A stretch of 64,000 nt of DNA from Bacteroidia bacterium (GCA_039937835.1 JBDTFR010000012.1:6143-70142), one strand, 5' to 3'. Numbered from the stretch's first letter, positions 1-64,000 are shown. Notes: generated by a model not told the origin, from the letters alone. Made by a program: numbers and translations.

Positions 1-208
1 AATATTTTTATTTGTCCGATTTTTAAAAATACTAGTTTTTTACAGATTTATAATTGACTTGAAAATTAATATATAAGGTAAAGGAGTTTAGTCTATTATT
101 ATACAGTTTGGTTTTTAGGAAGCGTTAGAAAATCACTTTAAATAATTATCTGTTTAATAATGATAACTTTCTATTTTAAATAGTTTCTAATTGTTAAATA
201 ACGAGGTG

Positions 209-739
209 TTATTTTAATTCTATTTGGTCAATCAATAGTTTAAATTGTTCCTTTTTTTTATTTCCTATCAGAAAGGTTATTTCTTCCATATGATCATCTG
301 AAAAATTTGGTTGGTTAAGTCTTCTTCCTCTAAACGACGGATACATTTCTTTTAGAACAACTTCAATTTCTTGCCATTCTCCTGTGGTTGAAAAGGGTGC
401 TATGTAGGAATAATAATCTCCAGAATTAGATTTCACCCTAAATTGATAATCTTTACCATCGCCTTGAAGGCGAAGAATAATCTTAGTTGATTCCTTGATT
501 AGTATTTTTTTAAATCTGTAATTCACAGAAGAGAAACCGCCGTTGTTATCTAATGATATATTACCTTCGAAAACACCAAAACCATCATCATTTAATTTAA
601 AACTACCAGATGATTCTCCTCCCATCACAACATCATCTGTAATTAACCATTGTTGAATGTCTGACTTTTTGTTGAAATCAAAAATTATTTGTGAGGGTAA
701 TGAAGGAAATATTGTCATTGTAAACATTAAGCATTTCAT
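209..739 (-). CDS. CIA30 family protein (complex I intermediate-associated protein 30-like, carbohydrate-binding-like fold)
   Basis: Motifs DDVVMGGES, SLDNNGGFSS, GDGKDYQFR and YPSFRGR are typical of CIA30. Confidence 0.9.
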   Translation of the reverse strand: MKCLMFTMTIFPSLPSQIIFDFNKKSDIQQWLITDDVVMGGESSGSFKLNDDGFGVFEGNISLDNNGGFSSVNYRFKKILIKESTKIILRLQGDGKDYQFRVKSNSGDYYSYIAPFSTTGEWQEIEVVLKEMYPSFRGRRLNQPNFSDDHMEEITFLIGNKKKEQFKLLIDQIELK

Positions 740-1052
740 AACAATTGGTTTTTTAATTATTTATAACATGCATTAGCTATGTGGAATTCAAGATAGCCGT
801 AGTATATATTTACTCCAAATATAGTCATTCTATCAATTAGCCTTTTTGTCTCCTTCTTTATCCATGTTTCATTTTGAAAAAATGTAAACCTTAACAAAAT
901 ATAAAGTAAAGAGTACGTCAAACTGAGATTGCCTTCTAAATACCATTGAGTAGGATCTTCAAATTCATCTTTCTTGCCTTTGCTAAAAATAGTTGTAAAT
1001 TCAAAGTCTAATAAAGCTTTATCACGATTTAAAAAAATTTAAATGTATTATT

Positions 1053-1781
1053 ATGAAAATAAAAAAATTGACATTCATTTTGAACTTAGGTATTCTTATA
1101 TCGCTCTCAGTTCAGTCTTGTGTAAATTCGCAATCCGATTCAACCAGTTCAAAAACGTTTACGATTTCCGATTTTTCAGGGTTGAATTTAGAGCTAATTG
1201 GAGAGGTTTATTACGAACAATCCGACAGTTTTTATCTGAATGCTTCTGGCAGCTCACTTTTAATTGAAGACTTAAAAATATCGGAGAACGACGGAAAACT
1301 GTCAATTGAATTAAAAAATAAGCGAAAGTATTCGGGAGACACAAAAAAACTCGTCATACGAGTGGGGTCTCCGCGACTTCAGGCAATAACCTTTAAAAGT
1401 ATTGGTACCTTACACATTAAGAATCATTTTGAAAGTGATAAGTTAAATATTACCTGCAATGGAGTTGGAAAAATTAAAGTTGATGATTGCCATGTAGGTA
1501 TTTTTAATTTAGCATCTATGTCTGTAGGCTTAATTGAAATAAAAGGAACATCTAATGAGACATCCATTAATTCAGAAGGTGTGGGGGAAATAGATTGTTC
1601 GGAATTTAAATCTAAAAATGTAAAAGTGGTATGCAGAGGAATTGGTAGTACATCGGTTTATGCAGAAGATAACTTAGATATTTCAGCTTCAGGTATAGGA
1701 AATATAAACTATTACGGAAACCCTGTTTCTGTAAAAACAGATATCTCAGGAATGGGGAAAGCTACGAAAATGGATCACTAA
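1053..1781 (+). CDS. Head GIN domain (DUF2807) lipoprotein, putative adhesin
   Basis: Lipobox-like VQSC; repeated S-G-x-G-x-I beta-solenoid units ending SGIGNINYYGNP. Confidence 0.85.
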   Translation: MKIKKLTFILNLGILISLSVQSCVNSQSDSTSSKTFTISDFSGLNLELIGEVYYEQSDSFYLNASGSSLLIEDLKISENDGKLSIELKNKRKYSGDTKKLVIRVGSPRLQAITFKSIGTLHIKNHFESDKLNITCNGVGKIKVDDCHVGIFNLASMSVGLIEIKGTSNETSINSEGVGEIDCSEFKSKNVKVVCRGIGSTSVYAEDNLDISASGIGNINYYGNPVSVKTDISGMGKATKMDH

Positions 1782-1847
1782 AAATATATTAGCGATAAAC
1801 TTCAAACGATAGGTTAACTCTCAAATCCTGTATTAATAAAAGCCTTG

Positions 1848-3311
1848 TTAGGGCGCTTTTCTCTTTAGACATCTTCCTCTAGGCTCATTACCCTCATGCA
1901 GCACAGTTTCGGAATGTAGGAACTGTGCAGCAGCAGCCGAATCATTCACTTTAGAAGCACTGCGTTCTAACATTTCTGATTCAAAATCAGTCAACACACT
2001 ATTTCTCAGTCCACGCTCTCTCCAATGAGATAAGGGTCTACAACCTTTTGAAATTCCTCGAGCAAGCGCCATCGAATCGAGTAACGCTTGATTTGCACCT
2101 TGTCCTTTGAATGGGCTCATCGGGTGAGCCGCATCTCCGATTAGCGTCACTAGCCCCGCTTTCTCCATCAATTCTGACTTAAATAATTCACGGTCATACA
2201 CGGGATAGCCAGAAATCTGAGCCGCTAACGTAGCCGCTAAAATCTGAGGAATGGGATCATGCCAATGAGTTCTGCGACACGCTTCTTCCTTGAGAACTTG
2301 AGGCCCTTTAGCTTTCAAGGCTTTCGCATCTATTTCTGGCATTGGGAAGCTAAGTTGCCACATCACCGAGTCTGATGAATAAGGCATTATGTAGATCCTT
2401 TCATTACCGTTGGCGGTTTGAAATACCGTAGCCGAGTCCAGCAAAGAACGATCAAGAACTTCGACAGCATCCAACGGGCAAATACCCAATATCACCATAC
2501 AACCAAGGTAATGCAAAGGAGTAATGTCCTCACCAATCAACAATCTTCGCACTGTGCTGCGAATACCATCGGATCCAACCACGAGATCTGCCTTAGCACT
2601 CTTCAACTCTCCGTTCACTTGAAAGCTCAGATCAACCCCTTCCCCATCACATTCCTTAAAATGTACTAATTGGTGCCCCCACTGCACCGCCTCATGCCCA
2701 CCAAGTTGTTCAAGCAACGCTAAGCGCAACGACTGCCGAGCGATATGCACATTAGTTCGCGTCGGAGCTGATTTCACACCTGACTGCATCCACTTTCTCA
2801 TGCCCCACTCACCAATCACTTTTCCCTCTGTAGTATGAACCACATGTCTTGTTGAAACTATGCTTTCTTTTAATGAGAAAATACCCAATCCCTCAATCGC
2901 TTTACTAGCTTGTTGCAACGTGAGTCCATATCCCTGAGCGCGAGTATCGAAACTGCTATCACGTTCATAAAGAGTAAAAGGAATCTTTCGGTGCAAACAA
3001 GCCACAGCCAGCGCCACTCCTCCTATACCACCACCAATAATAGCAACGTGTGGGTAGTTCTCTTTATCAGCTAAAGGAGGACAAGGACAAGGACAAGGAA
3101 GCAGTCCACAGCCAAAACAGTTCAAACATGAATATAAGTGACCCTTAGGGCGAACAGGTGCAGTCTCTTCATTCTTCGTTTTTTCATATTGATCGACTGC
3201 CATCTGGTAGTGGCGTCGTACTTTCTTGGAGAGCCTCTGGCTTCTTTTACCCCTCCCCTGACATTCTGGGCAAATCGTCCAGCTAGTCTTTTCATTTTCC
3301 ACCTTTTTCAA
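1848..3311 (-). CDS. FAD-dependent monooxygenase with an N-terminal CxxCxGxG zinc-finger-like segment
   Basis: GGGIGG dinucleotide motif, DG motif (GSDGIRS), GDAAH-x-MSP-x-x-GQGAN; N-terminal CPECQGRG and CLNCFGCG. Confidence 0.88.
   Translation of the reverse strand: MKKVENEKTSWTICPECQGRGKRSQRLSKKVRRHYQMAVDQYEKTKNEETAPVRPKGHLYSCLNCFGCGLLPCPCPCPPLADKENYPHVAIIGGGIGGVALAVACLHRKIPFTLYERDSSFDTRAQGYGLTLQQASKAIEGLGIFSLKESIVSTRHVVHTTEGKVIGEWGMRKWMQSGVKSAPTRTNVHIARQSLRLALLEQLGGHEAVQWGHQLVHFKECDGEGVDLSFQVNGELKSAKADLVVGSDGIRSTVRRLLIGEDITPLHYLGCMVILGICPLDAVEVLDRSLLDSATVFQTANGNERIYIMPYSSDSVMWQLSFPMPEIDAKALKAKGPQVLKEEACRRTHWHDPIPQILAATLAAQISGYPVYDRELFKSELMEKAGLVTLIGDAAHPMSPFKGQGANQALLDSMALARGISKGCRPLSHWRERGLRNSVLTDFESEMLERSASKVNDSAAAAQFLHSETVLHEGNEPRGRCLKRKAP
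3078..3099. repeat. In-frame hexanucleotide microsatellite (AGGACA)3+AGGA encoding PCPCPCP
   Basis: aggacaaggacaaggacaagga read directly from the sequence. Confidence 0.8.
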
Positions 3312-3767
3312 TCTATTTTATTTAAACTCATCTTAACTCGTCTCTATAAAAAAAAGTAACTAATAAAATTAATACTGCGGTTAATAGTAAAGAGTATTTA
3401 TTTAAAAACCAGTTTGCACGGTTTTAAAATAAACTGCTATATTTTTACAATATACACAAAGAGCATTCTTACCCTCGAAAATATTTTCGCCATTAACATT
3501 TTAATCATTCATTTTTAAAATATTTGAATTAACGCCTATTCATCTCATATAGGAGCTGATTTAGATATGCATTTAAAAAAAATATTGTAAAACCAAATTT
3601 ACTAATTTTACCAGAATTTATTTTCTTTAATATTTGTTAATGGCTCCATCCTCCTCACTATTATTACCTTTGCTCGTCACTCTTATAAGCCTAATTATGT
3701 TACCATGTTATTAATGCTAGACATTCAATTCATAAAAATTGAGGTGACTACAAAACATATAAAACTA

Positions 3768-3802
3768 ACAATCACCGACCAAAGAGTTTGGACGGTGATT
3801 GT
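3768..3802 (-). terminator. Intrinsic terminator downstream of the OMP gene
   Basis: acaatcaccgaccaaa / tttggacggtgattgt inverted repeat with one mismatch; T-rich tail on the minus strand. Confidence 0.65.
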
Positions 3803-3860
3803 AAAAAATTTTAATTAAAATTCAACAACACTTCTTACTGGAGAAGCCGTTAAGTAATTA

Positions 3861-4505
3861 CTAAAAGGCGTATCCAATTGTTGCTTGAATCCATCTGTTT
3901 TTGTAACGTGGCGTTGAAGTTGTACCATCTCCATTATTTTGAGAAATATCCCAGCCTAATCTTCCGCTTATGATAAAGTGTTTTAAATTGATGTCAAGTC
4001 CACCAACTACACCGAACATATTTTTACGAATATTTTCATTCTTAAATTCCTGCTCTTGTTGTGTATTTATTATTGAACTTGTAAATTTATCATTTTGTTT
4101 AATAAGATAAGAATATTGTGGGCCAGCTAAAATAGTGATAAACTCACTAGGCTTAAGTGCTATTTGAAGTGGAATATCAAGATAAGAAGTGGTTCTTGTA
4201 ACCTTGTAAGGGCTACCAAGTAGCGTACCATTTGCTTGAAATCCCTTTTGTGAGAAAAGCACTTCTGGTTGAACTCCTAAATACTTTCCGATTGGAATTG
4301 CAAGAAACGCGCCCCCAACAAAACCAAATTTTCCATCCGCCTTAAATTTTTCGCCGTTAGAATCATATACGTTGGAGTTATTGACACCTACCTTTACACC
4401 AAATCGAAGACTTTCTCTGAAATCTGTTTCAGTTGTACTTTCCTGTGCCATACTGATACTTGTAACTGAAACAAGCAATGCAGCAAAAAATATTGATTTT
4501 TTCAT
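3861..4505 (-). CDS. Porin-family outer membrane beta-barrel protein (OMP_b-brl_2/PorT-like)
   Basis: Signal peptide; FGVKVGVN, VQPEVLFSQKG, YLDIPL, AGPQYSYL; C-terminal GYAF. Confidence 0.85.
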   Translation of the reverse strand: MKKSIFFAALLVSVTSISMAQESTTETDFRESLRFGVKVGVNNSNVYDSNGEKFKADGKFGFVGGAFLAIPIGKYLGVQPEVLFSQKGFQANGTLLGSPYKVTRTTSYLDIPLQIALKPSEFITILAGPQYSYLIKQNDKFTSSIINTQQEQEFKNENIRKNMFGVVGGLDINLKHFIISGRLGWDISQNNGDGTTSTPRYKNRWIQATIGYAF

Positions 4506-4749
4506 AATTTTAATTTTTATCGTTTTAATTATTTTTTATATTATTTATTATTAACTCCTGTAATTATTTTATGAATTGATTTATTCTATATTTAAACTCT
4601 TATTGAAATGCTTTCCAATTTCCGTTCCCATTTTTTTTTCTTCGTTTATTTTATCATACTGATACCACTATTATAAGCCATAGAAAAAAAAAATCAATTC
4701 TATAATTTATATTTTTTTACTGTCTTAATTTTTAGCTTAAAAGAGGCTT

Positions 4750-4939
4750 TTAAATTTCAGCAATAAGTTTTTTTATCTCTTCTTGTGTTTTGCCGATTTT
4801 TAACCTAAAGTCTACCTAACATTTCATCTCTCTTCCCTTATAACAATAGCACATTGCTGTCATTGAGCAAAGCAAATTTTTGTTTAAGTTTGTCTTTTAC
4901 TTCATTCCAATTTTTGTCTTTTTACGTTAAATTTCTCAT
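4750..4939 (-). pseudogene. csbD: CsbD-family general stress protein pseudogene
   Basis: Manual translation gives MRNLT*KDKNWNEVKDKLKQKFALLNDSNVLLL*GKRDEMLGRL*VK / IGKTQEEIKKLIAEI: three nonsense codons and one frameshift. Confidence 0.85.
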
Positions 4940-4974
4940 GTTTACCATTTTAATTTTGTTTAAATTTTATACTA

Positions 4975-5039
4975 CAAAGATGAGTTAAGAAATAGCTTTT
5001 GTAGTTACAATATTTCTTTAATTAGTTACATTATACACA
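4975..5039 (-). promoter_or_regulatory. Conserved promoter/operator copy 1 (upstream of csbD-OMP)
   Basis: + strand CAAA 4975, GTTACA 5004 and 5025, ACACA 5035. Confidence 0.75.
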
Positions 5040-5062
5040 CATTTATAATTTAGTTTTGAACT

Positions 5063-5103
5063 AAAAAATCCTCTATTCTAAAAATAAAATAGAGGATTTT
5101 TTT
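5063..5103 (-). terminator. Intrinsic terminator after the two-domain ice-binding protein gene
   Basis: aaaaaatcctctatt / aatagaggatttttt inverted repeat. Confidence 0.8.
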
Positions 5104-5115
5104 ACCGATAAAGGC

Positions 5116-6735
5116 TTAATGCTGAGATATCATTTTCCCAGATTGTATCGTTTTTCCATTTCCAATCACTTTATAGAAATAAACGCCAGAAGGTAGATTA
5201 CTAGTTTCTATGGTAGTTGTTTGTTTAGTTATAACTGTGTTCATTACTATTTTTCCAAAAGTGTCGAACATATTTAATTCACAATTATGAATTTGAGATA
5301 AGTTATTTATTACGAGGGTAGTAGATGTATTGAAAGGGTTCGGATAAATTGCAATAGTTGCATTACCATCATCAAAAGATTCGATATCTGTGGCTAAACA
5401 ACCTGGAGTCATTGTAGCATTTATTGCAACTGTTCCTACTGCACCATTGGTGGCAAGTGCTCTGCCATTAAGGGTAACTCCAGTATTCAAATTTATAGCG
5501 CCATTGTTACAAATAATTGACCCGTTAAAAATAGAATAATCACTTAAACTTACTGCGCCTTCAATTTTCCAAAATACATTTTTAGCTTCTGCTCCATTAG
5601 TTAATATAACTTTTGCGTGTGTGCTAGTTGTAAGTGCGCCATTTATTTGTATAACAAATACTGCATTCGTATTACCAGCAGCATCCAAATAAAGTGTATC
5701 TGTAAATGTTGCAGCAGCCTTCATTATATATGTATGGGGTGTAAGAACAAGGTTTTTACCAAACTGTGCTGGATATAACAACTCAATATCATACGGTAAA
5801 GTATTAACGTACTTATAAACGTTCAGTAAATCTGCTGCACAGGCTGCTGTAGAGCCATCTGCGATTGGATGAATTTTACCAGTAACATTTAAAGGATTAT
5901 AACCAGTTGTTAAACCTACATTAGTTCCCACATCTCCTTTAATTGTTGAAATACCAGTGTTTGTAACTGGTCCATTACTAGAAAATACTGTATAACAAAC
6001 GGTAGAAACAAGATCAGGGGCTTTTGGTCCGCTAAGAACTATACTTCCGCAACCTACAGGAGTATATGCCAAAACACCAGCAACAGTAATTGCGCCAGTC
6101 GTAGACAATACTCTTCCTTCAAGCTTACTACCTGTACCCACTGTAATTGCAGCATTATTCGCTATAACAGTGCCTTTCATAGAAGTTCCTGAAGCCATGC
6201 TTACCAAACCTTCTACTTTCCAAAACACATTACATGCTAAGGCACCGTTAATTAATTTAATTTGTGAATTAACATTTGTAGATAAAGGTCCTTGAATTTG
6301 AAAGATAAATACTGAATTAGGATTACCTTTTGCATCTAAGTTGAGGTCTAAATTTAACGTTGCTGCACCCGTAATTGAATATACACCTGCAACAAACGTA
6401 GCTCCATTACCTAAAAGCGGTGCTGGAAAAATTGTAGCAATAGCTTTGTTTATTTGATTGTAAGCGATCAGCAAATCTGCTGAACATTTTGCACTTACGG
6501 TATCGTTGTCATGCATAACACCGTTCACATTACCAAAGGCAGTACTAGCACCTTTGTTAGAACCAACGTTCCCAGTGATATGCGAAATACCCGTATTACT
6601 AACTGCACCATTTGCAGAAAAGAGTGCAAAATTAGCTGTTGTTCCTAAGGTAGGCGTCTGGGCATTTGCAACATTGTAACATGCACCTATACCAGTAAAT
6701 GTTACAATTAAAATTGATTGTAGTAAATTTTTCAT
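5116..6735 (-). CDS. Ice-binding protein with two DUF3494 domains and a T9SS type-A C-terminal sorting domain
   Basis: Two copies of the DUF3494 pattern (LDAxGNxNxVFIFQIxG...NVFWKVEG...GRxLxTxGA); CTD IYPNPF...LPSGVYFYKV...KMI; signal peptide. Confidence 0.92.
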   Translation of the reverse strand: MKNLLQSILIVTFTGIGACYNVANAQTPTLGTTANFALFSANGAVSNTGISHITGNVGSNKGASTAFGNVNGVMHDNDTVSAKCSADLLIAYNQINKAIATIFPAPLLGNGATFVAGVYSITGAATLNLDLNLDAKGNPNSVFIFQIQGPLSTNVNSQIKLINGALACNVFWKVEGLVSMASGTSMKGTVIANNAAITVGTGSKLEGRVLSTTGAITVAGVLAYTPVGCGSIVLSGPKAPDLVSTVCYTVFSSNGPVTNTGISTIKGDVGTNVGLTTGYNPLNVTGKIHPIADGSTAACAADLLNVYKYVNTLPYDIELLYPAQFGKNLVLTPHTYIMKAAATFTDTLYLDAAGNTNAVFVIQINGALTTSTHAKVILTNGAEAKNVFWKIEGAVSLSDYSIFNGSIICNNGAINLNTGVTLNGRALATNGAVGTVAINATMTPGCLATDIESFDDGNATIAIYPNPFNTSTTLVINNLSQIHNCELNMFDTFGKIVMNTVITKQTTTIETSNLPSGVYFYKVIGNGKTIQSGKMISQH

Positions 6736-6774
6736 ATTATTTTAAGTTCAAATTGTAATTTAATTATTACGTTG

Positions 6775-6839
6775 CAAAATTCACTATATTGATCAAGACT
6801 GGTGTTACATATTTTTTTAAAAAAGTTACATTATTCACA
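6775..6839 (-). promoter_or_regulatory. Conserved promoter/operator copy 2 (upstream of the two-domain IBP)
   Basis: + strand CAAA 6775, GTTACA 6804 and 6825, TCACA 6835. Confidence 0.8.
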
Positions 6840-6876
6840 GCATTTTATTGATAAATTATTTTTTTTCATTGTATAA

Positions 6877-6917
6877 AATAAAAAGAGCGATGCCTACTTT
6901 GCATCGCTCTTTTTATT
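6877..6917 (-). terminator. Intrinsic terminator after the lipoprotein IBP gene
   Basis: Perfect 17-bp inverted repeat aataaaaagagcgatgc / gcatcgctctttttatt. Confidence 0.85.
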
Positions 6918-6931
6918 ATTCTAAATAATTT

Positions 6932-7684
6932 TTATTGTTTTACGATGTTATTACTTGCCAAAGTAACTGCACCCGTTCTTGCCAATGCCTTACCATCAAG
7001 TGTAGCGCCAGTATTGAAAGAGATTGATTGCATTACCATTACTGTTCCTTTAAAAACAGAAGTAGTTCCAAAAGTTGCAGAGCTTCCTACTTGCCAAAAA
7101 ATATTTGATGCTAATGCTCCACCAGCCAAGATAACTTTTCGTCCAGCAGTGCTTGTAAGCGTAGATGCTATCTGTACAATAAAGATTGCATTTGCTTTTC
7201 CTTTTGCATCAAAAGTAACATCTCCTGAGGATAGTTCTAATGATGAAGTAGATTTATAAAGCCCTGGAGTAAGTGTAAGTCCTCCTATGTTTCCTGACAA
7301 GGTAACAATATCAGTCGCAGTTCTACCAGCAGCATCATTATAAGCTGCGGTTAAAGCAAGTTTTGCTAGCGCGGCTGTTGTATCATTGATGTGTTGTTTA
7401 CCCACCAATATTCCCGGAGGAAACCCACCAACTGAAGTTCCAGGCGATAATCCTAAATCACCAGTAATGTTGGTTGCGCCCGTATTAGTAATACCAGAAC
7501 CTGCGAGAACAGCAAAGTCGGCAGCACCTGTAAGTGCCACTGTTGCTTGTACAGTTGTTTGAAGTGGTATTACGATTATAACATCAGAAGGTGGATTTGG
7601 ATCTTCCTTATCTTTTTTTTTGCATGCGCCTAATATAGTAACTGATGCAATTGCAATTACTGTTAATAATTTTACTTTTTTCAT
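6932..7684 (-). CDS. Ice-binding lipoprotein with a single DUF3494 domain
   Basis: Lipobox LGAC followed by KKKDKED; DUF3494 motifs FAVLAGSGITNTG, LTPGLYKS, NIFWQVGS, GKALARTGAVTL. Confidence 0.92.
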   Translation of the reverse strand: MKKVKLLTVIAIASVTILGACKKKDKEDPNPPSDVIIVIPLQTTVQATVALTGAADFAVLAGSGITNTGATNITGDLGLSPGTSVGGFPPGILVGKQHINDTTAALAKLALTAAYNDAAGRTATDIVTLSGNIGGLTLTPGLYKSTSSLELSSGDVTFDAKGKANAIFIVQIASTLTSTAGRKVILAGGALASNIFWQVGSSATFGTTSVFKGTVMVMQSISFNTGATLDGKALARTGAVTLASNNIVKQ

Positions 7685-7723
7685 CTTTTTATATTATGTT
7701 ATAAATGAATTTTTATAACAGCA

Positions 7724-7787
7724 CAAAGAAACAACTCTTAAAAAGAATGATGTTACATAAATTAAGGTAGAAGTTACATACTTCACA
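7724..7787 (-). promoter_or_regulatory. Conserved promoter/operator copy 3 (upstream of the lipoprotein IBP)
   Basis: + strand CAAA 7724, GTTACA 7752 and 7773, TCACA 7783. Confidence 0.8.
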
Positions 7788-7815
7788 CTTTTAAGAAAAG
7801 TGAAAGAGATTGAAA

Positions 7816-8797
7816 TTACGTTCTATCCATTTACTGATTCAATGCTTTTTACAATTTTTGATTTTGAAAAATGGTGGTGATGTTTTTTTGTAAACGTAGA
7901 AAATCGGTTTCACTTTTTTACCACATAAACAAATGCTTTATGGTGCATACAATTAACCGCTATGTCAATTTTATCTTGAGAGGACTGCATCAGATTCAGC
8001 ACCCGAACGCTCACCGTAATTTTCCCTTTGTTGTTGTAAATTTTACAGCGTTACTAAACAAATTTATGAAGTATAGCAGCTATGGATACTGCCATCTTAA
8101 AGGGTGTTTGCTCAAAAGTCATTTTCTCTGCATCTATTTTTGCCAAATCAAGAATATCGTTAATAAGCAAAATCAATGCGTCGCCACTCATTTTTATGGC
8201 CTGTAAATATTCCTTTTGTTTAACGGAGAGTTCTGTTTTCAACACTACTTTTGTAAATCCGATAATCGCATTCATGGGTGTACGAATTTCATGGCTCGTG
8301 TTCGATAAAAACTGCTACTTTGCTTTTACAACATCTTCTGCAATTCTGGTAGCATTTTTCGCTTCAACTGCAATTTCTGTTGCAAGCTCTGCAAATACTT
8401 TGGCTTCCGTCCAACTCTCTTTCTATTCTTTTTTGATCTGTAACGTCTCTAGCAACAATCACTACTCCTAAACATTCCCTAGATTGTCTTTATAAACGGA
8501 TCCATTGAATAATACATCGGTAAGTTTTCCATCTTTATGCAGCCGACATAGGGGGGAATCCGCAACAGTTCCTTTTGCAGAAACTTCTTGATAAACATCA
8601 TGCGCATTTTGCGGTTCAGTAAAATAATAAAAGAAATCAGTACCTGTAAGTTTTTCCTTTATTATTCCTGTAATGTTGCACTATGCCGCACTCATGTCAG
8701 TGATCTTACCTCAGGTATTAATGGTAACCGAAGGATCTAATCTAGCCTCAATTAAACTTCTTGCGTATTGAGATTCTTGTTTTGTTGTTGTTTCCAT
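7816..8797 (-). pseudogene. Decayed PAS sensor histidine kinase fused by deletion to the C-terminal half of a response-regulator receiver
   Basis: Manual translation: METTTKQESQYARSLIEARLDP...HKDGKLTDVLFNGSVYKD...VVIVARDVTDQK (PAS); K*QFLSNTSHEIRTPMNAIIG (HisKA); NAVKFT/KGKITVSV; then MQSSQDKIDIAVNCMHHKAFVYVVKSE (receiver end). Several stops, frameshifts and two deletions. Confidence 0.85.
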
Positions 8798-8798
8798 T

Positions 8799-9383
8799 TT
8801 ATCTTTTCATTTCGCATGAATTCCAAATTTCTTCAATGCGTGTGAGCTTTGTGTCTTTCAAGCGTTGAAAATGAGAAGGTGAAAGACCTGTAACTTTTTT
8901 AAACTGATTAGGTAAATGCGCTACATCGCTGTAATTTAATTTGTAAGAAATCTGTGTAAGATTAACTTCTTTATACAAGAGTAATTCTTTTACCCTTTCA
9001 ATTTTATGAACACTCATAAATTGTTGTATAGCAATACCTTTCAATTCTGAAAATATATTGGAAAAATACTTATAATCATGATCTAATTTTTCACTTACGT
9101 GATCATAAAAATTTATTTTAATTGGCTCTTCTGAATGATGAACCAATTCAATAATTGTAGTAATTATTTTCTAGATTAACATCGCTCGTTTGATATCCAT
9201 TAACTCAAGTCCAGAGTTGATCAATACAGTTTTTAAATGCTCCCGTTGTTCAATAGAAATAGTTTCCATTATTTCTACTTCGCCCAAATCGACTGCAATA
9301 AAATGCAACCCTAGCTTTGTTAACGCTTCTTTTACCGCCATTTTACAACGGCCACTCACCATATATTTTATATATAATTTCAA
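8799..9383 (-). pseudogene. AraC-family transcriptional regulator (HMA-like N-terminus) interrupted by one in-frame TAG
   Basis: ORFs 9171-9383 and 8799-9146 share a frame (585 nt total): MKLYIKYMVSGRCK...RAMLI*KIITTIIELVHHSE...LNYSDVAHLPNQFKKVTGLSPSHF; TAG at 9173-9171. Confidence 0.85.
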
Positions 9384-9412
9384 ATGGATTCTCTTATTAA
9401 AACGGATTGATA

Positions 9413-9476
9413 CAAAATTGTATAATTCAGATGGTCAACTATTACAAAATTTCAGAAAGAAACTACCTAAATCACA
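9413..9476 (-). promoter_or_regulatory. Conserved promoter/operator copy 4 (degenerate, upstream of araC)
   Basis: + strand CAAA 9413, ATTACA 9441, ACTACC 9462, TCACA 9472, with the same spacings as copy 3. Confidence 0.65.
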
Positions 9477-9617
9477 TTTTTCGGTTGTGTACAAAAATAA
9501 AAGAAAGATTAACCTATGCGGAGTGTTTAGTTTATTATTAACATATGTAAAGATATCATTAAAAAGGGACTACCTTTCTCGGGAATATATTACCGTTATA
9601 ATTAATGTTTAAAAAAA

Positions 9618-9800
9618 TGAATTTGGTTGGCGATAGTCAATAAGATACTTACGTGTAGAGGTCAACACAAAGGAGGAGATGAGATTACAAACATAATAAC
9701 GGATGAATTAATGAATGCGGAACAAAAGCATTTAAAAGTTGTATTCCTTTACATAGGAGCTTACTTTTAAAGTAAATTAAAAAAACATATTCATTACCTT
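9618..9800 (+). pseudogene. Possible remnant of a small YjdJ-type GNAT acetyltransferase
   Basis: Broken frames give GGDEITNIITDELMNAEQKHLKVV and KKHIHY, loosely like the C-terminal half of YjdJ-type GNATs. Confidence 0.25.
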
Positions 9801-10024
9801 ATTCTAATTAAGAAAAAGCAATTAGAGCTTTATATAGAACAACAGTGAATATTAAGTATAATTTAAAACTCTCCTATGTTATTTTTAATATTATGTTAAA
9901 AACGAGTTATTTGATAGAGTTATAAAGTCAGAGAACTTCGATTATATTTCCTATATGTATTATTTTTACCTCTATCACTCATCAAAATCCCTAAATTTAC
10001 CATGAAAATAACATACATAATACA

Positions 10025-11206
10025 ATGAAAAGTAAGGAAGGTATAGAAGCTCTGTTTTTATATGCCACGGAAGGAATTATTGTAACTAATGAAAAAGGGG
10101 AAATAGTCAGAGTTAACCCAAGTGCGGAAAAACTTTTTGGCTATGATAAAGAAGAACTTGTTGGTCAAAAGATTGAAATGTTAGTTCCAACGAAGTTGAT
10201 GAGAAACCATTCTGGTTACCGCGAGAAATTTAATGGTAATCCGCATGCCCGTGCTATGGGTGTAGAAATAGAACTTTACGGATTAAAAAAAAATGGTGAA
10301 GAAATTCCTGTCGAGATTAGTTTAAGTCCGTATACTACTAATGAAAGTAAATTTGTAATCGCATTTATCATTGATATTTCCTTAAGAAAACATGCAGAAG
10401 AAAAATTAAAAAATTATTCCGCAGAACTTGAAACGCAGGTAAAAAACAGAACGCTAATTCTGGAAGAAGCTATTCAAGAATTGGAGAGAACTAAAAAAGA
10501 TTTGCATAATGCTTTAGAAAAAGAACGTGAACTAAATGAACTTAAAACTCGGTTTGTTTCAATGGCTTCGCATGAATTCCGCACACCACTAACAACAATG
10601 ATGTCTTCTTTATCGCTTGTAAACAAATATGCAGACTTAAACGATAGTGAAAATCGTACAAAACATGTGAGTAAGATAAAAACATCTATCAATAATCTTA
10701 CAGATATTCTGAATGACTTTCTATCAGTGAGTAAATTGGAAGAAGGTAAAGTTGAAAACATCTCGGAGCAAATAAATATGAAAGCCTTCGTTACAGATAT
10801 TATGTTAGAAATGAAGACCATGGCTACTGATGGACAAAAGCTAATCTATCAGCATATAGGAAGTGAAATGGCATTGATTGATAAAAAATTATTGAAAAAC
10901 ATACTATTTAATCTTATTTCAAATGCCATTAAGTTTTCACCTGAAAGTGGTATTATTGAAGTAACTACTCAAGTATCTAATTCAACAATTAAAATTTCAA
11001 TAAAAGATAATGGAATAGGTATTTCTAAAGAAGATCAGAAACACTTATTTGAACGATTTTTTAGAGGAAACAATGCTACTCATATTCAGGGAACTGGTTT
11101 AGGATTAAGCATCGTAACAAAATATGCTGAATTAATGAATGCTTCCGTTAACTATGAAAGTACAGAGAATAAAGGTTCAATATTTACGATCATAATTCCA
11201 CAATAA
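10025..11206 (+). CDS. PAS-domain sensor histidine kinase (FixL-like PAS)
   Basis: PAS (VNPSAEKLFGY...ELYGLKKNGEEIPVEISLS), H-box SHEFRTPL, N-box NLISNAIKF, G-boxes DNGIGI and GTGLGL. Confidence 0.93.
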   Translation: MKSKEGIEALFLYATEGIIVTNEKGEIVRVNPSAEKLFGYDKEELVGQKIEMLVPTKLMRNHSGYREKFNGNPHARAMGVEIELYGLKKNGEEIPVEISLSPYTTNESKFVIAFIIDISLRKHAEEKLKNYSAELETQVKNRTLILEEAIQELERTKKDLHNALEKERELNELKTRFVSMASHEFRTPLTTMMSSLSLVNKYADLNDSENRTKHVSKIKTSINNLTDILNDFLSVSKLEEGKVENISEQINMKAFVTDIMLEMKTMATDGQKLIYQHIGSEMALIDKKLLKNILFNLISNAIKFSPESGIIEVTTQVSNSTIKISIKDNGIGISKEDQKHLFERFFRGNNATHIQGTGLGLSIVTKYAELMNASVNYESTENKGSIFTIIIPQ

Positions 11207-11212
11207 ATCAAT

Positions 11213-12271
11213 ATGAAAAAAATATTACTAATAGAAGACAACAAAGACGTGCGAGAAAATACGGCAGAAATACTTAAACTTGCGCAATATGAAGTTCTAA
11301 CAGCTGTAAATGGAAAAGAGGGAGTGGAACTTGCACATCAAAATAAACCTGACTTAATCATCTGCGATATAATGATGCCAGTATTAGATGGGCATGGGGT
11401 ATTACACATGCTGTCTAAGAATGAAGAAACATCCAGTATTCCATTTATTTTTTTAACTGCAAAAGCTGAACGAACCGATATAAGAAAAGGTATGGAAATG
11501 GGTGCCGACGATTATTTGACGAAACCATTTGATGACGTTGAACTGCTAAATGCTATTGAAAGTCGGCTCAAAAAAAATGAGGTACTTCGAAGAGAATTTA
11601 CCAAAAATATGGAGGGTGTTAATAGCTTTTTAAATGAAGTTAAAAATATTGATTCATTAAAGAAACTTTCTGAAGACCGGAATGTAGTTAAGTACAAAAA
11701 GAAAGCTGATATTTATAAAGAAGGTAATTATCCAAAAGGTATCTATTTTATCAGTAAAGGAAAAATAAAAACATACAAAAGTAGCGACCTTGGAAAAGAG
11801 CTGATTACGGAACTACACAAAGAAGGTGACTTTTTCGGATACATTGCTCTATTGCAAGATGAGACCTACACCAGTTCAGCTAGTGCGTTGGAAGATTCTG
11901 AAATTTATATGATTCCGAAGGAGGATTTCTTTTCGCTGCTTTACAAAAATGCTGAAGTTTCAAAGAAATTTATAGAAATGCTCTCAAAGGATGCACGAGA
12001 AAATGAAATTCATTTAGTTCAATTGGCGTATAATTCGGTAAGAAAGAGAGTTGCAGAAGCTCTCTTAAAATTATCTGACAAGTATAAAAAAGAGGAAGAG
12101 CAAAAATTTAGTATATCTATTACCAGAGAAGATCTTGCAAACATTGTAGGTACCGCCACAGAAACGGTTATTAGAACGTTGAGTGATTTTAAAGAAGATA
12201 AACTTATTGAAATAGCCAATGGAAAAATTACCATTCTTAATTATGATAAATTAGCGAAATTGAAGAATTAA
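11213..12271 (+). CDS. Response regulator with REC, cNMP-binding and CRP/FNR HTH domains
   Basis: ILLIED, DIMMP, FLTAK, DYLTKPF; GDFFG; REDLANIVGTATETVIRTLSDF. Confidence 0.92.
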   Translation: MKKILLIEDNKDVRENTAEILKLAQYEVLTAVNGKEGVELAHQNKPDLIICDIMMPVLDGHGVLHMLSKNEETSSIPFIFLTAKAERTDIRKGMEMGADDYLTKPFDDVELLNAIESRLKKNEVLRREFTKNMEGVNSFLNEVKNIDSLKKLSEDRNVVKYKKKADIYKEGNYPKGIYFISKGKIKTYKSSDLGKELITELHKEGDFFGYIALLQDETYTSSASALEDSEIYMIPKEDFFSLLYKNAEVSKKFIEMLSKDARENEIHLVQLAYNSVRKRVAEALLKLSDKYKKEEEQKFSISITREDLANIVGTATETVIRTLSDFKEDKLIEIANGKITILNYDKLAKLKN

Positions 12272-12328
12272 TAGAAAATTAATAAATTTAAACTATTTAA
12301 AATGACTTCTCAGATAGTGAGAGCGAAG

Positions 12329-12370
12329 AAAAAAACCTCCTACATAAAAGTTTATGCAGGAGGTTTTTTT
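12329..12370. terminator. Bidirectional intrinsic terminator
   Basis: aaaaaaacctcctacataaa / tttatgcaggaggttttttt between convergent genes. Confidence 0.85.
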
Positions 12371-12418
12371 AAACTAATGTATTTTACTTCTTAAGTAAAA
12401 ACTAGGAAGAAAATTAAT

Positions 12419-13552
12419 TTATTTTGAAGCAGTCATTTTATTTTCATCTGTTGCCAAATACATTTGCAACTGCACTACATAATTTAATACTACATAATTA
12501 TTGTAAAATCCAATTTTATCTTCCTGAAAATGATCGATTGGGATTTTATTTCCTTCATTAAGCGTTAAAGTACTATTGTATTTTGCAACAGTTTCTTTTA
12601 GGTGAGAAAATAAAATAGCTCCCTCTGCTCCTTCTTTAAAAAAGGCAGGTCCAAGATTTTCTTCTTCACCAAGCAATTTTTGTGCTTCAAAATCTTTAGG
12701 TATAAATGGTTTACCAATCATGCCTTCAATAATTAAACTCTTAATTCGCTCAGCAGTAGTATCAATATCTGATGCAAGTGGGTCGTATTGTTTCGCATGT
12801 TGTTGCATCTTTCTTAACAAGTCCTCACTCTGTATATGCGTATACATTTTTATTTCCAATTGTTTTTTTGCTGGGCGAATATTTACCATTATAAATAACA
12901 AGCCCGTTGCACCCAAAATAAGTATGGTTGTTACTAGGGTATTTAAACGAGTATCTGGATTTCTCATTCCATTGTAAAAATAAATAGGAATAAATACGAA
13001 CGTTGCTATGCAAATGGCAACGATCCAAAGAGTAAGTGCGTGAGGCCAATGCATTACACTAAATAAAGCAGCCAAACATATAAGAAACCCAATAAGCGCA
13101 CCCACTCCTGATAATAAGCGCTCGTTTTTACTACTGCTGTCTTTTGCTTTCAGAACAAACATTAATGGCAGAAATACCAAACTCAGTGATCCAATTCCAA
13201 AAACCAATAATGGTCCTGCACCTGGCCATAGCATAATTTTAAATAATGAACCAATTATAAAAAGTGTTACAGAAGTAATACCGGTAATAATCATTGCTTT
13301 TTTCATAGCGTAGTAATTTTTAAAGGTTAGTAATAAAATGGTTTCGTCCTCAATTTCTTTTAAATCTTTTCTAAAAAATTTCGGAATCAACTGTTGATAG
13401 AATTGATCGAAATTGCCATCTTCTTGTAATTCGCTTTCAACAATGCAGCAAATATGATCAAGAAGATTTAGCTGCAGGCTTTCTATATCAACACCACGGG
13501 TTTTGATATCGTGGAGAATAAAATCAATCTGTTGTTCATTTAGTGTGTACAT
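12419..13552 (-). CDS. PadR-associated membrane protein with GldL-N-like transmembrane repeats
   Basis: N-terminal LLDHICC domain; repeats GSLFKIMLWPGAGPLL and ALFSVMHWPHALTL; soluble helical C-terminus. Confidence 0.7.
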   Translation of the reverse strand: MYTLNEQQIDFILHDIKTRGVDIESLQLNLLDHICCIVESELQEDGNFDQFYQQLIPKFFRKDLKEIEDETILLLTFKNYYAMKKAMIITGITSVTLFIIGSLFKIMLWPGAGPLLVFGIGSLSLVFLPLMFVLKAKDSSSKNERLLSGVGALIGFLICLAALFSVMHWPHALTLWIVAICIATFVFIPIYFYNGMRNPDTRLNTLVTTILILGATGLLFIMVNIRPAKKQLEIKMYTHIQSEDLLRKMQQHAKQYDPLASDIDTTAERIKSLIIEGMIGKPFIPKDFEAQKLLGEEENLGPAFFKEGAEGAILFSHLKETVAKYNSTLTLNEGNKIPIDHFQEDKIGFYNNYVVLNYVVQLQMYLATDENKMTASK

Positions 13553-13890
13553 TATTTAACTTGCGTTTTAATGTTCAACAAAAATTGCATAGTACCGATA
13601 AACTCAGCAAACTCATCCACTTTTTCAGAAGCTTCTTTTTTCCCTTTTGATGTTAATGTATAATATTTGCGAACACGTTTACCAATATTTACCACTTCTG
13701 TGGTTACCGCACCATGTTCTTCCAATCCATGCAAAGTTGGATATAAAGCACCTTCCGTGATTTGAATTTTATCACCCGTTAATTCTTTTACTCGTTGGGT
13801 AATTTCATATCCGTACATTCTTTTTGTTTCGGATAATAACTTTAAAATAATTGTTTTTAAAGTACCTTTTATTAGTTCTGATGAATACAT
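13552..13890 (-). CDS. PadR family transcriptional regulator
   Basis: LIKGTL, MYGYEI, EGALYPTLH, RKYYTLTSKG; the likely start is MYSSEL at 13890 (ORF track starts at 13920). Confidence 0.93.
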   Translation of the reverse strand: MYSSELIKGTLKTIILKLLSETKRMYGYEITQRVKELTGDKIQITEGALYPTLHGLEEHGAVTTEVVNIGKRVRKYYTLTSKGKKEASEKVDEFAEFIGTMQFLLNIKTQVK

Positions 13891-14222
13891 AACACAAATA
13901 TACATAAGAATATTATGCATAAGAAAACAATATTATAAATAATGTATAAGTGTCTGTTTATTAAAGTAATAATTTTTACTTTTTAAAAAATTATTAGATA
14001 AAGTGCGTATTTTAACAATAATAGAACAATAATAAACTGATTTTCATATTTCTGTTTTATTTGACTTGACAGTTTTAAAATTATAAATTAAATTGATAAA
14101 AATTCGGTGTTACATAGAAAGTAGAACTCAAAAGTAAAATTGATTTTTGGCTAGTATTTCAATTTTATATCCGCATTTAACTTGGAAATCTTACTTCATC
14201 ACTTATCGATCATTTTATTTCG

Positions 14223-14238
14223 TGGCACGAATTTTACA
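14223..14238 (+). promoter_or_regulatory. Putative sigma-54-type (-24/-12) promoter
   Basis: TGGCACG-AATT-TTACA, one mismatch to TGGCACG-N4-TTGCW, 68 nt before the ATG at 14291. Confidence 0.5.
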
Positions 14239-14290
14239 AAACAGATAAGACTTACTCATCTTACTAATAAAATCTTATAACTAATTATTT

Positions 14291-15514
14291 ATGGTCAATA
14301 ATTTAAGAATTTGGTTAAAAGATACAACCCACAAACTTTTTAGCAGTATAGGATTTTACCCGGCATTAATTGCGCTCTCTTTTCTTGTGCTTTCTTGGCT
14401 TAGTATATCATTTGATTTTTCTGAAAGTGGTATGAATTTTAAGTCCCAACTGAAGTGGATAAGCCTTAATGACGCTACCACTGCGCGAAGTATTATCTCT
14501 GCAATTACCGCAGGAATTATTTCTCTTACTGTTTTTAGTTTTACCATGGTTATGATTGTACTTAACCAAACTGCCTCTCAAATGAGTAACCGTATATTAG
14601 ACCAGCTTATTGGTGGCAGGTTTCAGCAGGTGGTACTGGGCATTTATATCGGTACTATATTATATGCGCTCTTTTTACTAAGCACCATAAGAGATATAGA
14701 TTCTGGAATTAGAATTCCTGCTTTAAGTACTTATCTCCTTATTTTACTTACAATTTTAAATCTTTTTCTTTTTATATACTTTCTTCATTTTATAACACAA
14801 TCGGTAAAATATGCAGTAATTATCAAGAAAATAACGGATGAAACGCAAGAAATTTTAAATAAAGAACGTCCATTACTGATTCCTCCAGCATTAGCAAACA
14901 CCTTTAATTTCGAGTATAAATTGGAAGCTAAAAATTCAGGTATTTATCAGGGATTTAGCAAACATATATTAATAAACATCTGTGATCAATTAAACTGTAC
15001 CATTTTTCTTATATACAAACCAGGTACATTTATTTTAAAAGGTACACCAATTGCACTTATTGATAAACCTTTTATGGATGAAAAAAAAGATGAATTAATT
15101 AATGCAATTTATATACATGCGCACGAATCAATAGAAGAAAATTTTATATATGGATTTAAATTATTAAAAGAAGTAGCTATTAAAGCATTAAGTCCTGGAA
15201 TAAATGATCCAGGTACCGCAGTGCAATGCATTCGCTCACTGTTTAAATTATTTGTATTTAGTATTTGTCATTACCAACATGACATCCTTTTAAATCATGA
15301 AAAGCAAATTCGAATTATTACAAAAAATATAACCTTTGATGAGATTTTTAAAGAAACAATATTGCCGATATGGGATTATGGTAAAAATGATTGGTTAATT
15401 CAGAACGAACTTCATCACCTCATCTTACAGCTTCAACAAATCAAGAACAGTGATATTGCATATAGTTTACTTACGTTAGTAAATACAAAAATAAATGAAA
15501 GAACAATTGGCTAA
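14291..15514 (+). CDS. DUF2254 family membrane protein
   Basis: FSFTMVMIVL..ASQMSNR and the hallmark EVAIKALSPGINDPGTA. Confidence 0.9.
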   Translation: MVNNLRIWLKDTTHKLFSSIGFYPALIALSFLVLSWLSISFDFSESGMNFKSQLKWISLNDATTARSIISAITAGIISLTVFSFTMVMIVLNQTASQMSNRILDQLIGGRFQQVVLGIYIGTILYALFLLSTIRDIDSGIRIPALSTYLLILLTILNLFLFIYFLHFITQSVKYAVIIKKITDETQEILNKERPLLIPPALANTFNFEYKLEAKNSGIYQGFSKHILINICDQLNCTIFLIYKPGTFILKGTPIALIDKPFMDEKKDELINAIYIHAHESIEENFIYGFKLLKEVAIKALSPGINDPGTAVQCIRSLFKLFVFSICHYQHDILLNHEKQIRIITKNITFDEIFKETILPIWDYGKNDWLIQNELHHLILQLQQIKNSDIAYSLLTLVNTKINERTIG

Positions 15515-15819
15515 ACGCAGTTTTTGTTATTGTTTTAATTAAAAGGTAAAGTTTATTTTATTATAAAATTAAATTTAAGGAGACTAACTAAACAGTGTAA
15601 GATTAAACAATAAACTATTTATATCATTTTTATTATTAATTAGTTTGCTGCACATTCTTTATTAAATAGGGATATATACGAGTATCTTATTCATATTTTA
15701 TAAAATAAAGTTTACTTTGTCTACTACAATTCCCCAATATTGGGATATTTATACTCGGTTATTTGTAAAAATAAAATAATAAATCGTTGTATCGTAACGC
15801 TGTTCAAATTTATTATTAT

Positions 15820-15835
15820 TGGCACAATATTCACA
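15820..15835 (+). promoter_or_regulatory. Putative sigma-54-type promoter
   Basis: TGGCACA-ATAT-TCACA, 63 nt before the ATG at 15883; the -12 element is degenerate. Confidence 0.4.
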
Positions 15836-15882
15836 AGTAATATGCTATAAATGCCCACCCATTTTGGCTAAACCACAAACTT

Positions 15883-16287
15883 ATGAAAATCGTTAAAAAA
15901 AATATTTTTTTTGCTTCAATTGTTATCTTTTTAGTAAGCTTAAGTTCTTGTAATTCAAAAATAGATTTCCTTACCTCCACCATAGTGCCTGCAGCAAGAG
16001 GTTACGTAACAATGAAGAAAGATAATAATGATAATTACTTGTTGCATATTAAAATTTCGAATCTTGCTGAATCTACTAGGCTAACACCATCTAAGGCTAC
16101 CTATGTTGTTTGGATTGTAGATTACCATAATCATCCGAAAAATATTGGACAAATTGAAACATCTAAACTGAAAGCTTCGCTTGAAACCGTATCGCCGTTT
16201 AAACCAAACAAAGTATTTATAAGCGCAGAAGATGCTGTGAGTGTTGAATATCCTGCAGATACAATACTAACTACAGCAAATTTTTAA
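15883..16287 (+). CDS. Conserved hypothetical lipoprotein
   Basis: Lipobox LSSC; VPAARG, YVVW, KNIGQ and VFISAED resemble a common Bacteroidota family. Confidence 0.75.
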   Translation: MKIVKKNIFFASIVIFLVSLSSCNSKIDFLTSTIVPAARGYVTMKKDNNDNYLLHIKISNLAESTRLTPSKATYVVWIVDYHNHPKNIGQIETSKLKASLETVSPFKPNKVFISAEDAVSVEYPADTILTTANF

Positions 16288-16334
16288 CAATAATTTAAAA
16301 TAGTATAAATTAATAAACTCTTAAAACAAAGATT

Positions 16335-16673
16335 ATGAAAATTCAAATCAATTCCGACAAAAATATAGCTTGCGATATTGCACATAATCAATGGCTCAAA
16401 GAAACTATTCAATCTTCCCTACTGCAATTTAAGGAAAAAATTACGAGAATAGAAGTTCATTTGTCTGATGAAAATGCAGGAAAAGCTGGGAAAGATGACA
16501 AAAGATGTATGATCGAAGCAAGACCAGAAGGATTACAACCATTAGCGGTAACGGGTAATTCAGAAACAATTGACCAGGCTGTATTGGATGCTTTAACTAA
16601 AATGGAAAATGCTTTAACATCTCTATATGGTCGTAAAGATGAGCGCGTAAAGATGGATTTACAAATTGATTAG
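16335..16673 (+). CDS. HPF/RaiA family ribosome-associated protein
   Basis: MKIQINSDKNI, ITRIEVHLSDEN, DKRCMIEARPEG. Confidence 0.85.
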   Translation: MKIQINSDKNIACDIAHNQWLKETIQSSLLQFKEKITRIEVHLSDENAGKAGKDDKRCMIEARPEGLQPLAVTGNSETIDQAVLDALTKMENALTSLYGRKDERVKMDLQID

Positions 16674-16752
16674 TTAGTTTATTTATTATGTTTTAGTTTT
16701 TTTATTATGTTATTAATTCAATTAGTTATACTTATTTGGCAAAATATATAAA

Positions 16753-16902
16753 ATGAATAAAAAGTTAAATTTATATCCTAAACCCAGTTCAACCGCAGCA
16801 ATGAATTTTATAACCTATACCTGCACCAATCACCCGGAAATAATTTTAAATGAACCAGGTAAATGTCCTGAGTGTGGGAAAGATTTGGTTAAAAAATATT
16901 AA
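16753..16902 (+). CDS. Small stand-alone heavy-metal-binding-domain protein (49 aa; alternative start at 16801)
   Basis: Below the ORF-track cutoff; translates MNKKLNLYPKPSSTAAMNFITYTCTNHPEIILNEPGKCPECGKDLVKKY, matching YTCPMHP...PGKCPxCGMxL. Confidence 0.75.
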   Translation: MNKKLNLYPKPSSTAAMNFITYTCTNHPEIILNEPGKCPECGKDLVKKY

Positions 16903-16981
16903 AACGGATCTGGTAATTAGGTGAATGCGAAAATAACATGAAGTAAATATCTTTTTAATTAAGTACTTAAAATAATTTGAT

Positions 16982-17137
16982 ATGGCAAATAATGAAAAAA
17001 CATCAAAAAAAATAGCAACAATTGCTTCACAACTTCTTCGAGATGGAAGCTCATCGAAGGAAGTGAAAAGAGTTGCGGGATCAGCATTAACACAGGCAGC
17101 AGATAAAAAAAATAAAAAGAATACGAATAAAAAGTAA
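16982..17137 (+). CDS. Small basic hypothetical protein (51 aa)
   Basis: MANNEKTSKKIATIASQLLRDGSSSKEVKRVAGSALTQAADKKNKKNTNKK; co-oriented with its neighbours; explains the antisense 103-aa ORF. Confidence 0.75.
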   Translation: MANNEKTSKKIATIASQLLRDGSSSKEVKRVAGSALTQAADKKNKKNTNKK

Positions 17138-17200
17138 TTTGTTTTTATTTTTAACATTTATATTCTCAATAAAATATTAGCTAACTAAAATTAAATAATT

Positions 17201-17617
17201 ATGAATTCTAAAAAACAAGCAGGAATATGGATTGACAGCAAAAAAGCTATTGTCGTAACGCTTGATCAAAATGATAAGCAGATAACGGTAATCCCGTCCA
17301 ACATTGAAGACAAAACTCATTACGAAAATGAAGGGGACAAAGGTTCCTTTATGGGGCAGCAGCATGTAAGCAACGAAAGAACATTTGATGAAAGGAAAAA
17401 AAATCAACTTCATACCTTTTTACAAGAGGTTGTTGCTTCTTTAAAAGATGTAGCTGGTATTTATATATGTGGCCCAGCTGAAGTTAAAGTTCATCTCAGA
17501 AAAGAAGTAGAAGCTAACAAAAATCTTGAAAAAGTATTTCGAGGTATTGATTCATGCGAACAAATGACAGAAAATCAATTAGTAGCAAAAGTGAAAAAAT
17601 TCTACGAACAGAATTAA
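17201..17617 (+). CDS. Single-domain eRF1-middle-domain-like protein (translational machinery / host-attachment-like family)
   Basis: GIWIDSKKAIVV, IYICGPAEVKVHL, QMTENQLVAKVKKFY. Confidence 0.65.
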   Translation: MNSKKQAGIWIDSKKAIVVTLDQNDKQITVIPSNIEDKTHYENEGDKGSFMGQQHVSNERTFDERKKNQLHTFLQEVVASLKDVAGIYICGPAEVKVHLRKEVEANKNLEKVFRGIDSCEQMTENQLVAKVKKFYEQN

Positions 17618-17644
17618 TATATCTGTTTTATAATTACAAAAGTA

Positions 17645-17678
17645 AAAGCGGTATTAAAAATGATTTCAGTACCGCTTT
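17645..17678. terminator. Bidirectional terminator
   Basis: aaagcggta / taccgcttt inverted repeat between convergent genes. Confidence 0.65.
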
Positions 17679-17718
17679 ATTTCTTTGAATATAAATTAAT
17701 AATAAATTAACTCAAACA

Positions 17719-18354
17719 CTATCTCAAATCTTCAACAGAAACTCCTTTATGCGCTTTCTCATTAAACGTAAAATAATCATCAGGCATAGGATTGTTAGCT
17801 ACAAAAGAACTGATTATATAACTTTGTGAAGTACCATCCTTCATCAATAATTTAATACCTTCTATTTGTTTTTTAACTTTATTAATTACTAACTTAACAG
17901 TATGAAATTTTTCTTTATCCGCATTGATAGGAAATAAACTTATAGTTTGTGTATTTGCGTCTTCAGAATCTAATTTGTATTTATACCCTTTTTCATATAA
18001 AGTAAAAATAGTTGCAGGGTTAATTGCTCCCTCTTTAGTTTCCATTTCTTTCATTTGTACTTCATTAGCATCCTTAATAAAATCCCAAATTGTTTTGCCA
18101 TCACAGTATATTTCATGACCAGGAATTTCTAATCTGTATTTGGTGCCTTTTATTTCAATTTTACCTTTTTGCATTTCCTTCGTTTTATCTTTTTTCTCAT
18201 TAGTGAAGGTAAAATCAGCTTTAATGGTAGTATATGATTTTGTTTTTGCGCTTAAGTCATCTAATATTACTTTTGCCTTTGGGTCTACTTGAGCATACGT
18301 TATTGTTGTACTTGATAAAAAAAGTGCAACTATTAAGTGTCTTTTATTAACCAT
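17719..18354 (-). CDS. lolA: Outer membrane lipoprotein carrier protein LolA
   Basis: Signal peptide, KGTKYRL, YCDGKTIW, NEVQ, C-terminal DLR; directly downstream of ftsK as is usual in Bacteroidota. Confidence 0.88.
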   Translation of the reverse strand: MVNKRHLIVALFLSSTTITYAQVDPKAKVILDDLSAKTKSYTTIKADFTFTNEKKDKTKEMQKGKIEIKGTKYRLEIPGHEIYCDGKTIWDFIKDANEVQMKEMETKEGAINPATIFTLYEKGYKYKLDSEDANTQTISLFPINADKEKFHTVKLVINKVKKQIEGIKLLMKDGTSQSYIISSFVANNPMPDDYFTFNEKAHKGVSVEDLR

Positions 18355-18380
18355 GTTAATTTTGGGTTTAGTTTATATAA

Positions 18381-20885
18381 TTAATTGTTTTGCGCTTTAT
18401 TCAAAAATTGTTCCAAAGATAACATGTCTTTAATTAAGACCTCACGTGCTTTAGAGCCCTCAAATGGACCAATGATACCAGCCGATTCTAGTTGATCAAC
18501 TATCCTACCGGCTCTATTATACCCTAATTTTAATCTTCGTTGTAATAAAGAGGTGGATCCTTGTTGGGTAGAAACTACAATTTCAGCTGCCTGATTAAAC
18601 AAACCATCTCTTTCTGATGGATCGTCCATTTTAGCGCTTCCTTCTCCATTTTCATCCACATATTCTGGAAGTAAAAAAGCGGTAGGGTAACTACGTTGGC
18701 TACCAATAAAATCGCATATTCTATCCACTTCTGGTGTATCAACAAAAGCACACTGTATTCGTAAAAGGTCGTTTCCAGTTGATAATAACATATCTCCTCT
18801 ACCTATTAATTGGTCGGCACCACCAGAATCTAAAATAGTACGCGAGTCAATTTTAGAAGTAACTCTAAAAGCGATACGAGCAGGAAAATTGGCTTTAATT
18901 GTACCAGTAATAATATTAACTGATGGGCGTTGAGTAGCTATAATCAAATGAATTCCAATAGCTCTTGCTAATTGAGCTAAACGTGCAATGGGCGTTTCTA
19001 CTTCTTTACCTGCTGTCATTATTAAATCGGCAAACTCATCCACAACCAACACAATGTATGGTAAAAATTTATGTCCATCGTTGGGATTAAGCCTACGAGC
19101 AATAAATTTTGTATTGTATTCTTTCAAATTTCGAACCTGAGCCTCTTTTAACAAATCATATCGTTGATCCATTTCAATACAAAGTGAATTAAGAGTATGA
19201 ATCACTTTTTTAGTATCCGTTATTATCGCTTCGGCACTATCAGGTAATTTAGCTAAAAAGTGACGTTCAATTTTATTAAATAAGGTAAGTTCTACCTTTT
19301 TAGGATCCACCAATACAAACTTTATTTGTGAGGGATGTTTTTTATATAATAATGACACTAAGATTGCATTTAAACCTACAGACTTCCCTTGTCCTGTTGC
19401 TCCAGCCATTAGCAAATGAGGCATTTTTGCAAGATCTGCAATATAGGTTTCATTACTAATAGTTTTACCTAAAGCAATGGGTAAATCCATGGTAGTTGTT
19501 TTAAATTTTTCGGAAGCTAAAATGCTACGCATGGGTACCATTTCTGGATTTTGATTGGGTACTTCAATACCAATAGTGCCTTTACCAGGAATAGGTGCTA
19601 TTATCCGTATACCCAATGCAGAAAGACTTAATGCAATATCATCTTCTAAATTTTTAATCTTAGATATACGCACTCCTGCAGCAGGTATGATTTCATATAA
19701 AGTAACCGTAGGTCCCACGGTTGCTTTAATTTTTTCTATCGCAATACCATAGTCACTAAGTGTTTTTAAGATGCGGTCTTTATTTGCATTTAACTCTTCG
19801 GTGTTAATTACTAAGTCTTTTGTTCCGCCATAGTTCTCAAGTAAATCAATGGGGGGAAATTGATAGGAAGATAAATCTAAGGTAGGGTCATATTCTCCTA
19901 CTTGTTCTGTAAGTGCTGTGGCAATTTGCTCAGGGGTAAGTTCTACTTCTTTATCACCTACGTGTTCTACTGTAAATTGTACTTTATCTTCTTCTGCTGA
20001 TAATACTATTATTTCTTTATGTTCAGGGAAGGTCGTTTCTTTTACAACATCGGTCTCCTCTATATCGTTTTTTGTTAACACGATCTCTAAATCATTCTCA
20101 TCTGCAACTTCTAATCCTTCATCACTTAATATAGCTTTTTTAAATGAATTTGCTAATAAAGGTTCCTCTTCTATTATAGGATTTATAGGTTCTTCAATGA
20201 CCATGTTTTTTTTTCTCACAAAATAAAGCGGCATATTGAAGGCCGCCACCAAAAATACCATGAACGTGAAAAATAAAAATAATCCAGTACCCATAAACCC
20301 TAAAACGTTATTCATTTTAGAACTAATGGTATAACCGAATGCCCCGCCTAAATAAAATAAACTATCACTAAAAATATAGGCTAACGTAATCGATATAAAT
20401 ACCACTATAAAAAGTGAATAAATATATGCTTTGTTTATATTCAAAAATGATAAGTTGAAAGCAATTCTTAAGCCGGTGATGAATGCTAAAAAGGCAATGA
20501 GATAAGAAGATATACCAAACCATTTATATAAAAAAATATGGGATATTAATGCTCCGAATTTACCTAACCAATTTGTTACTTGAAAATCAGAAACAAATAA
20601 ATCTCCCAGTACTTTATCTTGATCTGCTTCCCAAGTAAAAAAGTAGGAAGTAAAAGCAATGGTTAAATAAACCGAAGCCAATAACAACGTTAAGCCTGCT
20701 ATCTTCTGAAATCGTTCGTTATAAAGAAAAGCAAACGCAGTGGTTACTTTTTTTTGAAAGTTAGAAGGAGGCTTTTTTGAAATTGGATTAGCTGTTGGTA
20801 TTGATTGTTCTTTTGCACCAACCTGCTCCTCTCCCCGTTCTTCTTTTAATGTGTTTTTTAAATTATTTTTTTTAGGTTGAGCCAT
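18381..20885 (-). CDS. ftsK: DNA translocase FtsK
   Basis: N-terminal 4TM domain, PHLLMAGATGQGKS, VDEFADL, ATQRPS, gamma domain STSLLQRRLKLGYNRAGR. Confidence 0.97.
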   Translation of the reverse strand: MAQPKKNNLKNTLKEERGEEQVGAKEQSIPTANPISKKPPSNFQKKVTTAFAFLYNERFQKIAGLTLLLASVYLTIAFTSYFFTWEADQDKVLGDLFVSDFQVTNWLGKFGALISHIFLYKWFGISSYLIAFLAFITGLRIAFNLSFLNINKAYIYSLFIVVFISITLAYIFSDSLFYLGGAFGYTISSKMNNVLGFMGTGLFLFFTFMVFLVAAFNMPLYFVRKKNMVIEEPINPIIEEEPLLANSFKKAILSDEGLEVADENDLEIVLTKNDIEETDVVKETTFPEHKEIIVLSAEEDKVQFTVEHVGDKEVELTPEQIATALTEQVGEYDPTLDLSSYQFPPIDLLENYGGTKDLVINTEELNANKDRILKTLSDYGIAIEKIKATVGPTVTLYEIIPAAGVRISKIKNLEDDIALSLSALGIRIIAPIPGKGTIGIEVPNQNPEMVPMRSILASEKFKTTTMDLPIALGKTISNETYIADLAKMPHLLMAGATGQGKSVGLNAILVSLLYKKHPSQIKFVLVDPKKVELTLFNKIERHFLAKLPDSAEAIITDTKKVIHTLNSLCIEMDQRYDLLKEAQVRNLKEYNTKFIARRLNPNDGHKFLPYIVLVVDEFADLIMTAGKEVETPIARLAQLARAIGIHLIIATQRPSVNIITGTIKANFPARIAFRVTSKIDSRTILDSGGADQLIGRGDMLLSTGNDLLRIQCAFVDTPEVDRICDFIGSQRSYPTAFLLPEYVDENGEGSAKMDDPSERDGLFNQAAEIVVSTQQGSTSLLQRRLKLGYNRAGRIVDQLESAGIIGPFEGSKAREVLIKDMLSLEQFLNKAQNN

Positions 20886-21037
20886 TAATATCCTTTTAAT
20901 CTACCAAAAATAGAGATTGCCTGTATCATAAACACCGCAAATGTTAAAATATTATAAACGGGTGATTGTGAATTACCTTAAAAACTATTAAAAATAGTTT
21001 GTTAAAAGCGAATAAAGATAGAATAAAGGGAGGTAAA

Positions 21038-21736
21038 TTAATTTAAATCGTTAAAAAAAGCTTTCATTTCTTTTTCAGTAACTTTTTTATAATCAGAGGG
21101 TATTTCAAATACTTTTGAATCTATTTCTATATTTTTCACTTTTTGCGCGGTAAATTTCATTTCCAACCCAAATTTTTTCATCTGATATTCCATCAATACC
21201 CCATCAATCATATTATAGCAGTTGATAAAGTTTGGTTTTTTAACATCTAATTCATTTGTATAATAAATAGCATATTCTGCCTCATTCTTTTTCTTAGGTT
21301 TTATCTTTACCTTTTTACACAGATAACCTGCTATTAATTTAGTTTCATTTGTTGGAATAACTTCTAATCCACAGTTTTCATTTTCTTTTATAACATCTTC
21401 TCTACTTTGAGTAAGCATGAATTTCTTGTTAAGAAATTTAACCAATTGTGTAATTGATTTTTTAGGTGGGTCGGAAATGAATGAAGTGGTAAAAAGCCCC
21501 ATTCCCGCATTCATTTCAAAACATATCTTATCATCTTTAAATTTAATAGTCATTTTATCAGGAGCTAAACTTGCCATGGGGTTTTCTCTATCCATTACAA
21601 AAGCATCATATTCTATTTCTCCTTCTGAAATAAAACGCTCATTTTTAGGCTTACAAGCCGTTACAAGCAATAAAAACAAACTAGATATTAATAAAAATTT
21701 TTTACCCATACATCTCAAATTAAACCAAACTATCAC
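21038..21736 (-). CDS. GLPGLI/DUF4412-like lipoprotein
   Basis: Lipobox VTAC (likely start MGKK); EGEIEY, TNETKLIAGYLCKK, FEIPSDYK. Confidence 0.7.
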   Translation of the reverse strand: MIVWFNLRCMGKKFLLISSLFLLLVTACKPKNERFISEGEIEYDAFVMDRENPMASLAPDKMTIKFKDDKICFEMNAGMGLFTTSFISDPPKKSITQLVKFLNKKFMLTQSREDVIKENENCGLEVIPTNETKLIAGYLCKKVKIKPKKKNEAEYAIYYTNELDVKKPNFINCYNMIDGVLMEYQMKKFGLEMKFTAQKVKNIEIDSKVFEIPSDYKKVTEKEMKAFFNDLN

Positions 21737-21818
21737 TTTTTAAAAATATAATATAGATGTTAAAATACTAAATTATCTATAAAAGAATAATTAAAATACC
21801 TCCATTTTGTCCTTCATT

Positions 21819-23216
21819 TCAATAACCTAAGGTTTTTAACATTGATTTATAACTTTGTTCTTTTGCAAATAAACGGGTTGATATTTCATTGTCTTCATTT
21901 TTTGAAATAATGATATGCTTAGGTGCTGGTATTAAACAATGTTGAATGCCTCCATATCCACCTAAGGATTCTTGATAGGCCCCAGTATGAAAGAAGCCTA
22001 CTATTAAAGGTTTTTTTTGCTTTTCTACTGCAATTGGCATGTATACTTGATTAAGATGAGATTCCGCATTATAATAGTCATCACTATCACAAGTTAAGCC
22101 TCCTAAATTTACACGTTGATACTCTTTATCCCAATGGTTAACAGCTAACAATATAAATTTTTGCTTTATTCCCCAAGTATCTGGTAATGTGGTAATAAAT
22201 GAACTATCTATCATATACCACAGCTCATTATCATTTTGCTTTTTTATATCTACAATAGAATATAATGCAGCACCGCTTTCACCTACAGTAAAACTGCCAA
22301 ATTCGGTAAAAATATTAGGCTCTTCTATTTCTCGCTCTTCACATATATTTTTTATTTTTTGAATTATCTCATCTGCCATATATGCATAATCGTAATTAAA
22401 ACCCAATGAGGTTCTAATAGGAAACCCGCCGCCTATATCAAGTGAATCTAGCGTAGGACAGACTTTTTTTAATTCGCAATAAATATCAATGCATTTTGTT
22501 AATTCTGACCAATAATAAGTGGTGTCTTTAATACCAGTATTTATAAAAAAGTGAAGCATTTTAAGCTCGCATTTTGTGCTTTTTTGTATACTACTTTTAT
22601 AATATTGAATTACATCTGCTTGTCTAATTCCTAATCGAGAAGTGTAAAATTCGAACTTTGGTTCTTCATCTGTAGCTACACGAATGCCGATTTTAAATTT
22701 TTTTCTGCAAATTTTTTCTAGCTGAGGTAATTCATTTTTATTATCTAAAATAGGGATAGCATTTACAAATCCATCGTTTACCAATTCACTTATGTATTTT
22801 AAATAGGTAGGTCGTTTATAGCCATTATTAATAATGTACGTATCTTTAGTTATTTTACCAGAATTATAAAGGTTTCTGATAATGGGGATATCAAAAGCAG
22901 AAGACGTTTCTAAATGGATATCATTTTCTAATGCTTCTTCGAGTACAAATGAGAAATGAGAACTCTTGGTACAATAACAATATGTATATTTGCCTTTATA
23001 ATCAGCTCTTGCCATGGCCACATTAAATAATTTTTTGGCTTTTTGAATTTGAGCACTAATTTTTGGTAAATAGGATATTTTTAATGGAGTTCCATACTTT
23101 TTTATAATGTCCATTAAAGGTATATCATAAAAATGAAGGTTATTATCTATTACATTAAAACCTTCTTGTGGAAAATCAAATGTTTGTTCAATTAAATCGC
23201 GATAGCTGTTATTCAT
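21819..23216 (-). CDS. speA: Short alanine-racemase-fold basic amino acid decarboxylase (usually annotated arginine decarboxylase)
   Basis: YCYCTKSS (PLP lysine), HFF, DIGGGF, EFG, TCDSDD, GAYQESLGG. Confidence 0.8.
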   Translation of the reverse strand: MNNSYRDLIEQTFDFPQEGFNVIDNNLHFYDIPLMDIIKKYGTPLKISYLPKISAQIQKAKKLFNVAMARADYKGKYTYCYCTKSSHFSFVLEEALENDIHLETSSAFDIPIIRNLYNSGKITKDTYIINNGYKRPTYLKYISELVNDGFVNAIPILDNKNELPQLEKICRKKFKIGIRVATDEEPKFEFYTSRLGIRQADVIQYYKSSIQKSTKCELKMLHFFINTGIKDTTYYWSELTKCIDIYCELKKVCPTLDSLDIGGGFPIRTSLGFNYDYAYMADEIIQKIKNICEEREIEEPNIFTEFGSFTVGESGAALYSIVDIKKQNDNELWYMIDSSFITTLPDTWGIKQKFILLAVNHWDKEYQRVNLGGLTCDSDDYYNAESHLNQVYMPIAVEKQKKPLIVGFFHTGAYQESLGGYGGIQHCLIPAPKHIIISKNEDNEISTRLFAKEQSYKSMLKTLGY

Positions 23217-23349
23217 TTAAATGGTATTAAACAATAATTAAAAAAATTTTACAAATGTAAGTAACTTACTTTGATTTTATATTCATATTGTAATGAACTT
23301 ACATTTAAAAAAATATTCAGCATCATCATATTAAAACTAATAATCATTT

Positions 23350-24294
23350 ATGAAAACAGTTAAATTTATTGAAGTAAAATCAGAACTAGGTGCTGGCACA
23401 AGAGGTGCTAGCATGGGAATAGATGCTATTAAAATTGCGGCACTAGATTACGGTAACTCGCTTTTTAATAAAATAGAATCGATTGAAATAAAAACCGACA
23501 ATAATCTACTATTTGAACCCATTAATACACCTTATGCAAAACGCATTAGCGGTATTTTAACTATTTACGAACGTTTAGCCTTACAGGTTTCACAAACGTT
23601 AAAGAAAAATAATTTTCCTATTGTGTTAGCTGGCGATCACAGTACCGCAGGTGGTACAATAGCTGGTATCAGACAAGCATATCCAAAACAAAAATTGGGC
23701 GTAATATGGATTGATGCGCATGCTGATTTGCACAGCCCTTACACAACACCTACAGGAAATATACATGGTATGCCACTGGCTGCTTCTTTAGCGGAAGATA
23801 ATATTACTAATAAAATGAATAAACCCAATAAAGAAACAGTTGAGCTTTGGAATAAACTTAAAAAGGTGGGAGGTATTACTCCAAAAATAACTTATAAGGA
23901 TTTGGTTTATATAGCTGTACGTGATATTGAACCCGAGGAAACTTTCTTAATAAAAAAGAATAAAATTAAAACATTTACAACAGCAGAAGTACGCCGCAAC
24001 GGGGTGGAAAAAATTTCTAGAGAAGCGTTGGCTCATTTAAGTCATTGCAGTTTAATTTATATTTCATTCGATGTTGATTGTATGGATTCTTCAATCTCAA
24101 AAGGTACGGGTACGCCGGTAAGAAATGGTATCACGGAGAAAGAGGCCGGAAGTCTATGTGTTCGTTTAGTACAAAATGAAAAAGTATGTTGCTTTGAAAT
24201 TTGTGAAGTAAATCCCACTTTAGATAAACAAAATCTGATGGCTGAAAACACCTTAGAAATACTTCAAAAAGTAGTAAGTCAAATTACTTATTAA
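23350..24294 (+). CDS. rocF: Arginase
   Basis: GDHS, DAHAD, TGNIHGMP (arginase-type loop), SFDVD, EVNP. Confidence 0.9.
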   Translation: MKTVKFIEVKSELGAGTRGASMGIDAIKIAALDYGNSLFNKIESIEIKTDNNLLFEPINTPYAKRISGILTIYERLALQVSQTLKKNNFPIVLAGDHSTAGGTIAGIRQAYPKQKLGVIWIDAHADLHSPYTTPTGNIHGMPLAASLAEDNITNKMNKPNKETVELWNKLKKVGGITPKITYKDLVYIAVRDIEPEETFLIKKNKIKTFTTAEVRRNGVEKISREALAHLSHCSLIYISFDVDCMDSSISKGTGTPVRNGITEKEAGSLCVRLVQNEKVCCFEICEVNPTLDKQNLMAENTLEILQKVVSQITY

Positions 24295-24372
24295 GTTTTT
24301 GCATAAAACAAATCAGTAAAAAATATATATTCTTATTTTTCTAATTCTGCCTTTTTATCGATTAACTAGTTT

Positions 24373-26160
24373 ATGAGCATAGAACAAATTCTTTCAAGAA
24401 AAACAATTGAAGCAATAAAATCATTATATGGCACAGAAATAAGTAAAGTTGTTTTTGAAAAAACGAACTCGGATTTTAAAGGTGATTTAACATTAGTGGT
24501 ATTTGCTTTTTTAAAGATTTCAAAAAAAAATCCACAAGAGACAGCCACAGAAATTGGTAATTATTTAAAATCAAACGTTAGGGAAATATCAGATTTTAAT
24601 GTAGTAAAAGGTTTTTTAAATATTGTTATTGATGATGCTTTTTGGCTTCAATATTTAAACAGTATTATTGATAAACCATTTATTAATACTTGTATATCTG
24701 AAAATGCACCAACGATAATGGTAGAGTATTCATCGCCAAATACTAATAAACCACTACACCTCGGTCACGTTAGAAATAATTTATTAGGGTATTCCGTAGC
24801 TGAAATATTAAAAGCAGCAGGTAATAAAGTACTAAAAGTAAATATCGTGAACGATCGAGGTATTCATATTTGCAAAAGCATGTTGGGTTGGCAAAAATGG
24901 GGTAATAATGAAACACCTGAATCATCTGGAAAAAAAGGAGATCATTTAGTCGGAGAATATTATGTAGCGTTTGATAAACAATATAAAATTGAAATTGCAA
25001 CGTTGGTGCAACAAGGTAAAACAAAAGAAGAAGCTGAAAAACAAGCTCCATTAATTTTGCAGGCTCAGGAAATGTTGCTAAAATGGGAAAAAAATGATGC
25101 TGATACTCGTACCTTATGGAAAGAAATGAACGATTGGGTATATAAGGGTTTTGATATAACCTATAAAATGTTGGGCGTGGATTTTGACAAACTTTACTAT
25201 GAAAGTAATACTTATATATTAGGAAAAGATATTATTGATCAAGGTCTTACCAAAGAAGTTCTTAAGCGAAGAGCAGATAATTCTATCTACGCTGATTTAA
25301 CAGATGAAGGGTTAGATGAAAAGACATTATTACGAGGTGATGGCACTTCAGTATACATGACACAGGATTTAGGAACTGCTTTAAAACGCTATGAAGAAGA
25401 CCATTTTGATAAATTAATATACGTGGTTGCTAATGAGCAAGATTATCATTTTAAAGTATTATTTCTGATTTTAAAAAAATTAGGTTATAAATGGGCAGAT
25501 GGGTTATTTCATTTGTCTTATGGAATGGTGGAGCTACCTCAAGGTAAAATGAAATCAAGAGAAGGAACCGTGGTAGATGCTGACGATCTTATGCAAGAGA
25601 TGATTGCTGCAGCAGAAGTTACAGCAAAACAGCTTGGTAAAGCAACTGATTTAAATGAAACAGATGCGCAACAATTATATAAAACAATAGGACTTGGAGC
25701 ATTGAAATACTTTATGCTTAAAGTGGATCCCAAAAAGAAAATGTTATTTAATCCAGAAGAATCAATCGATTTTAATGGTAACACGGCTCCTTTTATTCAA
25801 TTTAATTATGTTCGAATACAGGCGCTATTGCGTAAAGCTGCAGATAGTAAAATCTTATTACAAAAAGAATTACCATTTCAAAATCAACCATTATTAGCTA
25901 AAGAAAAAGAATTAATTATAAACTTATATCATTTTAATCATACGCTTAAACAAGCTGCTGCTGAGTATAGTCCCGCACTAATTGCAAATTATGTGTATGA
26001 GTTAGCAAAAGAATATAGTCAATATTATCATGATACCCCTATATTAAAAGAAGCACAAAATGATGTACTTCTATTTCGTTTAACGCTTTCAAAAACAATT
26101 GGTAGCGCTATTAAATCAGCAATGGGATTATTGGGTATTGAAGTACCTGAACGAATGTAA
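24373..26160 (+). CDS. argS: Arginyl-tRNA synthetase
   Basis: EYSSPNTNKPLHLGH, KMKSREG, GNTAPFIQ, C-terminal ERM. Confidence 0.98.
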   Translation: MSIEQILSRKTIEAIKSLYGTEISKVVFEKTNSDFKGDLTLVVFAFLKISKKNPQETATEIGNYLKSNVREISDFNVVKGFLNIVIDDAFWLQYLNSIIDKPFINTCISENAPTIMVEYSSPNTNKPLHLGHVRNNLLGYSVAEILKAAGNKVLKVNIVNDRGIHICKSMLGWQKWGNNETPESSGKKGDHLVGEYYVAFDKQYKIEIATLVQQGKTKEEAEKQAPLILQAQEMLLKWEKNDADTRTLWKEMNDWVYKGFDITYKMLGVDFDKLYYESNTYILGKDIIDQGLTKEVLKRRADNSIYADLTDEGLDEKTLLRGDGTSVYMTQDLGTALKRYEEDHFDKLIYVVANEQDYHFKVLFLILKKLGYKWADGLFHLSYGMVELPQGKMKSREGTVVDADDLMQEMIAAAEVTAKQLGKATDLNETDAQQLYKTIGLGALKYFMLKVDPKKKMLFNPEESIDFNGNTAPFIQFNYVRIQALLRKAADSKILLQKELPFQNQPLLAKEKELIINLYHFNHTLKQAAAEYSPALIANYVYELAKEYSQYYHDTPILKEAQNDVLLFRLTLSKTIGSAIKSAMGLLGIEVPERM

Positions 26161-26176
26161 AAAGTTTATAAAAGTA

Positions 26177-26226
26177 ATAAGCCGCAATAATAAAGATGGT
26201 GGAAAATCTTTATTTATGCGGCTTAT
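26177..26226. terminator. Bidirectional terminator hairpin
   Basis: ataagccgca...aataaagat / atctttatt...tgcggcttat between convergent genes. Confidence 0.7.
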
Positions 26227-26271
26227 ACTCTCTCTAACTAAACTACTAACTATAAAAGCTCTCTATTAATT

Positions 26272-29200
26272 CTATTTTATTAAGGTAACTATACCTTTGT
26301 AATCGTGTATTTTTCCGATTATATCTATCACTCTAACTTTCCATACATACACATCTTGTAAACACCCCGCACTACCATCTATAATATTATCTGTTGAAGA
26401 GGTCGTTCCCCCATCCCAACCTTCGTCTATATCTTCTGTATTAAATATAATATTTCCCCATCTATCATATATCCAAAAATTATATTTTTTAATCCCAATC
26501 CCTCTGCCTAAGAATACATCATTTAAACCATCGTCATTAGGCGAAAATGCGTTGGGTATATAAAAAGTAAACTCTGGATGAATTACAATTTCATGTGATA
26601 TACTATCTACACAGCCATCTGCATTTTTAACTAATAAAGTTGCTAAATAAGTCGCTGGCGTTTTTGGAAGATACAGATGAACAGGGTTCGCAGTTAAAGA
26701 ATCTACTTCAGCACCATCACCAAAAGTGTAATGCCAATAAACTACATCTTTAGATGATTGATTTAATAACGTAACCTTTGTATCCAATATGGTTGTTGGA
26801 TTAGGACTTGCAAAAAATTCTGCTTTTGGTTTTTGAAAAATTTCAACCAATTTAGGTTTCATTAAATTGCTTTTGCAACCATGATTAGAAATAGCGGTTA
26901 CTGTTATATCATATACACCAGATTGAGTGTAGCAATGAGTAACCTTTTTACCTTTTCCATTTGGCGAAGTATCTCCAAAATTCCATTCCCATGAAACAAT
27001 ATCACCTCCACTAACAGTTGTAGAATCATAAAAGTTTACACATTTCCCTAGACATCCATTCGGGGCATCTATCGCAAATTTTACAATAGGGTCTTTATAA
27101 AAACTAATTAAGACATCAGATGAAGCAATTGTGCATGAACCAACTGGATCATCTGTGGTTAGCGTCAATTTTACAAACCCAGCTGTACATTCTGTCTTCG
27201 TTGGAGTATAAAGTGCTTGTAAACTAGTATTACTTGGATTATACGTTCCTGCACCCCCACTCCATTTTCCAACAGTTGCAGCACCACCAATACTACCATT
27301 TAATTTAATGGCAGACCCCATACACAAACTTTGATTAGAGCCAGCATTAGCAGTTGCCAATGCATTTACTAGAACATTTACTGTATCTGTTGAACTACAG
27401 CTCGTTAATGAATTTGTTGTTTTTAGCACATACACCGATGTAATAGGCGAACTACCTCCATTGGTTAATGATACAGAAGGGTTAGCGATACTATTATTGC
27501 TTAAACCTTTTGCAAACGTATTGTCTAGAAGTTGCCATAAGTAAGTATAATCAATTACAGGGCTAGTACCTAAAATGGAAGAAGCTCCAGTGCATAATTC
27601 CACATCTGCACCTGCATTGGCAATAGGTGGTGTATTTATTTTTACTGTTATTGGTCTTATATCTACACAATTGGTGTTGATTGCTTTTATAAAATAAGTA
27701 CCACTTGCATTTATAGCTGTCGGGTTTATTAATGGGATAGTTGCTAATGCATCGACCCAATATGATAAAGTACCACCACCAGTACTGCCTGCGGTAATAA
27801 TAGCGGTAGTAATATTAGCCGTATTGGGATAACAGATAGGTAGAGGATTTATTATATTTAAAACGGGCTGTGGATTGATGGTTACTTTGATATCATCAAC
27901 AGATTTACAATTAGTAATACTGTTTGTTACAGTTAAAGTATATAAAAATAATTCTGGTACAGTTTTATTATTTGTAATTGTAACAGAAGGGTTAGAAATC
28001 TGCGAGTCGCTAAGTCCCGTAATGGGTGACCAGCTGTATAATTGATTAACAATAGCATCTGCGCCGATTTTACCCGTTGTTTGTCCAGAACAAGTTGCTA
28101 AATCAAAACCTGCATCAGCAATCGGTAATGAATGAATGGTTACAATTACAGGTTTAATATCTGAGCAGCCGCCTAGTGAAGTTATTTTAATGTAATAAGT
28201 ACCACTTGCTTTTATTGCATTTGGTGCTATTAAGGTGTTGGTAGCATTTGCATTTGTCCAATAGGAAAATGTTCCTCCTCCAGTACTACCTAATGTTATA
28301 GATGCAACAGTTATATCTACCGTATTAGGGAAACAAACTGCAGGAGGATTTGTTATGGAGAGCACCGGAATAGGATCAATAATAACTGTTACTGGTTGAA
28401 TATCTACACAACCTAAAGATGACACTGCTTTAATATAATAAGTACCCCCTACACTAAGCATATTTGGGTTATTTAATACAACGGTACAACCTAAATCCCT
28501 CCAATAGGATATGCTGTTAATATTAGTACTTCCAGCTGTTGTTGCTTTAGTTGTTATATCTATCTTAATAGGTGAACATACAGCATTGGGATTCGTAATT
28601 AAGAGGGCCGGCCCCGGATCTACAATTACATCTTTAGTGATAGTGGCCTCACATGGACCTTGCATAATTGTCAGTTTTACAGGGTATATGCCTTGTTTTG
28701 GAAATGAGTAAAGAGGATTTTGATCATTTTTATCTTCAATACCATCATTTGTAAAATCCCAAGACCAAGATGTTATAGCACCAGTTGGAGTTGATTTATC
28801 TACAAATTTCATTGGTAAATTAGAGCATGTTGGTAAATTAGAGAAAAATGCAGTTGGTAAATTAACTACCCCTGTTATAATGGTGTCTATATTAAAGACA
28901 CAAAATTTACCTCCATTACCCACCACTGTCATAGCAACGCTGTACTTACCTGGTTTATTAATTACAATTGAACTGCTATCCACAGCAGATATAATGCCTG
29001 GGCCAGTCCATAGATAAGAATATACACCTGATGGAGCGATTAAAACGGCAGTATCTACACCGCAAATAAACGGCTTGGTGGTAATGGCTTTAAATGGAGA
29101 ACAATCTACCGCTAAATAAGCGTATCCAAAATGACCAGCTGCATTACAATCACTCGACTCAAATTGTATGGTTACTTGTTGTCCTATATAATTTATTAAA

Positions 29201-30201
29201 GGAATATTTACGGGTACCCAATCTTTATATACAGCTTCCTGTCCAGGAACACTTCCAATTATGGGCATTAGTTTAAAGCCACCAGCAACGCCTTTTTCTA
29301 TATCTACATCATAACTAGCGCAATCAATTGCATTACCATTTTGGTCAAATACTCTAATTTTAAAATAAGGCTGTTCTGATTGTGGATGTGCTTGAGCTAA
29401 ATTTTGACTAAATACTACTGCATACCAATACGTGATAGATGGGTTAGTAGCCGACACTACAAACGTATTTTTTATAATTTGGTGATTATAAGGGCCATTG
29501 CTTGCAAATTTACCGTATGCCTCGCTACTGCCCAATCTTAAAGAATAAGTGTGCCCAGGTGCTACTTTTGAAATGGGTACAAATGGATCTGTACCTGCAG
29601 TCATTATTTCATGTACATAATCAGGTTGATTCATTAGTGTACTCGTATCTAAAGTACTAGTGGGCAAAGACGCAGCAAGGGTAGTAAAGTTAGAGGGGTT
29701 AGCAACACTACACCAACGTCCACTCCAACCAGCATGAGTTCCTATTGCAAAATCTAAGTTATTACAATTACTTGCTAAAACATTAAATGGGATAGTGTTT
29801 ATATTAGAATAGAAGCCAGACTGTTTTTTGTATAAAGCCTCCATGGAGGGAAGCATTTCTTTCCAATAGTCTAATGCTTCCGCCTTTGTAGTTATGCTTC
29901 CTTCTTTTACCTTGGTTAAATAGTTCGCGTAGTTTAATAAATTTTTTCTTGATGCGTAACGTAAAAATGAATTAGATTCAGCCGCATCAATATTTAAATT
30001 GCTGCGTAACATCCCTTCCACATCATGCCAATCAAATAAATGATTTGCATTGTGTGTAAACTCCTCTGAAAACCTTGGTGCTTGTGAATTATTTGTAGTG
30101 GTTGTTTGTTGAGCTTTACTTTCAATGCAACAAATTATAATTACCCCTAATACTAATCTAATAATTCTCTTTAAGTAATTTGTATGCATACTTACAATCA
30201 T
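26272..30201 (-). CDS. Large T9SS type-B (gliding-motility-associated C-terminal domain) surface protein with PKD and Ig-like repeats
   Basis: C-terminal YIPNAFSPNDDGLND...IYDRWG...WDG...VYVW...GIVTLIK; PKD motifs WSWDF, WEWNFGD, YTFGDG; signal peptide. Confidence 0.92.
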   Translation of the reverse strand: MIVSMHTNYLKRIIRLVLGVIIICCIESKAQQTTTTNNSQAPRFSEEFTHNANHLFDWHDVEGMLRSNLNIDAAESNSFLRYASRKNLLNYANYLTKVKEGSITTKAEALDYWKEMLPSMEALYKKQSGFYSNINTIPFNVLASNCNNLDFAIGTHAGWSGRWCSVANPSNFTTLAASLPTSTLDTSTLMNQPDYVHEIMTAGTDPFVPISKVAPGHTYSLRLGSSEAYGKFASNGPYNHQIIKNTFVVSATNPSITYWYAVVFSQNLAQAHPQSEQPYFKIRVFDQNGNAIDCASYDVDIEKGVAGGFKLMPIIGSVPGQEAVYKDWVPVNIPLINYIGQQVTIQFESSDCNAAGHFGYAYLAVDCSPFKAITTKPFICGVDTAVLIAPSGVYSYLWTGPGIISAVDSSSIVINKPGKYSVAMTVVGNGGKFCVFNIDTIITGVVNLPTAFFSNLPTCSNLPMKFVDKSTPTGAITSWSWDFTNDGIEDKNDQNPLYSFPKQGIYPVKLTIMQGPCEATITKDVIVDPGPALLITNPNAVCSPIKIDITTKATTAGSTNINSISYWRDLGCTVVLNNPNMLSVGGTYYIKAVSSLGCVDIQPVTVIIDPIPVLSITNPPAVCFPNTVDITVASITLGSTGGGTFSYWTNANATNTLIAPNAIKASGTYYIKITSLGGCSDIKPVIVTIHSLPIADAGFDLATCSGQTTGKIGADAIVNQLYSWSPITGLSDSQISNPSVTITNNKTVPELFLYTLTVTNSITNCKSVDDIKVTINPQPVLNIINPLPICYPNTANITTAIITAGSTGGGTLSYWVDALATIPLINPTAINASGTYFIKAINTNCVDIRPITVKINTPPIANAGADVELCTGASSILGTSPVIDYTYLWQLLDNTFAKGLSNNSIANPSVSLTNGGSSPITSVYVLKTTNSLTSCSSTDTVNVLVNALATANAGSNQSLCMGSAIKLNGSIGGAATVGKWSGGAGTYNPSNTSLQALYTPTKTECTAGFVKLTLTTDDPVGSCTIASSDVLISFYKDPIVKFAIDAPNGCLGKCVNFYDSTTVSGGDIVSWEWNFGDTSPNGKGKKVTHCYTQSGVYDITVTAISNHGCKSNLMKPKLVEIFQKPKAEFFASPNPTTILDTKVTLLNQSSKDVVYWHYTFGDGAEVDSLTANPVHLYLPKTPATYLATLLVKNADGCVDSISHEIVIHPEFTFYIPNAFSPNDDGLNDVFLGRGIGIKKYNFWIYDRWGNIIFNTEDIDEGWDGGTTSSTDNIIDGSAGCLQDVYVWKVRVIDIIGKIHDYKGIVTLIK

Positions 30202-30268
30202 TAAATTATTTCAAAAACTCGCCCCTTTGCTCATAAAAAAACCATTATATGAACGATTATTTAATTAA

Positions 30269-30296
30269 AGATGCTGTTTTAAAATATTTGGTTGCA
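30269..30296 (-). promoter_or_regulatory. Putative ECF-sigma promoter of the adhesin gene
   Basis: Minus strand TGCAACC-N15-GCATCT, about 70 nt upstream of the start. Confidence 0.45.
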
Positions 30297-31856
30297 TTTA
30301 CAGCAATCTATTTTTAATACTTAAAAAATTAGCAAAAATTAAATTAAAGAGAATTTCAACAATTTTTACGCAAAAAAAAATAAAAAGTTTTATGAAATTT
30401 TGAACTATAATTTCAAGCCAAAACAAAATAAAATATTATTATACTACTGAAAAACAGATATTTGTAAATAATTTTTAAGATTCGATTTAGTATTTATAGT
30501 GGATATTATGCCTTTACAAACTATTGCAAAACTCCAACTTGCGTACTGAGTATTCTTAAAATTTTTCATCTTTACAGCTAACCACCCGCAGACGTATCCC
30601 CTTGATTAAAAGTAATTTAAATTATAAAATAAAATTAGATTTATTACGGAATATAGGTTTAGGGTAAAACAACTACAAAAAAATAAGACTCAATACAACA
30701 CTCTATAAAACATAGGATAGCGGGTTCAGAATGATCGAGAAGATGCTACCATAGGAAAAATTTAAAGTCTTTAATAATATTGCTGCACTATAAATCAATG
30801 CACCCTGTACTTTTTTAACACGTTAATTTTTTTTAATAACCCCAAGTAAATTTTCGTTACGTCATTTTTCCAAAAAAATAAATTTTTATCAACCTAAAAA
30901 ATGAACTATAATTAATATAAAATTGCAAAAAAACATAACTCTTAAGGATATAAATAACAATCTTTATTTAGGTTCTTGGGTATTGTATGTTTATAATTAA
31001 CATACAAATCGTAATAGAAATGAAAACTATAAATAGCCGAGATGCTTTACCTCAAAGTATTATATTTCTAGAATGAACTTATTTGATTCTTTTGAAATAT
31101 TTAACTTCATCTTTTTTCTACTTCTTATTTTTGAATATATTTTTGAATTACGTCTAATTTTACATATTGATCAACTGTATTAATATAATATCCGCTTATC
31201 ATAAAAAAGACCCTCTCTGTGTTGATTTTAAAGTTGTTGATGAATACGAAAAAGCTGCTTTTTTATGATACTTTTTATAGTCTGAGCTATGATTTCAACA
31301 GAGAATTTTCAGAACACTTTGTATCAAGAAATGAATATGATACTAAATAGCACTTATTCTTAAAAAAAATACTTACATGCTTTTCTGCGGTTTGTTTACA
31401 AACTTCAACCAAACTATTTTCAACTCGTTTAGTCTAAACGCATCTTCGATATTTATTGACCAAACCAAATGATACAACATCAAAATAATCTATTGTGTCG
31501 CTTTGTAACATCATCATTTATTTTACAATTTTATACTTTTAGAATTTTGCTGATGTAGAAACTGAGGCATAATTCCTATGATTTAAATAGATTAATGATT
31601 TATTACCGATTAGTTCTACCTGGTCTTTTAAAATACGAAGCTCCTTTATTATTTCTTTAGTGGTATTTGAAGCAGTAAAATGATTTTATAATTTTTATTA
31701 TAATATAATCCAAACATAATTAAATAATTATGTAAAATAATATCGACGATATATTGGTTTATAACTGGTATTAATGACCTAAAAAATGGCAATAAATTTC
31801 TTCATGAAAAATAATGTGCAAAACCTGCTTCAACAAATAAAGACAAAAATATTACT

Positions 31857-31864
31857 TACATTTG
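31857..31864 (+). promoter_or_regulatory. Bacteroidota housekeeping -7 promoter element
   Basis: TACATTTG (TAnnTTTG) about 40 nt before the azurin start; similar elements at 46237, 50103 and 63908. Confidence 0.6.
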
Positions 31865-31902
31865 TGCACTATTTACTAACCTAAAATAAAAAAAGCACAA
31901 AA

Positions 31903-32439
31903 ATGAAAAAAATTCTTTTTATTCCTTCAATTGCTGTAATGGCATTACTAGCTTCCTGCGGAAGTAAGGAACCAGCAAAAACCGAACAACCAACAATGGA
32001 AACACCAGCAGCAGCTCCAGCAGAAACAGAAACCCAACCTGCAGAGTCAGCAGCATCTGCAGTTACTGATCATATTACATTAACTGGTGATGATCAAATG
32101 AAGTATGATGGATATATGTTTAAAATTAAAGCGGGACAGGATGTTAAATTAACAATGACAAATGCTGGTAAATTACCAAAAGAAGCAATGGGTCATAACG
32201 TTGTTATTTTAGCTAAAGGTACCGATGTTGCTGCATTTGCAAAAGAGGCAGCGAAAGATAAAGCAGATGGCTATATTCCAGCATCTATGAAAAGTTCTAT
32301 CATTGCTCACACTAAGACTTTAGGTCCTGGTGAAACTGATGAAATCACTTTTAAGATTGATGCTCCAGGAGAATATGATTTTATTTGTAGCTTTCCTGGT
32401 CATTATATAACTATGAAAGGCAAAATTGTAGTAGAATAA
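31903..32439 (+). CDS. Azurin-family blue copper lipoprotein
   Basis: Lipobox LASC, P/A/E/T-rich linker, MGHNVV and CSFPGHYITM type-1 copper ligands. Confidence 0.93.
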   Translation: MKKILFIPSIAVMALLASCGSKEPAKTEQPTMETPAAAPAETETQPAESAASAVTDHITLTGDDQMKYDGYMFKIKAGQDVKLTMTNAGKLPKEAMGHNVVILAKGTDVAAFAKEAAKDKADGYIPASMKSSIIAHTKTLGPGETDEITFKIDAPGEYDFICSFPGHYITMKGKIVVE

Positions 32440-32455
32440 TTAGTGTATTTAATTT

Positions 32456-32497
32456 AATAAAAGAGGCTGTCTACTATTTAAGACAGCCTCTTTTATT
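32456..32497. terminator. Bidirectional intrinsic terminator
   Basis: Perfect 17-bp inverted repeat aataaaagaggctgtct / agacagcctcttttatt. Confidence 0.85.
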
Positions 32498-32574
32498 TAT
32501 ATATAACTTTAGTCACTAAAAATAAATGGCAAACAAAATCTTACTACAAATTATAACTCTAAAAACTGTGTATT

Positions 32575-32781
32575 CTACTTTTTATTCATAGCAACCATTG
32601 CCACACCAGCTATAAGCAATACACCACCAATTATAGGTGACCATTGTACAGGGTGATTTTCTTTTTTATCGATCTGTATTGGTCCAAGATCTACTACGTT
32701 TTTCTTAGTTACAAAGTTAAAACCCGTTATTATCATCATTATAATTCCAATTGCAATTAGTACTATTCCTATGTTTTTCAT
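32575..32781 (-). CDS. Small two-TM membrane protein (DUF3185-like)
   Basis: Two hydrophobic segments flanking KKNVVDLGPIQI...WSP. Confidence 0.75.
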   Translation of the reverse strand: MKNIGIVLIAIGIIMMIITGFNFVTKKNVVDLGPIQIDKKENHPVQWSPIIGGVLLIAGVAMVAMNKK

Positions 32782-32828
32782 GTTTTTTTTTGGTTTAGAT
32801 TTATTTAACTTTTAATTATCGTATAGTT

Positions 32829-33530
32829 TTATTTTTTTTTGTCTTCTCGCTTTTCTTCTTCTCTTGCTCTCTTCTTTTTAAAAGCACCTCTCAATAAAAA
32901 GCTATTTTGTGCGGCATTCATATTTTCTTTAAATCCTTTAGTACCGCCTTTTAAATTAATAAGTGTTTGATTCAAATTATCGGCCAACGTAGTATCCATA
33001 AATAACCTACCGATTGTACCTTTACCCGAGCGAATAGAGTTCGTAATAACAGCAAGGTCGGAAGTAATATAAGTTGCATTTTCTGCAGTAGCATTTAATT
33101 TATATAATATTTCATCAAAATTAACTGCTTCGTTTGTAAGAATATGATCTTGATTTTTTATTTCAGCTGCATTTAGTGAACCAGAAGCAATATTTATTAT
33201 TTTATTCCCCATCAACCCTTCAGATCCAATTGTTGCTTGAGCATCTTTCTTTATAAATTTTTGAACATCTTTATCTATTATCATATCTACTTTTACTGAT
33301 GTATCACTAATAATATTAATATTTTCAACCGTGCCCACGTTTATTCCAGAAAAACGAATATTGTTACCTACTTGTAATCCATTTACATTTTTAAATATCG
33401 CATTTATTCTGAATACATCACTAAATAGGCGTTGTTTTTGCCCTATAAAATAAATTGCAAAAATAAATACTAAGACTGCAGCTGTTACGAAAATTCCTAA
33501 TTTAACTGAACTACCTGTTTTCTTTTTCAT
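32829..33530 (-). CDS. mlaD: MlaD/MCE family protein
   Basis: N-terminal TM, GLQVGNNIRFSGINVGTV, IGSEGLMGNK. Confidence 0.92.
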   Translation of the reverse strand: MKKKTGSSVKLGIFVTAAVLVFIFAIYFIGQKQRLFSDVFRINAIFKNVNGLQVGNNIRFSGINVGTVENINIISDTSVKVDMIIDKDVQKFIKKDAQATIGSEGLMGNKIINIASGSLNAAEIKNQDHILTNEAVNFDEILYKLNATAENATYITSDLAVITNSIRSGKGTIGRLFMDTTLADNLNQTLINLKGGTKGFKENMNAAQNSFLLRGAFKKKRAREEEKREDKKK

Positions 33531-33556
33531 ATGAGATTGATTACCTAAAATATATT

Positions 33557-34333
33557 TTATAGAAAAAATGATTTAATATTGTCTTTTTCAGAGTTTTTTA
33601 AGCCTTCGTAAGTGCCTTCAGCGATTACTTTACCTTGGTCTAAAATAATTACTCGGTCAGCAACAATTCGAGCACAATCCATATCGTGTGTAATAATAAT
33701 AGAAGAGGTTTGATATTTTTTACGTACACTTAAAATGAGTGTACTAATCTCTTTAGATGTAATAGGATCTAAACCAGTTGTAGGCTCATCATAAAGCATT
33801 ATTTCAGGCTTTAAAATTAATGTTCTTGCTAAACCTACCCTTTTTCTCATGCCACCTGAAAGTTCCGAAGGCATTTTATTTATTACGTCTGGCAAACCCA
33901 CATTTTCCAATGCTTCTTTAACTAACCCTTCTATATCTTCTTTTTTAATCGATTTTACTCTGCTAATTGGAAATCTTAAATTATCTCCAATTGTCATTGA
34001 ATCATACAAAGCGCCGCTCTGAAATAAAAACCCCACCCTTTTTCTTAATATATTCAACTCTTTCGAGGTTATTTCAGAAATATTTTGATCAAGTACTTCT
34101 AATTTACCTTCATCCAAATCTATTAACCCAACCATGCACTTTATTAAAACCGATTTTCCTGTTCCTGATTTCCCTAATACTACCAAATTTTCTCCTTTTC
34201 GTAATTGAAAAGTTATTCCTTGTAATACAGCATTGGTTCCAAAGCTTTTTTTCAATCCTTCTATATTGGCAACTATATTTTTATTCGCCACTATTTTATT
34301 ATCGATAATTTCTTGCATTCGTTGTTCCATCAT
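33557..34333 (-). CDS. mlaF: MlaF-type ABC transporter ATP-binding protein
   Basis: GKSGTGKS, FQSGALYDS, LSGGMRKR, YDEPTTGLDP. Confidence 0.93.
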   Translation of the reverse strand: MMEQRMQEIIDNKIVANKNIVANIEGLKKSFGTNAVLQGITFQLRKGENLVVLGKSGTGKSVLIKCMVGLIDLDEGKLEVLDQNISEITSKELNILRKRVGFLFQSGALYDSMTIGDNLRFPISRVKSIKKEDIEGLVKEALENVGLPDVINKMPSELSGGMRKRVGLARTLILKPEIMLYDEPTTGLDPITSKEISTLILSVRKKYQTSSIIITHDMDCARIVADRVIILDQGKVIAEGTYEGLKNSEKDNIKSFFL

Positions 34334-34335
34334 TT

Positions 34336-35166
34336 TTACATCATTATACTTGTAATTTGTACTGCAATCATATCAATGATAAATACAAGTAATGAAGCTA
34401 CTACAACTGCAGTATTAGCAGCTTTACCAACACCTTCGGTTCCTTTATTGGAATTATACCCTTTATAACAACCAATTAAACCAATTACAAATCCAAAGAA
34501 AAAAGTCTTTATAAAAGCTGGATAGATATCTATAAACTCTAAAGAGGAAAAAATTTGATTAAAAAATAATCTAATGCTTACATCGCCCGAAATGTTTACA
34601 CCAATGTATGAACCTAATAGCCCTATTGCATCCGATAGAATAACCAACAAGGGAATCATGAATGTGCAAGCTAATATTCGATTTACAACCAAAAACTTAA
34701 ATGGATTAGTAGCAGAAACCTCCATCGCCTCAATTTGTTCTGTGACTTTCATAGAGCCTAATTCTGCGCCAATCCCTGAACCTATCTTACCTGCACAAAT
34801 TAATGCTGTAATTACCGGTCCAATTTCTCTAATCATAGATACTGCAACCATTCCAGGAATTAATGATTCTGCACCAAATGCTGCCATAGTGGGTTTAGCT
34901 TGAATTGTTAATACTAATCCCATTATAAAACCTGTAATACCAATAAGCGAAAATGATCTATAGCCTATTAAATAGCATTGTCTAATTAATTCTGCAAATT
35001 CATATGGCGGAAGAAATACATTTTTAAAAAATCTCAAAGCAAAACGAGTGATGTCAGAAACCTCAATTAGAATTTTTTTTAATTTTTGTATAAAACTTAA
35101 TTTTAAAATTTTGACTGTAAGGGATTGTTCTTCTTCAACCATTAACGATGTGGATTTATTATTCAT
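34336..35166 (-). CDS. mlaE: MlaE-type ABC transporter permease
   Basis: REIGPVITAL, AELGSMKVTEQIEA, GTEGVGKA. Confidence 0.93.
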   Translation of the reverse strand: MNNKSTSLMVEEEQSLTVKILKLSFIQKLKKILIEVSDITRFALRFFKNVFLPPYEFAELIRQCYLIGYRSFSLIGITGFIMGLVLTIQAKPTMAAFGAESLIPGMVAVSMIREIGPVITALICAGKIGSGIGAELGSMKVTEQIEAMEVSATNPFKFLVVNRILACTFMIPLLVILSDAIGLLGSYIGVNISGDVSIRLFFNQIFSSLEFIDIYPAFIKTFFFGFVIGLIGCYKGYNSNKGTEGVGKAANTAVVVASLLVFIIDMIAVQITSIMM

Positions 35167-35576
35167 ATAAAATTCTTAAAACAAAAGTTATAAATTTACA
35201 CTATAAACTAGTTAAAATACGCTATATCATAAAAAAATTCAATAGATTCTTGTTTTGTATTATTTGTATTTTATTGTTACACATTAATGGAAACCCAATA
35301 TTAGTGTTTAGAATTACTACACACTCTTTCACAAAATCATTTTTAAAATATAGCGATCAATTTAATTAATTGAATTTAATTAATTGGATTCATATTATTA
35401 TTTACAAGGACATACTATAATTATAATGCCAAGTTTTTTTTTATAGTTATGGTGATAGAACCTAACGTTTTTAATCAACCTGTGGATTAGAAAATAAATA
35501 TTTTTAAGATATGAGTATTTATTTACTCAACAGTGGTTTAAGATCATAATAGCACTAGTGAGTACCTATACTAATT

Positions 35577-35744
35577 TTAATTAGTAGAATTATTATCTTT
35601 TTTCGTTACAGTTATAATTATTAGAATTAAAGCAGAAATTAATATTAGATGCACCATTGCCCCTATGATTGCGCTTAAAAGAAAAAAGCTAATCATCCAA
35701 CAAATAATTAATATAATTGCTAAGAAATAGGATTTGTATTGCAT
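35577..35744 (-). CDS. lmo0937/DUF5670-like small membrane protein (55 aa)
   Basis: Below the ORF-track cutoff; MQYKSYFLAIILIICWMISFFLLSAIIGAMVHLILISALILIIITVTKKDNNSTN has the conserved W and H. Confidence 0.65.
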   Translation of the reverse strand: MQYKSYFLAIILIICWMISFFLLSAIIGAMVHLILISALILIIITVTKKDNNSTN

Positions 35745-35829
35745 ATTGTTTTGTATAACTATAAGTTTAAATTATATATAAACTATTGCCAAATCTGTGC
35801 CCTAATGACTTATCTTTAGAATTAAAAGA

Positions 35830-36720
35830 TTATTTTTTTAATTCTAAAGATCCTGTTGCGTCAAAATTAACAGGAATTAGTTGATCATTATTATTCATAT
35901 TATTCAACTTCATATCAGCTTTTATCATTAGCTTGTAATCAACTATATCATTATCAGTAACGATGGAAATAGCTGTTTTTAAAGGGTGTTCAATCTTAAT
36001 AGTAACGGGTAATACTACTGTTGCTGTAGAAGAAGGTTTAATTCTAATTTTTTGATTAAGTGTTTTTTCACTATAAAAAGAATTCTTAGCAACAAAAGAA
36101 TAATGAATATTACTTAACTCCATATCAATATTTTTTCCTTTATTAATAATTCCAATAGTAACGTTCGCTGTTAACGTTTTGTCCCTAAAATTATATTTTT
36201 TTTGGTCTGTACTTAGCACTTTTATTTGTGGAGGAACAGGTACAGCAATCTTTTTGGTTTTATCGTAATCTATTTTAACGTGTCCAAAAATAGTATTGTA
36301 TACCACGTAAAATTGAAAATTAACAGTAGTAGAATCGAATTTTTGTAGGCTCGCTATTGTTTTCCTTATTTTTTTAAAAGAAACATTAAGTGGTAGCTTT
36401 ACAGTGTCGATTTGGAATTTACGTTGGCGTAATTGCAATGGTACTAATTCTTCCGCTACCAATAAATCGCTTAAATTTATTTTATAATAAATGCTATCTA
36501 TTGTTAGGCGGTAAGGACTTTTGTTCTGAACAATTACATCAATTTTACTAAACAAAGAATCTCCTCTAATTTTAGCATCTATAAAAGCAATACTTTCAAT
36601 ATCTGGAATTATTAAATTTAGAGCTTTACGCGGATTAAATACGTAAAACAAAATTGAAATAGCAATAGCAAATATTAAAACGATAATTAATACAATTTTT
36701 AATTTCTTAGGTATACTCAC
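35830..36720 (-). CDS. Membrane-anchored protein with two LEA_2/WHy-like domains
   Basis: N-terminal TM; two beta-rich repeats (VQNKSPYRLTIDSIYY...VKLPL; IINKG..MELSNIHY...VVLPV). Confidence 0.65.
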   Translation of the reverse strand: MSIPKKLKIVLIIVLIFAIAISILFYVFNPRKALNLIIPDIESIAFIDAKIRGDSLFSKIDVIVQNKSPYRLTIDSIYYKINLSDLLVAEELVPLQLRQRKFQIDTVKLPLNVSFKKIRKTIASLQKFDSTTVNFQFYVVYNTIFGHVKIDYDKTKKIAVPVPPQIKVLSTDQKKYNFRDKTLTANVTIGIINKGKNIDMELSNIHYSFVAKNSFYSEKTLNQKIRIKPSSTATVVLPVTIKIEHPLKTAISIVTDNDIVDYKLMIKADMKLNNMNNNDQLIPVNFDATGSLELKK

Positions 36721-37510
36721 TTTTTATTTTTTTATTTTTTTTAAAAATATTTCTAAAAATGTTTTCTCTGAATCTTCTTCAATAATATTGATATTAATTA
36801 TCTTATCAATTTTGGGGTTAAGCGCGTATAAAAAACATTCCTTAAAACATAGCTTATTTCCCAACACTAGTTTGTATCTTAATTTTTAAATCTGCCATTT
36901 ATTGGAATTTTTGCAACAAGTTGTTCTTCTCATTGATTTTGAAATATTTAAGGTACCGCTAAATTTTCACTCTTTCTCGGCAAATTAAGTAAATATAAAC
37001 CAAAATTTCCCTTTTTAACATCGAATTTACCACATTGGGTTAAAAAATCCTTAATCAAAACAAGCTTAACATCCCTTATATCTGTATTCAACTCAAAGGG
37101 CGACCTTTTTTAAAATCATCAAAATCTACATTAATTAAAAAACTACCTTCATACTTCACAATGTGCAGGCAATAGTTTAGAACTGTCATTTTTCTATTAA
37201 TAAATTAATAGCTATAATCATTAAAATGATAGCTGCTTTATTCACTTTAGTTTTTTATAATTATCAACATAGTGTATTTCAGCATTTGTAATTTCAAATC
37301 TATTAATTTTAAGTGTCATTAAATATTTAATAAGTGATGTAAAGTCTGAGGTATCGGCTTTTATATTTCCCTTTAATATTTCCCTAAACGATACTTAATG
37401 GATTGGTTATTTCTGTTTCAAAAACTACTTTATCTTTTAAAATAGTTCTCCATTCTACCGATTAGTCAATCTCCAGCGATTCAAAAAAAGACAAGTTGTC
37501 TTTATCCATT
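36720..37510 (-). pseudogene. DUF748-family protein pseudogene
   Basis: Broken frames give SFFESLEID*SVEWRTILK, KADTSDFTSLIKYLMTLKINRFEITNAEIHYVD, FELNTDIRDVKLVLIKDFLTQCGKFDVKKGNFGLY and QLVAKIPINGRF; boundaries approximate. Confidence 0.75.
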
Positions 37511-37626
37511 TTATTTTATTCTTCTGTGAAAACTATTTTCGCTTGCTTTGAAGGACTCTTTATTCTTACTCTTTAAACTTCCTTATAATACTATCAAATT
37601 TTAATAAAGTAAAACATTTTTTATTA

Positions 37627-37662
37627 CTTAAACATCATGCCGCATTTGGAATGAGATTTGAG
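37627..37662. promoter_or_regulatory. Back-to-back sigma-54-like elements between the DUF748 pseudogene and yihY
   Basis: Plus strand TGGAATG-AGAT-TTGAG at 37647; minus strand CGGCATG-ATGT-TTAAG from 37642. Confidence 0.35.
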
Positions 37663-37690
37663 TTATGGCACAAGCGAAAGAAAGAAAAAG

Positions 37691-38638
37691 ATGCTTTTAA
37701 AGAAATGTTTACAACATCCCGTATTTTTAATATTAAAAAGTTCATTTATAGGATTTGTAGACGATAACGTATTAAAATTTAGCGCAGCATTAGCTTATTA
37801 TACCATATTTTCGTTACCATCCATGCTTATAGTGATAATTGGTTTATGCAGCGTATTTTATGGTAAAGATGCAGTTCAGGGCGAAATATTTTTTCAAATT
37901 CATCAATTTGTAGGAAATGAAGCGGCGTTAGAAATTCAACATATATTACAAAAAACTACCCTTCACCATGATAATTTTTTAGCTACCATAACAGGGTTAG
38001 CTACTTTACTATTAGCTGCCACGGGTATGTTTGGAGAAATACAGGATTCAATTAATATAATTTGGGGATTAAAAACAAAACCTAAAAAGGGATTTATAAA
38101 AATTTTCTTAAATAGATTAATTTCATTTTCAATGGTGTTAATTTTAGGTTTTATTTTGTTAGTTTCATTACTTTTAAATGCAGTAATGGATAATTTTTTT
38201 AATGAGCTTAAAAAGATATTCTCAGAGAGTTTTATTACTTATTTATATTTGTTAGATTATATTTTTTTATTTGGAGTAATTGCTTTGTTATTTGCTTTTA
38301 TTTTTAAAGCCTTACCAGATGCTAAAATATTGTGGAAAGACGTATGGGTAGGCGCATTAATTACTACTTTATTATTTTTAATTGGTAAATTTTTAATTAG
38401 TTATTACTTAATGCACAATAAGAGTATTAGTGCCTATGGGGCGGCAGGTTCATTAATTATTATTTTATTATGGGTATATTATTCGGCTATAATTTTGTAT
38501 TACGGGGCAGAATTTACTCAAGCCTATGTAAAACAAAGAGGTAGATTCATTCAACCCAATAAATACGCAGTTTGGATAGCAGAAGAGGCAGAAGCTAAAA
38601 AAATCCCTGTTACAGAAATAAGTAACATTCATAAATAA
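37691..38638 (+). CDS. YihY/virulence factor BrkB family membrane protein
   Basis: SAALAYYTIFSLP, IQDSINIIW, YGAAGSLIIILLWVYYSAIILYYGAEF; ATG 37691 preferred over TTG 37658. Confidence 0.92.
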   Translation: MLLKKCLQHPVFLILKSSFIGFVDDNVLKFSAALAYYTIFSLPSMLIVIIGLCSVFYGKDAVQGEIFFQIHQFVGNEAALEIQHILQKTTLHHDNFLATITGLATLLLAATGMFGEIQDSINIIWGLKTKPKKGFIKIFLNRLISFSMVLILGFILLVSLLLNAVMDNFFNELKKIFSESFITYLYLLDYIFLFGVIALLFAFIFKALPDAKILWKDVWVGALITTLLFLIGKFLISYYLMHNKSISAYGAAGSLIIILLWVYYSAIILYYGAEFTQAYVKQRGRFIQPNKYAVWIAEEAEAKKIPVTEISNIHK

Positions 38639-38913
38639 CAAAAACATACAATAACAACTTACCTGTGTTAAAATCATTACCAAACCTCAAACTCCTTTTT
38701 ATCAAAAAATTGAACTGGTATTAATAACTATAGTTTTAATATTAACGATAATCTATGTTGGTCATATTCTTATTTTACCATCTTTACTTGCCGCACTCTT
38801 CTTTATTATTGAGACCTGTGGTAGTATTTTTAAAGAAAAAAATTAGAATTACTCCTGTCCTTGCTGCGATGATTGCTATAATTTTTCCACCATTACCATT
38901 TAAAACTATACTA

Positions 38914-40347
38914 TTAAATCTGAGGAATTGTTATGGTAAAAGCTGTTCCTTTGTTAACTTCACTTGCAACATTAACAGTTCCATCGTGTTTTGAAATAAT
39001 ATTATAAGTTGCAGTTAATCCTAAACCTGTACCACCTTTTTTTGAAGTAAAAAAGGGTTCAAACAATTTGCCTAAATCTTGAGTAGGAATTCCTTTTCCA
39101 TTATCTGAAATTTCAATGCAAATTATTTTATTTTCTGTCGATACTGCTATTTTTAATTTGCCAGTTTTTTCTTCAACAGCTTCTACTCCATTTACCAACA
39201 AATTTAGTAATGCAATCACCAGCTTTTCTTTATCTCCCTTAATGAGTAGTTTTGGTTGTATGATCTTTTCTATTTGTACACCTTTTAACTTTATTCTATC
39301 ATTTACTAAAGTCAGTGTTTCATCTATCACTTCGTCGATAAATATTTCTGTAAGATTAACTGTATCAAAACGAGTTGCATTTAATAAATCTTCAATTAAA
39401 GTATTGATCCGCTTACCATTTCGATCTATTATATCAATAAACTCATTTGGATTTTCGGAATTGTCTACTAACTGTGCACCTTCCAACATGGTGCGTAATT
39501 CTAACAAGGATAAATGAATATTGGTTAATGGATTTTTAATTTCATGTGCTATAATGCGAGCTACCTTACCTGTTAATGCTTGTTTTTCTAATATCTTTTC
39601 TCTTTGTTCTGTTAATCTACGTTCAGTAATATTATGTAAAACGAGTTGGTATATGTTTTTCTCCACATCAACAATCGATAAATTCATTATGCAAAAGCAA
39701 TTTTTATTAAGTGGCGGGTAAGAAAATTCAATTTCAATAGTAGTATTTATAAAATCATCGACATTAACAATTTTAGGCGTAAAATACTCCGCAATGTTTA
39801 ATCCAATTATTTTATATTTTTCTTTATAGTCAAAAAATTTCAATGCAGCTTTATTAGCGTCTATGATTGAAAATTTAGAATCAATCATAAATACATACTC
39901 AACAGCATTTTCAAATAAATTTTTAAATTTATTTTCGCTTTCCTTCAACGATTTTAAAACTCTTGACTTTTCAATTGCATAGCGTATGCTTCTGCTTAAA
40001 CTTTCAACGGTGTATTGATCTTTTACAAGATAATCATAAACTCCATATTTTAAGGCTTGTTGATCGATGGTTTCTTCTTTTACACCAGTGAGTAATATAG
40101 TAGGTAAAAAAAACGAATGTGTATTTATGTAAGATATTAGTTCAATACCTGTATTTACACCCAACCTATAATCCACAAGAACAAGATCAAAGGCTTGATG
40201 ATTAATTAATTCAACTGCTTTGTTGTAGGTTTCTGCCCAAGTAATTTCTTTGTTAAAAGATATTTCATTTAAACTGTCTTCAAGTAAAAAATAATCATCT
40301 TCATCATCTTCTACAATTAGCAATCTTATAATTTTTGCATCACTCAT
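38914..40347 (-). CDS. Hybrid REC-PAS-histidine kinase
   Basis: LIVEDDEDD, DYRLG, DYLVK; PAS; AHEIKNPL; FEPFFTSK, GTGLGL. Confidence 0.92.
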   Translation of the reverse strand: MSDAKIIRLLIVEDDEDDYFLLEDSLNEISFNKEITWAETYNKAVELINHQAFDLVLVDYRLGVNTGIELISYINTHSFFLPTILLTGVKEETIDQQALKYGVYDYLVKDQYTVESLSRSIRYAIEKSRVLKSLKESENKFKNLFENAVEYVFMIDSKFSIIDANKAALKFFDYKEKYKIIGLNIAEYFTPKIVNVDDFINTTIEIEFSYPPLNKNCFCIMNLSIVDVEKNIYQLVLHNITERRLTEQREKILEKQALTGKVARIIAHEIKNPLTNIHLSLLELRTMLEGAQLVDNSENPNEFIDIIDRNGKRINTLIEDLLNATRFDTVNLTEIFIDEVIDETLTLVNDRIKLKGVQIEKIIQPKLLIKGDKEKLVIALLNLLVNGVEAVEEKTGKLKIAVSTENKIICIEISDNGKGIPTQDLGKLFEPFFTSKKGGTGLGLTATYNIISKHDGTVNVASEVNKGTAFTITIPQI

Positions 40348-40350
40348 TAT

Positions 40351-40797
40351 CTAGGGTATTTTAACTGCTGAAAACCAATATTTTTTAATTATATCCACCA
40401 CCTCTATCAACTCATTATAAGAATATGGTTTAATAACATAACTGTTGGCCCCCAACTCATATGATTGAGATATATCTTCTGGGTTATTACTTGTACTAAA
40501 AATTATAATTGGTATTTTACATAAGTTAACATTTGATTTAATTATTTTCAAACATTGTCTTCCATCAATTTTAGGCATATTTAAATCAAGTAATATTAAT
40601 TTAGGAAGTAAAAATGAAGGGTCTTTGTATTTTCCTTTATTGTTTAAATAATCTAACAATTCTTCTCCATTCTCCACACACTGTATCTCTCCATCAAAAT
40701 TTAAACTTGCAAATGCTTCTTTTAGCATAAACTGATCGTCTGTATCATCATCAGCTACCAATATACATCTTTTAGTGTCTAGTTTTTCAATTTCCAT
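40351..40797 (-). CDS. Single-domain response regulator (Rcp1-like)
   Basis: ADDDTDD, LLDLNMPKIDG, SYELGANSYVIKP, KYWF. Confidence 0.92.
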   Translation of the reverse strand: MEIEKLDTKRCILVADDDTDDQFMLKEAFASLNFDGEIQCVENGEELLDYLNNKGKYKDPSFLLPKLILLDLNMPKIDGRQCLKIIKSNVNLCKIPIIIFSTSNNPEDISQSYELGANSYVIKPYSYNELIEVVDIIKKYWFSAVKIP

Positions 40798-40800
40798 AGA

Positions 40801-42246
40801 TTATGTTTTTTGAGGTAATCCAATAATAAATGTTGCACCTTCACCAAGTTCACTTTGAGCTGTTATAAACCCTTCATGGTTTTCAACTATGCGTTTGCAT
40901 ATTGCTAATCCTATTCCTGTTCCTTCATATTCTGAGCGCCCATGCAAACGTTGAAAAATAATAAATATCTGGTTGGCATATTCCGATTCAAAACCAATAC
41001 CATTATCTTTTATAAAGATACAATAATAGGTTTGGTATTTATAATTAAAATCTTTGTTCCAATCTTTAGATTCTATATCTCTGCTGTTATATAATTTCCC
41101 AGAAACACTAATTACAGGGTTTTCAGAATGATTAAATTTAAGAGCATTGCTTATTAAGTTTTGAAACAATTGCCGCAATTGCGTATTATTTCCTTTAATG
41201 GTCGTCAAATTTGCAATATGGATTTTTGCATTTTTTGAAGTAATTGCTATATCTAAATCCTCTATTATATATTTTAAAATAGTATTCAATTCTACTTTTT
41301 CATAGGTATCTAAAATTCGAGTAGCCCTCGAATAATTTAGTAAATCGCTAATAAGAGTTCGCATTCTATTAGCTGATTTATTTAATCGAGTCAAATAATT
41401 AATTACCTCGTTATCATTAAGACTTATTAATTTCGCTTCAATTTTTTCACTAAAAGATATTATTTTTCTTAGCGGCTCTTGCAAATCATGCGAAGCTACA
41501 TAGGCAAATTGTTCTAATTCCTTATTTGACAAGTTTAATTTATGCACTTGTTGTTGAAGTAAAGAACGGGACGCTATTAATTCTCTTTCTATTTTAAGTT
41601 TTGAATGGTATTCTCTATTTAATATAATTAGTAAACTTATAAGTATTACTAATGAAAGTCCACACGTTAATATAATGATGTAAATAGACAACTCTGAATT
41701 TTTAAAAGTAGTTTGTCTTATTTTTGTTAATCGTAAATATTCTGCTTCTTCTAATATGGATATTTCCTTAATAACTCTATCCATTGCAAATTTTCCTTCG
41801 ATAATTAAAACCTTTAAAGAATCATTAATCTTTTCACTTTTATCATAAAATTGTTTACTCCGCACTAATGTATTTATCTTGTAATTAATGGCCGACTCTA
41901 ATTTTTTTAAGTTTTGTTGTTGTAATTTATCATTATTAAGTTCGCGAGATAATAATACAAATTCTTGTTGTATGTTAAATTGAGCTTTTTTATTAGCATC
42001 CATAAACATAAATTCATTGGTTATCATGTATCCTCTTTGTCCGTTTTCAGCATCTTTAAGCAAAGAGATGATGCGCTGAATACGCAAACTTATATCATGC
42101 GAGCGATCTAAGTAAGTAAGCGATCTATTGGTATTAGTAATAGTATATATAGCTAATATAATAGCAATTAATACTACTGCCACAGAAAAGCCTGCTAATA
42201 AGTAAAAATTTTTTTTACGGGATATATGTATTTTTAATGTTGTCAT
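40801..42246 (-). CDS. CHASE3-domain sensor histidine kinase (phytochrome-type kinase module)
   Basis: DAENGQRGYMIT (CHASE3); ELEQFAYVASHDLQEPLRK; IFQRLH; GTGIGLA. Confidence 0.93.
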   Translation of the reverse strand: MTTLKIHISRKKNFYLLAGFSVAVVLIAIILAIYTITNTNRSLTYLDRSHDISLRIQRIISLLKDAENGQRGYMITNEFMFMDANKKAQFNIQQEFVLLSRELNNDKLQQQNLKKLESAINYKINTLVRSKQFYDKSEKINDSLKVLIIEGKFAMDRVIKEISILEEAEYLRLTKIRQTTFKNSELSIYIIILTCGLSLVILISLLIILNREYHSKLKIERELIASRSLLQQQVHKLNLSNKELEQFAYVASHDLQEPLRKIISFSEKIEAKLISLNDNEVINYLTRLNKSANRMRTLISDLLNYSRATRILDTYEKVELNTILKYIIEDLDIAITSKNAKIHIANLTTIKGNNTQLRQLFQNLISNALKFNHSENPVISVSGKLYNSRDIESKDWNKDFNYKYQTYYCIFIKDNGIGFESEYANQIFIIFQRLHGRSEYEGTGIGLAICKRIVENHEGFITAQSELGEGATFIIGLPQKT

Positions 42247-42352
42247 TTTATTAATACCAAAAGTATAGGTTTAAATATAGAATTGCGAATATTTTATATT
42301 TATACTTATTTCTCTCCAGTTTTACAGAATTGCCATACTTTTAGTTAAAAAC

Positions 42353-42383
42353 AAAAGCAACTCACTAATTGTGAATTGCTTTT
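42353..42383 (-). terminator. Intrinsic terminator after the protease pair
   Basis: aaaagcaactcac / gtgaattgctttt inverted repeat. Confidence 0.7.
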
Positions 42384-42410
42384 AACAAAAAAAAGAATTT
42401 GTTAGTTAGA

Positions 42411-44156
42411 TTATTTTACTTTAAATATTTTACCTTTAAAATTATCGGAATCGTTTTCTAGTTTATAAAAATAGGCTCCTGAAGGTAAGGAAGACATGTC
42501 TAATTCATATTTTAAAGGAGGTTTTTCCCAAGTTTTAGACATGATTAACTGACCTGCTATTGAATAAATATGAAGTGTACTGTTAGACTTGCAATTCGTA
42601 AATTCAAATGTTATTTTTTCATTAAATGGGTTAGGATATGCTACAACATTTGTTATTAATGTAGAAGTATTATTTATTGAAACGGTAAGCATAGCCATTT
42701 TCACAGCAGCTAACGCATCAATACGTCCATAACCAAAAGCATTATTTGGAATATCGCTTCCAGAAAAGCCACCGCAATTTTGCGACGATTTAAGCTTAAC
42801 AGCTGTTTGTTGAATAATGTCTTCTATTTTATCAACATTCCCTGCTAAAGAAGGATTTGCTGATATAATTAAAGCTACTAAACCAGCAACGTGAGGTCCA
42901 GCCATACTTGTTCCACTCATTGTTTTATAACCATTACCAGGTATAGAAGACCGTATATCGGAACCAGGAGCACTAATATCAGGACTAATTTTTACAGGAC
43001 CATAATTAGTAACGGGGCCTCTACTACTAGAAGCAGAAATACCATCAGATACGTTTGTATTACCAACGGTAAAACTTGGAGTTAAATTAGATGCACCATC
43101 ATGAATTGAAGAACAACCTTGACTACCGTCATTACCTGCAGAAACAACAACTACTATTCCCGAATTTCTAAGATTCATTACCGCCGTTTCCATTGCAGGG
43201 AAATTGCTACTATTACATCCTTCAGATGTTGGACATCCCCATGAATTATTCAAAACGTGCGGCGCTTTTGAAGGGTCTGGATTTTGGTTAGAAAGATCTG
43301 TAGGAGCTAAAAACCATTCAAATCCCTCCATATACATGGAAAATTTTCCATTATTTACGTTCATGTTACGGCATCCAATCCACTTTGCATCTGGCGCCAT
43401 TCCTATTTGGTTGGAGCCTCCGTCATAACCAACCATCGTTCCCATCGTGTGAGTACCATGTTCCTGGTCATCACAAGGAGCTTTAGCATCAGCACCACAT
43501 TTACCGCCGCCACTATGCACACAATCGTGCCAATTGTAATTATGATCTATTGTTGTTCCGTTTCCTCGATATTGTTTTGTAATGGCAGGGTGTTTCCAAT
43601 CATATCCGGTATCTTCACCTGCAACTACTACCCCTTGTCCTTTATAGCCCAATGCCCAAACGGCATCTGCTTTCGTTTTCTTTATACCCCATTCCAATCC
43701 CCTTGATTGAGAATCACCTATATTTTGTGTAGTATTTAAAACAGTTGTTTCTCCAACATATTTAGCATTCTCTATAATTTGGGATACCGATTCTAATTGA
43801 GCTACTTGATTGAGAATATTTTTATCGCCCACAATAGAAACTGCATTTATAATCCAAAAAGGTTGATATTCTACTTTTAAATTTTTTAAAAGAGAGCGTA
43901 TGGGATCTTGCGTATTTTTTGCTGTTTCCGATAGCTTTTTAAATACATATACCGCTTTTTCTTCTTTTGTAAAACTGTTGGGAGTAGTAGTGTTCGCTTG
44001 CTCTTTTAGTATAGCAACGAATTCTGCCTTGTCAGCGGTTTGTAACTTTTGTAATACAACAGGGTCAATTTTTAATTGCCAAGCCGCAGATTGAGAGAAA
44101 CTTGAAAATGACATGCAAAGAAAAACAATGGTACTAATGCTATAAAAATGTTTCAT
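42411..44156 (-). CDS. S8 subtilisin-like serine peptidase (bacillopeptidase F-like) with T9SS CTD, copy A
   Basis: EDTG, HGTHTMG, SAGN, SGTSMAGPH; CTD YPNPF...SGAYFY...GKIFK. Confidence 0.95.
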   Translation of the reverse strand: MKHFYSISTIVFLCMSFSSFSQSAAWQLKIDPVVLQKLQTADKAEFVAILKEQANTTTPNSFTKEEKAVYVFKKLSETAKNTQDPIRSLLKNLKVEYQPFWIINAVSIVGDKNILNQVAQLESVSQIIENAKYVGETTVLNTTQNIGDSQSRGLEWGIKKTKADAVWALGYKGQGVVVAGEDTGYDWKHPAITKQYRGNGTTIDHNYNWHDCVHSGGGKCGADAKAPCDDQEHGTHTMGTMVGYDGGSNQIGMAPDAKWIGCRNMNVNNGKFSMYMEGFEWFLAPTDLSNQNPDPSKAPHVLNNSWGCPTSEGCNSSNFPAMETAVMNLRNSGIVVVVSAGNDGSQGCSSIHDGASNLTPSFTVGNTNVSDGISASSSRGPVTNYGPVKISPDISAPGSDIRSSIPGNGYKTMSGTSMAGPHVAGLVALIISANPSLAGNVDKIEDIIQQTAVKLKSSQNCGGFSGSDIPNNAFGYGRIDALAAVKMAMLTVSINNTSTLITNVVAYPNPFNEKITFEFTNCKSNSTLHIYSIAGQLIMSKTWEKPPLKYELDMSSLPSGAYFYKLENDSDNFKGKIFKVK

Positions 44157-44283
44157 GATTTATTATAAATTTAAAAATTACTGAATTTTACAAAGATATT
44201 ATCTTTATGCAGAAATAATAAAATGATTGGGTAGTTCTTATTTATATTTTGTTTAGTGAATAAATAATAGAATACTCGCTCCA

Positions 44284-46026
44284 CTACTTCACTTTAAAAA
44301 TTTTACCTTTAAAGTTATCGGTACCATTTTTTATCTCATAAAAATATGCGCCAGGAGCTTGTTTACTCATATCTAATTCATATTCTGATGGAGGTGTTTG
44401 CCATGTTATGGAATTAACTAATTGACCTGTTAATGAATAAATCTGAAGAGTACTATTTGTCTTACAATGCGATAATTCAAATGTTATTTTTTCAGCAAAT
44501 GGATTTGGATACGTTTTAATATTTATGAACTTCTGGATACGATCTTTTACCGAAACTGTTCCTATTGCTAGCTTTACCGCAGCCAATGCATCAATACGCC
44601 CGTTACCATAAGCATTATTAGGAATATCACTCCCCGGGAAACCTCCACAATTTTCCGATGATTTAAGTTTAACGGCGCTTTGTTTAATAATTTCCTCAAT
44701 CCGATCCACGTTGCCTGCTAAGCTAGGGTTTGCCGATATAACTAGGGCAACTACCCCAGCAACATGAGGCCCCGCCATACTAGTTCCACTCATTGTTTTA
44801 TAACTATTACCAGGTATACATGAATATACGTCTGATCCTGGCGCACTAATATCTGGGCTAATTTTAGTAGGTCCATAATTAGTAACAGGGCCTCTACTAC
44901 TGAAGCTTGAAGTAGCATCGGTGCTAGTGGTAGAACCTACTGTAAAACTTGCTGTAAATATGGCAGAAGGGTTTTTAATAGTAGAGCAGGATGGACCGTC
45001 GTTTCCAGCAGAGACTACTACTACTACGCCAGCATTTCTAAGGTTTTCAACGGCTTTTTCCATTGCAGGAAAGTTACTACTATTACAACCTTCTGAAGTA
45101 GGGCATTCCCATGAATTGTTAATTACATGAGGGGCTTTTAATGGATCTGGGTTTTGGTTAGAAAGATCTGTAGGAGCTAAAAACCACTCGAATCCTTCTA
45201 CATACATTGAAAATTTCCCCGCTCCAACATTCATGTTTCTACAACCAATCCATTTTGCTTCTGGTGCCATCCCTATTTGATTGGATCCTCCATCATAGCC
45301 TATTATTGTACCCATGGTATGAGTTCCATGTTCCTGATCATCACATGGGGCTTTCGTATTTGCACCACATTTACTACCTCCACCTGTTTTAACACAATCA
45401 TGCCAGTTATAATTATGATCTACAGTTGTTCCATTACCTCGGTATTGCTTATTAATGGCAGGGTGTGTCCACTCATATCCTGTATCTTGGCCACCAACCA
45501 CTACTCCTTGTCCCTTATACCCTAATGCCCAAACAGCATCTGCCTGTGTCTTTTTCACACCCCAAGCAATTCCTCTTTGCAGTGTATTGCTTACAGATTG
45601 ATTTGATGGAATGGGTTTAGACATTACATATTTAGCATTTTCTATAATTTGTGCTACTGATTCTAATTGAGCTACTTGATTTAAAATATTATTATCGCCT
45701 ACAATGGATACCGCATTTATAATCCAAAAAGATTGATATTCTGCTTTTAGTTTATTTAATAGTGAAAGTATTGGTTCTTGAGTGTTTTTTGCTATTTCAG
45801 TAAGTTTTTTAAATACATATACCCCTTTTTCTTCTTTTGTAAAACTGTTGGGTGTAGCGGTGTTAGCTTGCTCCTTTAAAATAGCGACAAATTCTGTTTT
45901 ATCATTTATTTGTAATTTTTGTAACACAACTGGGTCAATCTTTAACTGCCAATCCGCAGATTGAGAGAAGCTTGTAAATGAAATGCTAAGCAATAATAAC
46001 GTAATAGTTAAATAATATTTGTTCAT
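44284..46026 (-). CDS. S8 subtilisin-like serine peptidase with T9SS CTD, copy B
   Basis: QDTG, HGTHTMG, SGTSMAGPH; CTD; co-linear paralog of 42411-44156. Confidence 0.95.
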   Translation of the reverse strand: MNKYYLTITLLLLSISFTSFSQSADWQLKIDPVVLQKLQINDKTEFVAILKEQANTATPNSFTKEEKGVYVFKKLTEIAKNTQEPILSLLNKLKAEYQSFWIINAVSIVGDNNILNQVAQLESVAQIIENAKYVMSKPIPSNQSVSNTLQRGIAWGVKKTQADAVWALGYKGQGVVVGGQDTGYEWTHPAINKQYRGNGTTVDHNYNWHDCVKTGGGSKCGANTKAPCDDQEHGTHTMGTIIGYDGGSNQIGMAPEAKWIGCRNMNVGAGKFSMYVEGFEWFLAPTDLSNQNPDPLKAPHVINNSWECPTSEGCNSSNFPAMEKAVENLRNAGVVVVVSAGNDGPSCSTIKNPSAIFTASFTVGSTTSTDATSSFSSRGPVTNYGPTKISPDISAPGSDVYSCIPGNSYKTMSGTSMAGPHVAGVVALVISANPSLAGNVDRIEEIIKQSAVKLKSSENCGGFPGSDIPNNAYGNGRIDALAAVKLAIGTVSVKDRIQKFINIKTYPNPFAEKITFELSHCKTNSTLQIYSLTGQLVNSITWQTPPSEYELDMSKQAPGAYFYEIKNGTDNFKGKIFKVK

Positions 46027-46274
46027 GATTAAATTTTAAAGGATTTTTTAGATTTATGCAATACTAAATATACCACTTTTTTATTTACTAACAAAAAGAA
46101 TATGCACGCACTGGCGAAATTAACTTACCAATTATTATATTTTATTTAACGTTGGCTGTACTTATTTAATGGTATATTAAGATGTAACTATCTATTCATT
46201 TTTTATGCAACTTACTATTTTATAATTAATCAATGTTACCTTTGCTTTCTATAAGAACACTAGTTTAATTTAAA

Positions 46275-47420
46275 ATGCTGTTAAAGAAATTAACCATTGT
46301 TAATCGTCATTATCCACCAAACGTTAATATAACAGGAGAAAATGCTTGGGATCTTGCAAATTATTTAATTGAAAAATATAAAATTGATCTTACTGTTGTA
46401 CACATTGACCGCAATTATGAAGGTGGTGGAAATAAAAGGAAACCAGTTGGAAACATGGTAGCGGTAAAAACTATTTATGAAGGTAATAACAAATTTCTAC
46501 GTTACTTAAGTGGTATACTAGATGGGTATAAATTAATTAGTAAAGCCGCAAAATTAAATAATGGACCTATCATTGTGATGACGAGCCCTCCTCTGCTACC
46601 CATGTGGGCTTCAAAAATTTTAAGCAGCGAAAAAATTGAATGGATTCTTTGGAGTATGGATTTATTTCCCGAAGGTTTTGCTGCCTCAAATGAAGTAAGT
46701 AGTAATAATATATTATATAAATATGCAATTAAACAAACCTATAAAAATACGCCAAACAAAATAATAGCACTTGGCCCTAATCAACAAAAAGTATTAGAAA
46801 AAAAATACAATAAAAGCATTGAACATGTTATTTTACCATGTGGTGTATTTTTAGATCAAAACAAAATTGAAACAATACCCACATGGAAAACACAACCTAG
46901 TAAAATACATCTTGGTTATTGTGGAAATTGTGGAAATGCTCATTCCGAAAAGTTTATAATGAATGTGATAGACTGTATTGATCCGGAAACGCAACATTTT
47001 ATTTTAGCTGTATATGGTATTAAAGCCGAGAAATTAAAAAATTATGCAAAAAATAAATCTTATGTAACTATATTAACAAGCGTTCCTAGAAATGAATTAC
47101 ACCACATTGATATCCATTTGGTAACGTTAGTCAACTCTTGGACACACATTGCAGTTCCTTCTAAAGCTGTAAGCAGTATTTGTTCTGGTTCCACTATTTT
47201 ATTTTGCGGAAATAAAGAAAGTGACAACTGGCAATTATTAAAGGATGCTGGGTGGCAGGTTGAAGATAATCAAGATTTAAAATTGAACGTTAAAAAACTA
47301 TTAGCTCTTTTAAATTGGGAAGATATCAATGTCAAAAAAAACAATGCAATCCATATATCCGCTAATCTCAACAAGCTTGTAAAGGAAAGTTATGATACCA
47401 TTGCTACTTGGGCTAAATAA
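46275..47420 (+). CDS. GT4-like glycosyltransferase
   Basis: [35 protein letters not shown]. Confidence 0.8.
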
Positions 47421-47467
47421 GCGTTAATTTCAGTATATTTGTTTTCGAAATTTTTATACCTACTAAA

Positions 47468-48529
47468 ATGAATATAGCTATTATAACAGGTTCTGGCGGA
47501 TTAATTGGAAGTGAATCAGTTGCTTTTTTTTCAAAAAAATTTGACAAAATAATTGGTATCGACAATGACATGCGTAGCTATTTTTTTGGCACTGACGCCT
47601 CTACCAGCTGGAATGTAAATAGAATTAAACAAACCATTTCAAATTACGAACATCATAACATTGATATTCGTAACATTAATGAGCTAGAATTATTATTCAA
47701 GAAATACAACACTGATATTAAGCTTGTAGTGCATACAGCAGCTCAACCTAGCCACGATTGGGCAGCAAAAGAGCCTCTTACCGACTTTTCCATAAACGCA
47801 ACAGGTACACTTAATATGCTAGAGCTTACGCGTTTGCATTGCTCTAAAGCAGTTTTTATTTTTACATCCACTAATAAGGTATATGGCGATAATCCTAATT
47901 TTTTGCCTTTAGTAGAAACGGAAACACGATGGGAGATTGACGCTGATCACGCTTATTTCAAAAATGGAATAGATGAACAAATGAGCATTGATAATACCAA
48001 ACACTCTGTTTTTGGTGCTTCTAAAGTAGCTGCCGATGTAATGGCACAGGAGTATGGAAAATATTTTAACATGAATGTAGGTATATTTAGAGGTGGATGT
48101 CTTACTGGACCCAACCACAGTGGAGCTCAATTACACGGTTTTCTTTCTTATTTAATGAAATGTACACTCACTGGAAACCACTATACCATTTTTGGATATA
48201 AAGGAAAACAAGTGCGTGACAATATTCATAGTTCTGATTTAGTAAATATGTTTTGGCATTTTTATCAAAACCCAAAACAAGGAGAAGTATATAATGCAGG
48301 CGGTGGAAGATTTGCAAATTGTTCGATGATAGAAGCCATCACCTTGTGTGAATCTATAACTGGAAATATATTAAATCATACGTATAGTGAGGTTGCCAGA
48401 AGTGGCGATCATATTTGGTATGTGAGTGATGTTTCAAAATTTCAGAAACATTATCCAGAATGGAGTTATAAATGGAATTTACAAAATACGTTAATAGATA
48501 TTTATAATTCTATGAATGTAAAAGTATAG
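47468..48529 (+). CDS. NAD-dependent epimerase (CDP-paratose 2-epimerase RfbE-like)
   Basis: [39 protein letters not shown]. Confidence 0.85.
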
Positions 48530-48535
48530 CTAGTT

Positions 48536-49264
48536 TTATTTTCTAAAAAAGATACCATTGCATTGTAGCATAATGCCTGTTTTATTATCTGTAAATGCAG
48601 GTGCAATACTATTTAGTTCAAACCCTTTTTGTTTCATATATTCTAAAACCTGAGGAAGTAACCAATTTTGGTCTTCATATAAAGGAATAATTGAAATTTC
48701 CATTTCTATTCCTATTGCTTCGCTAATAATCTTTTCAGCACCTTTTAATACTTCTTGCTCAAAACCTTGCACATCAATTTTCAAGAAAATATTTTTCGCT
48801 TTTTCACAATATGTTGAGCCTATTTCATCTAAAGTAACAACCTGAACCTTTTCTTTACCAATTATTTTTGAATCAGGAGCGCCTTTATAGTGCGAGTCTA
48901 ACATATTTAATAAGGTGCTGCTAACTGAGTTTTCAGAAATATTTATTTCAATTTTTTCTTTTTTACCACCAATGGCGCAGCGAGGCGCTACTGTCCAATT
49001 CTCATACTTTTTACTATTGTTTTTAATAATGTTGTAAACAGAGCTTAATGGTTCGAATGAAACTAATTGATTCTTATAACCAGAATCCATAATTCCCATA
49101 GCATACTGCCCTTTATTTGCGCCAATATCAAATACTAAGTCAATATTATAATGTTGTAAAAGTTTGAGTCGCCTTAAATCTTCGCTCGTAGCAGCATTGT
49201 ACTTACGAATTAAAATCCCAAATTGTTGGAAAAAATTTTTAGTTACTCGTTCTACATTATTCAT
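48536..49264 (-). CDS. FkbM family methyltransferase
   Basis: FDIGANKGQY, SFEP, LKIDVQGFEQEVLKGA. Confidence 0.92.
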   Translation of the reverse strand: MNNVERVTKNFFQQFGILIRKYNAATSEDLRRLKLLQHYNIDLVFDIGANKGQYAMGIMDSGYKNQLVSFEPLSSVYNIIKNNSKKYENWTVAPRCAIGGKKEKIEINISENSVSSTLLNMLDSHYKGAPDSKIIGKEKVQVVTLDEIGSTYCEKAKNIFLKIDVQGFEQEVLKGAEKIISEAIGIEMEISIIPLYEDQNWLLPQVLEYMKQKGFELNSIAPAFTDNKTGIMLQCNGIFFRK

Positions 49265-49278
49265 AACTATTGCAAATA

Positions 49279-49980
49279 TTAAATTTGGTTGGGTATAACA
49301 TGAATAATATCATCCGCTACAGAAACAGAGTAATTAGGATTTATGTTTTTTATGTGATCTTTTAAATCTTTAATTGTTGGATAATCGCGCTTTCCAATAA
49401 ATAATCGAGCATCGTCAATTAATATAACATGATTTTTATTGCTCTTTAAAATCTCAGTAATTTCAGCAAAAATAGGGCATTCAATTTCACTTAAGGCGGT
49501 TGATCCTCCGCAATAGTGACCATCTAACCAAAACAATGCTTTTTTATCAATGGTTGGAATTAGCTTTGGTAATACCACCCCACTATCTCCCTGAAGGAGA
49601 TTTATATGTGAATCGTTTTTAAAACGTTGCTTTGCATTTTCCCAAAATTCAGCACTTAATTCAACAGAGTATAACTTTTCGAAGTTCTTTTTTTGTGCCT
49701 CCATCATATCTCCTCTAAATGTACCTGTTTCAATCAATACATTACAATTGTACTTCTTACCTAGCTCGGTGATGGCTAACTGTTTTATTTTATGTGGCGG
49801 TGGAGTTGGTTTATTATATCTATTCCAATCCATTACAATAAAATCTATTTCATCATCTTCAATATACCCCTTGTTTACCCAGTCGGAAACTACTGGATTT
49901 TTTTTCCATTTATTTCTTAAATAGGGTATTACAAATTTCTTTGCTAAGTTAACAATGGGTCTAGGTAAATTGCTTTTCAT
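49279..49980 (-). CDS. Class I SAM-dependent methyltransferase-like protein
   Basis: LIETGTFRG, SVEL, QGDS, FWLDGH, ILIDDAR. Confidence 0.7.
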   Translation of the reverse strand: MKSNLPRPIVNLAKKFVIPYLRNKWKKNPVVSDWVNKGYIEDDEIDFIVMDWNRYNKPTPPPHKIKQLAITELGKKYNCNVLIETGTFRGDMMEAQKKNFEKLYSVELSAEFWENAKQRFKNDSHINLLQGDSGVVLPKLIPTIDKKALFWLDGHYCGGSTALSEIECPIFAEITEILKSNKNHVILIDDARLFIGKRDYPTIKDLKDHIKNINPNYSVSVADDIIHVIPNQI

Positions 49981-50136
49981 TTAAATTAATTATTGAATGG
50001 AGCACAAAAATAATAAAATTACCAAAGCCAAACTGTTTATAAAGATCTTATATGGTTTATTATGAATATTTAAGGAGATATTAATCCTTTACTGATTTTA
50101 AGTACATTTGTAAGAAACGCACTTAAATAAGCTACT

Positions 50137-51021
50137 GTGTCTACAGAAAAAATATATAAAAATTTCGTATTTTTAGTAAATCAAATTGTAAACACCGCTT
50201 TATCAATATTAAAAGTTATCGTACAATCAAAATATAACAACCAGCTACCTAAAGCGAAAAAGCTAAATTGTATTGTTTTAGCAAATGGCCCTTCACTTAA
50301 ACAATCACTTGAAAAAAATTTAAATCACTTTATTGAAACGCCTCTAATTTGTGTAAATACTTTTGCATTAACAGATGAATTTGTAAAATTAAAACCAACG
50401 TATTATATAATGTTAGACCCTTTTTTTTGGGAGAAAAAGAATGAAACTGTAATTGACACATTTAGTTCTTTAGCTTTAAAAACTACTTGGTGCTTGTATT
50501 TATTCATACCTAAACATGCATTAAATAAGGAAGTGTTTATTAATTTAAAAAACAAAAACAATAATATTCATATAGTGCCTTTTAATTATACCGTATTTAA
50601 AGGATTTCCAACTATTGCTCATTGGTTTTATCGAAAAAATTTAGCAATGCCTCAAAGTTTAAATGTAACCATTGCTGCTTTATTTATCGGGATTAATATA
50701 GGTTTTAAGGAAATAAAGCTAGTAGGTGCTGATCATACTTGGCATGAAAATTTGCATATGAGTAATGAAAATGTATTGCATAGTAAAGTACCTCACTTTT
50801 ATGAAAATGAGGTAGAGGTAAAATACGTGCCGTTTTATAAAGGTGGGCATGTAGAAAAAGGCACCCAAAAAGCACATGAGTTTTTTAATATATGGAGTAG
50901 AACCTTTTATGCATACATATTAATAAATGAATATGCAATTAGTAGGAATTGTACTATATATAATGCAAGTGAAATATCATTTATTGATGCCTTTAAACGT
51001 TGTTCTATAACAAATTCTTAA
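50137..51021 (+). CDS. Maf/DUF115 (GT42-like) putative nonulosonate transferase
   Basis: CIVLANGPSL, ICVN, KPTYYIMLDP, GFKEIKLVGADH, HFY, IYNAS..SFIDAF; first gene of an operon with the CMP-synthetase. Confidence 0.7.
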   Translation: MSTEKIYKNFVFLVNQIVNTALSILKVIVQSKYNNQLPKAKKLNCIVLANGPSLKQSLEKNLNHFIETPLICVNTFALTDEFVKLKPTYYIMLDPFFWEKKNETVIDTFSSLALKTTWCLYLFIPKHALNKEVFINLKNKNNNIHIVPFNYTVFKGFPTIAHWFYRKNLAMPQSLNVTIAALFIGINIGFKEIKLVGADHTWHENLHMSNENVLHSKVPHFYENEVEVKYVPFYKGGHVEKGTQKAHEFFNIWSRTFYAYILINEYAISRNCTIYNASEISFIDAFKRCSITNS

Positions 51022-51045
51022 TTAAATTATTATTTTAAATATTGT

Positions 51046-51759
51046 ATGAACAAAATTTTAATTACGATATGTGGTAGAGGAGGTTCGAAAGGAATTCCCG
51101 GAAAAAACATTAAAGAAATTAATAAAAAACCACTAATTGGTTATAGTATTGAAACCGCTATATCCTTCTCTAAATTATATCCTGCTGATATAGCACTTTC
51201 AACAGATAGCCTTGAAATAAAAAAAACAGCAGCTGTTTTTGGATTAGCAACAGAATATGTACGTCCCGCTAAAATGGCAACTGATGACGCAGGAAAATTG
51301 GTGGTAATTAAAGATCTTTTAGCATACTATGAACATCAAAACAATATCAGATATGATTATATTATTGATTTAGATATTACATCGCCCTTAAGAACCATTG
51401 ACGATTTAAGCATAGCTTTAAAAAATTTAGTAGGAAATAATGATGCTGTTAATCTATTCTCTGTCAGCAATGCGCATCGTAACCCCTATTTTAATATGGT
51501 TGAAGAGCAGACCGATGGATTTTATAATCTAGTTAAAAAAGGTAAGTTTTTAACACGTCAATCAGCTCCAAAAGTATATGATTTAAATGCTTCTTTTTAT
51601 ATTTTTAAAAGATCATTTTTTGAAAATTATACCACTTCTATAACTGATAAAAGTATAATATACGAAATGCCTCACCTCTGTTTTGACTTAGATGAACCTA
51701 CTGATTTTGACTTTTTAGAATTTTTATTACAAGAAAAAAAATTAAATTTTAAAATATGA
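51046..51759 (+). CDS. neuA: CMP-nonulosonate synthetase (acylneuraminate cytidylyltransferase, LegF/PtmB-like)
   Basis: GRGGSKGIPGKN, STD, TSPLR, TRQSAP, DLDEPTDF. Confidence 0.92.
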   Translation: MNKILITICGRGGSKGIPGKNIKEINKKPLIGYSIETAISFSKLYPADIALSTDSLEIKKTAAVFGLATEYVRPAKMATDDAGKLVVIKDLLAYYEHQNNIRYDYIIDLDITSPLRTIDDLSIALKNLVGNNDAVNLFSVSNAHRNPYFNMVEEQTDGFYNLVKKGKFLTRQSAPKVYDLNASFYIFKRSFFENYTTSITDKSIIYEMPHLCFDLDEPTDFDFLEFLLQEKKLNFKI

Positions 51760-52664
51760 ATGTTCTTATTATTGGCCTCGGTTCTATTGCTAAAAAACAT
51801 ATTCTTGCTTTAAAAACGATCAATAAAAATGTACATATTTATGCTTTACGATCAGGCCAAAGTTTAACTCAGCAAATAGATGGAGTTACTAATATTGAAA
51901 AAATTTCAACCTGTCCTCCTGTTGATTTTATTATCATATCAAACCCAACAGCATTTCATGCAGATGCAATTAAACAGGTGAGTTATTTAAAAAAACCACT
52001 ATTTATTGAGAAACCACCCTTTCATACGTTAGCACAAGCGGATGAATGTTTAGCATTTGTAAATCAAAATAATATTCCTACTTATACTGCTTTTAATTTA
52101 CGATTTCTTGATTGTTTAATTTATTTGAAAGAAAACATTGACAATAATAAAGTACAAGAAGTAAATGTTTATTGCGGCTCCTATTTACCTAATTGGCGAA
52201 GTAATGTAGATTACAAGAAAAGTTATAGCGCAAATGCCGATATGGGAGGTGGTGTACATTTAGACCTTATACACGAACTTGATTATGTTTTGTGGATTTT
52301 TGGTAACCCATTAAAAGTACAATCTACCTTAAGAAGTAATTCGACTATTAATATTAATGCTATTGATTATGCAAATTATATACTAATTTATGATCATTTT
52401 GTTGTAAATATTATTTTGAACTACTACAGAAAAGAGACTAAACGAAGTTGTGAAATTGTATTTGATGATACCGTTTGGCATACCAACCTAATAACTAATG
52501 AAATCATGGATATGAATAACAAATCAATATTCAAATCTACTCAAACGGTTCAAGACACCTATCTTAGTCAAATGGAATACTTTTGTGAAGCAGTTAAAAA
52601 AAATGAATTCACATTTAATTCTATACACGAATCTATAAACACATTAAAAATTGCATTGAAATGA
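51756..52664 (+). CDS. Gfo/Idh/MocA oxidoreductase (PtmF-like)
   Basis: IIGLGSIA, FIEKP, GGGVHLDLIHELD. Confidence 0.88.
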   Translation: MNVLIIGLGSIAKKHILALKTINKNVHIYALRSGQSLTQQIDGVTNIEKISTCPPVDFIIISNPTAFHADAIKQVSYLKKPLFIEKPPFHTLAQADECLAFVNQNNIPTYTAFNLRFLDCLIYLKENIDNNKVQEVNVYCGSYLPNWRSNVDYKKSYSANADMGGGVHLDLIHELDYVLWIFGNPLKVQSTLRSNSTININAIDYANYILIYDHFVVNIILNYYRKETKRSCEIVFDDTVWHTNLITNEIMDMNNKSIFKSTQTVQDTYLSQMEYFCEAVKKNEFTFNSIHESINTLKIALK

Positions 52665-53401
52665 TACATTTAAAAAATAAAGTTATTGTTGTTGTTGGCG
52701 GTGATGGAATGTTAGGTAGAGAATTTTTAAAACAAATAGTAGAGAATGGAGGCATTGCTATTAATGCGGATATTAACCAACAATCGAATTTAGAAGAGCA
52801 CACTTTCAACTGTGATATTACAGACGAAAAATCAATTGCAAATTTAATTGATAATGTGTTAAAAAAATGGAATCGAATTGATGGTTGGGTTAACTCGGCT
52901 TATCCACGAACAGAAGATTGGGGTAAAAAAATTGATAATATTGTTTTCGATTCTTGGAAAAAAAATATTGATATGCACCTCAACGGATATTTTATTGCTT
53001 CAAAATTAGCTATTGATGCGATGTTGCCAAAAAAACAAGGAAGCCTTATAAATATTGCATCTATTTATGGTGTAGTAGGTCCGGACTTTACAATATATGA
53101 AGGTACAGAAATGACAATGCCTGTAGCTTATTCTGCAATAAAAGGAGGTCTTATTAATTTAACACACTATTTGGCTTCTTATTATGGTAAAGTATCGATT
53201 CGAGTAAATACCATTTCACCTGGTGGGATTTTTGATAATCAGCCTGCATCTTTTGTTGAAAAATACAATAAAAAAGTCCCCTTAAAACGAATGGGAACGC
53301 CACAAGATATTGCTCCAGCAGTAGTTTATTTATTGTCTGATTCTGCCTCTTATGTCACTGGGCATAATCTTATCATTGATGGGGGTTGGACAGCAATATA
53401 A
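52661..53401 (+). CDS. SDR oxidoreductase (PtmA-like)
   Basis: GGDGMLG, NSAYPR, ASIYG, YSAIK, SPGGI, DGG. Confidence 0.9.
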   Translation: MIHLKNKVIVVVGGDGMLGREFLKQIVENGGIAINADINQQSNLEEHTFNCDITDEKSIANLIDNVLKKWNRIDGWVNSAYPRTEDWGKKIDNIVFDSWKKNIDMHLNGYFIASKLAIDAMLPKKQGSLINIASIYGVVGPDFTIYEGTEMTMPVAYSAIKGGLINLTHYLASYYGKVSIRVNTISPGGIFDNQPASFVEKYNKKVPLKRMGTPQDIAPAVVYLLSDSASYVTGHNLIIDGGWTAI

Positions 53402-53467
53402 CTATTAAGGATTAATAGCTTATCTAATCAAAATTAAGTTTTAGGCTTCTATTGCCTTATTAAAGAT

Positions 53468-54517
53468 TTAGAATAAAATGTGTTTAACATCTTCTTGCGC
53501 TTTATAAAAATCTTCTAAACGGCCTATATCCATCCAATAGCTATGAATGGTATAAGAAGTAACCTTCTTTTTTTTAGCAATTAATGCCTCCATAAAGTGT
53601 GTTGCATCAAATTTATTTTCAGGAATTAAACTGATTAAATCCTTTTTAAATAAATAAATGCCAGCATTAGAATAATAGGTATAACGTGGTTTTTCATGAA
53701 AGGAAAGTACTTCACTCTTTTCATTAATATTCATGATGGCATAGGGTACGTCAATATGATATGGAATAGTGGCTACCTGCATATCCGCTCCAGAATCAAT
53801 AAATTTTTTGTAAAAATCTTGAAAATCAATATTGGTGAGTAAGTCCGCATTCATCAATAAAATAGTGTCATTTTTAAACTGTTTTATAAGCTTTAAAGAA
53901 CCTATTGTACCTAAAGGTTTATCTTCTTTTACAAAATCAACTATTAGTTCAGGGTTTTTATAAGCACGTATCCCACTTTCTATTTGATCGGCCATATGAT
54001 TGAGCGAAATATGAATATTTGTGATACCGTAAGTTGACAGGCGTTCAATATTTCTTAAAATGATAGGCTTATCTCCGATTTTTAACATCGGCTTAGGAGT
54101 TGTATCAGTTAGTGGTTTCAAACGTTCTCCTTTACCTCCAGCCATTAATACAGCATCAGCAGGAATAATAGAACGTAACTTATCAAGATCAAGAATATTT
54201 ATAATAATTGATTTCTTGTCAATAACTGGGATAAAGCGGATGCCAGCTTCTTTATATTCAGTTAACTTTTTAAAATTATTTTCTCCAGCAATAAAATATT
54301 TACTGGCACTATTCATGAATTTATTAACGGGCTCATCAATTGTTAATCCATTTAATAAACCTCTTCGAATATCTCCATCTGTTAAAGAACCTATTAGTTT
54401 TTCTTGCTCATTAACAATAAATATTGCCATATTGGGTATTGCAATTTTATTAATCAATTCCCAAGCTTGACGAGCTATTCCTTTTTCTAAAAATATATAT
54501 TTATTGTTCTCCATCAT
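53468..54517 (-). CDS. CBS-domain nucleotidyltransferase (PtmE/LegX-like)
   Basis: LTDGDIRRGL (CBS), MAGGKGERLKPLT..PKPML, EDKPLGT, WMDIG. Confidence 0.9.
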   Translation of the reverse strand: MMENNKYIFLEKGIARQAWELINKIAIPNMAIFIVNEQEKLIGSLTDGDIRRGLLNGLTIDEPVNKFMNSASKYFIAGENNFKKLTEYKEAGIRFIPVIDKKSIIINILDLDKLRSIIPADAVLMAGGKGERLKPLTDTTPKPMLKIGDKPIILRNIERLSTYGITNIHISLNHMADQIESGIRAYKNPELIVDFVKEDKPLGTIGSLKLIKQFKNDTILLMNADLLTNIDFQDFYKKFIDSGADMQVATIPYHIDVPYAIMNINEKSEVLSFHEKPRYTYYSNAGIYLFKKDLISLIPENKFDATHFMEALIAKKKKVTSYTIHSYWMDIGRLEDFYKAQEDVKHILF

Positions 54518-55149
54518 AGTATTCGATGATTATTACCAACCACTTTGGTATTATCTAAAACATTTTTTAAAATAACAGCACCTGCTCCAATTATTACGTT
54601 TCGTCCTATTTCAATGCCTTGTTTAACAACTGCGCCTGCTCCAATAAAAGAGCCTTCACCTATAGTTACACGACCACACAACACAGCGCCTGGAGCAATG
54701 TGTGAATAATCATGGATAATGCATTCGTGTTCTATAATGCAGCCTGTATTACAAATAACTCCATCTCCTATTTTCACTAGTGGATTTATAACAGAACCTG
54801 CTGCAAACATATTACCAGTTCCACAATCCATTGTTCTACTAATAATAGCTGTTTTATGAAGTGTATTTTGTGGTTTCCCTAAATGTGAAATTAAAGATTG
54901 GGATACTTTTTTACGTAATGCATTGTCGCCTAAACTAACAAAATAATCATACTTTTTTAATAGCTCAATTACATTTTGTTGTGTTTCATTACCCAACCAT
55001 TTTAATGAATATGGGTTTATTTTTTTCTCTTCAGTTTCTGTGTATGCAATAACGGTTTGTCCTTGAGAAAAAAATGACTCAAATGCCACATAGGCATGTC
55101 CTGAATAACCAACTAAAACAATATTTTTCAAAAGTAAATTATTTATCAA
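54514..55149 (-). CDS. NeuD/PglD-family sugar N-acetyltransferase (LegH-like)
   Basis: GYSGHA, GDNALR, EHEC, hexapeptide repeats. Confidence 0.9.
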   Translation of the reverse strand: MINNLLLKNIVLVGYSGHAYVAFESFFSQGQTVIAYTETEEKKINPYSLKWLGNETQQNVIELLKKYDYFVSLGDNALRKKVSQSLISHLGKPQNTLHKTAIISRTMDCGTGNMFAAGSVINPLVKIGDGVICNTGCIIEHECIIHDYSHIAPGAVLCGRVTIGEGSFIGAGAVVKQGIEIGRNVIIGAGAVILKNVLDNTKVVGNNHRIL

Positions 55150-55807
55150 TGAATTTAATTAACTGAAATGCTTCAGCATATTCAACTCCAACCGATGCAC
55201 CCCTAAAAGTTGCAAGAGCTCCTATATTACGAACACTTCTTGGAAAGGGATGTTGCCCTAATTCCGAGTCGTAAACGTTCATTATCTTTATTTTCTCGTT
55301 AAAATAATTTGTTATATCCACAAAATAATTGGGTTGAAAAATCCTTTCAGGTAAAGCGGGAGCAAACTCTGTTTCAGAAATACATTCATACATCAGCACT
55401 CTTTTAATAAATGGATAACGAAATGATTTTGTACAAGCAGCCACAGCATCAAATGTAATCCTGTGATCTGAATGTGCATCAGAACGATTCATAACATATA
55501 TAATTTCGGGTTGCACTTCATTAAAAATAGTTGATATTTTGGGAATTAATGTATTGATTGAATCTGAAGTAAGGTTCATCGTGGGATAATCTAATTTATA
55601 AACACCAGAAAAGCCCATCATATTCTTCACTTTTTCAATTTCAATCTGCCTGCTTTCAATGCGCTCAGGCGAAAACCCTTGATTTTGAAAAATATTCGTA
55701 ATGATTACCCAATATATTTCATCTCCATTTGCTTTATGTTTTATAAGTGTACCACCACACCCAATTACTTCATCATCTGGATGAGCAGAAATAACAATTA
55801 CTTTCAT
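55139..55807 (-). CDS. PIG-L family de-N-acetylase
   Basis: AHPDDE..GCGGT, HSDH, YAEAF. Confidence 0.92.
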   Translation of the reverse strand: MKVIVISAHPDDEVIGCGGTLIKHKANGDEIYWVIITNIFQNQGFSPERIESRQIEIEKVKNMMGFSGVYKLDYPTMNLTSDSINTLIPKISTIFNEVQPEIIYVMNRSDAHSDHRITFDAVAACTKSFRYPFIKRVLMYECISETEFAPALPERIFQPNYFVDITNYFNEKIKIMNVYDSELGQHPFPRSVRNIGALATFRGASVGVEYAEAFQLIKFIDK

Positions 55808-56973
55808 TAGTAGGTAATATTTTTATAAATTAATTTATTATTTAACTTGATTGTACGAAGCACCTCTACAATTTTAGATGCACTATTACCATCCCCATAA
55901 GGGTTCTTGATTAATTTTAAACTATTAATATAGTTGACGTTTGTTAACGATTTTATAATCGCAGCCTTAATTTGTTTTTTATCATTATCCACAAATAAAA
56001 CGTTATTAGCATGTACACGCCCCACCTGTCTTTTTCCAATATTAATAACGGGCAAGCCTAATGATGGAGCTTCGATAATACCAGAACTCGAATTACCTAA
56101 TAAACAAGAGGCGTGTCTTAGTATATTAATATAAAGCAACCTATCTAAATTTTTAAATAAAAATAATTGTTTGTGTTTATTTGCATATTCTTGATAAGCT
56201 TCAATAATAGCAAAATTGCCCGCATCAGAATTTGGATAATTAATTAAGCATTTATAACCAGATTCAACAACAGCATCTAAGGTTTCACGAATATTTTTAC
56301 CTTCATTCGCAACATCTGTAATGATTGGATGTTGAATAAGAACAAGATATTTATCCTTCGTTATATCAAAATTAATAGTTGATGAAATTTGTTTTTTAGT
56401 TAACAAGGGCGTTTCTAAAAATCGATCTAATGCAGGGTTCCCTACAATAAAAATTCTCCAATCATCCTCTCCTAACTTAAGTAATGTTTCTCGGTGTTGC
56501 TCTAAAATTACGAGATGAATGTGTGAAAATTTACTGGTAGCATACCTCACCGAATTATCAATGTTTCCATCTTTTACAATATCCCCTCCAGCAATATGTG
56601 CAACGGGAATATCCATATAAGCACCTGTAAGTGACACGGAAATAGCCTCTTCACGATCGCCAACTACCAATATTACATCTGGTTTTATTCTATTAAAGAC
56701 TTGAGCAAATAGTGGTATTTGATTGCCTAAGGATATTATTCGTCCAATTTTTTCATCTGTGTTTACTAAATTATAAACTTTGTCAGCAATTACAAACCCA
56801 TCTTCTTCTATATTTCTTATTGTTTTACCATAATTTTCTGATAAGTGAGCGCCTGTAACAAGCACTTCTAATTCAAAATCAGGATCTAATTTTAGATTAT
56901 TTAATACTGGAAAAAGAATATCATACTCAGACCTAGCGCCTGTAACTGCTAATATTTTTCTTTTTAATTTCAT
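55807..56973 (-). CDS. neuC: Hydrolysing NDP-sugar 2-epimerase (NeuC/LegG)
   Basis: TGARSEY, TGAHLS, GDREE, GNSSSGIIEAP, NIGKRQ, NPYGDG. Confidence 0.93.
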   Translation of the reverse strand: MKLKRKILAVTGARSEYDILFPVLNNLKLDPDFELEVLVTGAHLSENYGKTIRNIEEDGFVIADKVYNLVNTDEKIGRIISLGNQIPLFAQVFNRIKPDVILVVGDREEAISVSLTGAYMDIPVAHIAGGDIVKDGNIDNSVRYATSKFSHIHLVILEQHRETLLKLGEDDWRIFIVGNPALDRFLETPLLTKKQISSTINFDITKDKYLVLIQHPIITDVANEGKNIRETLDAVVESGYKCLINYPNSDAGNFAIIEAYQEYANKHKQLFLFKNLDRLLYINILRHASCLLGNSSSGIIEAPSLGLPVINIGKRQVGRVHANNVLFVDNDKKQIKAAIIKSLTNVNYINSLKLIKNPYGDGNSASKIVEVLRTIKLNNKLIYKNITY

Positions 56974-56979
56974 ATAAAA

Positions 56980-57933
56980 TTAATAAATGTCTGAATCTCC
57001 CATTGAATAATACCACTCTGTAGCGTCTTGTAAAGATTTATAGTTGTTATCTAAGATACGAATTCCCGAATAGGTAATGGGTGCAATATTTACAAAACCG
57101 ATTTTCTCAAATAATAAATGTTTATCATCATTATAAGGTAACCAACAATTAATTTTCAACAACTTATATTCTTTATAATTATTTTTTATAGCCTGCAATA
57201 ATTGCTGAATACTATTTAGGTCAGCGGGAAAAACTAATTCCACTATATCTATCTCAAAGGTATCTTTAATTTCAAAAGAGGGGAAAACTTTAGTTACTGC
57301 ATAATATAACACATCATTTTCTAGAAGTTCGAAAACTACATAGCTGTTAGTTGGGTTTTTAAGATAACGCCAAGTTAAATAATCAATTGTCTTTTCAACT
57401 TTAACAGCATAATTTTTAAGTGTTTTGTATTGTGCTTCAATGTGTTCTTTTTTAAAAGCTTTACATACCTTTACTAATGATGGTTGAGTTTCTTTTACTT
57501 TATTAATATTTATAGAAAAAGTCGGAATTTGTTCCAAATTATTCCATTTTAAATTTTTAACAAATGCATAATGAGAATTATTATTTGGAAAACCCCAAAC
57601 TACTTTTAAATCATTTTTTATTGCTTCAGAATCATAAAGTTTTTCAGCTAATTCTGTAAATATTCCTCTACCCGCATAGTCTGGATGGGTCATGGTAGTC
57701 ATTGATAATGCTGACAAGACCAATTTACCATTAACATTTAATTTAACTGGAGATACGGCATAATGACCTGCTAAAACAGTATTATCCCACATTAATTTTA
57801 TCATTACTTTATTTTCTGGATTATCGAGAAAACGCCATTTCCAATAATCTAAAGGCATTTTTTTACCAAAAGCCAATTGAAACAGTTTTAATATTTCAAC
57901 TTCATCTCCAGCAGCATAATCTTTTATTTCCAT
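56980..57933 (-). CDS. GNAT family N-acyltransferase
   Basis: YWKWRFLDNP, TMTHPDYAGRGIF, WGFPNNNS; likely start MEIKD at 57933, overlapping the neuB stop (TAATG). Confidence 0.85.
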   Translation of the reverse strand: MEIKDYAAGDEVEILKLFQLAFGKKMPLDYWKWRFLDNPENKVMIKLMWDNTVLAGHYAVSPVKLNVNGKLVLSALSMTTMTHPDYAGRGIFTELAEKLYDSEAIKNDLKVVWGFPNNNSHYAFVKNLKWNNLEQIPTFSININKVKETQPSLVKVCKAFKKEHIEAQYKTLKNYAVKVEKTIDYLTWRYLKNPTNSYVVFELLENDVLYYAVTKVFPSFEIKDTFEIDIVELVFPADLNSIQQLLQAIKNNYKEYKLLKINCWLPYNDDKHLLFEKIGFVNIAPITYSGIRILDNNYKSLQDATEWYYSMGDSDIY

Positions 57934-58952
57934 TATACTAAATCCTCCCACTTTAATTTATGATCGGCATTAAAGTCTTGATTTATTTTTTTAGCTATTA
58001 CCTTGTCCATTAACATGGGCGATATACCATCACCTGGGCGTTTCATAACAATATCTGTTTCCGTTATTAAATGATTTTTTTGTAAGTTTTTTGCAAGATG
58101 AATACTTTTACGAGACACTTGCATATTTTTTTTTTCTGTTTCAGTAGGTTGCTTGTCAGCATTTCCTAATGCTTGTTCAATATTTCGAATTGCGTGGATC
58201 ATTGCTTTTAGTGCAATTGGTTCTAGAGACGCTTTATGATCAGGACCTGGTAATGTATTATCAATTGTAAAATGCTTTTCTATAATAGTTGCACCCATAG
58301 CAACAGCTGCAATAGGTACTTCAATACCAAGCGTATGATCAGAATAACCTACTGGTAAATTAAATTTATTTTGTATCGTAATCATTGCATTAAGATTTAC
58401 ATCTTCCATTTTAGTGGGATAATCACTTGTGCAATGTAATATTGAAATTTTATTTCTATCTGTTCCAGCGTTTAATAATATATTTAATGCATCTTCAATT
58501 TCAATGATTACGCACATTCCTGTAGAAATAATAACAGACTTGTTTAATTTTCCGATTTTTTTTAAATACGGTAAATTAGTAATTTCACCAGAAGGGATTT
58601 TAAAAAGATCGATTCCTAAATTCTCTAATAAATCTATACTTTCTAGATCAAAAGCAGTAGAAAGAAATTTAATTTTTTTGCCTTTACAATAGGCAATTAA
58701 TTCAACATGTTGAATTTGGCTTAATTCTAACTTTTTAAGCATTTCAAATTGAGAGTCTGATTTATCATTTACATTCTCCTGTTGATATTGTGCCTTTTTA
58801 GCGATATTACTTACTAGTTTTTCTGTTTTAAAAGTTTGAAATTTAACATAATCAGCTCCTGCATCGGCTGCAATATCAATGAGTTTCTTCGCCATATCTA
58901 TATCGCCGTTATGGTTTACCCCTGCTTCTGCTATAATTAATACTTTTTTCAT
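57933..58952 (-). CDS. neuB: Nonulosonic acid synthase (NeuB/LegI)
   Basis: IAEAGVNHNGD, VKFQTF, KIPSGE, LHCTSDYP, GYSDHT, IEKHFT, GPDH; C-terminal SAF domain. Confidence 0.95.
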   Translation of the reverse strand: MKKVLIIAEAGVNHNGDIDMAKKLIDIAADAGADYVKFQTFKTEKLVSNIAKKAQYQQENVNDKSDSQFEMLKKLELSQIQHVELIAYCKGKKIKFLSTAFDLESIDLLENLGIDLFKIPSGEITNLPYLKKIGKLNKSVIISTGMCVIIEIEDALNILLNAGTDRNKISILHCTSDYPTKMEDVNLNAMITIQNKFNLPVGYSDHTLGIEVPIAAVAMGATIIEKHFTIDNTLPGPDHKASLEPIALKAMIHAIRNIEQALGNADKQPTETEKKNMQVSRKSIHLAKNLQKNHLITETDIVMKRPGDGISPMLMDKVIAKKINQDFNADHKLKWEDLV

Positions 58953-58968
58953 GTCCGCCTAGCTTTTT

Positions 58969-60111
58969 TTACATTCTTACACTGCTTGGTATATTTACTA
59001 GCCTATTTTCTAACAATTGTGCGTTATCTAAATTTCCTTTTAAGGCGTCCTTAAACATTACTAATTCATTCATTAATCGCCATACAGGTCTTGTCATTAC
59101 ACCATTATCATTGGTTTCTTGCAAAAATTTATCGCGTTGTGTTATAGTTGGCAAGAGAATGGAACATAACCAATAATTAGATATTGAATCAGCAGGCTCG
59201 TTCATAAAATGAATTTGAGTTCCTTTAAAAAACTCATTATACCTTTGCGCTAACTCCCGTTTATTTTTTAAAAAGCCATTCAGCTGTTCCAATTGTGCAA
59301 CTATTAATGCAGCATTGATATTAGGCATACGATAATTATAACCGATTTCATCATGCACAAAATCCCATCTGTGAGGAACCTTTGCCTGTGTGGTTAAATG
59401 TTTTGCATGTTTAGCAATTTTTTCATCGTTGGTGATGATTACTCCTCCTCCTCCACTGGTAATGGTTTTGTTTCCATTAAAACTAAATGCTCCCAACAGT
59501 CCAAACGTACCGGTGTGTTTATTTTTATAATAGCTTCCGATTGATTCTGCAGCATCTTCAACCAAAGCAATATTATACTTTTTGCAAATCGCTTCTAGTT
59601 CATCAATACGGCAAGGGTGTCCAAATGTGTGCATTGGAACACAAGCAGCTATTTTTTGTCCAGTAGTTTTATGGTAGGTAAATCCATCTTTCATTTGTAC
59701 TCCAAATTCCTGTAAATAAGTTTGTAGTTTATCAGGACTTAAACCCATCGTATCCAAATCCACATCCACAAATAAATGTGCAGCACCTATGTATGCAATG
59801 GCATTGCATGTAGCTATAAAACTTAAGGGTTGTGTTATAACAATATCATTCCGTTGAACACCAGCAACTAACATGGCCATATGTAATGCAGCTGTTCCGT
59901 TTACACAAGCAACAGCATATTTTGCACCGGTATATTCTACCATTTTTTTTTCAAACTCATCCACATATTTTCCTACGGATGATACAAATGTAGAGTCGAT
60001 ACAATCAATCAAATATTTTTTTTCATTCCCGTTAAAATGCGGCTCGTGCAAGGGAATAAAATCCTTGCCAGGAAATTGGGATTTAATGAAGTCAACAGTT
60101 TCTTTAAACAT
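58969..60111 (-). CDS. legC: LegC family sugar aminotransferase
   Basis: IPLHEP, FVSSVG, EDAAES, SFNGNKTIT, GYNYRMPN; likely start MFKE at 60111 (ORF track starts at 60141). Confidence 0.92.
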   Translation of the reverse strand: MFKETVDFIKSQFPGKDFIPLHEPHFNGNEKKYLIDCIDSTFVSSVGKYVDEFEKKMVEYTGAKYAVACVNGTAALHMAMLVAGVQRNDIVITQPLSFIATCNAIAYIGAAHLFVDVDLDTMGLSPDKLQTYLQEFGVQMKDGFTYHKTTGQKIAACVPMHTFGHPCRIDELEAICKKYNIALVEDAAESIGSYYKNKHTGTFGLLGAFSFNGNKTITSGGGGVIITNDEKIAKHAKHLTTQAKVPHRWDFVHDEIGYNYRMPNINAALIVAQLEQLNGFLKNKRELAQRYNEFFKGTQIHFMNEPADSISNYWLCSILLPTITQRDKFLQETNDNGVMTRPVWRLMNELVMFKDALKGNLDNAQLLENRLVNIPSSVRM

Positions 60112-61090
60112 TGTAAATGTCTGCTTTATAATTTTTGGCACTACTGGAATTGGTAAACCACTCTATTGTTTCCTTCAAACCTTTGTTCAGATCATAAGCT
60201 GGTTTCCAACTGGTAAGAGCCTTAATTTTTTCTGCCGAACCCAGCAAGCGTTCTACTTCACTTTTTTCAGGACGCAAACGAACATCATCAGAAACAATCG
60301 TTGCTTTTGGATTAATAAGATTGATGATGGCTTGCGCCAATTTACCAATAGAGATTTCTTCGCCAGTAGCAATATTTATTTCATGCCCGTTAGTTTTTGC
60401 AGTATTTGCAATTTCAACAAAACCATTTACCGTATCTTTTACAAATAACAGATCACGAGTAGGATGCAAAGCACCCAACTTTATTTCTGTTTTACCGGCC
60501 AGCAGCTGGGTGATAATTGTTGGAATAACAGCTCTGGCACTTTGTCTAGGACCAAATGTATTAAAAGGCCGCACAATTGTTACCGGTAAATTAAAACTAC
60601 GGTAAAAAGAATCAGCCATCGCATCAGCTCCAATTTTGGAAGCCGAATAAGGCGATTGTGCTTGTTTAGGGTGCTTTTCATCAATTGGTGTATACAATGC
60701 GGTGCCATATACTTCAGAAGTGGATGTTACTAATATTTTTTGCACATTATAATCACGTGCCGCTTGCAATATATTTAACGTGCCTTTTATATTTGTATCC
60801 ACGTAACTATCTGGTGAATGATAACTATACGGAATTGCTATTAATGCAGCTAAGTGATAAATAGTATCTACTCCTTTTACTGCATTTCGAACCCCATTAG
60901 GATCCCTTATATCGCCAGCAAAAATTTCAATTTGACTTAATTTTTCTTTTGGAAAGCTATCTAGCCAGCCCCAGGTATTAAAAGAGTTATAATAAACAAA
61001 GGCTTTCACCTTTTTACCTTCATCTATTAATTTTTCAACCAAATGACTTCCAATAAACCCATCAGCACCAGTTACTAAAACACTTTCCAT
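60104..61090 (-). CDS. legB: NAD-dependent NDP-GlcNAc 4,6-dehydratase LegB
   Basis: TGADGFIGS, YNSFNTWGWLD, LAALIAIPYSY, YSASK, RPEKSEVERL, YKADIYNV. Confidence 0.92.
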   Translation of the reverse strand: MESVLVTGADGFIGSHLVEKLIDEGKKVKAFVYYNSFNTWGWLDSFPKEKLSQIEIFAGDIRDPNGVRNAVKGVDTIYHLAALIAIPYSYHSPDSYVDTNIKGTLNILQAARDYNVQKILVTSTSEVYGTALYTPIDEKHPKQAQSPYSASKIGADAMADSFYRSFNLPVTIVRPFNTFGPRQSARAVIPTIITQLLAGKTEIKLGALHPTRDLLFVKDTVNGFVEIANTAKTNGHEINIATGEEISIGKLAQAIINLINPKATIVSDDVRLRPEKSEVERLLGSAEKIKALTSWKPAYDLNKGLKETIEWFTNSSSAKNYKADIYNV

Positions 61091-61152
61091 AAATTTATAT
61101 TATTAAAATGTAAATCTACTAATTTTTAGGCGCTTTTTATATTCTACGGTAT

Positions 61153-62109
61153 TTAATTACCCTTTGCTATCTGATCATATATGTCAAGCATTTCAGCCTG
61201 CTTTTCTATTGTTTTAAAGGATGCAACATTGCCCATTAGAAAAGAGTTTGTTTGCAACATTAACCCAGGTTTAAATGCTATATCTTCTGACTTATCAAAT
61301 TCTACTTTATTAATTGTTACTTCTCCTTTGAGCTGAATAAATAAGTCTTCTAAAGGCCTAAGAATTAAGCGAGATTTTGCTGTTAATACCTCTACACCCC
61401 ACCTGCCTGGGGCATCCCAATTGGCTTGATAAGAAAAAAGCACATCCCCTTTTGTTTTTCCCGCTCCAGCAAATATCGCTTTATCGTGCCATGATAAATT
61501 TCCACCTGCATAACTCTTCATCTCTTGCGGTATGCCTCCTAAATAAAAAGCCAAATCAATAACATGTGTTGAATTGGCTAATATCCAGTTCTCCTTTATT
61601 CCTGGAGCTTTTTTAAGAGGTTCAATAATATGAGCCCATTCCGTAAATTCAAAATTAAAGGAGGTTACCCCACCATCTGCTTTTATTATTTCTTTTGCTT
61701 TTAGAACAGAAGCATAAAATCTGCGGTTGTAGGCAACCACTATTTTCGCCTGTTTTTGTATTGCTAGCTTTGCAAGTTGTTTAATTTCAGTATTATATAA
61801 GCCAGCAGGCTTTTCAATAAGTATATTTTTAAAATTATTATTAAGCAAATAAACTGTAGAAGGCATTAGTTGTTCCATACCTACGGCCACAATAACAGCA
61901 TCAAAATGTATCGTATTTTCTTTAAGAAAATTTTCGAGACCGCCTACAATAACGTTAATTCCCGTTTTTCCTTCAAAAACAGCAGCTGAATTTTCATTTC
62001 TCCCAACCGTAGTTATATTGCAATTCAAAGCAGTTAAAACCTTGCAATAATCAATTGCCATTTGACCTGCTCCAACTAGTAATACTTTTTTATTTAGGTG
62101 ATCATGCAT
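61153..62109 (-). CDS. Gfo/Idh/MocA oxidoreductase
   Basis: VGAGQMA, LIEKP, AYNRRFY, NSTHVID, FKPG. Confidence 0.88.
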   Translation of the reverse strand: MHDHLNKKVLLVGAGQMAIDYCKVLTALNCNITTVGRNENSAAVFEGKTGINVIVGGLENFLKENTIHFDAVIVAVGMEQLMPSTVYLLNNNFKNILIEKPAGLYNTEIKQLAKLAIQKQAKIVVAYNRRFYASVLKAKEIIKADGGVTSFNFEFTEWAHIIEPLKKAPGIKENWILANSTHVIDLAFYLGGIPQEMKSYAGGNLSWHDKAIFAGAGKTKGDVLFSYQANWDAPGRWGVEVLTAKSRLILRPLEDLFIQLKGEVTINKVEFDKSEDIAFKPGLMLQTNSFLMGNVASFKTIEKQAEMLDIYDQIAKGN

Positions 62110-63065
62110 TCTCTAATAGGATTATTTTTGATTTCTGTTTGTAAAAATGAAATAAGATTATTTAAAAATACCAAATGAAGCTTTGAAGATTCAATAAAAG
62201 GTGTAAGTTCACAAGATCCGCTGACCGCTATTTGAGTTACCGCTACATTTGTTAATTTACTTTGAAAAGGCATTTCAAAGGTAAATTCTTCTAATTGCCA
62301 ATTATTTTTTGCGGTGTACTTCAACACTTTCCCTAAAGACCCTTCAAAAATAACATAGCGTATAGTTGGGGTATCTATAATCAACTGTAAAGGGGAGTTA
62401 GCCGTTGCATAAGAAGTTATATGAAATGAGTGATTAGAAGAATAACCTGTTATGGTTCCTGTAAATTCGATATAGCCTGATCGTTTGCTGTCGATTATTT
62501 TTTTATCAATTAAGTTATTAGATAAAATAATTTCAGTTGAATTGGTTAAATAGGCAAATAAATCTAAAAAATGAATTCCGTTACAACCTAAGCCCCATGA
62601 ACTCCCTATGGCAGAAAACTGAATGGGACCAATAAGCTCATTTCGAATCTCTTGATAAATGGACATCATTCTTCGAGGACAATTTACCCATGCGCTTATT
62701 TTTTTCTTTTCTAATAATGCTGTTACAGCAGCATAATCATCAATGTTTGTAAATAGAAATTTTTCAAATATTATATTTTTCACTGTTGCGAGCGATGTCA
62801 GTTTTTCTACAATTGTTCTTCTTCCATTCGAATTAGTAGCAATAATTGCAACGTCTATAATAGGGTTAATTTCTGACATTGACGTATGGAAAGATATAGT
62901 TCCATTAAAGCTATCAGCAACTTCTTTAAATCGAATCTCGGCTATTTGTAATGACTCTTGTGATAAATCAATAACTTGAATAGTCACGGGTATTTTTAAG
63001 AGCGCTAAGGCTTGTAAATGTCTACTTCCCAGCTGCCCTGCACCGATTAATAAAATATTTATCAT
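62094..63065 (-). CDS. Gfo/Idh/MocA oxidoreductase
   Basis: IGAGQLGSRHLQ, IFEK, WVNCPRR, WGLGCNGIHFLD. Confidence 0.88.
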   Translation of the reverse strand: MINILLIGAGQLGSRHLQALALLKIPVTIQVIDLSQESLQIAEIRFKEVADSFNGTISFHTSMSEINPIIDVAIIATNSNGRRTIVEKLTSLATVKNIIFEKFLFTNIDDYAAVTALLEKKKISAWVNCPRRMMSIYQEIRNELIGPIQFSAIGSSWGLGCNGIHFLDLFAYLTNSTEIILSNNLIDKKIIDSKRSGYIEFTGTITGYSSNHSFHITSYATANSPLQLIIDTPTIRYVIFEGSLGKVLKYTAKNNWQLEEFTFEMPFQSKLTNVAVTQIAVSGSCELTPFIESSKLHLVFLNNLISFLQTEIKNNPIRECMIT

Positions 63066-63742
63066 TTTTTTTGATCAATTATTTTCAATAATTCATTTGC
63101 ATACATTTTATTACCTAATACATTTAAATGAGAATCTATTGGGTGCATATACTTTTCATAATCCTCATTTTGCATAAATAAGTCAAATATATTCAACAGG
63201 GTACAATGTCCGTATTTCTTTATCTCATTGCTTAAAATTTCATTATATTTTATAATAGATTTATTTGCACCTGGTGTTTCTTTTTCTTGAAATTCATTTA
63301 CAGGTGCAATGTTTATCCATATTAATGTAGATTGACTAATACTACATATATTATTTATTGCTTTTCTAAATACTACTTCAGATGTCCAAGGTTTATTGTG
63401 TATATAATTAATAAAAAAAGGGCGATTCTTTCTTATTATTTTACGAAGCCCTTTTGCAATCAGTGATTTTGATAATGTATTTTTCAGACTTAAAATTCGG
63501 GGGTAAGCATCCACGATTCCCAATTGAATAACGTAAACATCTGAATCATTATATTTTTCATATAAGAAAGGCAAATCCGTTACTTTTCGATAACCAGCAG
63601 CATCAACATGAACAATGTATCCTAGTGACAATAACTGTTTTTTCACTAACTCTGGGTAAGTGCTTTGTTTATCGACTTCTTCTATATTATTATGAATTCT
63701 TAAATTACCATAACTATCGGTAATAAACGTAACTTTCATCAT
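63062..63742 (-). CDS. SGNH/GDSL hydrolase family protein
   Basis: TDSYG (block I), QLGIVD, DSHLNVLGN (DxH). Confidence 0.75.
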   Translation of the reverse strand: MMKVTFITDSYGNLRIHNNIEEVDKQSTYPELVKKQLLSLGYIVHVDAAGYRKVTDLPFLYEKYNDSDVYVIQLGIVDAYPRILSLKNTLSKSLIAKGLRKIIRKNRPFFINYIHNKPWTSEVVFRKAINNICSISQSTLIWINIAPVNEFQEKETPGANKSIIKYNEILSNEIKKYGHCTLLNIFDLFMQNEDYEKYMHPIDSHLNVLGNKMYANELLKIIDQKK

Positions 63743-63937
63743 TAAATATTTTTAGTGTAAAAATAATTACGAAATTAAGAATTATAATTTATTAAAAAAC
63801 AGGGGCGTGTTGGTCAATTGCATTATAATTTAAAATGGATTAATATAAATAAAGTAGCCTACACCTATTTTAGTATTTGTTTAAATTATTCAACTTGTCT
63901 TTTTAATTATCTTTGCAAATTAATTATCATACTGTAA

Positions 63938-64000
63938 ATGGGAATAATAGAAAAACAAGCAACTACCAATACAATTTACTCCTATTTGGGTGCTTTTTTA
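63938..64000 (+). CDS. Polysaccharide flippase (Wzx-like), N-terminal fragment running off the window
   Basis: MGIIEKQATTNTIYSYLGAFL resembles Bacteroidota Wzx N-termini; TATCTTTG -7 element at 63908. Confidence 0.65.
   Translation, partial: MGIIEKQATTNTIYSYLGAFL

Follow-up and report, generated by a model that had tools for sequence, protein, structure and literature searches.

A composite promoter-operator, aA.GTGTGAATnATGTAAC-N15-TGTAACAc-N20-CAyCTTTG, precedes genes for DUF3494 (ice-binding-like) proteins and stress-type proteins in a Bacteroidia bacterium (GCA_039937835.1) and in many related soil and water bacteria, and its presence tracks that of one small AraC-type regulator, although the copy of this regulator next to the sites described here is broken. 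The window analyzed is a stretch of 64,000 nucleotides (JBDTFR010000012.1:6143-70142), and positions are counted from its first letter. Literature searches found no description of this element, nor any published regulator or operator for DUF3494 genes.

The promoter-operator sites

The initial annotation claimed that four promoters next to an araC gene share one precisely spaced operator, and this observation holds, although only three of the four sites are significant on their own. On the + strand, GTTACA starts at 5004/5025, 6804/6825 and 7752/7773, the members of each pair being 21 bp apart, while the fourth, degenerate pair consists of ATTACA at 9441 and ACTACC at 9462. ACACA or TCACA lies at 5035-5039, 6835-6839, 7783-7787 and 9472-9476, and CAAA (TTTG on the coding strand) at 4975, 6775, 7724 and 9413. 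The upstream pentamer had been given as TGTGA in the coding-strand pattern; at the csbD site it reads TGTGT. The features are summarized in Table 1.

Exact TGTAAC-N15-TGTAAC occurs three times on both strands of the 3.82-Mb genome (68% A+T), and all three lie in this 2.8-kb stretch. Of eight other spacings tried, seven gave no occurrence and one gave a single occurrence; the hexamer itself occurs 2014 times. Within the window there are four matches at up to one mismatch, against a mean of 0.45 in 100 dinucleotide shuffles, none of which reached four; the fourth match, at 45920, lies in coding DNA and looks like chance. The 17-position pattern TGTGA-N4-TGTAAC-N15-TGTAAC at up to one mismatch has three hits in the genome, all of them here, against none in three whole-genome shuffles. 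The site before araC has four mismatches of 17, a level found 203 times in the genome where about 181 are expected, and is believable only because intact orthologs carry a good site at the same place.

Table 1. Features of the cluster and its neighbors; matrix scores refer to a matrix built from relatives.
Feature	Coordinates	Strand	Description	Evidence
Promoter-operator 1	4975..5042	-	Before the csbD pseudogene and the barrel gene; TGTGT-N4-TGTAAC-N15-TGTAAC-N25-TTTG; -7 box CATCTTTG	Matrix score 42.7 bits
Promoter-operator 2	6775..6842	-	Before the 539-aa DUF3494 gene; TGTGAATAATGTAAC-N15-TGTAAC-N25-TTTG; -7 box GAATTTTG	Matrix score 43.2 bits
Promoter-operator 3	7724..7790	-	Before the 250-aa DUF3494 lipoprotein gene; same boxes as promoter-operator 2, but N24 to TTTG; -7 box TTTCTTTG	Matrix score 28.8 bits, lowered by the 1-bp shorter spacing
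Degenerate operator	9413..9479	-	Before the araC pseudogene; TGTGA-N4-GGTAGT-N15-TGTAAT-N24-TTTG; -7 box CAATTTTG	Matrix score 10.5 bits
AraC-family regulator pseudogene	8799..9383	-	Small HMA-like N-terminal domain and two-HTH DNA-binding domain; in-frame TAG at 9171-9173, where all 47 aligned relatives have Glu71	Read through its stop: Pfam HTH_18 51.1 bits (cut-off 33.6), HTH_AraC 28.4 bits (cut-off 26.6); long branch in the tree
PAS hybrid histidine kinase remnant	8060..8788	-	Shifted frames and stops; about 240 of 781 residues of the ortholog are left	HisKA fragment; stretch 8025-8803 identical in contigs of a second sample
Receiver-only response regulator remnant	7822..7993	-	Residues 88-144 of a 145-aa ortholog, in two frames	tblastn
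DUF3494 (Ice_binding) lipoprotein	6932..7684	-	Intact, 250 aa	Pfam PF11999 211.2 bits (cut-off 28.7); 71% identical to the ortholog in genome G018 over its full length
Protein with two DUF3494 domains	5116..6735	-	Intact, 539 aa, with T9SS C-terminal sorting domain	Pfam PF11999 251.3 bits in two stretches (cut-off 28.7); Por_Secre_tail 44.5 bits; 63% identical to the G018 ortholog
csbD pseudogene	4766..4939	-	Three in-frame stops and a frameshift	Three-frame translation; weak tblastn match to the G018 CsbD
Outer-membrane beta-barrel gene	3861..4505	-	Intact, 214 aa; in relatives co-transcribed with csbD	Pfam OMP_b-brl_2 73 bits; 57% identical to the G018 ortholog that follows csbD there
PAS kinase and receiver-cNMP-Crp regulator	10025-12271		Intact neighbors of the cluster	Pfam

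Conservation and geometry of the motif

A strict 20-position version of the pattern, at up to one mismatch, is present in 33 of 68 genomes of the genus, with up to 14 sites per genome and no hits of the reversed control. In the class it is found in 58 of 401 genomes and 33 of 199 genera, with two control hits. Positions not used for selection are also conserved: in 78 non-redundant sites from the genus the TT of the TTTG lies at N25 in 78 of 78, and A-2, G0, A6, T7, A9 and C58/A59/C61 are conserved as well. In 68 sites from other families TTTG lies at N25 in 52 and at N24 in five. By this geometry the proximal box occupies the place of the upstream promoter element at a fixed distance from the downstream one, as in a class II (-35-overlapping) activator-dependent promoter. 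Only two of the 68 sites have TTTG in the -33 zone, as expected for activator-dependent promoters.

The element does not conform to the primary-sigma promoter of Bacteroidota, which has TTTG at -33 and TAnnTTTG at -7. The TTTG of the -7 box and its distance from the -33 zone are shared, and TTTG-N18-21-TAnnTTTG is enriched 1.5-1.9 fold over shuffles in this genome; however, the TA is replaced, the four bases before TTTG being CATC, GAAT, TTTC and CAAT in the window and CAyC in the consensus. The two halves of the operator are not simple repeats, since GTGTGAAT occurs only at the distal box, and within the genus an inner inverted repeat, AACTT..AAGTT, is conserved, which leaves room for a second factor.

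Among 138 non-redundant first downstream genes, 39 encode Ice_binding (DUF3494), 11 CsbD, nine AraC, nine receiver, eight OmpA, seven barrel, four PD40, three YtxH, two YceI and two PAS proteins, in a tally that covers 25 of 45 families. The cluster in G018 has the same gene order as the window. The regulon is not specific to ice-binding proteins; DUF3494 is the commonest target of a class-wide, stress-type regulon.

Association with a small AraC-family protein

In the genus, 27 of 27 genomes with an ortholog of the AraC protein (E <= 1e-68) carry the strict motif, compared to six of 41 without. Among the 401 class genomes (E <= about 1e-70), 43 have both a high-scoring AraC and the motif, 31 the AraC only, 15 the motif only and 312 neither (odds ratio 29). 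For the motif and DUF3494 the corresponding numbers are 42 with both, 16 with the motif only, 26 with DUF3494 only and 317 with neither (odds ratio 32). The E-value cut-offs were chosen after the gap in the scores had been seen, and related genomes are not independent. Thirty ortholog loci were searched for the conserved protein start, which was not found in genomes G070, G288, G198, G208 and G021; of the remaining 25 loci, 13 have a site with at most three mismatches 52-77 nt (mostly 52-60) upstream of the start, in several families.

In the present genome all ten matrix hits above 10 bits lie 37-3763 bp from one of seven copies of this AraC family, in five separate places, and the paralogs carry variant boxes. 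AraC is the only protein with a DNA-binding domain that Pfam found in the clusters examined. The protein is about 190 aa in length. A model of the ortholog predicts a 62-residue HMA-like ferredoxin fold at the N-terminus and a two-HTH DNA-binding domain; the model has seven helices and its fold matches the DNA-binding domains of AraC, AdpA, MarA, SoxS and Rob (target-normalized TM 0.7-0.8 for AraC, AdpA, MarA and SoxS).

The association is not without exceptions. Genome G001 has 14 strict sites but no AraC in a 99%-complete assembly; a site at the start of its contig C36 points off the contig, and the co-operonic receiver is missing too, such that an assembly gap is plausible but unproven. Genomes G048, G059 and G061 also have sites without an ortholog. 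Since the AraC gene is itself part of the co-inherited cluster, co-occurrence would also arise if another factor were the binder.

Decay of the local module

The araC gene of the window, a member of the AraC/XylS family by its two-HTH domain, has no intact reading frame, whereas all 47 relatives aligned are intact. Eight of 55 invariant positions are changed, including the Glu71 replaced by the stop. An intact paralog elsewhere in the genome (G000:C47:28954-29526, on contig C47) keeps 54 of 55. The sites here score in the low tail, at 29-43 bits against a median of 60 for the training sites.

The interpretation offered in the initial annotation, namely that an autoregulated AraC, with a PAS kinase and receiver, switches on weak promoters for ice-binding proteins, CsbD and an outer-membrane barrel, is partly supported. 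The comparison with other genomes agrees with it, since the same motif, at a fixed distance from a TTTG -7 box, precedes DUF3494 genes, csbD, barrels, the AraC gene itself, receivers and the PAS kinase in many genomes. It is not supported as written for this genome, where the kinase and receiver are deletion remnants, csbD is a pseudogene and the operator of araC is degenerate; this AraC therefore cannot be what switches the promoters on here.

Proposed mechanism

The best explanation, to which we assign a probability of roughly 0.75, is that the element is a composite, activator-dependent promoter of Bacteroidota type, with a distal box GTGTGAATnATGTAAC, a proximal box TGTAACAc exactly 21 bp downstream, sitting where the -33 element would be, and a non-consensus -7 box CAyCTTTG exactly 25 bp (rarely 24) further on. 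It marks a regulon that is conserved and probably horizontally spread across the class, the targets of which are DUF3494 ice-binding-like proteins, CsbD, YtxH, YceI, OmpA-like proteins, outer-membrane barrels and the regulatory genes themselves. The most likely binder is the small AraC-family protein encoded in the cluster, with its HMA-like N-terminal and MarA-like two-HTH domains. We infer that two molecules occupy the two TGTAAC boxes, that the proximal one replaces the missing -33 contact in the manner of a class II activator, and that the gene activates itself. A PAS hybrid kinase and receiver-only proteins in the same cluster are inferred to supply the signal, and the regulon content suggests freezing, desiccation or osmotic stress. 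In this genome the two DUF3494 genes and their operators are intact and are therefore either served in trans by the paralog on C47 or are silent relics. The motif, its geometry and conservation, the gene content, the co-occurrence and the gene decay rest directly on the sequences analyzed, whereas the identity of the binder and its binding, for which the co-occurrence and the co-location of paralogs with variant boxes give only indirect support, activation and its dependence on the AraC, the signal and action in trans are inferences from sequence alone, no RNA run being listed for this stretch, and family membership does not show that the DUF3494 proteins bind ice.

A more speculative and rather doubtful extension is that a horizontally mobile regulon for freezing or desiccation stress is spread across Bacteroidota, in which a new AraC subfamily with an HMA-like sensor domain, fed by a PAS hybrid kinase and receiver-only proteins, acts as the dedicated transcriptional switch for bacterial ice-binding proteins. 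In this view its paralogs, each with its own box variant beside BON, SPFH, YceI and similar genes, would together make up the stress-response system that this phylum, which lacks RpoS and sigma-B, has not been shown to have.

Alternative explanations

It is possible, though less likely than not, that in this genome the four sites are non-functional relics, and that the DUF3494 promoters are silent and will decay. The broken regulatory module, the low scores against the class matrix, the rarer N24 spacing of one site and the degenerate araC operator are consistent with this. On the other hand, both DUF3494 reading frames and the barrel gene are full length, all six TGTAAC hexamers of the three sites are perfect, the C47 paralog is intact, and the matrix finds a further good site (46 bits) on contig C102.

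An unlikely alternative is that the motif is read by another factor, either an unrecognized DNA-binding protein or a dedicated sigma factor that recognizes TGTAAC at -33 and CAyCTTTG at -7, the AraC being only a regulon member inherited with the cluster. The non-consensus bases C58, A59 and C61 are conserved more than a merely weak primary-sigma promoter would need, the inner inverted repeat suggests a dimeric factor, and the genomes listed above, together with 15 of 58 motif-positive class genomes, have sites without the AraC or a high-scoring AraC. However, Pfam found no sigma factor or other DNA-binding domain among the cluster genes examined, the tally of first downstream genes covering only 25 of 45 families. 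Variant boxes lie beside each of five separate copies of the AraC family in this genome, which is hard to explain unless the family reads such boxes. Furthermore, the spacing from box to TTTG fits the -33/-7 geometry of the primary sigma of Bacteroidota and not the 16-17 bp of ECF sigma factors.

Control by the neighboring PAS kinase and receiver-cNMP-Crp regulator through TGTGA, which is the CRP half-site, is very improbable: full-length orthologs at 60-84% identity are found in most genomes without the motif and none is found in the motif-rich genomes G018, G019, G023, G028 and G032, and the operator is a direct repeat with no TCACA partner at N6 and thus not a CRP/FNR operator (TGTGA-N6-TCACA). 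Chance in AT-rich intergenic DNA is refuted for the three strong sites by the shuffles, the reversed-pattern controls and the conserved flanking positions.

Relationship to other regulatory systems

AraC/XylS-family activators such as AraC (I1-I2), XylS (at Pm), RhaS and MelR act at tandem direct repeats overlapping the -35 region. The present system shares with them a two-HTH domain, two like boxes 21 bp apart in direct orientation, the proximal one abutting the upstream promoter element, and likely autoregulation. It differs in the HMA-like N-terminal domain, which is not a cupin or sugar-binding domain, in the Bacteroidota -33/-7 type of promoter and in the extra GTGTGAAT element, and its binding is putative. 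MarA, SoxS and Rob (PDB 1bl0, 7w5w and 1d5y are among the fold hits) are likewise small AraC-type proteins, whose DNA-binding domain alone is nearly the whole protein and which govern a scattered stress regulon through an asymmetric box of about 20 bp near the -35 region. Here there are two boxes instead of one, a sensor-like N-terminal domain and a linked two-component system, and the targets are envelope and ice-binding proteins, not efflux or redox genes.

Response regulators with an AraC output domain (YesN and AraT type; PDB 3lsg and 6swi are the best sequence and fold hits) also combine an AraC DNA-binding domain with a histidine kinase and a receiver, but in the present case the receiver is a separate protein of 145-163 aa, and any communication with the AraC is inferred. 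The gene content (CsbD, YtxH, YceI, OmpA-like, BON and Dps-like proteins) overlaps with that of general stress regulons (sigma-B of Bacillus, RpoS, PhyR-NepR-EcfG). In contrast to these, the proposed control is by an AraC-family transcription factor and not by an alternative sigma factor, DUF3494 proteins are the main cargo, and the distribution is patchy. LytTR-type operators are direct repeats with a 21-bp period; however, the five cluster receivers scanned with Pfam and NCBIfam show only a receiver domain, and no LytTR appears in the 25 families listed among the first downstream genes.

Significance

This work supplies a defined operator of about 65 bp, a candidate regulator and a candidate sensor kinase, all conserved in dozens of genera, and thereby a first handle by which the regulation of bacterial DUF3494 proteins becomes directly testable in any culturable carrier. 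It also gives a sequence signature for finding co-regulated genes of cold, freeze or desiccation survival in soil and polar Bacteroidota, and shows a natural case where the targets outlive their local regulator. It points to a family of small AraC regulators as a possible stress-response layer in a phylum where none is defined.

Sequence and gene content of the region

The initial annotation described one precisely spaced operator shared by four promoters at this locus, and the region reads as it was described. On the coding (minus) strand, three putative promoters carry TGTG(A/T)-N4-TGTAAC-N15-TGTAAC followed by TTTG after 25, 25 and 24 bp; these precede csbD, the 539-aa DUF3494 gene and the 250-aa DUF3494 gene, respectively. 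A fourth site, before araC, is degenerate, with GGTAGT and TGTAAT in place of the two TGTAAC boxes. The numbers exclude chance for the three strong sites. Exact TGTAAC-N15-TGTAAC occurs three times in the whole 3.82-Mb assembly, all of them here, whereas seven of the eight other spacings gave no occurrence and one gave a single occurrence. The 17-position pattern at up to 1 mismatch gives three hits, all here, against none in three genome shuffles. The window holds four matches at up to 1 mismatch against 0.45 expected, and none of 100 shuffles reached four. By contrast, the araC site has four mismatches, which is background level (203 found against about 181 expected).

Coordinates of the genes, remnants and sequence elements (window positions unless a contig of this genome, C, or another genome, G, is named)
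Position	Strand	Feature	State or remark
3861-4505	-	Outer-membrane barrel	Intact
about 4766-4939	-	csbD	Three in-frame stops and a frameshift
5116-6735	-	Two DUF3494 domains plus a T9SS sorting tail	Intact
6748-6770 and 7697-7718	-	Palindromes GTAATAATTAAATTAC and GTTATAAAAATTCATTTATAAC	At the place of the conserved post-TTTG element
6932-7684	-	DUF3494 lipoprotein	Intact
7800-8790	-	PAS hybrid kinase and receiver	About 240 residue-equivalents of a 781-aa kinase, and the last third of a 145-aa receiver, in shifted frames
8025-8803		Stretch of the kinase remnant	Letter for letter the same in contigs of a second sample of the same study
8799-9383	-	araC	One internal TAG
9171-9173		TAG of araC	Covered only by the run that may be the source
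10025-12271	+	PAS kinase and receiver-cNMP-Crp regulator	Intact
C22:69438-70304		Intact AraC paralog and variant boxes
C40:5237-6007	-	Third DUF3494 gene, 348 aa, single domain	No trace of the motif
C47:28954-29526		Intact AraC paralog	Changed at 1 of 55 invariant columns
C47:28954-30778		Intact AraC paralog and variant boxes
C47:51758-53893		Intact AraC paralog and variant boxes
C102:8674-9657		AraC remnant and best-scoring site of the genome	46 bits
G002:C11:14140-14301		Four head-to-tail copies of a 42-bp unit	Tandem repeat unrelated to the promoters

The agreement of the kinase remnant between the two samples indicates that it is not a one-off assembly error; the runs compared were all contigs, and the parts left without cover in three of them are uninformative. 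No RNA run was listed among the sequencing runs for this stretch. Reassignment of a stop codon as the cause of the in-frame stops was considered and rejected, since the same genes also carry frameshifts and large deletions, the neighboring genes end at ordinary stops, and orthologs have Glu at the position of the araC stop. The nonsense codons in csbD and araC fall where relatives have Glu or Gln, meaning single first-position changes to T in GAA, GAG or CAA type codons, the easy route to a stop in an AT-rich genome. Internal stops initially reported for orthologs of the AraC are, for the copies that were translated, only the natural stop at the gene end.

Distribution and structure of the motif

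A loose pattern hits 38 of 68 genomes of the genus, with up to 16 sites each, while a stricter 20-position pattern hits 33 of 68, with no hit of the reversed control; extending the scope to the order returned the same 68 genomes. The eight loose-pattern hits of G044, a potential counter-example, disappear with the stricter pattern, and the tandem repeat of G002, whose unit contains TGTTACATGTGTAAC...GATGTAAC, matched the loose pattern. In an even sample of the class, the strict pattern is present in 58 of 401 genomes and 33 of 199 genera, across many families, with two control hits in the table.

From 20 fetched loci 86 sites were taken, of which 78 are non-redundant. The logo is aA.GTGTGAATnATGTAACttaTt..aAaAGTTnTGTAACAc-N20-CAyCTTTG. 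Positions that played no part in selecting the sites are strongly conserved: A-2 in 73 of 78, T7 in 77 of 78, TT of the TTTG at N25 in 78 of 78, and C58 in 59, A59 in 72 and C61 in 62 of 78. In 68 non-redundant sites from nine genomes of other families, TTTG is at N25 in 52 and at N24 in 5, and only 2 have a TTTG where a -33 box would be. From the sequence this is a composite promoter of fixed geometry and not a repeat element, because the spacer letters vary freely.

Many of these promoters also carry a conserved tGAAAATTAATTCAc about 4 nt after the TTTG, which could represent a second operator or a leader element at the 5′ end of the mRNA. That it forms an RNA hairpin with compensatory changes was not borne out: the exact form GTGA[AT]-N4-9-[AT]TCAC is found in 20 of 78 sites, with looser forms in many more, and the rest look like a conserved sequence rather than a covarying stem. 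A search against Rfam revealed no family at gathering scores in the window or in two of the fetched loci (L065 and L075).

Downstream genes

The first open reading frame follows 30-130 nt after the motif. Among 138 non-redundant first genes, Pfam identifies Ice_binding (DUF3494) in 39, CsbD in 11, AraC in 9, receiver in 9, OmpA in 8, outer-membrane barrel in 7, PD40 in 4, YtxH in 3, and YceI, PAS and collagen repeats in 2 each. Single scans added bestrophin-like, UbiA and DUF218 proteins. In G018, a relative, the cluster runs AraC-B, AraC-A, PAS hybrid kinase, receiver, HisKA fragment, PD40-OmpA, DUF3494 (251 aa), DUF3494 (534 aa), CsbD, barrel and YtxH, with the motif before six of the units; the window is a shortened, decayed version of the same gene order.

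DUF3494 is present in 68 of the 401 genomes of the class sample. Of the 58 genomes with the strict motif, 42 have DUF3494 and 16 do not, compared with 26 and 317 of those without the motif (odds ratio 32). Of the 26 DUF3494 genomes without the strict motif, 14 have a high-scoring AraC, which suggests diverged boxes. Not all ice-binding-like genes belong to the regulon: the third DUF3494 gene of this genome, on contig C40, has the best Pfam score of all but no site.

Candidate regulator

The small AraC-family protein fits on four counts. Within the genus, the 27 genomes with an ortholog at E <= 1e-68 all carry the strict motif, against 6 of 41 without, the cut-off having been set at the gap in the scores after these were seen; of the six, G002 has a split copy and G037 has a fragment at a contig end. 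In the class sample, 74 genomes have the AraC at E <= about 1e-70. Of these, 43 carry the motif and 31 do not, compared with 15 and 312 of the remainder (odds ratio 29), while 50 have DUF3494 and 24 do not, compared with 18 and 309 (odds ratio 36). All three features occur together in 36 genomes. Thirdly, in 13 of the 25 ortholog loci where the conserved start could be found, a site with at most 3 mismatches lies 52-77 nt before the start, in keeping with autoregulation; elsewhere a receiver gene or another gene precedes the AraC.

The fourth line of evidence comes from the paralogs in this genome. A matrix built from relatives gives 10 hits above 10 bits, all of which lie 37-3763 bp from one of the seven copies of this AraC family, at five separate places: the window; C102, beside an AraC remnant; C47 near 30 kb, before a BON-domain gene; C47 near 52-54 kb; and C22. 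Paralogs with variant boxes next to them are what one expects if the family reads such boxes. The C102 site lies 159 bp after the remnant and precedes a Met-rich 143-aa lipoprotein and, after that, a small membrane protein, homologues of which also follow sites in genomes G074 and G365. The boxes beside the intact paralogs on C47 and C22 score 10-26 bits and precede the BON-domain gene, a 301-aa membrane protein and other genes.

Kin are not independent and the AraC gene belongs to the co-inherited cluster, so that the distribution counts alone cannot prove binding. Counter-examples also remain. G001 has 14 strict sites but no AraC in a 99%-complete assembly; a site at the very start of its contig C36 points outward, and the receiver that is co-operonic with AraC elsewhere is missing too, making an assembly gap plausible but not shown. 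G048, G059 and G061 likewise have sites without an ortholog. The adjacent receiver-cNMP-Crp fusion can be dismissed as the regulator, since full-length orthologs, at 60-84% identity, are conserved in most genomes of the genus whatever their motif status, including most motif-less genomes, and none is found in the motif-rich G018, G019, G023, G028 and G032.

Predicted structure and relationships of the AraC protein

The model of the ortholog has a mean pLDDT of 84.6 and reveals a beta-alpha-beta-beta-alpha-beta domain (residues 1-62), a linker helix and a seven-helix AraC domain. Foldseek places the C-terminal part with AraT, AdpA, AraC, MarA, SoxS and Rob, and the N-terminal part, weakly, with the metallochaperones Atx1, CopZ and HAH1 (E 0.02-0.15, target-normalised TM 0.6-0.7). 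A single invariant cysteine, Cys13, sits in the loop where HMA domains have their metal-binding CxxC motif, and is a possible redox or metal input. NCBIfam returned only generic AraC hits below cut-off and no specific model, and the ESM Atlas only generic AraC clusters of Bacteroidota. Complex prediction for the AraC with the 163-aa receiver gave no answer (score 0.00), which is no evidence either way.

Across families the protein is up to 92% identical. Its third-codon-position identity between families (0.46-0.65) is the same as within the genus (0.51-0.61), the ungapped value for G174 being ignored as an artefact of an indel, and the main clade of a quick tree mixes families. Both observations hint at horizontal spread of the cluster.

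State of the module in this genome

Against 55 columns invariant in 47 relatives, the window AraC is changed at eight: E71stop, K74I, S93Y, T105K, T118A, E144Q, S153D and S158P. From our reading of the model and of MarA, T105K, S153D and S158P lie in the two recognition helices. The window copy sits on a long branch (1.05 against a median of 0.24). The three sites score 43, 43 and 29 bits, against a median of 60 for the training sites. Either the intact paralog on C47 serves these promoters in trans, or they are relics; the evidence does not decide between the two, and the relic reading is possible but, in our estimate, less likely than not.

Proposed mechanism and relation to known systems

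What the analysis establishes is the boxes, their geometry, the absence of a -33 box and the unusual -7 box. The remainder is inferred from the behavior of AraC-family class II activators: two molecules would bind the direct repeats, the proximal one touching RNA polymerase in place of a -33 contact; the gene would activate itself; and the PAS hybrid kinase and the receiver-only proteins would modulate it. The gene content points to freezing, desiccation or osmotic stress as the signal. Standing outside this scheme are the extra GTGTGAAT at the distal box, the inner AACTT/AAGTT inverted repeat within the genus, the conserved CAyC of the -7 box and the conserved tGAAAATTAATTCAc after the TTTG. 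The initial annotation had inferred an autoregulated AraC acting with a PAS kinase and receiver, an interpretation that is supported only in part, as comparison among genomes favors it whereas the local copies of all three genes are broken.

Full-text literature searches on DUF3494 proteins with AraC, regulation or two-component systems, on ice-binding protein promoters and transcription in flavobacteria, on TGTAAC in Bacteroidetes, and on CsbD with YtxH and AraC or with ice-binding proteins, found no regulator or operator for DUF3494 genes, although these were judged largely from search listings and without supplementary files, which could hold relevant gene lists. One paper (PMC3914696) notes an ice-binding gene next to PAS/GAF two-component sensors on a genomic island of Psychroflexus torquis, but no AraC and no operator.

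On present evidence the system would work like an AraC-family class II activator regulon, although the window gene, as a member of that family, is not intact. The system differs from those already described in its AraC subfamily, its operator and its class of targets, each of which we regard as new, and the paralogs with their variant boxes suggest a family of sister stress regulons.
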